From: a virus
Lineage: Duplodnaviria > Caudoviricetes
Direction: 5' to 3' (one strand)
DNA length: 24,136 bases
Virus record (IMG/VR): IMGVR_UViG_3300030372_003469
Location: 1-24,136 of that record
Part shown: positions 1-24,136 of the stretch, piece by piece
How positions within the stretch are numbered: the stretch's first letter is position 1
How the letters are laid out: each line of letters begins with the position of its first letter
The notes under the pieces: generated by a model
The model's database searches: none
What the model was told of the DNA's origin: nothing
Seen by the model: only the letters and a program-made list of their open reading frames with translations
Translations under genes and position numbers: made by a program

Positions 1-1629
1 GTAGGTTATACCGCTTTAGGTAATCAAGACGCTGGCACAGACGCGTATAATGTAGCGGTTGGATATAATGCTGGTACATTAGTTACAACAGGTACAGCTA
101 ATACTATTATAGGTGGTCTCGCAGGAGACGCTTTAACAACTGGTGGACAAAACGTAGCTGTAGGTTATGCCGCTTTAACAAATGAAGATGCGCATGGGAA
201 AAATGTAGCAATTGGTTATGAAGCTCTTAACCAACAAAACGCAGGAGCTGATGCTTATAATGTAGCCATAGGTTATGAGACTGGCGCCGCAATAACAACA
301 GGTACTGGCAATACTTTGATAGGAGGTTTTGCAGGTGATGCTTTAACCACTGGTACTAATAATACAGCTATAGGTAGGAGTGCTCTAACATCAGAAGATG
401 GTCACGGTTTCAATGTCGCTGTTGGTACTTTCTCTTTATTAAATCTAAACGCTGGAGACAACGCATTTAATACGGCAGTAGGATATGGTAGTGGTGAAAA
501 TCTTACAACGGGTACTTCTAATAGTATCTTAGGGGGGCAAGCAGGTGATGCCTTAACAACTGGTAGCTTTAATATGGCTATAGGTAGAAATGCTTTAACC
601 GCAGAAACCGGAGCCAATAGGTCTACCGCTATAGGGTATTTTGCTTTATCAGCACAGAATAAAGGTAGCGGTGATGCTAACAATATTGCTATAGGACACA
701 GTGCTGGTCAAAACGTAACAACAGGTATTCAAAACGTTATTATTGGTAATAACGCAGGTGACGCTTTAACAACTGGTAGTGAGAATGTTGTTTTAGGGTA
801 TTTTGCTCTTACCGAAGAAGATGAGCATGGTAAAAACACAGCAATAGGAGCTAGAGCTTTATCAACTCAAAATGCAGGAGCTGATGCTATTAATACAGCC
901 GTAGGTTATTATGCTGGGTTGAGTATGACAACAGGTGTTTCTAATACTATTTTAGGGGGGCAAGCGGGTGATGCTTTAACTACAGGAAGTTATAGTGTAG
1001 CTATAGGTCATCTTGCTTTAACAAATGAAGATACCGGAGGATCTAATGTAGCAATAGGATATAAGGCTTTATTTAATCAAGACGGCGGGGTGGCTAATAC
1101 AGTTTTAGGTTACCAAGCTGGTCAGTCTATTACAACAGGTGATGATAACACTATAATTGGAGGTGAAGCTGGAGATGCGTTAACAACAGGTAGTAATAAT
1201 ATTATAATAGGTCATGACGCTGCGGCTTCTGCTGTAGATGTTTCAAACGAAATAACATTAGGTGATGCAAACATATCTGCATTTAGATGCGCTGACCAAT
1301 CAATTGCAGCGTTGTCTGATGGTAGAGATAAAACAAATGTAAAAGACAGTAGCTTTGGTTTAGACTTTATAGATTCGGTTAGACCCGTAGAGTTTGAATG
1401 GGATTTCAGACCAGAGAATATGTCACCTGTTAAACAAGGTAAAAAACGCGTAGGATTTATAGCTCAAGAATTACAAGAAGCTATGCCTAACGGTGAAAAC
1501 GAAATATTAGATTTAGTATACGAGGTAAGTGAAGATCGTATAGAGGCAAAATATGGTAATCTAGTGCCCATACTCGTAAAAGCCGTACAAGAGCTTTCTG
1601 CAAAAGTAAAAGAACTAGAAGGTAAATAA
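1..1629 (+). CDS. Tail fibre/receptor-binding protein with beta-solenoid repeats and C-terminal intramolecular chaperone (peptidase S74); 5'-truncated
   Basis: Frame 1 is open from base 1 (VGYTALGNQDAGTDAYNVAVGYNAG...), so the track start at 316 is internal. Has ~17-aa NxAIGxxAL/AGDALTTG repeats. C-terminus LSDGRDKTNV...GFIAQE...LVKAVQELSAKV matches the S74 autocleaving chaperone pattern (SDxRxK). Confidence 0.9.
   Translation, partial: VGYTALGNQDAGTDAYNVAVGYNAGTLVTTGTANTIIGGLAGDALTTGGQNVAVGYAALTNEDAHGKNVAIGYEALNQQNAGADAYNVAIGYETGAAITTGTGNTLIGGFAGDALTTGTNNTAIGRSALTSEDGHGFNVAVGTFSLLNLNAGDNAFNTAVGYGSGENLTTGTSNSILGGQAGDALTTGSFNMAIGRNALTAETGANRSTAIGYFALSAQNKGSGDANNIAIGHSAGQNVTTGIQNVIIGNNAGDALTTGSENVVLGYFALTEEDEHGKNTAIGARALSTQNAGADAINTAVGYYAGLSMTTGVSNTILGGQAGDALTTGSYSVAIGHLALTNEDTGGSNVAIGYKALFNQDGGVANTVLGYQAGQSITTGDDNTIIGGEAGDALTTGSNNIIIGHDAAASAVDVSNEITLGDANISAFRCADQSIAALSDGRDKTNVKDSSFGLDFIDSVRPVEFEWDFRPENMSPVKQGKKRVGFIAQELQEAMPNGENEILDLVYEVSEDRIEAKYGNLVPILVKAVQELSAKVKELEGK
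121..1191 (+). repeat. ~210-nt (70-aa) higher-order coding repeat in the tail fibre
   Basis: AGDALTTG starts at 121, 331, 541, 754, 964 and 1168 (spacings 210, 210, 213, 210, 204). Each period comprises four 17-20 aa units. Confidence 0.9.
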
Positions 1630-1657
1630 TTATATAAACAATAACAAACATTTAAAA

Positions 1658-1885
1658 ATGGAAGATTACACACAAGAAAGAGCTTTAGTAGACATCAACG
1701 CTTCTTTAGATTCAATTGCAATATGCGAAAGAATTCAAGCAATTGCTGAGGCTGAGAGAACAGAAGATGAAGTTGGAGACTTATTCAGAAATCACCGTCA
1801 TTTAGTATTAAAGATGGAAATTCCTGTATTTGTTGAAAACTTAACTGCTGAGCAAAAATCTGCTATCGAGGCTATTATCGGATAA
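1658..1885 (+). CDS. Small acidic helical protein, possibly a tail-fibre partner or chaperone
   Basis: 75-aa ORF with A-rich start context (tttaaaaATG), immediately after the tail fibre gene. Function inferred from position only. Confidence 0.7.
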   Translation: MEDYTQERALVDINASLDSIAICERIQAIAEAERTEDEVGDLFRNHRHLVLKMEIPVFVENLTAEQKSAIEAIIG

Positions 1886-1891
1886 TATATT

Positions 1892-2179
1892 ATGGCTACA
1901 AAAAACGCACCTTCAAGAAAAAAATCTCTTGGCTATTATGCTAAAGTAAAAAAAGGCAAAGGCAGAGGCGCTAAAGCTGGAGGTGGTATGACCGCTAAAG
2001 GCGTAGCTAAATATAGAAAAGATAATCCTGGTAGTAAGTTAAAAACTGCAGTAACCACGCCTCCTTCTAAATTAAAAAAAGGAAGCAAGGCATATAAGCG
2101 TAGAAAAGCGTTTTGTGCTAGATCTAAGAGCTGGACATCGGAAAGAGGTTTAGCTGCTAGAAGAAAATGGAATTGTTAA
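1892..2179 (+). CDS. Small, highly basic conserved phage protein (resembles DUF6321)
   Basis: 95 aa, K/R-rich, with motif GGMTAKGVAKYRKDNPGSKLKTAVT...RRKAFCARS...KWNC, recognised as a marine phage family. The DUF assignment is from memory. Confidence 0.7.
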   Translation: MATKNAPSRKKSLGYYAKVKKGKGRGAKAGGGMTAKGVAKYRKDNPGSKLKTAVTTPPSKLKKGSKAYKRRKAFCARSKSWTSERGLAARRKWNC

Positions 2180-2189
2180 ATTAAATCTT

Positions 2190-2657
2190 ATGTCTGAAAG
2201 AAAAAAAACTTATAAAGAAAAAAACGGTACAACTCGTGTTGGTGATTTCTTAAGAAGTATAGGTAAAGGTAAAGTATTAGATGTTGTTGGTAGTTTAGCT
2301 ACTGGTAATATTAAAGGCGCTATAGACGCTATATCTGCAAAAGATAATGGTATGAGCGATCAAGAAAAAGAGTATGCTTTAAAAGTAATGGAATTAGATG
2401 TTGAGGAAATGAAAAGTGTTTCCGCAAGATGGGATTCTGATATGAAATCTGATTCTTGGCTTTCAAAAAATGTACGTCCTTTAACTCTTATATTTTTAAC
2501 TGTAACTACCGTTGCTTTAATATATTTAGATTCTTTTGACAAAAGTGTTTCTGTTCCAAATGAATGGATTGAGTTATTAAAATCATTATTATTAGGTATT
2601 TATATAGCTTACTTTGGTTCAAGAGGATTAGAAAAGTATAAAACAATAAGCAAGTAA
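2190..2657 (+). CDS. Putative holin (GTA-type 3TM holin-like)
   Basis: SDSWLSKNVRP followed by two hydrophobic helices (LTLIFLTVTTVALIYL; LLKSLLLGIYIAYFG) and a YFGSRGLEK C-terminus, typical of this holin family. Confidence 0.75.
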   Translation: MSERKKTYKEKNGTTRVGDFLRSIGKGKVLDVVGSLATGNIKGAIDAISAKDNGMSDQEKEYALKVMELDVEEMKSVSARWDSDMKSDSWLSKNVRPLTLIFLTVTTVALIYLDSFDKSVSVPNEWIELLKSLLLGIYIAYFGSRGLEKYKTISK

Positions 2658-2710
2658 TTGATACTGTGCGTAATATATATATAAGTAATTAATAATTAAA
2701 TCAAATTAAA

Positions 2711-2962
2711 ATGAGTAAAAAAATTGAACAAGTAGAACTAGAAGAATTAGTTAAACAACAAAGTTTAAAAAACAGAATGATTGCTGATATTGGTACTTTA
2801 GAAGTACAAAAAACACAAATATTAGGATCTTTTGCGCAATTGTTGGCTGAAGCTGAAAAAACGAGTAAAGATTTAGAAGAAAAGTACGGTAAAATTACTG
2901 TTAACTTAGAAGATGGATCTTACGAAGAAATGAAGGAACAATCAGATGAGCAAGCTAATTAG
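2711..2962 (+). CDS. Hypothetical coiled-coil protein
   Basis: 83 aa, helical/heptad pattern, ends in LEEKYGKITVNLEDGSY. Strong A-rich start context. Confidence 0.75.
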   Translation: MSKKIEQVELEELVKQQSLKNRMIADIGTLEVQKTQILGSFAQLLAEAEKTSKDLEEKYGKITVNLEDGSYEEMKEQSDEQAN

Positions 2963-3173
2963 AAAAATAAGTATTGGCACTGATTATAAAAATGAAGCAA
3001 TGCACTACTCCGTAGGTCAACAGGTTTACGGAGGTCACTGCATATCAGATATACTATATGATCAAGAAGATTGTTCTTATAATATATACATAAGAAAAAA
3101 AGACGAAGTCATACCTTGGAAAAAGTTTAACTCCAATATGGCTATATCAATTGAATATAATTTAGAATACTAA
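2946..3173 (+). CDS. Hypothetical protein
   Basis: 75 aa. Overlaps the upstream gene by 17 nt, and its stop overlaps the next start (TAATG), implying translational coupling. Confidence 0.75.
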   Translation: MSKLIRKISIGTDYKNEAMHYSVGQQVYGGHCISDILYDQEDCSYNIYIRKKDEVIPWKKFNSNMAISIEYNLEY

Positions 3174-3796
3174 TGCAAAGCTTATATAGCTTCATAATAG
3201 AACCTAAAAACGGTAGGTATACTAATGAAGTAGATTTAAATGGTAAAAAATTAATAATTAATACTACCATGGACGACCATAAGTTTGTTAACAGAGTAGG
3301 GATTGTAAAATCAATACCTCTTATCGGTGAAACTGATATAAAAGTTAACGATGAAGTAATTGTACATCATAATGTATTTAGAAGATTCTATAATGTAAAA
3401 GGTATTGAAAAAAATAGCAGCTCTTATTTTAAAGAAGATAAATATTTTTGTTATTATGACCAAATATTTTTATATAAGCATAATAATAAATGGAAAGCTC
3501 CAGGTGATTTTTGTTTTGTAAAGCCAATAGTAAAAAAAGAAAAATCAATTATAAGCGATCAAAAAGAGCAAAAGCATATTGGTATATTAAAATACGGTAA
3601 TAGCTCCTTAAAAGCTTTTAAAATAAGCGAGGGAGACGTTGTAGGGTTTAGCCCTAGTAGCGAATACGAGTTTTTAATAGATAGCGATAGATTATATCGA
3701 ATGCGTACTAAAGACATTACAATTAAATATGAAAACAAAGGAGACGAAGTTGAATATAATCCAAGCTGGGCGGAAGGCTGTGGAAGAACTTATTAA
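3173..3796 (+). CDS. Co-chaperonin GroES-like protein, apparently two GroES-like domains
   Basis: C-half WKAPGDFCFVKP...GILKYG...ISEGDVVGF...EFLIDSDRLYRMRTKDI aligns by eye to the GroES pattern (KPLGDRVLVK...G.V..VG...VKVGD.V.F...EVK.DGEEYLI.RE.DI). N-half FIIEP...GIVKSIP...IKVNDEVIV shows the same pattern. Confidence 0.65.
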   Translation: MQSLYSFIIEPKNGRYTNEVDLNGKKLIINTTMDDHKFVNRVGIVKSIPLIGETDIKVNDEVIVHHNVFRRFYNVKGIEKNSSSYFKEDKYFCYYDQIFLYKHNNKWKAPGDFCFVKPIVKKEKSIISDQKEQKHIGILKYGNSSLKAFKISEGDVVGFSPSSEYEFLIDSDRLYRMRTKDITIKYENKGDEVEYNPSWAEGCGRTY

Positions 3797-4004
3797 AGTT
3801 GCTAAAGAACCAATAGTTGATTCAGATGATGATATATCTGCCGATAGATTAAAAAACGCAGCAGCTACAAAAAAGTTAGCAATATTCGATGCTTTTGAAA
3901 TACTTACTAGAATACAACAAGAAGAAGATATGTTAAATGATAGTAAGTCTAAAGATAATAAAGAAAAGTCTTTTAAAGGTTTTGCAGAAGGGAGGTCTAA
4001 ATGA
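3729..4004 (+). CDS. Putative terminase small subunit
   Basis: 91-aa helical protein directly upstream of terL and coupled to it by an ATGA overlap. Function inferred from synteny. Confidence 0.5.
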   Translation: MKTKETKLNIIQAGRKAVEELIKVAKEPIVDSDDDISADRLKNAAATKKLAIFDAFEILTRIQQEEDMLNDSKSKDNKEKSFKGFAEGRSK

Positions 4005-6223
4005 AATACGAGCAAAATTTAGTTAGGGTATTAAAAGATTATATAAAGCCTCATACTATAAATAAAAATAATAGATATAATAAATGGCAATATGGTTATA
4101 ATAAAGATCATGACATTGTAGTTATATCTAAGACTGGAAAAATCGGTGAAATATACGAAATACAAAATCTTAAAATAGCTTTACCGTTAATAGAAAAAAG
4201 TTATAAAAGATCTAAAAAAGAAACAGAACAATATTGGGAACCGTTAGAATACCCAAAAGAATTAAATAAAATAAAATCTGTTTTTGAATGGGAAGATTAT
4301 CCAAGTGAATTTAAAAACAAATGGTATGATTACATTGATGAAGAGTTTAAAAAAAGAGAAGAGGGTTTTGCATTTAATAACAAAGGCGTTCCTACTTATA
4401 TTACTGGCTCTCATTACATGTACTTGCAGTGGACCAAGATTGATGTTGGGCACCCAGATTTTAGGGAATCAAACAGATTATTCTTCATATTCTGGGAGGC
4501 TTGCAAGGCAGACAAACGTTGTTACGGAATGTGCTATCTTAAGAATAGAAGATCTGGATTTTCATTCATGTCATCGTCTGAGTTGGTGCATCAGGCAACA
4601 ACATCAAGGGATGCAAGGTTTGGTATATTATCCAAGACAGGATCTGATGCTAAGAAGATGTTTACAGATAAGGTCGTACCAATTTCCATTAACTACCCCT
4701 TCTTTTTTCGTCCCATACAGGACGGAATGGACAGGCCGAAGACAGAACTTGCGTACAGGGTCCCGGCGAGTAAATTCACAAGAAAGAAGCTCGACTCGAA
4801 GGAGAAGCTTAAGGAGATAGAAGGTCTAGATACAACTATTGATTGGAAAAACACAGGAGATAACTCTTATGATGGTGAAAAGCTAAAGTTATTAGCACAT
4901 GATGAATCAGGTAAATGGGAAAGACCTGACAATATATTAAATAACTGGAGAGTTACAAAAACAACATTAAGACTAGGTTCTAGAATTATAGGTAAATGTA
5001 TGATGGGTTCAACGTCAAACTCATTAGATAAAGGCGGCGATAATTTTAAAAAACTATACTATGACTCAGATGTCAAACGTAGAAACCGCAATGGACAAAC
5101 AAGCTCGGGATTATATTCTTTATTCATACCTATGGAATGGAACTACGAAGGATATATTGATATGTATGGAGCACCTGTCTTTGAAATTAGCAATGAAAAA
5201 GCATATGACCGCTATGGCGATGAAATAGATATAGGCGTAATAGAATATTGGCAAAATGAAGTAGACGGCCTTAAAGATGACCAAGACGGTTTGAATGAAT
5301 ATTATAGACAATTTCCAAGAACAGAAAGTCACGCATTTAGAGATGAGGCAAAATTATCTTTATTTAATCTAACTAAGATATACGAACAGATAGATTATAA
5401 CGACGAAATACAAAGACAAGGAGTTGTTACCGTTGGTAGTTTTCAATGGAAAAATGGTATAAAAGATACAACTGTAGAATTTATGCCAAATAAATCTGGA
5501 AGATTTAAAGTTAGTTGGGTTCCAAAATTAGAAATGCAAAATAGAATGCGTTTGCAAAATGGTATAAAATATCCAGCTAATGATCATATAGGCGCATTTG
5601 GATGCGATAGTTATGATATATCCGGCACAGTAGATGGTATAGGTTCAAATGGTGCTTTACACGGTCTTACAAAATATTCAATGGAAGAAGCTCCATCTAA
5701 TAGTTTTTTCTTAGAATATGTAGCAAGACCACAAACTGCTGAAATATTTTTTGAAGATGTACTTATGGCATGCGTTTTTTATGGTATGCCAATATTAGTT
5801 GAAAATAATAAACCTAGACTTTTATATCATTTTAAAAGAAGAGGCTATAGAGGTTACTCTATGAATAGACCGGATAAATCTTATAATAAATTATCCGCTA
5901 CAGAAAAAGAAATAGGTGGAATACCAAATTCATCAAATGATGTAAAGCAGGCTCATGCTGCAGCTATAGAATCCTATATTGAAAAACACGTAGGAATAAT
6001 AGAAGATGGATATGGTGATATGTATTTTACAAGAACATTAGAAGATTGGGCTAAGTTTGATATAAACAATAGAACAAAGTTTGATGCTTCGATAAGTTCA
6101 GGATTGGCAATAATGGCATGTAATAAAAACTTATATGCTCCAACTCAAGAAAGACAAGTCAGAACTATAAATCTTGGTATTAAAAGATATAACAACAAAG
6201 GTTCAAGATCAAAAATAATTTAA
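4001..6223 (+). CDS. terL: Terminase large subunit
   Basis: 740 aa. Walker A-like LKNRRSGFS, Walker B LLAHDESGKW, motif III GSTSN, nuclease motifs FGCDSYD, LVENN and FDASISSG. Lies upstream of the portal. Confidence 0.92.
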   Translation: MKYEQNLVRVLKDYIKPHTINKNNRYNKWQYGYNKDHDIVVISKTGKIGEIYEIQNLKIALPLIEKSYKRSKKETEQYWEPLEYPKELNKIKSVFEWEDYPSEFKNKWYDYIDEEFKKREEGFAFNNKGVPTYITGSHYMYLQWTKIDVGHPDFRESNRLFFIFWEACKADKRCYGMCYLKNRRSGFSFMSSSELVHQATTSRDARFGILSKTGSDAKKMFTDKVVPISINYPFFFRPIQDGMDRPKTELAYRVPASKFTRKKLDSKEKLKEIEGLDTTIDWKNTGDNSYDGEKLKLLAHDESGKWERPDNILNNWRVTKTTLRLGSRIIGKCMMGSTSNSLDKGGDNFKKLYYDSDVKRRNRNGQTSSGLYSLFIPMEWNYEGYIDMYGAPVFEISNEKAYDRYGDEIDIGVIEYWQNEVDGLKDDQDGLNEYYRQFPRTESHAFRDEAKLSLFNLTKIYEQIDYNDEIQRQGVVTVGSFQWKNGIKDTTVEFMPNKSGRFKVSWVPKLEMQNRMRLQNGIKYPANDHIGAFGCDSYDISGTVDGIGSNGALHGLTKYSMEEAPSNSFFLEYVARPQTAEIFFEDVLMACVFYGMPILVENNKPRLLYHFKRRGYRGYSMNRPDKSYNKLSATEKEIGGIPNSSNDVKQAHAAAIESYIEKHVGIIEDGYGDMYFTRTLEDWAKFDINNRTKFDASISSGLAIMACNKNLYAPTQERQVRTINLGIKRYNNKGSRSKII
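4326..4820 (+). CDS. Candidate overprinted lipoprotein in the +1 frame of terL
   Basis: Stop-free for 178 codons from 4284, with ATGs at 4326 and 4338. Basic N-region, hydrophobic AFLLILLALIT, then Cys (4419/4425). Coincides with a GC-rich island of terL. Confidence 0.6.
   Translation: MITLMKSLKKEKRVLHLITKAFLLILLALITCTCSGPRLMLGTQILGNQTDYSSYSGRLARQTNVVTECAILRIEDLDFHSCHRLSWCIRQQHQGMQGLVYYPRQDLMLRRCLQIRSYQFPLTTPSFFVPYRTEWTGRRQNLRTGSRRVNSQERSSTRRRSLRR
5061..5228 (+). CDS. Candidate overprinted 55-aa protein in the +1 frame of terL
   Basis: MTQMSNVETAMDKQARDYILYSYLWNGTTKDILICMEHLSLKLAMKKHMTAMAMK*. A-rich leader ttttaaaaaactatactATG. Atypical terL codons (GTC, CGT, CGC, TCG) in the overlap. Confidence 0.4.
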   Translation: MTQMSNVETAMDKQARDYILYSYLWNGTTKDILICMEHLSLKLAMKKHMTAMAMK

Positions 6224-6227
6224 ATAA

Positions 6228-8648
6228 ATGATTAATAAAGCTATAAAAAGTTCTTTTCCCAGCCAAGCGGTTAGTGATTTAGAAAAAATGAGTGCAGAAT
6301 ATGGTGCGCAGGTGGGTAGAGCTATAGAGCATGAATGGTTTAACTCTAAAGATGGGTATAGTGGTAAAAATGGGTCGGGAAGATATATGACATCAAGACA
6401 ATCTTTTCATTCATTAAGATTATACGCAAGAGGAGAACAATCTGTTAGAAAATATAAAGATGAATTATCTATAAATGGTGATTTATCTTACATGAATCTT
6501 GATTGGAAACCCGTTCCAATTATACCAAAGTTTGTTGATATAGTTGTAAATGGTATGGCAGATAGATCTTATGACATAAAAGCATATTCCCAAGATCCTG
6601 CATCGATAAAAGAAAGAACAGACTATGTAACAAAAATAGCGGAAGATATGGCGGCCCAGCCATTTAACGACGCTGTTGCAGTTCAACTTGGTATTGATAT
6701 ATATCAAACAGATCAAGACAAATTACCTGAAACTTCAGAAGAGTTAGAATTACATATGCAGCTTGAATATAAGCAGTCTATTGAAATAGCTGAAGAAGAG
6801 GCTATTAATAGTGTATTTGATAAAAATAAATATGAATTAATATCTAGGCGTATTAATAATGATTTAACAGTTATAGGTATTGGTGCTGCAAAAAGCACTT
6901 TTAATAAAGCAGAAGGTATTAAAGTTGAGTATGTAGATCCTGCTGATCTTATATATTCAAATACTGATTCCCCTTATTTTGATGATATATACTATGTGGG
7001 TGAAGTAAAAGAAATATATTTAAATGAATTAAAAAAAGAATTTCCTGAATTAACAGATGAACAATTAGAATCTTATAAAGGCTATAGTACATCTTATACG
7101 TACACAGGATATAATTCTAAATCAAATGAAAATAACAGCGTAGCTGTATTATATTTTGAATATAAAACTTATGCTAATCAAGTTTATAAGGTAAAGAAAA
7201 CAGCAACCGGAGGTGATAAAGCTATTGAAAAAAATGACACTTTTAATCCACCAAATTCAGATGATTTCAGTAAAGTCGATAGAGCCATTGAGGTTATATA
7301 TGAAGGTGTTAAAGTTATAGGTAGCAATGAAGTTCTTAAATGGGAACTTAAGAAAAATATGATGCGACCAAAAGCAGATACTACAAAAGCTCAAATGAGT
7401 TATGCTATCTGCGCACCTAGAATGTATGAAGGAAGAATAGAATCGCTTGTTAGTCGTATGACTAATTTTGCAGATATGATTCAGTTAACGCATTTAAAGC
7501 TACAACAGGTATTATCAAGAGTTGTACCAGACGGTGTTTATTTAGATGCTGATGCTTTAGCTGAAATTGATTTAGGCAACGGAACAAATTATAATCCTCA
7601 AGAAGCATTAAATATGTATTTTCAAACCGGTAGTGTTATTGGTAGATCAATGACTCAGGACGGTGATATGAATAGAGGAAGATTACCAATTACAGAACTT
7701 AACTCTAGTGGTGGTAATAATAAAATAAGCGCATTAATAAGTACGTATAATTACTATTTACAGATGATGCGTGATGTAACTGGTTTAAATGAAGCCAGAG
7801 ATGGAAGTATCCCAGATAAAAACGCTTTAGTTGGATTACAAAAATTAGCAGCCGCTAATTCTAATACAGCAACAAGGCACTTATTGCAATCAAGCTTGTT
7901 TATAACCCTATCAATGGCAGAGTGTATTGCAATGCGAGTGTCGGATGTTATAGAATATTCTCCTACTAAAGAATCTTTTATAAAAACTTTAGGTAAGTTT
8001 AATGTTTCTACTTTAGAAGAAATGGCAAACTTGCATTTACATGACTTTGGTATATTCTTAGAGCTAGCTCCAGATGAAGAAGAAAAGCAAAAATTAGAAA
8101 ATAATATTCAAGTTGCTTTGCAGTCTGGGCAAATATATTTAGAAGATGCTATAGAAGTTAGAGAAGTGCGTAATATAAAATTAGCGAACCAGCTTCTTAA
8201 AATACGTAGAAGAAAGAAACAACAATTAGATCAAGAGCAACAACAAAGAAATATACAAGCTCAAACGCAATCTAACTCACAATCTGCTCAGGCTGCGGCT
8301 CAAGCTGATATGCAAAAACAACAAGCATTAACAGAATCTAAAGCTCAGTTAGAACAAATTAAAAGCCAATTAGAAATAGCAAAACTTGAAAGAGAAGCTG
8401 CTATAAAGAAAGAGTTAATGGAAGCGGAGTTTAATTTTAACATGCGCCTAAGTGAAATGCGCATTAAAGAAGTTAATCAAAAAGATAAATTTAAAGAAGA
8501 TCGTAAAGACGAAAGAACAAAAATACAAGCATCACAGCAAAGTGAGCTTATAGATCAAAGAAAAAATAACGCACCGCCTAAAAACTTTGAATCCGCAGGA
8601 ATGGATAACTTAGGTGGATTTGGGTTAGAACAATTCGAGCCTAGATAA
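6228..8648 (+). CDS. Portal protein
   Basis: 806 aa, between terL and scaffold/MCP. Contains PIIPKFVDIVVNGM and MMRDVTGLNEARDG motifs and a long Q/A-rich C-terminal coiled coil like podoviral portal barrels. Confidence 0.88.
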   Translation: MINKAIKSSFPSQAVSDLEKMSAEYGAQVGRAIEHEWFNSKDGYSGKNGSGRYMTSRQSFHSLRLYARGEQSVRKYKDELSINGDLSYMNLDWKPVPIIPKFVDIVVNGMADRSYDIKAYSQDPASIKERTDYVTKIAEDMAAQPFNDAVAVQLGIDIYQTDQDKLPETSEELELHMQLEYKQSIEIAEEEAINSVFDKNKYELISRRINNDLTVIGIGAAKSTFNKAEGIKVEYVDPADLIYSNTDSPYFDDIYYVGEVKEIYLNELKKEFPELTDEQLESYKGYSTSYTYTGYNSKSNENNSVAVLYFEYKTYANQVYKVKKTATGGDKAIEKNDTFNPPNSDDFSKVDRAIEVIYEGVKVIGSNEVLKWELKKNMMRPKADTTKAQMSYAICAPRMYEGRIESLVSRMTNFADMIQLTHLKLQQVLSRVVPDGVYLDADALAEIDLGNGTNYNPQEALNMYFQTGSVIGRSMTQDGDMNRGRLPITELNSSGGNNKISALISTYNYYLQMMRDVTGLNEARDGSIPDKNALVGLQKLAAANSNTATRHLLQSSLFITLSMAECIAMRVSDVIEYSPTKESFIKTLGKFNVSTLEEMANLHLHDFGIFLELAPDEEEKQKLENNIQVALQSGQIYLEDAIEVREVRNIKLANQLLKIRRRKKQQLDQEQQQRNIQAQTQSNSQSAQAAAQADMQKQQALTESKAQLEQIKSQLEIAKLEREAAIKKELMEAEFNFNMRLSEMRIKEVNQKDKFKEDRKDERTKIQASQQSELIDQRKNNAPPKNFESAGMDNLGGFGLEQFEPR

Positions 8649-8657
8649 AAATTTTTT

Positions 8658-8678
8658 AACTATTTAATTATATTATAT
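8658..8678 (+). promoter_or_regulatory. 21-nt leader element AACTATTTAATTATATTATAT (copy 1)
   Basis: Identical to 11919-11939. Both copies end 1 nt before an ATG. Confidence 0.7.
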
Positions 8679-8679
8679 T

Positions 8680-9903
8680 ATGTCACAAGAAAATCAACAA
8701 ATTGAAGAGGTTGTTGAAGATACTGTTGTAGAAAATAATGAAACAACACAGGCTGAAACAACTGAAAAAGAAATTTCTTATAAAGAAGTAAAAGAAGATG
8801 GGACTATAAAATTAGACCTTGGAAAATTAAAAGAATTTAAAAACCAAAAAACAGATAAAGATGCCGTTCAAAAGCAAAGCGCAGATGACAGCGATGCTAC
8901 TATCGTCGAACCCAAAAACACGTCAAGCAGCGAAGAGGTGGCTGAAGAAGTACGGGAAACCAAAGAAGAAGAAGTAGTATTACAAGAAGTATCTGATGAG
9001 GAAGAAGAAATAAAACAACCGCAAGTTGAGTCAACACAACCTGAGGTAATAGAAAAAACAGAAGTTGCTCCGCAAAAAGCTTTACCAGAAAATATTGAAA
9101 GTCTGGTCAAATTTATGGAGGAAACGGGTGGAAGTATAGAAGAATATGTTAGATTAAATGCCGATTATTCAAATGTTGATAACAATACATTATTAAAAGA
9201 ATATTATAGGTCAACTAAAAGTCATTTAGATAATGACGAAATAAACTTTTTAATTGAGGATAGATTTTCATATGATGAAGATGTAGACGATGATAGAGAT
9301 ATTAAAAAGAAAAAGTTGGCAATGAAAGAAGAAATTGCAAAAGCTAAAAAGTTTCTTAATGGTATGAAAGATGAATATTACAAGGAAGTCAAGTTGGGTT
9401 CTAAGTTATCATCTGAACAGCAAGAAGCTATTAACTTTTACAATCAATACAACCAAGAACAAGCTGCTGCTAGTGAAGTTCAACAAAAACAGTACAAGCA
9501 ATTTGAGCAAAGTACCAATAATGTTTTTAACGAAAATTTCAAAGGTTTTGATTTTAAAGTTGGAAACAAAAAATATAGGTATAATGTAAAAAACGCAAGT
9601 GATGTTAAGAATTACCAAAGCGACATATCTAATTTTGTGAGGGAGTTCCTCGACGAAAATGATATGATGAAAGACGCTAAAGGTTATCACAAAGCTTTAT
9701 ATGCTGGTAAAAACATTGATAAAATTGTATCACATTTTTATGAGCAAGGTAAAGCTGATGCTATAAAAGAAACCGCTTTAAAATCAAAGAATATTGATAT
9801 GGGAGCTAGAACTGTTAAACCAGTTGTAGAAGCCGGCGGGATGAAAGTTAGAGTATTAGGCGGAGAGAATAGTTCAAAGTTAAAATTTAAAATAAAAAAA
9901 TAA
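8680..9903 (+). CDS. Capsid scaffolding protein (putative)
   Basis: 407 aa with a very acidic disordered N-half, helical C-half and basic C-terminal tail (KLKFKIKK). Located between portal and MCP. Confidence 0.75.
   Translation: MSQENQQIEEVVEDTVVENNETTQAETTEKEISYKEVKEDGTIKLDLGKLKEFKNQKTDKDAVQKQSADDSDATIVEPKNTSSSEEVAEEVRETKEEEVVLQEVSDEEEEIKQPQVESTQPEVIEKTEVAPQKALPENIESLVKFMEETGGSIEEYVRLNADYSNVDNNTLLKEYYRSTKSHLDNDEINFLIEDRFSYDEDVDDDRDIKKKKLAMKEEIAKAKKFLNGMKDEYYKEVKLGSKLSSEQQEAINFYNQYNQEQAAASEVQQKQYKQFEQSTNNVFNENFKGFDFKVGNKKYRYNVKNASDVKNYQSDISNFVREFLDENDMMKDAKGYHKALYAGKNIDKIVSHFYEQGKADAIKETALKSKNIDMGARTVKPVVEAGGMKVRVLGGENSSKLKFKIKK
8861..8977 (+). CDS. Overprinted 38-aa basic peptide (MPFKSKAQ type) in the +1 frame of the scaffold gene
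   Basis: MPFKSKAQMTAMLLSSNPKTRQAAKRWLKKYGKPKKKK*. Has its own A-rich leader. GC is 50/100 in 8861-8960 versus 23/100 in 8761-8860 (hand count). Confidence 0.7.
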   Translation: MPFKSKAQMTAMLLSSNPKTRQAAKRWLKKYGKPKKKK

Positions 9904-9922
9904 AAACTTAAAAAATTAAAAA

Positions 9923-11401
9923 ATGGGATTTAATACATCTTTAGGATTAGGTGGATCATTTTCACTTACTCCACACCCAACAGCAGATGTTTTATCTACA
10001 AACTATATTAGTTTTGTTGATGGAAGTGCTGATTGGTCACAACAATATCTACCTGAATTGTACGAGCAAGAAGTAGAGCGTTACGGAAACCGTACTATCA
10101 GTGGATTTTTACAAATGGTAGGCGCTGAAATGCCTATGAGTTCTGATCAAGTTGTTTGGTCTGAGCAAAACAGATTGCACATTGCATATAAGAGTGCTGG
10201 TGCTGCTGGAAGTGCAACAAGTGTAGAGGTAGAAAGTGCTTCTGGTAACACTATTTCGCTTGGTACTTCATTAAACAACTCTTTAAGAGTTGGTGATACA
10301 GTATTAGTTACTGATGCTGCTACTGGACTTAAAACTTTAAAGTGTTATGTATCTACTACCGCTGCTTCTGCTACACAAACTGCAGGTCAAGGAGCTGGTA
10401 ATACAGATGCTACTTTATTGCCTTATTCTAAAGCTGCTATGACAGGTACTTTTGCTGACAACGATCAGTTGAATATATTTGTATACGGTAAAGAATTTGC
10501 TAAAGGAAGTGCTAGTCAATCAGGTGAGCTTAAGCCACAATTCCAACAGTATAACAACAAGCCAATAATTATTAAAGATCACTTTAAAATTAATGGTTCT
10601 GATACTGCTAGAATCGGATGGGTTGAAACTACTGACGAAGCTGGACAAGTAGGATACTCTTGGTATTTAAAGTCTGCTGGAGAAACTAGATTACGTTTTA
10701 TGGATTACTTAGAAACTTCATTAATCGAAGCTGAAAAAGGAGCTAGTGCTTCATTAATTCACGATGCTTCAGGAGGTTTAGGAGTAACTCAGCCAGGCGA
10801 TGTAGGTACAGAAGGTTTATTCTCTGCTATTGAAACTAGAGGTAACGTATTTGAAGATTTAGCTTCTCTTGGAGATTTTGACTTATTGTTAAAAAATCTT
10901 GACAAGCAAGGTGCTATCGAAGAAAACATGTTATACTTAAACAGATCAATGGCTCTTACTTTTGACGATATGGTAGCTGGTATCAACGCTAACTATCAAG
11001 GTGGTGCTTCTTTTGGAGTATTTGACAATGACGCTGATATGGCATTAAACTTCGGTTTTTCTGCTTTCAGAAGAGGATCTTACGATTTCTACAAGTCAGA
11101 TTGGAAATACTTAAATGATGCTGCTGCTCGTGGAGGATTTGGAGATATTTCAGGAGTATTAATTCCTGCTGGAACTTCAACTGTATACGATCAGTCATTA
11201 GGTAAAAACATGACACGTCCTTTCTTGCACGTACGTTACAGATCTTCAGAAACTGATGACCGAAGAATGAAATCTTGGGTAACTGGTTCTGTAGGACAGG
11301 CTAGCTATGTAGGAGATGACTTCATGGAAGTACACTACTTATCTGAAAGATGTTTAATAGTTCAAGGTGCTAACAACTTTGTATTGTTAAAAGAATCATA
11401 A
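9923..11401 (+). CDS. Major capsid protein
   Basis: 492 aa, follows the scaffold. Motif QQYLPELYEQEVERYGNRTISGFL...SDQVVWSEQ.RLH and C-terminal EVHYLSERCLIVQGANNF. Codon usage typical of high expression (TTC, AAC, TAC, CGT). Followed by a hairpin. Confidence 0.88.
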   Translation: MGFNTSLGLGGSFSLTPHPTADVLSTNYISFVDGSADWSQQYLPELYEQEVERYGNRTISGFLQMVGAEMPMSSDQVVWSEQNRLHIAYKSAGAAGSATSVEVESASGNTISLGTSLNNSLRVGDTVLVTDAATGLKTLKCYVSTTAASATQTAGQGAGNTDATLLPYSKAAMTGTFADNDQLNIFVYGKEFAKGSASQSGELKPQFQQYNNKPIIIKDHFKINGSDTARIGWVETTDEAGQVGYSWYLKSAGETRLRFMDYLETSLIEAEKGASASLIHDASGGLGVTQPGDVGTEGLFSAIETRGNVFEDLASLGDFDLLLKNLDKQGAIEENMLYLNRSMALTFDDMVAGINANYQGGASFGVFDNDADMALNFGFSAFRRGSYDFYKSDWKYLNDAAARGGFGDISGVLIPAGTSTVYDQSLGKNMTRPFLHVRYRSSETDDRRMKSWVTGSVGQASYVGDDFMEVHYLSERCLIVQGANNFVLLKES

Positions 11402-11415
11402 TAGATAAATTTTAA

Positions 11416-11437
11416 AAGGCGGTGTAAAAGCCGCCTT
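11416..11437 (+). terminator. GC-rich stem-loop after MCP (weak terminator or stabilising hairpin)
   Basis: AAGGCGGT-GTAAAA-GCCGCCTT. No long U-tract follows on the + strand. Confidence 0.6.
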
Positions 11438-11441
11438 ATAT

Positions 11442-11476
11442 AAAAACCAAAAACTAAAAACTAAAAACTAAAAAAA
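11442..11476 (+). repeat. 7-nt tandem repeat (AAAAACY) x4 plus a partial copy in the translation leader
   Basis: AAAAACC AAAAACT AAAAACT AAAAACT AAAAAAA directly before the ATG at 11477. Confidence 0.85.
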
Positions 11477-11860
11477 ATGGAAAAATATTTATATTTTAGA
11501 ACTCAAGCTACTTTAGCAGATGATGATGATATAGCACAATCAGCTATGTTCCCAGCTTCTTCTTTCGCAGGATGTTACCCAACAAGTGATACAGCTCTTA
11601 CTGTATGCTTTAAAAGTGTTAACAACCACGATGGAGCAGACGCAGGATCAAATGCAGTAATAGTTTCTGACACTGTTGTATTAACTGTTGGAACTAACAA
11701 ACATAAAGAAGCTATGAGAGCGATAGTTGATGCTATCGTAGGTAATACTTTTTCAAAAGCATCTTTTATTTCAGTAATTGATGATATTGATGGAACTGGT
11801 ATTGCTACTGGCGTTATTTCAGCTTGTGGTGCTATTACTATAGCAGCTACTGCCTCGTAA
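11477..11860 (+). CDS. Putative minor capsid/decoration protein
   Basis: 127 aa, rich in small residues. Sits right after MCP and before a strong terminator. Function inferred from position. Confidence 0.6.
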   Translation: MEKYLYFRTQATLADDDDIAQSAMFPASSFAGCYPTSDTALTVCFKSVNNHDGADAGSNAVIVSDTVVLTVGTNKHKEAMRAIVDAIVGNTFSKASFISVIDDIDGTGIATGVISACGAITIAATAS

Positions 11861-11874
11861 TGAGTAAATTATTT

Positions 11875-11915
11875 TAAACCAAAGGCGTCTAACTGGCGCC
11901 TTTAGGTTTATTTTT
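11875..11915 (+). terminator. Rho-independent terminator
   Basis: TAAACC-AAAGGCGTC-TAACT-GGCGCCTTT-A-GGTTTA followed by TTTTT. Confidence 0.8.
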
Positions 11916-11918
11916 ATA

Positions 11919-11939
11919 AACTATTTAATTATATTATAT
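11919..11939 (+). promoter_or_regulatory. 21-nt leader element AACTATTTAATTATATTATAT (copy 2)
   Basis: Identical to 8658-8678. Ends 1 nt before the ATG at 11941. Confidence 0.7.
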
Positions 11940-11940
11940 C

Positions 11941-12771
11941 ATGGCTAAAAAAGCTAAAGCAGAAACTGTTGAGGTTGCACCTCAAACGGCTGCAGTAAAA
12001 CCTGCACCTAAAAAACAAACTATACCGGCTAAACCAAGCTGGGAAATAAAAGATAGACAATATTATTTAACGGGAAATGGTAATCCCCTTAGTTATGTTT
12101 TAACTTCTAAATCAACACCAAGAAAACCATTATTATGGTTTGATGAAGAAAAAGGCTATAACAGAGAATTAAGATATGCTAGCAACCAAAGATCTTGTTT
12201 CATAGACGAGCAAGATAGTAACGTTATACTAGACCATATTATATTTGAAGAAGGCGTATTACACGTGTCTAAAAAAAATCAAGCATTACAAAAAATGCTA
12301 TCATTATATCACCCTAAAAGAGGTTATATATATGAAGAGAAAGATGAAGTAGCAGAAGCTAAAGATGATTTAGTAAGTATAGAAGTTGAAATGGAAGCTT
12401 TAAATACAGCTATGTCTATTGATATTGATCAAGCAGAGGCTATATTAAGAGTTGAATTAGGATCTTCTGTAGACAGAATGAGTTCGGCTGAGTTAAAAAG
12501 AGATTTGTATATGTTTGCTAGAAACAATCCTATATTGTTTTTAGACTTAGTAAATGATGAAAATGTAGTGCTTAGAAATTTAGCTATTAAAGCTAGAGAA
12601 ATGGGTATTATAAAATTATCGCAAGATCAAAGAACTTTTTCTTGGGGAGGAACAAATAGAAAATTAATGACTGTACCTTTTGATGAAAATCCATATTCAG
12701 CATTTGCTGCATATTTAAAAACAGATGAAGGCGTAGAAGTTTTTAAATCAATAGAAAAAAGATTAAAATAA
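11941..12771 (+). CDS. Conserved hypothetical protein of the head module
   Basis: 276 aa with a K/A/P-rich N-terminal tail and a globular remainder (LLWFDEEKGYNRELRYASNQ). Confidence 0.8.
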   Translation: MAKKAKAETVEVAPQTAAVKPAPKKQTIPAKPSWEIKDRQYYLTGNGNPLSYVLTSKSTPRKPLLWFDEEKGYNRELRYASNQRSCFIDEQDSNVILDHIIFEEGVLHVSKKNQALQKMLSLYHPKRGYIYEEKDEVAEAKDDLVSIEVEMEALNTAMSIDIDQAEAILRVELGSSVDRMSSAELKRDLYMFARNNPILFLDLVNDENVVLRNLAIKAREMGIIKLSQDQRTFSWGGTNRKLMTVPFDENPYSAFAAYLKTDEGVEVFKSIEKRLK

Positions 12772-12784
12772 TGTAATTATTATA

Positions 12785-12820
12785 AGTAGTGTAGCTGCTT
12801 TTAATAGTGGCTACATTACT
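12785..12820 (+). promoter_or_regulatory. Intergenic 15-bp RNA hairpin
   Basis: AGTAGTGTAGCTGCT-TTTAAT-AGTGGCTACATTACT. Three G-U pairs that form only on the + strand transcript. No U-tract. Confidence 0.7.
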
Positions 12821-12837
12821 ATAATAAAAATAAAAAT

Positions 12838-13572
12838 ATGGCGATTGACGTAAATAAAGTATATACCACAGTTTTATCTATAATAAATAAAAAAGGTAGT
12901 GGATATCTAACACCAGATAATTTTAATAAAATAGCTAAGGTAGTACAGTTAGAGTTACTAGATAGAGCTTTTTATGAATATAATAGAGCTATAGCAAGAC
13001 AAACTTCTGGTAGAGGAGCTCAGGGCTATGGAGATATTCCTAGAAAAATACAAGATAAAATAGATCCATTCTGTACATCAGATACTATTTCTTTAACATC
13101 TGGAATAGGTAGTTTACCTACAGCTTCTTCCGGTACATATAATGTAGCTGGTGTTTATAATATATTAAACGTTACATCTACAGATAACTTAACACAAATA
13201 GAAAGAATAGATAAATCTAAGCTAAGCTTTTTATTATCTTCACCATTAACAGCACCTTCAACTACATTTCCTATGTATTACGTTAGTGCTGATTCAATAT
13301 ATGTTTACCCAACAACTTTATCGTCTGTATCTATGTACTATGTAGGTACTCCACCTGATCCAAAATGGAATTCAGGAGTAGACACAACTAGTTTTGGTAC
13401 ACCTATATATACCTATTCAGCAACAGGGTCTGTTAATTTTACATTACACGATTCTGATGAAGTAGATTTAATATTAGGTATTTTACAATACTTTGGTATA
13501 ACAATTAAAGATCCTTTAGTTATACAATCTGCTATGCAAGAAAAACAATCAATAACACAACAAGAACAATAA
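12838..13572 (+). CDS. Putative head-tail adaptor/neck ring (tail tubular A-like) protein
   Basis: 244 aa with helical N- and C-termini flanking a beta region (IYVYP, MYYVGTPPDPKW). Located before the tail stabilization genes. Confidence 0.6.
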   Translation: MAIDVNKVYTTVLSIINKKGSGYLTPDNFNKIAKVVQLELLDRAFYEYNRAIARQTSGRGAQGYGDIPRKIQDKIDPFCTSDTISLTSGIGSLPTASSGTYNVAGVYNILNVTSTDNLTQIERIDKSKLSFLLSSPLTAPSTTFPMYYVSADSIYVYPTTLSSVSMYYVGTPPDPKWNSGVDTTSFGTPIYTYSATGSVNFTLHDSDEVDLILGILQYFGITIKDPLVIQSAMQEKQSITQQEQ

Positions 13573-13573
13573 T

Positions 13574-14473
13574 ATGGGATTATTAGACGGGCAAACAAGT
13601 CAGAATTATTACGAAGCTTCTAGTTTTGGAGGCTACAGATATACATCTTTAAAAGATATTGTTGATAACTTTATGGTTGCATATGTTGGAGACGGTAAGC
13701 TTATTGATCATGTTGCAAAATCAGATGTTATATTTCATGCTAAAAGAGGATTACAAGAATTTAGCTATGATGTTTTAAGAACAGTTAAATCTCAAGAAGT
13801 AGAATTAGGTCCTTCTTTATCCATACCTATGCCCCAAGATTATGTAAACTATGTTAAAGTTTGTTATATTGATGGTTCAGGTATTCGTAGAATTATTTAT
13901 CCAACAAGACTAACTATAAATCCTACAGAAGCTCCAGTACAAGATAATAATTATGATTACATATTTGATAGTAATGGTGATTTAGTAGAAGGTAGTTCTA
14001 TAACAGAAGAGAGGTGGTCAAATTTTGATACTAAACATGTAACAGGTGATTTATCTTCTGAAGATAGTATTTATCTTACAACTGATGATTATTTAAGAAG
14101 TGATTTTGGAGGAAGATATGGATTAACGCCAGAAACAACGCAAGTTAATGGGTTTTTTACAATAGATGAAAAAACTGGTAGTTTTGCTTTTAGTAGCGAT
14201 TTATCTGGTAAAATTATAGTTATAGAATATATATCTGACGGACTTGGTACTGATGCTGAAATGAAAGTTAATAAAATGGCGGAAGAAGCTTTATATAAAC
14301 ATATAGCTTATAATGTACTAGCTTCAAAAAGAAATATATCAGAATTTATAGTAAGAAGATATCAAAAAGAAAGAAGAGCTGCTCTTAGAAATGCTAAGCT
14401 AAGATTATCTAATATGAAGTTATCTGAAATGGCTCAGGTAATGAGAAATAAATCAAAACAAATAAAACACTAG
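13574..14473 (+). CDS. Putative second neck/ring structural protein
   Basis: 299 aa with IPMPQDYVNYVKV (the LPxD motif of adaptor proteins) and IVIEYISDG. Synteny supports the call. Confidence 0.6.
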   Translation: MGLLDGQTSQNYYEASSFGGYRYTSLKDIVDNFMVAYVGDGKLIDHVAKSDVIFHAKRGLQEFSYDVLRTVKSQEVELGPSLSIPMPQDYVNYVKVCYIDGSGIRRIIYPTRLTINPTEAPVQDNNYDYIFDSNGDLVEGSSITEERWSNFDTKHVTGDLSSEDSIYLTTDDYLRSDFGGRYGLTPETTQVNGFFTIDEKTGSFAFSSDLSGKIIVIEYISDGLGTDAEMKVNKMAEEALYKHIAYNVLASKRNISEFIVRRYQKERRAALRNAKLRLSNMKLSEMAQVMRNKSKQIKH

Positions 14474-14476
14474 CAG

Positions 14477-17400
14477 ATGGCTGAAGATAAGAAAGCGTTT
14501 CTTCAGGGTAAAATGAATAAAGATATTGATGCTAGACTTTTACCTAATGGAGAATACCGCACCGCACAAAATATACAAGTTTCTACATCAGAGGCTCAAG
14601 ATGTTGGTACAATACAAAACCTAAAAGGGAATACTCTTATAAAATTATTTCCCGATATAAATAGCACGTATGGTATTTTAGCAGCAAACCTTGAAACAAT
14701 AGGCTGCCATTTTGACGAAGCAAATGATAGAGCTTTTTATTTTATAACAAATTATACGTGCGCTGATTCAAATAAACCTGGATTAGTAGGTGGTGCTGAC
14801 GGCCCTACATTAGCGTCTGTTGCAAATACAACTAGTAGAACAGACTTATTTTGTGCTATTCTTTTATTTACAGAATCTGAAGGTATAAAAGTATTATGCC
14901 AAGGGTTGTTTTTAAATTTCAGTAAAACGCATGAAATTACTGGCGTAAATATTTTAAATGATTTATTATTTTTTACAGATAATTTTAATCAGCCAAGAAG
15001 AATAAGTATAACTAGAGCATTAGCTGATTCAACTTTTTATGATGACGAACAAAAAATAAGTGTAGCTAAATTTGCACCTGTTTTTCCGCTTAGGTTATTA
15101 GACCAAGAAAATAATTCAACCATGTCTACTGACGACAGCATTGATTCTGATTTTTTAGAAAATCAATTTGTTAGATTTAGCTATAGATTTAGATATATAG
15201 ATGGAGAGTATTCTGTAATGGCTCCATTTACACAAGCTGTTTTTATTCCTGAAATATATGAAAAAACAAGCACTGGTTTTACTATAGCAGAGGTAAAGGC
15301 TATATTTCAAACAGGCGAAGTTGAAGGAATGGTAAATTGCATAAATAAAGTTGTATTTAAACTACAGATGCCTACAGCATCAATAACGGCTTTTAGTGAT
15401 TATCAAATTAAAGAAATTCAATTATTGTGTAAAGTAGATGGAGATTTGCCTGTTAGAGTTTTAGACGTAATATCTTCTTCAACTAGCTTAATAGATTCTT
15501 CTGGCGTAATAAATTATACTTATGAGTCTTCAGAACCATTTAAAACATTACCTCAAAACCAGATAACTAGAGTATTTGATAATGTGCCGCTTAAAGCTCA
15601 ATCACAAGAAGTTATTGGTAATAGAATTGTTTACGGTAATTATTTTGAAAAAAGAGATTTATCAGAAAGCGAATTAGATTTTGAAGTTAATACAGCTACT
15701 AAAAATTCATCAGATAGTAGTAGCTCAGATTTTTTACACAACGAATATAAATATCATTCTGTAAAGCAAAGAAGAAAATATCAAGTTGGTATTGTATTAT
15801 CTGATATATTTGGTAGACAATCGCCAGTATTATTACCTAGAGAAACATCTTCTAAAACTTCTTTACAAAGATCATCTGTTTTTGTTCCGCCAAAAAAACA
15901 TTCTCTTTTTGATTCTAGCGTGTGGGCTGATTATGCAGACAATTCTACTAATACTACAAACTGGGGAGATGTTTTAAGAATTAGATTTGATGATATTATA
16001 GGTAATGCTTATAGCGCTACTAATTTATATGGGTGGTATTCTTATAGGGTAGTTGTGCAACAACAAGAGCAGGAATATTACAATGTTTATACGTCTGGAG
16101 CTTATATATCTGGTAATTACGGATTTATAGCCATAGAAGGAGATAACGTTAATAAAGTACCTAGAGATGTTACTGACATAAAAGAAGAAGAAGGGGTTGT
16201 TGGCAGCGAAGTAAAACTTTATCCTAAAATTATAAATTATAATACAGATGAACCAATTATAGGGCAGTACAACCCTAACAATGGGTCTATAAATGTTACC
16301 GGACCTTTAATGAGTGTTATTTCTATTGGTAATAAAGATGAGCATAATTTTTCAGCAACTATTCCAGGGGGCTTTAGTCCTTTTTTAATTTCTGAAGATT
16401 CGAAAGTTTTATTAGCTAAAATAAATATTACAGACCAGCCAGACTTTCCAACATCTACAACACAAGGTGGATTAGCTGTTTTTGAAACAGAGCCTTTTGA
16501 TTCTAAAATAGATATATTTTTTGAAACCTCTACTTCTGGTTTAGTTAACGATTTAAACACGGTTATAGCTGCTTCGCAAACAGGATTGGATAACATTGAA
16601 ATTGAAATTCAATCAACAGGCGGCAGAAGCGGTTTAACAGAGGGTTCTTTAATTGGAGATGTTATAGGTAAGATAGTTGCTTCAAATAGTGCTGGACAAC
16701 AAGCCGCTACTATTACTTTGCTATCTGTGGAAGCAAGAACAGATGATACTGATTTTGAAACAGTAAATGATTATTTTGAAATAGATTCAACAACTTCCGC
16801 TGGAGATCACTTCATAAAAACAAAACGTTTATTTTGGTTTATTGGAGATGGCCTTCGATTTAAATTTAATGTTTTAGCAGAATTTGGCGGAGCTAGTTTA
16901 CAAAGATCAATAACAACTTATGCTTTAGAACCAGGTGATCAAATAGAGCAGCCAATAAAAGTTAAAAATGAATTTCCCGCATTTACAAATAATGGTAATG
17001 TAGTTAATGGTACTGAATTACCTTTAGTATCAATATCTCAAACAACTGGTCAAAACGTTTTAATAACTCAAGTTTCAGGGGTAAACGGTACTGCAGATAC
17101 AAATAATAATACAGAAAATTTAACTTTTGAAATAACATCTCAACAAACAAATAACGAAGATGTAACTAATTTTACTATAAATAGAGACACGGGTGAAATA
17201 AGTACAACTAACTTTGCTGATTTAGAACCACAAACAACGTATAATACTACTGTAGCGGTATTTGAAACATGGGCTAATATAGACACATCTCAACCGCCAG
17301 AAGTAAATGAAAATCCATATGCTGTTGTTAACTTAGATATAAGAACTGATACGGGGACTAGTCTAGTAGAATTTTTTATGTCAAGCGTTGAATATTCAAG

Positions 17401-17632
17401 CGCTACCGATGCTTTATCTGGAACAGCGTCCACAGGAGCGTTTTTAGAAGGAACAGGGCCTTTACCTACTCACACAACTGGTACAGATAAAATATATATA
17501 AAAATAGATGGTATTTTAGTTCCTTTAGATACGGGTGAAAAATTTAGAACAATGTCAACTATTTCTGGAACATCTGAAGGCTCATTTAAAACAGACTCAG
17601 AAGGTATAGTTATAGCAACTGCTAGTAACTAA
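14477..17632 (+). CDS. Tail stabilization/nozzle-type protein with C-terminal cadherin/Ig-like extensions
   Basis: 1051 aa. N-terminal FLQGKMNKDIDARLLPNGEYRTAQNI, LLFFTDNFNQPRRI, FSYRFRYIDGEYS and GNRIVYGNY are typical of this phage family. Confidence 0.7.
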   Translation: MAEDKKAFLQGKMNKDIDARLLPNGEYRTAQNIQVSTSEAQDVGTIQNLKGNTLIKLFPDINSTYGILAANLETIGCHFDEANDRAFYFITNYTCADSNKPGLVGGADGPTLASVANTTSRTDLFCAILLFTESEGIKVLCQGLFLNFSKTHEITGVNILNDLLFFTDNFNQPRRISITRALADSTFYDDEQKISVAKFAPVFPLRLLDQENNSTMSTDDSIDSDFLENQFVRFSYRFRYIDGEYSVMAPFTQAVFIPEIYEKTSTGFTIAEVKAIFQTGEVEGMVNCINKVVFKLQMPTASITAFSDYQIKEIQLLCKVDGDLPVRVLDVISSSTSLIDSSGVINYTYESSEPFKTLPQNQITRVFDNVPLKAQSQEVIGNRIVYGNYFEKRDLSESELDFEVNTATKNSSDSSSSDFLHNEYKYHSVKQRRKYQVGIVLSDIFGRQSPVLLPRETSSKTSLQRSSVFVPPKKHSLFDSSVWADYADNSTNTTNWGDVLRIRFDDIIGNAYSATNLYGWYSYRVVVQQQEQEYYNVYTSGAYISGNYGFIAIEGDNVNKVPRDVTDIKEEEGVVGSEVKLYPKIINYNTDEPIIGQYNPNNGSINVTGPLMSVISIGNKDEHNFSATIPGGFSPFLISEDSKVLLAKINITDQPDFPTSTTQGGLAVFETEPFDSKIDIFFETSTSGLVNDLNTVIAASQTGLDNIEIEIQSTGGRSGLTEGSLIGDVIGKIVASNSAGQQAATITLLSVEARTDDTDFETVNDYFEIDSTTSAGDHFIKTKRLFWFIGDGLRFKFNVLAEFGGASLQRSITTYALEPGDQIEQPIKVKNEFPAFTNNGNVVNGTELPLVSISQTTGQNVLITQVSGVNGTADTNNNTENLTFEITSQQTNNEDVTNFTINRDTGEISTTNFADLEPQTTYNTTVAVFETWANIDTSQPPEVNENPYAVVNLDIRTDTGTSLVEFFMSSVEYSSATDALSGTASTGAFLEGTGPLPTHTTGTDKIYIKIDGILVPLDTGEKFRTMSTISGTSEGSFKTDSEGIVIATASN

Positions 17633-17663
17633 AAAACTTAAACAAACGCGTAATAATATTATT

Positions 17664-19076
17664 ATGGCATATACATTAGAAATATCCTATTTTAACTCTA
17701 TAATACTGAAGCCAAGAACAGGTATTGTAACATTTAATGCTAGTGACCTTACGGCATCTCCAACAATAGCGCTTGATGGAAACGAGGTTACTCAAGTGTC
17801 AAACTGGCATATAGAAGAATCTAGAATAAAAGGTGGTTTTAATGAAGATTCTATGGGATATGGCGTAAAAGCTTATGTAACTGACGAGAATTATAATTTA
17901 AATCATAGACCTAATGCTATGATATATTCTGGATTATTTAACTCTAGAACAGACGTAAACCAAACAAATGAATTTAATTCATCAGAACCAATAACTAGAG
18001 CTGTTGATGCAGCTGATGGAAGTATTCAAAAACTATATGCTGAAGATACTAACTTAATTATATTTCAAGAAAATAAAGTAAGCTCTGCACTTATTGATAA
18101 AGATGCTGTATTTACAGCAGAGGGGTTGGGTTTAACAACTACGGGTATTAAAGTAATTGGTCAAATAGTTCCATATTTAGGAGAATACGGAATAAGTAAA
18201 AATCCAGAAAGCTTTGCTGTTCATGGGTTTAGAAAATATTTTACAGATAAAGATAGAGGTGTTGCACTTAGATTATCAAGAGACGGTATAACAGAAATAT
18301 CTTCTTATGGTATGCGTAGCTTTTTCAGAGATGAATTAAAAAACGCTACCAAAGCTTACGGAATGTTTGATATTCATACAAAAAGCTATGTGTTAAGTTT
18401 ACAAGGTAACACAACGTCAGAGTATAACAAGCAAACATATTCATCTGATTCTTTTGGAACAACAGTGATTTCTCCTACTACTGATTATAAAACTTTATCT
18501 TTTGACGATAGAGTAAATGGTTGGTCTTCGTTTTATACTTATAAACCTAGATTTGGTGGTAGTTTAGCAAACAAGTTTTATACTTGGAATAATTCTGAAC
18601 TTTACGAGCATCATTCTAATGATAGCAAAAATACTTTTTATGGTATTTTCAACCCTAGCACAATAACAATAGTTAGTAATCAAAACCCTTCTTTAGTAAA
18701 ACATTACAAATCAGTAAACTATGAAGGAACAAAAAACTGGAAAGTAATAGAATTATTTTCACCAGCAGATGATGATAATAACTATAATGCTTATCCTATA
18801 CCTGGAAATATAACAGGTAGATATTTTGACTCATTTGACGGATCTTTAAAATATGCAGGATTTACGCCTTTAGAAAAGAAATATTACGGTCAAATACAAA
18901 TTAATGATACTAGTTCAGTTTCTGGTATTAGTTCATTAAATACAACAGGTGTTAAAGGATTTTTTACAGAAGTAACATTAGAACATGAACCTGTAGATAA
19001 TAATAAAACATTAAATATAACAAAGCATGCTGAACTATTTTCAGTAGGCTTTAATTACGAACAATCTTTATATTAA
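17664..19076 (+). CDS. Second tail stabilization/nozzle-type (beta-propeller-like) protein
   Basis: 470 aa with GSIQKL, GEYGISKNPESFA, YFTDKDRGVALRLSRDGITEISSYGM and GWSSFYTY motifs. Confidence 0.7.
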   Translation: MAYTLEISYFNSIILKPRTGIVTFNASDLTASPTIALDGNEVTQVSNWHIEESRIKGGFNEDSMGYGVKAYVTDENYNLNHRPNAMIYSGLFNSRTDVNQTNEFNSSEPITRAVDAADGSIQKLYAEDTNLIIFQENKVSSALIDKDAVFTAEGLGLTTTGIKVIGQIVPYLGEYGISKNPESFAVHGFRKYFTDKDRGVALRLSRDGITEISSYGMRSFFRDELKNATKAYGMFDIHTKSYVLSLQGNTTSEYNKQTYSSDSFGTTVISPTTDYKTLSFDDRVNGWSSFYTYKPRFGGSLANKFYTWNNSELYEHHSNDSKNTFYGIFNPSTITIVSNQNPSLVKHYKSVNYEGTKNWKVIELFSPADDDNNYNAYPIPGNITGRYFDSFDGSLKYAGFTPLEKKYYGQIQINDTSSVSGISSLNTTGVKGFFTEVTLEHEPVDNNKTLNITKHAELFSVGFNYEQSLY

Positions 19077-19082
19077 TAAATT

Positions 19083-19922
19083 ATGAGCAACGGATCAAGC
19101 GGCGGTGGAGGCGGCCTTATAGGCGCTGGAGTTCAAATATTAGGCGGAATTGGTAGCGCTATATTTGGAGGAGCTGCAAGAAGAAGAGCAAGACGAAGAC
19201 GCAGAGCTTTAGAAAGACAGCTTAATCAACTAGAACAAAATAGACAAGATATTATAAATCCATACGCAAACATTTCGGATTTATCAGGTCAATTGTCAAA
19301 CCCATTTGCAAACCTACAAGTTGCAACGGAAGCAGCAGAAATGCAAGCACAACAGACAGATATTTCTTTAGCAAGCTCTTTAGATACACTGAGAGCGACC
19401 GGCGCAGGAGCAGGCGGTGCTACAGCATTGGCTCAAGCGGCTTTAAGTTCTAAACAAGGTATTGCAGCTAGTATTGCACAACAAGAAGCTCAAAACGCAA
19501 GACTTAGAGCACAAGGTCAACAACAATTAGAAATGGCCAGAATGAGAGAGCAACAAAGAATTCAACAGTTAGAGGCCGCTGGAAAACAATTTGTATTTGG
19601 AGCAAGAGAAGCTAGAGAAATGCAAAGACTAGATAGAGTAGCTGGTCAATTAGGTGCTGCACAGCAACAAGAAGCGGCAGGTCAAAGTGCTTTAATGGGC
19701 GGTATTGGGCAAGCGATTGGTGGAATTGGAAGCTTTGCTATGGCCGGAGGATTTGGTAGTAGTAATAACAATCAAAACGTAAATGCAAATACATTTAATG
19801 TACTCTCCGGTTTATATGGAAATGCTAATCAAAATAGTGGTAATAGATTTTTTGGTAATCAATACACTGGTCCATTTGTAAGCGAAAATACAGTAATGCC
19901 TACATTTGGTACTGGCGATTAA
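19083..19922 (+). CDS. Putative ejection (DNA pilot)/internal virion protein
   Basis: 279 aa. Gly-rich hydrophobic segments near both ends, A/Q-rich coiled coil between them, first gene after the tail genes. Confidence 0.6.
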   Translation: MSNGSSGGGGGLIGAGVQILGGIGSAIFGGAARRRARRRRRALERQLNQLEQNRQDIINPYANISDLSGQLSNPFANLQVATEAAEMQAQQTDISLASSLDTLRATGAGAGGATALAQAALSSKQGIAASIAQQEAQNARLRAQGQQQLEMARMREQQRIQQLEAAGKQFVFGAREAREMQRLDRVAGQLGAAQQQEAAGQSALMGGIGQAIGGIGSFAMAGGFGSSNNNQNVNANTFNVLSGLYGNANQNSGNRFFGNQYTGPFVSENTVMPTFGTGD

Positions 19923-19933
19923 TTAAATAAGAT

Positions 19934-21514
19934 ATGGCAATAGAAACAACAAGAAGATCATCATATACTTCTCCTGTAGAAGCAATACCAGATTATGGTG
20001 CTTTTAGTAGAGGTTTTGCGCGAGGCATTCAGCCCGGTTTAGACTTTTTAAAACAAAAAGAAGAGCGAGAAGCAATTGATAAAAAAAGACAGGAGCTTTT
20101 AGGTCAAAAAAAATTAGAAGCATTTGACTCTATAAAACTTTTTAACCAGCTAGATACAAAAGCTACTGATATGATAGATTGGGATCCAAACTATTATACT
20201 CAGCAAAGATTAGTTAATGTTTTAAAATCAAGAAGAAGCGATTTTGTAAATGCTATTGCAGCAGGTGACGAAGAATTGCAAAAGAAAATATTGTCTGAAG
20301 TTTCTGTAATGAGTATTGGTTCAAATAATTTTAATAAATTATTACAAAAAGCAACAGAGGAGGGTTATGATTTAGACGCTAGCAACACTACCGTATCTCA
20401 AATACAAGTTGATGGTAAATTGCAAAATGTTACTTTACAAGACTTAGCAAGATTAAATAAACAAAACCCAGAAGCTTTTGATTACAATGTTAAAGAAGGG
20501 AAGTATGGTAATCAATCTTTATTTTTAGATGTTAACTATAACGGGCAGCAAGTTAGTTTAAATTTATCTGAATTATCTGATGCTAGAATAGAAGATATGT
20601 TTGCTTTAAATGCAGATATTCCAAGCTTAACTAACCAATATAATAAAGAAAATAAAGTTTCCCCTATAGAATCAAAATCTATAGAAACAAAAATAGAAAA
20701 CGGAAAATTAGTAACAAACACAGTCAATAGATTAGCCGGTGTATCTGAAGAGGCTTATGAAATAGCTGCTAATAATTTTGCTACAGCAACAGTTACTGCT
20801 TCTAGTTTTGCAGAGTTAAAACCTTCTTTATTAAGACAAGCTTTAGAGCAGGAAGATATGCAGGGATATTTCAATTTTAAAGACTCAGAAGGTAAAGTAA
20901 GTAACTTGAAAGACATGTTGGCTTATCTACAAACTGAAGACGGTATAAAAGATTATGCTGAAGAAAAAAATCTTACTGAAGATCAAGCTAGAAAAAAAAT
21001 AAGTGATGATGTTGACAATTTATTAAAAAAATCTTTAGTTAACATTTATTTATCAAGAACTGGTAGACACTCATTTAATAAAAAAACAGGTAAATACGAG
21101 CCAAAAGCAATTCTTAACAGTGTTCAAAAACCTATAAACGAAATAACTGTAGACGAATTTCAAGGACTATATAATTCAGTGTCTAATGAGTTAGATAAAA
21201 ATCCTAAATCATTTATAGATAGCGATTATCAATTAGGTGAAAAAACGGGGACAATAAGAAACATTGAAATAATTACTAGAGAAGGAACAGGAAAAGCGGA
21301 TACAAATGTAAATAAAATTAGAGTTTATCCCGTTAGATTAGTTTCAGGTAAAGAAGTAAAAATGGATCCAATAATAATAGACTTAGATAACATAACTGAA
21401 AGAAGAAATTTTATAATAAATACTTTTGGAAAAATTCCTAGTGATTTAAGAAGTTCTTTATTAAAACAAGGAATAAAAGCTCCTTTACCTATATTCAACC
21501 AAGAAAAAAATTAA
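19934..21514 (+). CDS. Putative internal virion protein
   Basis: 526 aa, hydrophilic and helical, lying between the pilot-like gene and the large gene. Confidence 0.55.
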   Translation: MAIETTRRSSYTSPVEAIPDYGAFSRGFARGIQPGLDFLKQKEEREAIDKKRQELLGQKKLEAFDSIKLFNQLDTKATDMIDWDPNYYTQQRLVNVLKSRRSDFVNAIAAGDEELQKKILSEVSVMSIGSNNFNKLLQKATEEGYDLDASNTTVSQIQVDGKLQNVTLQDLARLNKQNPEAFDYNVKEGKYGNQSLFLDVNYNGQQVSLNLSELSDARIEDMFALNADIPSLTNQYNKENKVSPIESKSIETKIENGKLVTNTVNRLAGVSEEAYEIAANNFATATVTASSFAELKPSLLRQALEQEDMQGYFNFKDSEGKVSNLKDMLAYLQTEDGIKDYAEEKNLTEDQARKKISDDVDNLLKKSLVNIYLSRTGRHSFNKKTGKYEPKAILNSVQKPINEITVDEFQGLYNSVSNELDKNPKSFIDSDYQLGEKTGTIRNIEIITREGTGKADTNVNKIRVYPVRLVSGKEVKMDPIIIDLDNITERRNFIINTFGKIPSDLRSSLLKQGIKAPLPIFNQEKN

Positions 21515-21530
21515 GAAAAAATTTAATAGC

Positions 21531-24136
21531 ATGTATAACTATAAAGGTATTAATTATACTATAGATCAAATTAACCAGGCAGCAGAGGAATCAAATCTTT
21601 CGGTTGATGATTATATAAAAAAACTTAAAGAATCTGATCCAGACCCTAAACAAAAGATTTCAGATGCAGACTTGCTTGATCCAACAACTTTTCAAACAGG
21701 TGCTCCAGCGGGTGTGGGTGTAGCACCGGACCCAACTGCAGCACCAAAAGATACGGAATTAGTTTCGGAAGATATTTCTTTGGAATCACAAGAAAAAATT
21801 GATATACCTACTAGCAAAGATATAAAATATAAAACGCCTTTAACTGTTGATCAAAAAAGTAAGCTACCTTATAGAGTTGCTCAACAATTGATTAAAGAAA
21901 ATAATTTTACTCTTGAAAGAGTAAAAGAAGTTGATCCTACTTATAAACAAGCTGATGTAACATTTAAAGAAATTCAAGAAAATATAAAAAATTTTCCTCA
22001 AAAAGAAATAGACAAAACTTTTTATGATTTATATTTCAAACTTGATGATATACCTGTAATTAGCGAAGAAAGAGGCGGTAGGCTGGAGGATTTTAGAGTT
22101 ACGAAAACATTTATGCCAATAGAGCAATATTTAGGCAAAGAAAAATATGAGCAATATTTACAAATTGAAAGAGGTGAAGAAATAAAGCCGTATTCTATTG
22201 AAAACGCTAAACAAATTACTAAAATAAAACAATTTGAAGCACCTAATAAGGCAAAAGATAAATATTTAAAACTTTATTTACGAAATGTTCCTGAAGATGT
22301 TCAAGAAAAAATAGAAATAAAATATGCTAAAAACTACCCTAGCTTAGAAGATGCTAATTATTCTTTAGATTGGTATTCAAATGAAGTAGAAAAAGGTATA
22401 GAAGATTATAATAATTCTTATGATACTTATCTAAAAAACATGAAGCCTACTCTTGATAGGTTAGATGTAATAAAAAATACTATATCTAAAATAACAGAAG
22501 GTACTATGAAACCTTCCGAAAAATTATCAGAAGAACAATTAAATAATTTTAAAAATTTAGCAACAGAATATAATAATCTTTATGAAAAATATAAATCAGG
22601 TGATTTTGGAGATTATATAGATGGATTAAATAAACAAAAAGATCTTATTAATTTTAATATAGAAGAATTAAAAAATAAAAGCCAAGATTTAAATAATAGA
22701 GAAATAATAGAAAAAGCTATTGGTTTAGACTATAGTTTTTCTACTAGATTATCTATGGCAATGGAAGATTTTTTTGTTAAAGGAGCTATAAACACAGGGT
22801 CTTTATCTTCTCAATTATTATTAACAGCTAAAAAATATGTTTCAAACCCTAATTTTTATCCAATATTTGATAAAGCAATAAACACTATAAAAGAAAATAC
22901 AATAAATTATAATGCTAGACTAGCTGAAAAAAGAGAAACTACTATACCAGAAGCTTTAAAACTTGAAGATATTGGGAAAGCTGGTGTAGGTATTTTTGAT
23001 TGGGTTAATGAAGCTTTCGCAGAAAATAGCCCTTCTATAGTAACTACTGTTATCCCAGGTGGTGCGGCTCTTACTGCTAATAGAAAGCTTATGCTAGCAG
23101 GAATGAGAACGGCTCAAGGAATATTTTTTGCAACAGAAACCGGTAGTAAATATGGGGACTTAGAACTTGAAGAAAAAAATGCTAAAGAAAAAATAATATT
23201 ATTAAAAGCTGAATTATCAAAAACTGAAGATTTAAATAGAAAATTAGAAATACAAGAAGATATAAATCATTTAGAAAAAATTAGTAACTATAGTTTTGCA
23301 CAAAAAGCTTTTACATCTTATGCTTACGGTGGTACCGCTACTTTTTTCGAAAGTGTGGGGTCTTTAAAATTTGTACAAGGAACAGCAAAATTAGCAAAAG
23401 ATTTTGGAAAGCAACAATTTAAAAAAGAATTTTACGAAAAAGGATTTAATTTTACTAAAAACACAGTGGGTAAAACATTGTCAGGTTTACCTAAATTAGC
23501 TTTTGATGCTACCGCTATAAATACAATAGAAGAAACTTTAACTTTAGGTGGGCAAAACGCTTTTGATATTATTGTTTTAGATGATAATAAAAGTATTTTT
23601 GACGGTATTGATAAAGACTTTTTTGCCAACAATGTAGTTGCTACTTTTGGAATGTTTTCTCCAAGAGCAGGGGGTAATATAGTTAATATAATTAAAAATG
23701 AATTTAAAACTAAAAGCGAGGTTGATAATGTTAATAAAAGAGTTATTGAATTAGTAAACCTTAGAGAATCTATGCCTAATCTTTCCGGTAGAGAGTTACA
23801 AGAAGCTAAAGTTAGGAAAAATGAACTAATAGAACAGCTAGCGTTAGATGATGCTTTGTCTTATCAAAAATTAACAGCTTTAAACCAAAATCAAATATTA
23901 GAAGCGGCTGATTTGTCAAGACAAATGAGACAAGTTTTAAAAAGAGCACAGACTATTGGTGTTACTGGGGATTTATCAAAATCTGGTAAAAAGTCAAGAA
24001 AAGATCTTGAAGATCAATATGTTGCTTTAAATAAAAGAAGAACTGAAATTTTAAATACTAAAAAATCTAAAATTAATGAAGATGTTAAAAAGCTACAGGA
24101 AGAACTAGGTGGTGAATTTGTAAACACAAATCCAGC
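21531..24136 (+). CDS. Large putative internal virion protein, 3'-truncated (at least 868 aa; absent from the ORF track)
   Basis: ATG at 21531 (MYNYKGINYTIDQINQAAEESNLSVDDYIKKLKE...). The frame reads open in the segments I translated, including the window end, and no terminated ORF is listed here in the track. Confidence 0.85.
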   Translation, partial: MYNYKGINYTIDQINQAAEESNLSVDDYIKKLKESDPDPKQKISDADLLDPTTFQTGAPAGVGVAPDPTAAPKDTELVSEDISLESQEKIDIPTSKDIKYKTPLTVDQKSKLPYRVAQQLIKENNFTLERVKEVDPTYKQADVTFKEIQENIKNFPQKEIDKTFYDLYFKLDDIPVISEERGGRLEDFRVTKTFMPIEQYLGKEKYEQYLQIERGEEIKPYSIENAKQITKIKQFEAPNKAKDKYLKLYLRNVPEDVQEKIEIKYAKNYPSLEDANYSLDWYSNEVEKGIEDYNNSYDTYLKNMKPTLDRLDVIKNTISKITEGTMKPSEKLSEEQLNNFKNLATEYNNLYEKYKSGDFGDYIDGLNKQKDLINFNIEELKNKSQDLNNREIIEKAIGLDYSFSTRLSMAMEDFFVKGAINTGSLSSQLLLTAKKYVSNPNFYPIFDKAINTIKENTINYNARLAEKRETTIPEALKLEDIGKAGVGIFDWVNEAFAENSPSIVTTVIPGGAALTANRKLMLAGMRTAQGIFFATETGSKYGDLELEEKNAKEKIILLKAELSKTEDLNRKLEIQEDINHLEKISNYSFAQKAFTSYAYGGTATFFESVGSLKFVQGTAKLAKDFGKQQFKKEFYEKGFNFTKNTVGKTLSGLPKLAFDATAINTIEETLTLGGQNAFDIIVLDDNKSIFDGIDKDFFANNVVATFGMFSPRAGGNIVNIIKNEFKTKSEVDNVNKRVIELVNLRESMPNLSGRELQEAKVRKNELIEQLALDDALSYQKLTALNQNQILEAADLSRQMRQVLKRAQTIGVTGDLSKSGKKSRKDLEDQYVALNKRRTEILNTKKSKINEDVKKLQEELGGEFVNTNP

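Follow-up and report, generated by a model that had tools for sequence, protein, structure and literature searches.

The terL locus and its neighbours

The window analysed here comprises 24,136 nucleotides of an IMG/VR virus record (IMGVR_UViG_3300030372_003469; Caudoviricetes) and carries on its plus strand the terminase large subunit gene terL (4001..6223, 740 aa; phrog_6681, E 2e-162), the host frame of the overlap described below. The TerL product shares 36-45% identity with the annotated TerL proteins of phi38:1, phi19:3, Panino and the elemo phages, and 31% with that of Gundel. The portal gene (6228..8648, plus strand; phrog_6547) follows 3' of terL, and upstream lie, on the same strand, a GroES-like co-chaperonin gene (3173..3796; phrog_13932), shared with relatives in Pervagoviridae and Pachyviridae, and a holin-like gene (2190..2657; phrog_3427, E 1e-18), which ends about 1.7 kb from the nested gene, as originally described. 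Cultured relatives point to a Bacteroidota host; the host labels of MAG contigs were mixed, apparently through misbinning, and were set aside. The phages that make up the carrier group are widespread marine phages.

The nested gene covers the TerL motif KNRRSGFS (4541..4564, plus strand), which we take to be a deviant Walker A; among 81 homologues K181, R183-G186, F187 and S188 are present in all 81 and N182 in 75. The motif LLAHDE (4889..4906, plus strand), presumably the Walker B-like motif of TerL, lies beyond the nested ORF in the window and within it in those relatives whose ORF reaches codons 313-325.

An open +1 frame over the ATPase domain

Stops are absent from this reading frame between 4275 and the TAG at 4818-4820, a run of 181 codons from stop to stop; read from the TTG at 4284 it gives 178 aa, so that the 178-codon stretch first reported was seen again; among the 13 long ORFs of the window compared, the longest other off-frame run is 73 codons. 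The overprinted gene itself (4326..4820, plus strand) would encode 164 aa from the ATG at 4326 or 160 aa from the ATG at 4338, and its product reads MKSLKKEKRVLHLITKAFLLILLALITCTCSGPR, followed by the four further Cys residues that had been noted. In one-sequence null models, none of 1000 synonymous recodings with the codon usage of terL outside the region lacked a stop, and about 2% did when GC-rich or shuffled codons were used. The frame over the ATPase domain is stop-free in 56 of 81 viral TerL loci, against an expectation of 0.05-1.4 (0.6-1.4 of 81 from the GC-matched and shuffled nulls alone), and in 32 of 62 loci of a second TerL homologue set. Rather than being interrupted in close homologues, an outcome that had been named as fatal to the original prediction, the frame is open in most of them.

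A start codon (ATG, TTG or GTG) falls within TerL codons 109-116 in all 55 open homologues, seven of which have only TTG or GTG, and no single ATG is invariant. Where codon 112 is a TAG, the next codon is an ATG in 11/14 open and 2/12 closed sequences, and in a second lineage of open sequences an ATG occurs within a few codons of the last upstream stops in all 21 full-length rows. On this comparative evidence, the open +1 frame is real and under selection. A promoter scan yielded fewer sites than shuffled sequences did. Metatranscriptome contigs were recovered for relatives only, sharing at most 5% of words, and are uninformative on frame, strand and level.

Signal region, cysteines and lipobox

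The predicted product begins with a basic n-region (4326..4385, plus strand), and K/R-bearing n-regions recur in the homologue rows. The proposed architecture of n-region, hydrophobic core and Cys is present, but the frame itself accounts for most of its basic character, the net charge over the same codons being +7.4 in open and +6.1 in closed homologues. The h-region AFLLILLALIT (4386..4418, plus strand) arises from the choice of NCT and ATT codons in TerL G-V-P-T-Y-I-T-G-S-H-Y; its mean Kyte-Doolittle (KD) hydropathy is 2.64 in open versus 1.22 in closed homologues, and the T135 codon has T as its third base in 55/55 open and 8/25 closed sequences. In the C-T-C-S-G that follows (4419..4433, plus strand), TerL Met-Tyr dictates the first Cys, whereas the second (4425-4427), which is preceded by Thr at -1 and would probably carry the lipid, is chosen: it is found in 54/56 open versus 8/25 closed sequences, and the Thr in 54/56 versus 7/25. 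Among 125 distinct motifs of the main lineage, the second Cys was lost in three and the first in one. A basic n-region and an uncharged h-region ending in Cys were detected in the window and, by rule, in 141 of 152 distinct open sequences, the other 11 being recognised by eye. A lack of conservation of signal peptide and Cys had likewise been named as refuting evidence; the h-region and the Cys are instead under selection.

The consensus lipobox, [LVI][ASTVI][GAS]C, is not matched by the window lineage, which has Thr at -1; the window itself offers L-I-T-C or T-C-T-C, neither with G, A or S at -1, after a signal of 29-33 residues, compared with the 10-25 residues given as usual in one account (PMC13721041). 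A deviant lipobox, AWAC, is described as functional in a survey of spanins (PMC6139136). The second lineage uses the same frame with start and h-region moved up and a lipobox, [IT]-G-S-C, 16 codons upstream, for which TerL F125 is read as TTC (giving Ser at -1) in 27/28 sequences versus 8/76 closed ones; one of the 28 sequences of this lineage has G-L-C, as do two database proteins. The lipoprotein reading is supported by this G-S-C lipobox, placed upstream in the same frame, and the nested product is likely to be a lipid-anchored envelope protein.

Mature part, GC island and synonymous sites

The predicted mature part (4428..4817, plus strand) is hydrophilic and rich in S, T, P, Q and R, with four Cys and without a TM segment or confident fold; in the AF2 model, pLDDT averages 44.7 and stays below 50 across residues 37-164. 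Its KD hydropathy is -0.47 in open versus +0.41 in closed homologues, so that hydropathy shifts in opposite directions, the signal becoming more hydrophobic and the mature part more hydrophilic. The maximal 19-residue KD is 0.43 in the window and below 1.2 in 53 of 55 sequences (those 53 being the ones cut correctly), and the nested product is not a u-spanin because a C-terminal TM segment is absent. Periplasmic Cys number four in the window and at least two in all open sequences, two being forced by TerL. The mature part is thus selected to be hydrophilic, and it is variable in length and poorly conserved. The suppression of synonymous sites that had been anticipated was found in the signal but not in the mature part, where synonymous divergence at codons 181-290 is above background (0.53-0.55 versus about 0.40), an odd feature for a partner-binding surface. 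The mature part showed no amphipathic helix under selection, which weakens a reading of the type described for phiKT gp28.

The GC contrast described earlier was reproduced, with 0.50 at 4700-4799 versus 0.25 at 4200-4299. The rise is confined to third positions of terL (codons 145-272 have a GC3 of 0.50, compared with 0.16 for 273-330), and neither GC1 nor GC2 changes across the +1 stop. Since the rise in GC3 extends no further than the +1 stop of each individual genome (at codons 299-312, 0.66 versus 0.29-0.31, p 1e-8), the GC island is, on compositional grounds, a by-product of the nested frame.

Trade-off with lysis-module genes

Relatives carry two genes in their lysis modules. One, fam53, encodes a small i-spanin-like TM-helix-linker-helix protein beside an M15 endolysin, with a predicted fold of TM helix, Pro linker and helix; the other, lipoB, encodes a stand-alone lipoprotein near the endolysin and fam53, either overlapping the fam53 start or coming after the endolysin. 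Among 44 scorable records chosen on fam53, lipoB was found in 0/24 open and 15/20 closed ones (p 7e-8), and 18 of 19 lipoB carriers have a closed frame. The frame is also closed in all nine in-family carriers (five distinct sequences) of a u-spanin-like gene that overlaps the endolysin and encodes a lipobox and a C-terminal TM segment; neither fam53 nor lipoB was found at any of 19 u-spanin loci. On four gene trees, frame state and lipoB never change in the opposite direction, although tree-corrected sign tests, based on 6-7 pairs, gave median p values of only 0.03-0.125.

The exclusion emerged only in whole contigs, a first comparison of genes within 5 kb upstream having shown no trade-off. 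Five of the 20 closed fam53 records have no lipoB in the stretch seen, and of ten near-complete closed contigs, four have neither fam53 nor a lipoprotein, one has a small TM protein only, and two have fam53 but no lysis-module lipoprotein. A fam53-like gene is present in four of five near-complete open genomes, with no match in the remaining one (G034); the window record is 40% complete and the region of fam53 is missing from it. The nested gene is embedded in terL, not in, overlapping or beside an i-spanin gene, and fam53 lies in a distant lysis module. A lipoB match in one open record, L469, was rejected as signal-peptide similarity to a neighbouring gene.

The mature part of lipoB has an S/T/P-rich hydrophilic composition similar to that of the nested product, but the two showed no sequence similarity (hhalign probability 0.3%). 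Periplasmic Cys are absent from lipoB and fam53, compared with their presence in 507 of 528 two-component spanins in the survey cited above (PMC6139136).

Homologues and origin

The nested product had no match in Pfam, PHROGs or NCBIfam, and its best ESM Atlas score was 0.79, with a Bor/Iss cluster at 0.78, below the threshold for a lead. No stand-alone homologue was found: all 123 new profile matches fall in the terL +1 frame, which makes overprinting the most likely origin. The frame is closed in five cultured relatives and in MW202828, and the nested gene is patchy and narrower in distribution than its host gene. The 137 called database proteins are not independent support, as many are TerL indel chimeras. 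In two database proteins, P0199 and P0204, a long +1 frame lacks an h-region. Taken together, the distribution across homologues is most likely to reflect de novo birth on terL, followed by many losses and swaps. A literature search, with subscription papers outside its scope, returned no report of a lipoprotein gene nested in terL.

Comparison with known systems

The closest parallels are lambda Rz1 in Rz and T7 18.7 in 18.5, which are likewise lipoprotein-type genes contained within a late gene in another reading frame and overlooked by gene callers (PMC6139136; T7 record), with a flexible periplasmic part and periplasmic Cys (PMC6139136). They differ in that the host of the nested gene is a packaging ATPase rather than an i-spanin gene, the putative partner fam53 lies about 25 kb away (in genome G001), and the mature part of 108-190 aa has no sequence similarity to them and is patchy in presence. 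In the main text of the survey, which does not contain the word terminase, the only arrangements described for o-spanins are inside the i-spanin gene, overlapping it or apart from it (PMC6139136). T4 PseT.3/PseT.2 and the T1 gp11 u-spanin, as presented there (PMC6139136), resemble what replaces the nested gene in relatives, namely the lipoB-fam53 pair or the protein with lipobox and C-terminal TM segment beside the endolysin; the nested product differs from gp11-type proteins in having no such TM segment, and this comparison gave no family match. T5 Llp and Cor are also phage lipoproteins facing the periplasm, but are small, folded, described as early, not overprinted and unlinked to lysis genes (PMC9586334); no Pfam, PHROG or NCBIfam match relates the nested product to them, and the nested gene is located in terL.

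T7 genes 19.2 and 19.3 (NC_001604) are likewise annotated within a terminase large subunit gene, gene 19, in its +1 frame, but encode hypothetical proteins of 85 and 57 aa in an unrelated phage, with no evidence of a trade-off; by eye they have no N-terminal h-region plus lipobox, and a literature search on them found nothing. Gene E of phiX174, nested in D, is a de novo +1-frame lysis gene with a Leu-rich anchor encoded through T-ending host-frame codons and a variable basic tail. The nested gene resembles it in frame and in the origin of its anchor, and differs in that E is a single-gene MraY inhibitor without a lipobox, whereas a separate holin and endolysin exist here.

Alternative explanations

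The elevated GC3 over the region, and the finding that close open and closed sister pairs are most divergent in the overlap, suggesting recombination, could be taken to mean that there is no second gene and that a GC-rich recombinant patch or codon bias has left the frame open by chance. This explanation is hardly credible and already contradicted by the comparative data: the GC-matched and shuffled nulls fall far below the observed count, the closed homologues L228, L238 and L245 keep 4-5 stops at GC3 of 0.57-0.67 while L178 is open at only 0.27, GC3 falls at each genome's own +1 stop, and hydropathy shifts oppositely in signal and mature part. The possible refutation by a recombinant patch that had been offered thus fails. 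Ribosomal frameshifting from TerL, which would fuse the TerL N-terminus to a membrane anchor, is very improbable. It would accommodate the missing invariant ATG, the seven open sequences with TTG or GTG only, and the TerL/+1 chimeras that make up 44 of the 123 database matches; however, the chimeras' frame switches are scattered and run in both directions, as with assembly indels, the codon-112 stop is coupled with an ATG at 113, the second lineage has its ATG soon after the last upstream stops, and a signal peptide must be N-terminal.

A membrane-targeted but non-lipidated product, which would either stay uncleaved as an inner-membrane anchor or be cut by signal peptidase I and act, for example, as a lysis timer or antiholin, is unlikely, though less so than frameshifting. 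The Thr at -1 and the long signal of the window lineage, the forced first Cys and the occasional G-L-C would suit it, and T-C-S or C-S-G could serve as small-residue cleavage sites. Against it, the second Cys is chosen against the AT bias, the second lineage arrived independently at G-S-C by synonymous choice, and the trade-off partners are clear lipoproteins (A-S-C, S-S-C). Somewhat stronger, yet still a minority reading, is that of a real lipoprotein, interchangeable with lipoB, that blocks a receptor in the host outer membrane from its periplasmic side, as T5 Llp and Cor do in superinfection exclusion, or otherwise remodels the envelope rather than acting as a fusogen. The selected lipoprotein signal, the fast-changing mature sequence, the patchy presence and the many closed genomes without any spanin candidate agree with it, and as lipoB lies in a cluster with genes for two further secreted proteins (one of 390 aa and unknown function, the other thioredoxin-like), the module may have non-lytic roles. 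It leaves the trade-off with the endolysin-overlapping u-spanin-like gene unexplained, and such proteins are described as early, Llp being small, folded and encoded beside the receptor-binding gene (PMC9586334), whereas the nested gene sits in terL and its product has no confident fold.

Proposed function

The sequence comparisons lend strong support to an overprinted, lipoprotein-like gene under selection. The reading that we favour, by a modest degree, is that this gene, which selection keeps open in the terL +1 frame, encodes an o-spanin-like lysis lipoprotein of de novo origin. Translation would begin on late mRNA at an ATG of the gene itself, 4326 or 4338, and the protein would be exported by Sec, lipidated at the Cys at 4425 and cleaved by signal peptidase II. 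Anchored in the outer membrane, it would extend a flexible tail into the periplasm, where the tail would meet the i-spanin-like fam53 protein that relatives encode beside the M15 endolysin; after holin and endolysin have acted, the two proteins may join the two membranes. Of the two roles first suggested, the spanin-like one has been strengthened by the exclusion with lysis-module lipoproteins, and superinfection exclusion has gained no support. The wider proposition is tentative, its chances a little short of even: that a lysis protein arose de novo over the part of terL that encodes the motor's catalytic core, its signal sitting at different positions in the two lineages, and displaced ordinary spanin genes, so that these phages, which are abundant in the sea, may switch between three unrelated means of dealing with the outer membrane: an o-spanin hidden in terL, a separately encoded lipoprotein that uses the same partner in the inner membrane, and a u-spanin.

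Implications

The locus offers an uncommonly clear natural example of gene birth atop a near-invariant enzyme core, in which many open and closed alleles provide built-in controls and the recoding of the host gene is visible, while the trade-off with lysis-module lipoproteins makes the function testable. It also provides two new stand-alone candidates for Bacteroidota-type phages, lipoB with fam53 and the u-spanin-like gene. In the spanin survey, 91 of 677 phages had no visible spanin (PMC6139136), and the present findings bear on how such phages break the outer membrane. If the wider proposition is true, an o-spanin would require hardly anything beyond a hydrophilic tether held by a lipid anchor, and some 'spanin-less' phages would carry spanins hidden within unrelated essential genes.

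A selection-maintained gene within terL

In the terL gene of the window (4001-6223), the +1 frame has no stop between 4275 and the TAG at 4818-4820 and contains ATG codons at 4326 and 4338, which bears out the long stop-free run on which the original prediction of a nested lipoprotein gene was built; the longest other off-frame run across the 13 long ORFs of the window is 73 codons. The Walker motif labels on this TerL are our presumed assignment. In a codon alignment of the window with the best 80 among 634 TerL homologues (68-83% identity), no +1 stop was found between TerL codons 115 and 249 in 56 of these 81 sequences (open; one of these loci spans TerL codon 140 onward only), while the other 25 (closed) had two to nine stops, none having exactly one. 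Three synonymous-recoding nulls predicted only 0.05, 1.4, and 0.6 stop-free sequences in total. MAG contigs supplied a second set of 73 loci, of which 62 were scorable: 32 had no stop, two had one, and 28 had three or more, and hence the frame is open in most close homologues, as the prediction required. This comparison suggests that the nested ORF is almost certainly a real overprinted gene maintained by selection. Several loci (L191, L206, L385, L388, and L481) retain the signal wholly or largely with one to three stops downstream, and are apparently recent losses or truncations.

The GC-rich island over the overlap could have been a recent patch recombined from a higher-GC phage. The third-position GC (GC3) of the window terL indeed falls from 0.50 at codons 145-272 to 0.16 at codons 273-330, with GC1 and GC2 unchanged across the nested-gene stop. 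Among open sequences, however, raised GC3 ends at each sequence's own +1 stop: over codons 299-312 the value is 0.66 when the frame continues beyond codon 313 (21 sequences) and 0.29-0.31 when it stops earlier (33 sequences; p 1e-8), which argues that the nested gene causes the island. Moreover, three closed members of the second set with GC3 of 0.57-0.67 still carry 4-5 stops, and therefore GC alone is insufficient to open the frame. A recombinant patch is thus a very unlikely explanation. The T-to-C/G changes recode +1 Leu/Ile/Val/Phe to Ser/Thr/Pro/Arg, and hydropathy (KD) of the mature part is -0.47 in open versus +0.41 in closed sequences. Separately, at window positions 4862-4869 (TerL N288-S289), AAC occurs in 55 of 56 open sequences with TCN or GCN at codon 289, even beyond their own stop, whereas closed sequences mostly use AGT at 289 (17 of 25); this codon choice may reflect common descent of the segment or avoidance of AATT.

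Signal sequence, mature part, and origin

Comparison of open and closed sequences also upheld the predicted signal and cysteine, in that the h-region and the second Cys are under selection. At codons 129-139, KD is 2.64 in open versus 1.22 in closed sequences, the direction of selection being opposite to that in the mature part, and synonymous divergence is 0.26 versus 0.48. The first Cys is dictated by the TerL Met-Tyr, while the second requires an NTG Leu codon, present in 54/56 open versus 8/25 closed sequences; the Thr preceding it shows 54/56 versus 7/25. The start position is variable, yet an ATG, TTG, or GTG lies within codons 109-116 in 55/55 open sequences, and a TAG at codon 112 is directly followed by ATG in 11/14 open versus 2/12 closed sequences.

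A second lineage (TerL 63-71% identical) uses the same +1 frame and has lost the C-T-C-S-G of the main lineage. It was found by +1-protein patterns, and four further members came from the MAG-contig set, which is free of that bias. Its start is earlier, and a region that carries charges in the main lineage is uncharged here and ends in [IT]-G-S-C about 16 codons upstream; the Ser of G-S-C needs TTC at TerL Phe125, found in 27/28 members versus 8/76 closed sequences. Two distant terL genes (proteins P0199 and P0204) also have long +1 frames, in which G-S-C follows a charged stretch; this may be a proto-gene state or, in genomes richer in GC, chance. Lipidation is best supported by the occurrence of one signal type at two positions on one frame. 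Against it count the Thr at -1 of the window lipobox and a signal exceeding the 10-25 residues given as usual in PMC13721041. On balance, the nested product is likely to be a lipoprotein.

The mature part comprises 108-190 aa, with stops between codons 250 and 325 in the first set, and hydropathy revealed no TM segment in it. Structure prediction gave no confident fold, and Pfam, PHROG, and NCBIfam searches gave no match. Synonymous divergence at codons 181-290 exceeds background, so composition would weigh more than exact sequence here. A profile search of 1.84 billion proteins returned 153 matches; all 123 listed matches not already known lie within terL genes, in the +1 frame, and 44 of them are TerL chimeras. 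The frame is closed in five cultured relatives and in MW202828. De novo origin on terL would be the simplest reading. A quick tree built on the TerL C-terminus has 11 changes of the open state, of which well-supported branches force at least 8, and close open/closed pairs diverge most in the overlap, which fits a gene that may have been repeatedly lost and recombined.

Genomic context and host

The window record (24,136 bases) is 40% complete, and the endolysin region is absent from it. Besides terL, it contains tail-spike-like, GroES-like, portal, and virion genes, and a holin-like gene (2190-2657). The 91-aa gene directly upstream of terL (3729-4004) has no family match and is conserved in relatives; it probably encodes the small subunit of terminase, since a longer TerL N-terminus takes its place in elemoA and phi38:1. 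Small, very basic ORFs, one of them DUF6321, cluster upstream of the packaging genes (window 1892-2179; L085:4321-6773 in a relative). The window TerL is 31-45% identical to those of cultured Flavobacterium, Cellulophaga, Maribacter, and Tenacibaculum phages, from which we infer a Bacteroidota host. The number of stored viral stretches matching the TerL patterns is estimated at about 16,000.

Lysis-module lipoproteins and a candidate partner

Scanning 31 long contigs (17 open and 14 closed) revealed stand-alone lipoproteins in some closed ones. One unannotated family (L273:4807-5316 on contig G027; L329-L347) combines an S-S-C lipobox with a C-terminal TM segment in a gene overlapping that of the M15 endolysin, the layout of a u-spanin; searches of Pfam, PHROG, and NCBIfam gave no notable match. 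u-Spanins are annotated in Ingeline and Nekkels (PMC8776804). Ten of the 19 records with this family contain terL, of which nine are in-family and all closed (five distinct sequences) and one is distant; none of the 19 loci has lipoB or fam53.

The lysis-module lipoprotein lipoB (L349:10001-10444; L348-L370) has about 145 aa, an A-S-C box, and a low-complexity, Y/W/P/S/T/N-rich sequence, and the first of its ESM Atlas clusters comprises 1017 members without Pfam assignment. It overlaps by about 32 bases the start of fam53, a small i-spanin-like protein gene, or comes after the endolysin. The predicted fold of fam53 (TM helix, Pro linker, helix; pLDDT 66) resembles the i-spanin plan described in PMC6139136. 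lipoB and fam53 are a candidate o-spanin/i-spanin pair of Bacteroidota-type phages. However, both lack a periplasmic Cys, unlike the 507 of 528 spanin pairs reported there. fam53 is present in 4/5 near-complete open genomes.

Among records with lipoB, 19/23 contain terL, 18 of these 19 being closed; the single open record carries a distant lipoB. Two carriers have two stops after an intact signal (L385) or one stop (L388), as expected of recent decay. An unbiased test used the 80 best of 300 loci chosen on fam53: 69 records matched TerL, and exclusion of a 39-residue fragment left 68, of which 44 were scorable. lipoB occurred in 0/24 open versus 15/20 closed records (p 7e-8, although kin share traits), 12 of the 15 also belonging to the lipoB record set; one open record encodes a different lipoprotein of 118 aa. 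Because kin share traits, independent pairs were counted on four gene trees: closed state and lipoB varied together in 4.4-5.7 of 6-7 pairs and in no pair moved in opposite directions (median p 0.03-0.125), which is consistent with the trade-off but only borderline.

Two more secreted proteins are encoded in the L087 lysis module (8340-10220): one of 390 aa that belongs to no known family, and a thioredoxin-like one, the latter a phage-encoded periplasmic redox protein in the neighborhood of lysis genes. In an open record without lipoB (L469:3405), the 390-aa protein starts with a signal sequence resembling that of lipoB, as would result if recombination between signal regions had removed lipoB. 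L087 and L084 lie on G001, a 77-kb contig in which one gene block occurs as two diverged copies; the assembly is likely over-length or chimeric.

Putative function of the nested gene

A lysis-module lipoprotein is missing from seven of ten near-complete closed contigs, and five of the seven are without fam53 too; the need for a spanin in this phage group is therefore not evident. In mode of working, the nested product may be likened to embedded o-spanins, from which it is set apart in architecture because its host gene is terL. Nesting in terL has precedent, as T7 has two annotated +1 ORFs within gene 19 (by eye without a signal, unlike the nested gene); a lipoprotein nested in terL was not found in the literature searched. 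The nested product and lipoB are alike in composition, with no sequence similarity found between them, and the two genes are quite probably interchangeable. A spanin-like role in lysis is slightly favored overall, and the nested gene most likely encodes a putative o-spanin-like lysis factor.

Follow-up and report, generated by a model that had tools for sequence, protein, structure and literature searches.

The window, by which we mean the whole 24,136-nucleotide stretch analysed from a Caudoviricetes record (IMGVR_UViG_3300030372_003469), carries on its plus strand a head module comprised of a terminase large subunit gene (4001..6223; phrog_6681, E 2e-162), a portal gene (6228..8648; phrog_6547, E 3e-141), a gene for an acidic protein of 407 aa with a pI of 4.8 (8680..9903), and a gene for a virion structural protein (9923..11401; phrog_13704, E 5e-93), which based on its size and position is probably the major capsid protein. 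The third of these, hereafter the host gene, is located directly downstream of the portal gene and directly upstream of the probable capsid gene, a position that makes it a probable head scaffold gene. A preliminary description of this locus had called its product a scaffold, and the label stands in part: position, acidity and an extended, helical model speak for it, but searches of PHROG, Pfam and the PDB, the last also with the structural model, placed it in no family, and the viral matches in its fold search were unnamed or uncharacterised. The Elemovirus homologue is labelled 'structural protein'. In the model of a homologue of the host protein (L001), residues 56-84 and 92-114 have a pLDDT below 50 and are followed by a conserved helical core. 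The annotated phages matching the host gene are restricted to Elemovirus, Cellulophaga and Maribacter phages and one uncultured phage, so that the bacterial host is probably a flavobacterium. The sequencing runs that contain the stretch are marine metagenomes, and its share in RNA runs is at most 0.13.

Several other features of the window were recorded. A free-standing gene with DUF6321 (1892-2179) encodes a basic protein of 95 aa, the second small basic protein of the genome. A nearly identical AT-rich stretch of about 20 nt is found upstream of the starts at 8680 and 11941; the starts of 34 scaffold homologues are preceded by a strongly conserved version of its 3' part, and it is possibly a late promoter or an initiation element. 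An open frame of 886 codons, probably a giant virion gene, extends from about 21480 to 24136 and runs off the window end; neither of the two peptide profiles discussed below matches the part of it that is present.

Wholly inside the host gene and in its +1 frame, an ORF of 38 aa (8861-8977, plus strand) overlies host residues 61-100, a region of the host protein most of which is predicted to be disordered. The encoded peptide of 4.4 kDa contains 13 Lys and Arg residues, has no Asp or Glu, displays a pI of 11.4, and belongs to an MPFKS family that is linked to phrog_1375. The preliminary description had reported this basic ORF, and the sequence it gave was recovered, as was the rise in GC at the peptide ATG, from 23 of the 100 nucleotides upstream to 50 of the 100 downstream. 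It had also pointed to atypical scaffold-frame codons, in agreement with the codon adaptation of the host frame, which has its minimum in the overlap (0.43) and ranges from 0.53 to 0.87 in the remaining 17 scoring windows. The peptide is predicted to form two helices (residues 6-13 and 18-31) followed by a lysine tail (pLDDT 83.6), and fold searches with this model gave no match at E<=0.001. Profile matches of the peptide to PDB entries only added up weak similarities to beta-propeller repeats, and they were discarded.

The ORF is preceded by an A-rich translation-initiation region (8841..8860, plus strand) that has no Shine-Dalgarno sequence and carries adenines at -3, -6, -12 and -13. A Shine-Dalgarno-like word occurred in none of 55 nested starts of the family, and A was present at these four positions in 83, 88, 79 and 79% of 48 distinct nested starts; for the 193 other +1 ATGs of that region the figures are 47, 46, 54 and 33%. 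In a study on F. johnsoniae (PMC6847099), A at each of these positions is described as a positive determinant of initiation. Among the homologues, the wobble positions of the host frame are constrained in the eight codons before the peptide ATG (0.121). The A-rich leader noticed in the preliminary description is thus a start context of the peptide's own, and the peptide is likely translated from its own AUG. The 13-mer within that leader, put forward as a signal shared with the gene at 11477, did not hold up, being found upstream of one of 55 nested starts, the window's own, and not being conserved. Its exact copies are located at 8838 and 11441, the first ending 10 nt ahead of the peptide ATG and the second 23 nt ahead of the start at 11477; allowing up to one mismatch there are four matches, compared with 0.49 expected. 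The second copy sits among short tandem TAAAAAC-like repeats (11441-11474) before the gene at 11477.

Conservation and selection in the peptide frame

The nested ORF was followed through 80 homologues of the host gene, the best of 600 that had been confirmed. The same peptide family was found at host codons 39-72 in 40 of these 80, and an unrelated basic peptide at the same spot in 14. With two truncated loci taken out, a +1 ORF of at least 25 aa with an ATG start at codons 30-75 was present in 64 of 78 homologues, compared with 2 to 18 of 78 for seven other windows of the host gene. The basicity of the frame says nothing by itself: in 13 linkers devoid of an ORF, Lys and Arg likewise make up 40% of the +1 frame. 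Met1 and Pro2 are invariant in the family, and aromatic residues are conserved.

Selection was assessed on 15 disjoint pairs picked by a host-core identity of at least 70%; the first position of a host codon is the wobble position of the peptide frame. Differences per host codon position 1, 2 and 3 amounted to 0.227, 0.115 and 0.157 in the overlap, to 0.230, 0.124 and 0.336 in the linker that follows it, and to 0.108, 0.059 and 0.271 in the host core; variation in the overlap is shifted onto the peptide's wobble position. Position 1 exceeded position 3 in 11 of the 15 pairs in the overlap and in 3 of the 15 in the linker. Changes silent only in the +1 frame numbered 131 in the overlap, against 73 silent only in the host frame; the corresponding counts in the linker were 107 and 204. 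An estimate of pN/pS (0.25 for the peptide and 1.11 for the host protein) was set aside and replaced by the 15-pair test, because its pairs had been picked by peptide similarity and it was therefore biased.

The peptide ORF thus lies wholly inside another gene, is under purifying selection and keeps its start and stop among homologues, and we consider 8861-8977 almost certainly a real gene. The preliminary description had proposed to compare start, stop and silent variation across scaffold homologues, a comparison in which the ORF was kept and the overlap selected in the +1 frame; and the outcome it had named as fatal, homologues lacking the +1 ATG and no stand-alone copies of the peptide, is contradicted by the 64 of 78 homologues with an ORF and by the free homologues described below.

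Two readings would dispense with an independent gene. The ORF might be the shadow of a conserved acidic host motif, given that acidic linkers of themselves yield a basic +1 frame and that the host-frame residues recur in giant virion proteins; this reading, the least probable of all those considered here, is largely refuted by the variation on the peptide's wobble position and by the presence of the same peptide where no host frame is open. Barely more probable is a +1 frameshift in the A-rich stretch, which would give a scaffold N-terminus with a basic tail. A-runs are present upstream of the ATG, and five proteins (P0024, P0032, P0074, P0081 and P0084) join a scaffold-like N-terminus to the peptide, although they may equally be assembly errors; the invariant Met1 and Pro2, the free homologues beginning at the same Met, and the agreement of the upstream adenines with initiation determinants all argue for a separate start.

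Distribution of the MPFKS family

A profile of 61 members matched 3,672 clusters at 50% identity (E<=1e-3), and in nearly all of the best 150 representatives the match begins at residue 1. Viral loci were sampled by start pattern, 120 for MPFKSKAQM and 120 for MPFKSE[KA]QR. With the former pattern, 70 copies were nested in a scaffold homologue, 6 in frames of more than 1,000 codons, and 37, with short flanks, in an open frame of no assigned identity; the last seven were free (L087, L163, L187), truncated, frameshift-like or other. With the latter, 63 were nested, 50 were scored as free (three of them cut by contig ends), and 7 were at the beginning of or inside long ORFs. The family spans phages of several host phyla as well as bacterial contigs.

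Stand-alone homologues, which the preliminary description had mentioned, exist both in viral loci and in annotated phages: the profile detects free copies in FlowerPower, Indlulamithi, Barnyard, Weiss13, 023Pt_psg01 and Patience, and unannotated copies in S-CBS2, P-RSP2, Troje and C75C1. In the cultured Elemovirus and in a Manatee Spring phage, a giant virion gene harbours the peptide, unannotated, in its +1 frame, and the scaffold homologues of these phages (339 and 357 aa, respectively) are shorter and do not carry it. Nesting was further observed in several giant genes, some of which are not detectably alike (L220:4001-4165, L369:4001-4156, L091, L093, L103, L110, L140 and L148); these cases include a phage with a G+C content of 54% and a contig from a Syntrophomonadaceae bin, and they suggest repeated independent nesting. 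Matches to Klebsiella and Escherichia capsid proteins and to a Gordonia lysin (E 2-5) were taken as chance.

The link to phrog_1375 is through the family: 33 of the 61 aligned members (19 of 37 in a smaller set) matched it, and hhalign of the family against the actinophage members of phrog_1375, which form its core and include Patience gp10 (E 1e-31) and Barnyard gp9, gave a probability of 96.6. The window's own peptide gave no match to phrog_1375 at E<=0.1 or E<=0.05, and reaches its profile only via relatives. Similar to Patience gp10, Barnyard gp9 and Indlulamithi gp3, it has an F-K-S-K-x-Q...A..W/A...L-P core, a basic tail and a location in the head module; unlike these genes, which are free-standing, annotated and provided with basic N-terminal extensions, it sits in a shifted frame inside another gene. 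The family profile did not match Patience gp4 (PMC11965321), and that paper makes no mention of gp10. In two ESM Atlas feature searches the nearest named clusters were of DUF3008 (PF11450; scores 0.84 and 0.88), carried by 37% and 14% of the members of those clusters and a lead only; the assignment was rejected, as Pfam searches with the 61 aligned members, with another 44 homologues and with the window gave no match to it.

Of the 53 matches in bacterial genomes, 30 represent a subfamily with long tails of Lys, Arg, Ser, Thr, Ala and Pro, mostly from Gemmatimonadota and Acidobacteriota (L375, L381-L388, L390, L392, L393, L396-L398, L400-L411, L413, L414 and L416). We take this tail to resemble histone H1. 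The neighbours in the 10 loci scanned comprised no phage structural genes and one integrase, which indicates that the module can work outside a capsid; five members of the subfamily were scanned against Pfam and gave no match.

An exchangeable slot in the acidic linker

The second type of peptide at the nested position matches DUF7230 in 6 of 12 members, is unrelated to the MPFKS peptide (hhalign 0.07), and displays the same +1-frame selection pattern in six of six pairs. The ribosome-rescue factor ArfA was rejected as a relative, with no ArfA among the Pfam matches of either peptide type or among the PDB matches; the second type matched no PDB chain. DUF7230-like peptides were observed in the +1 slot or in tandem after the first peptide (L023, L031, L033, L041, L045, L047, L052, L055-L057, L071, L073, L077 and L078), and outside the scaffold gene (L328 and L336). 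Additional small basic +1 ORFs at or after the slot include a Cys-Gly-Cys type, a type ending in AFSRR, and second tandem ORFs (L001:3107-3199, L002:3179-3283, L024:2771-2908, L027:3206-3286, L028:2081-2173, L030:2975-3058 and L065-L067). The slot, which is mostly located about 12 codons after a conserved host motif, is occupied by at least four unrelated peptides, or by none.

The distribution of the family was mapped on a quick host-core tree of 78 rows. Presence of the MPFKS peptide requires 16 changes on this tree, at least 12 of them forced by strong branches; several sister pairs differ in its presence, and the two closest relatives of the window carry a different peptide. Both peptide types occur in tandem in six rows, and 13 of the 76 scaffold rows have no nested ORF. 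Host proteins with and without the peptide measure 406 and 403 aa, respectively. A copy elsewhere was found in none of five records without the nested one, a result that shows little because the records are partial (54-78% complete) and the search missed a cysteine-bearing subtype known in L010.

The preliminary description regarded the peptide gene as overprinted in the scaffold gene. De novo overprinting would leave a nested frame that arose later than its host gene and has a more restricted distribution; here the peptide family is much more broadly distributed than the host gene and its linker, so the order is probably the reverse, and the peptide gene likely predates the overlap. The host residues over the peptide would then be largely a by-product, and the acidic linker would be a slot in which an old basic-peptide gene has settled and whose contents are swapped or lost through recombination. 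Since a Lys-rich frame, read one base upstream, is rich in Glu, Gln and Lys and poor in stops, small basic genes may be cheaply tolerated in acidic disordered linkers.

Out-of-frame nested genes are known in phages, such as phiX174 E in the scaffolding gene D and lambda Rz1 in Rz. The peptide gene resembles these in being a small gene on the same strand, in a shifted frame and with its own start, and phiX174 E shares with it a location inside a scaffold gene. It differs in that E and Rz1 are fixed lysis genes, whereas here the gene encodes a soluble basic peptide, belongs to a family that also occurs free, and occupies a swappable slot. No description of this arrangement was found in the mostly open-access literature on the motif, the linked families, Elemovirus and nested small phage genes.

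Function of the peptide

The preliminary description offered as one role a packaged protein that neutralises DNA, and a DNA-binding basic peptide packaged in the head is also what we consider most likely, giving it about an even chance. The peptide is small, strongly basic and encoded in a head-module gene; for presence in virions, the single particle spectrum of Patience gp10 (see below) is weak evidence. The phiX174 J protein and the internal peptides of T4 are basic DNA-binding core proteins. Like these, the peptide is very small, basic and encoded among head genes, and by analogy the same role is proposed; it has no sequence or fold match to them. Terminase, portal, scaffold, protease or capsid genes were found near 26 of 40 family loci and in 8 of 18 independent neighbourhoods, and no head gene was recognised in the other 10 (distances up to 4 kb; raw counts). 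The homologue directly follows the portal gene in Indlulamithi, Weiss13, L366 and L367; in L259 it is fused to a Nudix/maturation-protease-like protein between the portal and downstream head genes. FlowerPower gp48, located between a peptidase and a holin, speaks against a head role. Both kinds of nesting host are head or virion genes, which we count in favour of a head role.

That unrelated basic peptides share one slot fits a role based on charge; the invariant Met-Pro start and the conserved aromatic residues point to a specific partner and not just to charge. In the favoured reading, flavobacterial ribosomes would initiate internally on the late mRNA of the head genes, and the short two-helix core and lysine tail would bind the packaged genome and offset its charge, perhaps easing condensation or ejection. 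Pope et al. 2014 (PMC4324244) count gp10 of mycobacteriophage Patience among the virion proteins, with one stringent spectrum from particles versus four and two from infected cells, and its small basic neighbours gp111, gp12 and gp16 have 33, 33 and 7 particle spectra. The spectra show that the homologue is expressed and only hint at packaging. Trypsin would undercount a peptide of this kind.

The bacterial subfamily and the invariant N-terminus pull towards a specific or cellular target. The foremost competitor of the packaged peptide, though a rather unlikely one, is a real gene whose product targets host machinery during infection, be it the ribosome, RNA polymerase or the nucleoid, and stays out of the virion. 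Members of the subfamily have housekeeping-type genes as neighbours on bacterial contigs, the module almost always forms the very N-terminus, the DUF7230-like peptide has an ArfA-like tail, and the Patience gp10 spectra are more numerous in cells than in particles (PMC4324244); against this, free copies cluster in head modules, and the second peptide is unrelated to the first and matches neither ArfA nor a PDB chain. In T4, a capsid-targeting sequence provides the model for a prohead-targeting leader, and the MPFKS module might similarly dock on the coat or portal and carry cargo, with the 38-aa form being the leader plus a basic tail. Among the best 150 representatives, 38 are proteins of at least 105 aa that begin with the module, and in 35 of these a KxA/KS/E[SAG] motif follows within 14 residues, compared with 18.7 in shuffles, a pattern defined post hoc; such motifs are possible processing sites, and the fusion to a maturation-protease-like protein points the same way. 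However, the module co-occurs with unrelated capsid proteins (phrog_371, 1357, 3437, 14242 and 1328), it is present on bacterial contigs without capsid genes, and most fusion partners have no known function, which leaves a targeting leader improbable. Partners in the long fusion proteins (P0101-P0238) include DUF5661 and a ParB-like domain. A dedicated scaffold partner, produced in constant proportion to the scaffold from a shared mRNA as the preliminary description had also suggested, is very unlikely indeed. The slot is fixed in the scaffold gene and the charges of peptide and scaffold are opposite, as such a partnership would have it, but Elemovirus encodes the peptide in a different gene, other phage groups have it free-standing, and close relatives have swapped or lost it.

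A packaged DNA-binding peptide thus being the preferred reading, the broader picture can be drawn only tentatively, and we hold it to be doubtful, if somewhat less so than an action on a host machine: MPFKS/phrog_1375 would be an overlooked but widespread protamine-like core peptide of tailed phages, which abundant marine flavobacterial phages hide, together with several unrelated basic peptides, in an exchangeable +1 slot of acidic head-protein linkers, and soil bacteria would have domesticated the module, with its H1-like tail, as a nucleoid protein. Nested phage genes are already known as a kind; the present analysis adds a selection test on pairs picked by host core, the swapping on the host tree, the link to phrog_1375 with published MS for one of its members, and the bacterial subfamily. 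Stored viral stretches matching the two start patterns number about 900 and 2,500, of which most and about half, respectively, of those sampled are nested, and a conserved gene has likely been missed by annotation in hundreds to thousands of marine phage records. The locus also points to a route to gene overlap besides de novo overprinting, in which an old basic gene comes to lie in an acidic linker, where it fits since a shift of frame turns the one composition into the other. A family of 3,672 clusters whose function is unstudied becomes testable in cultured systems such as Elemovirus (grown on Flavobacterium BAL314) and Patience (on M. smegmatis), and with it the wider question of how common it is for tailed phages to package protamine-like peptides along with the genome.
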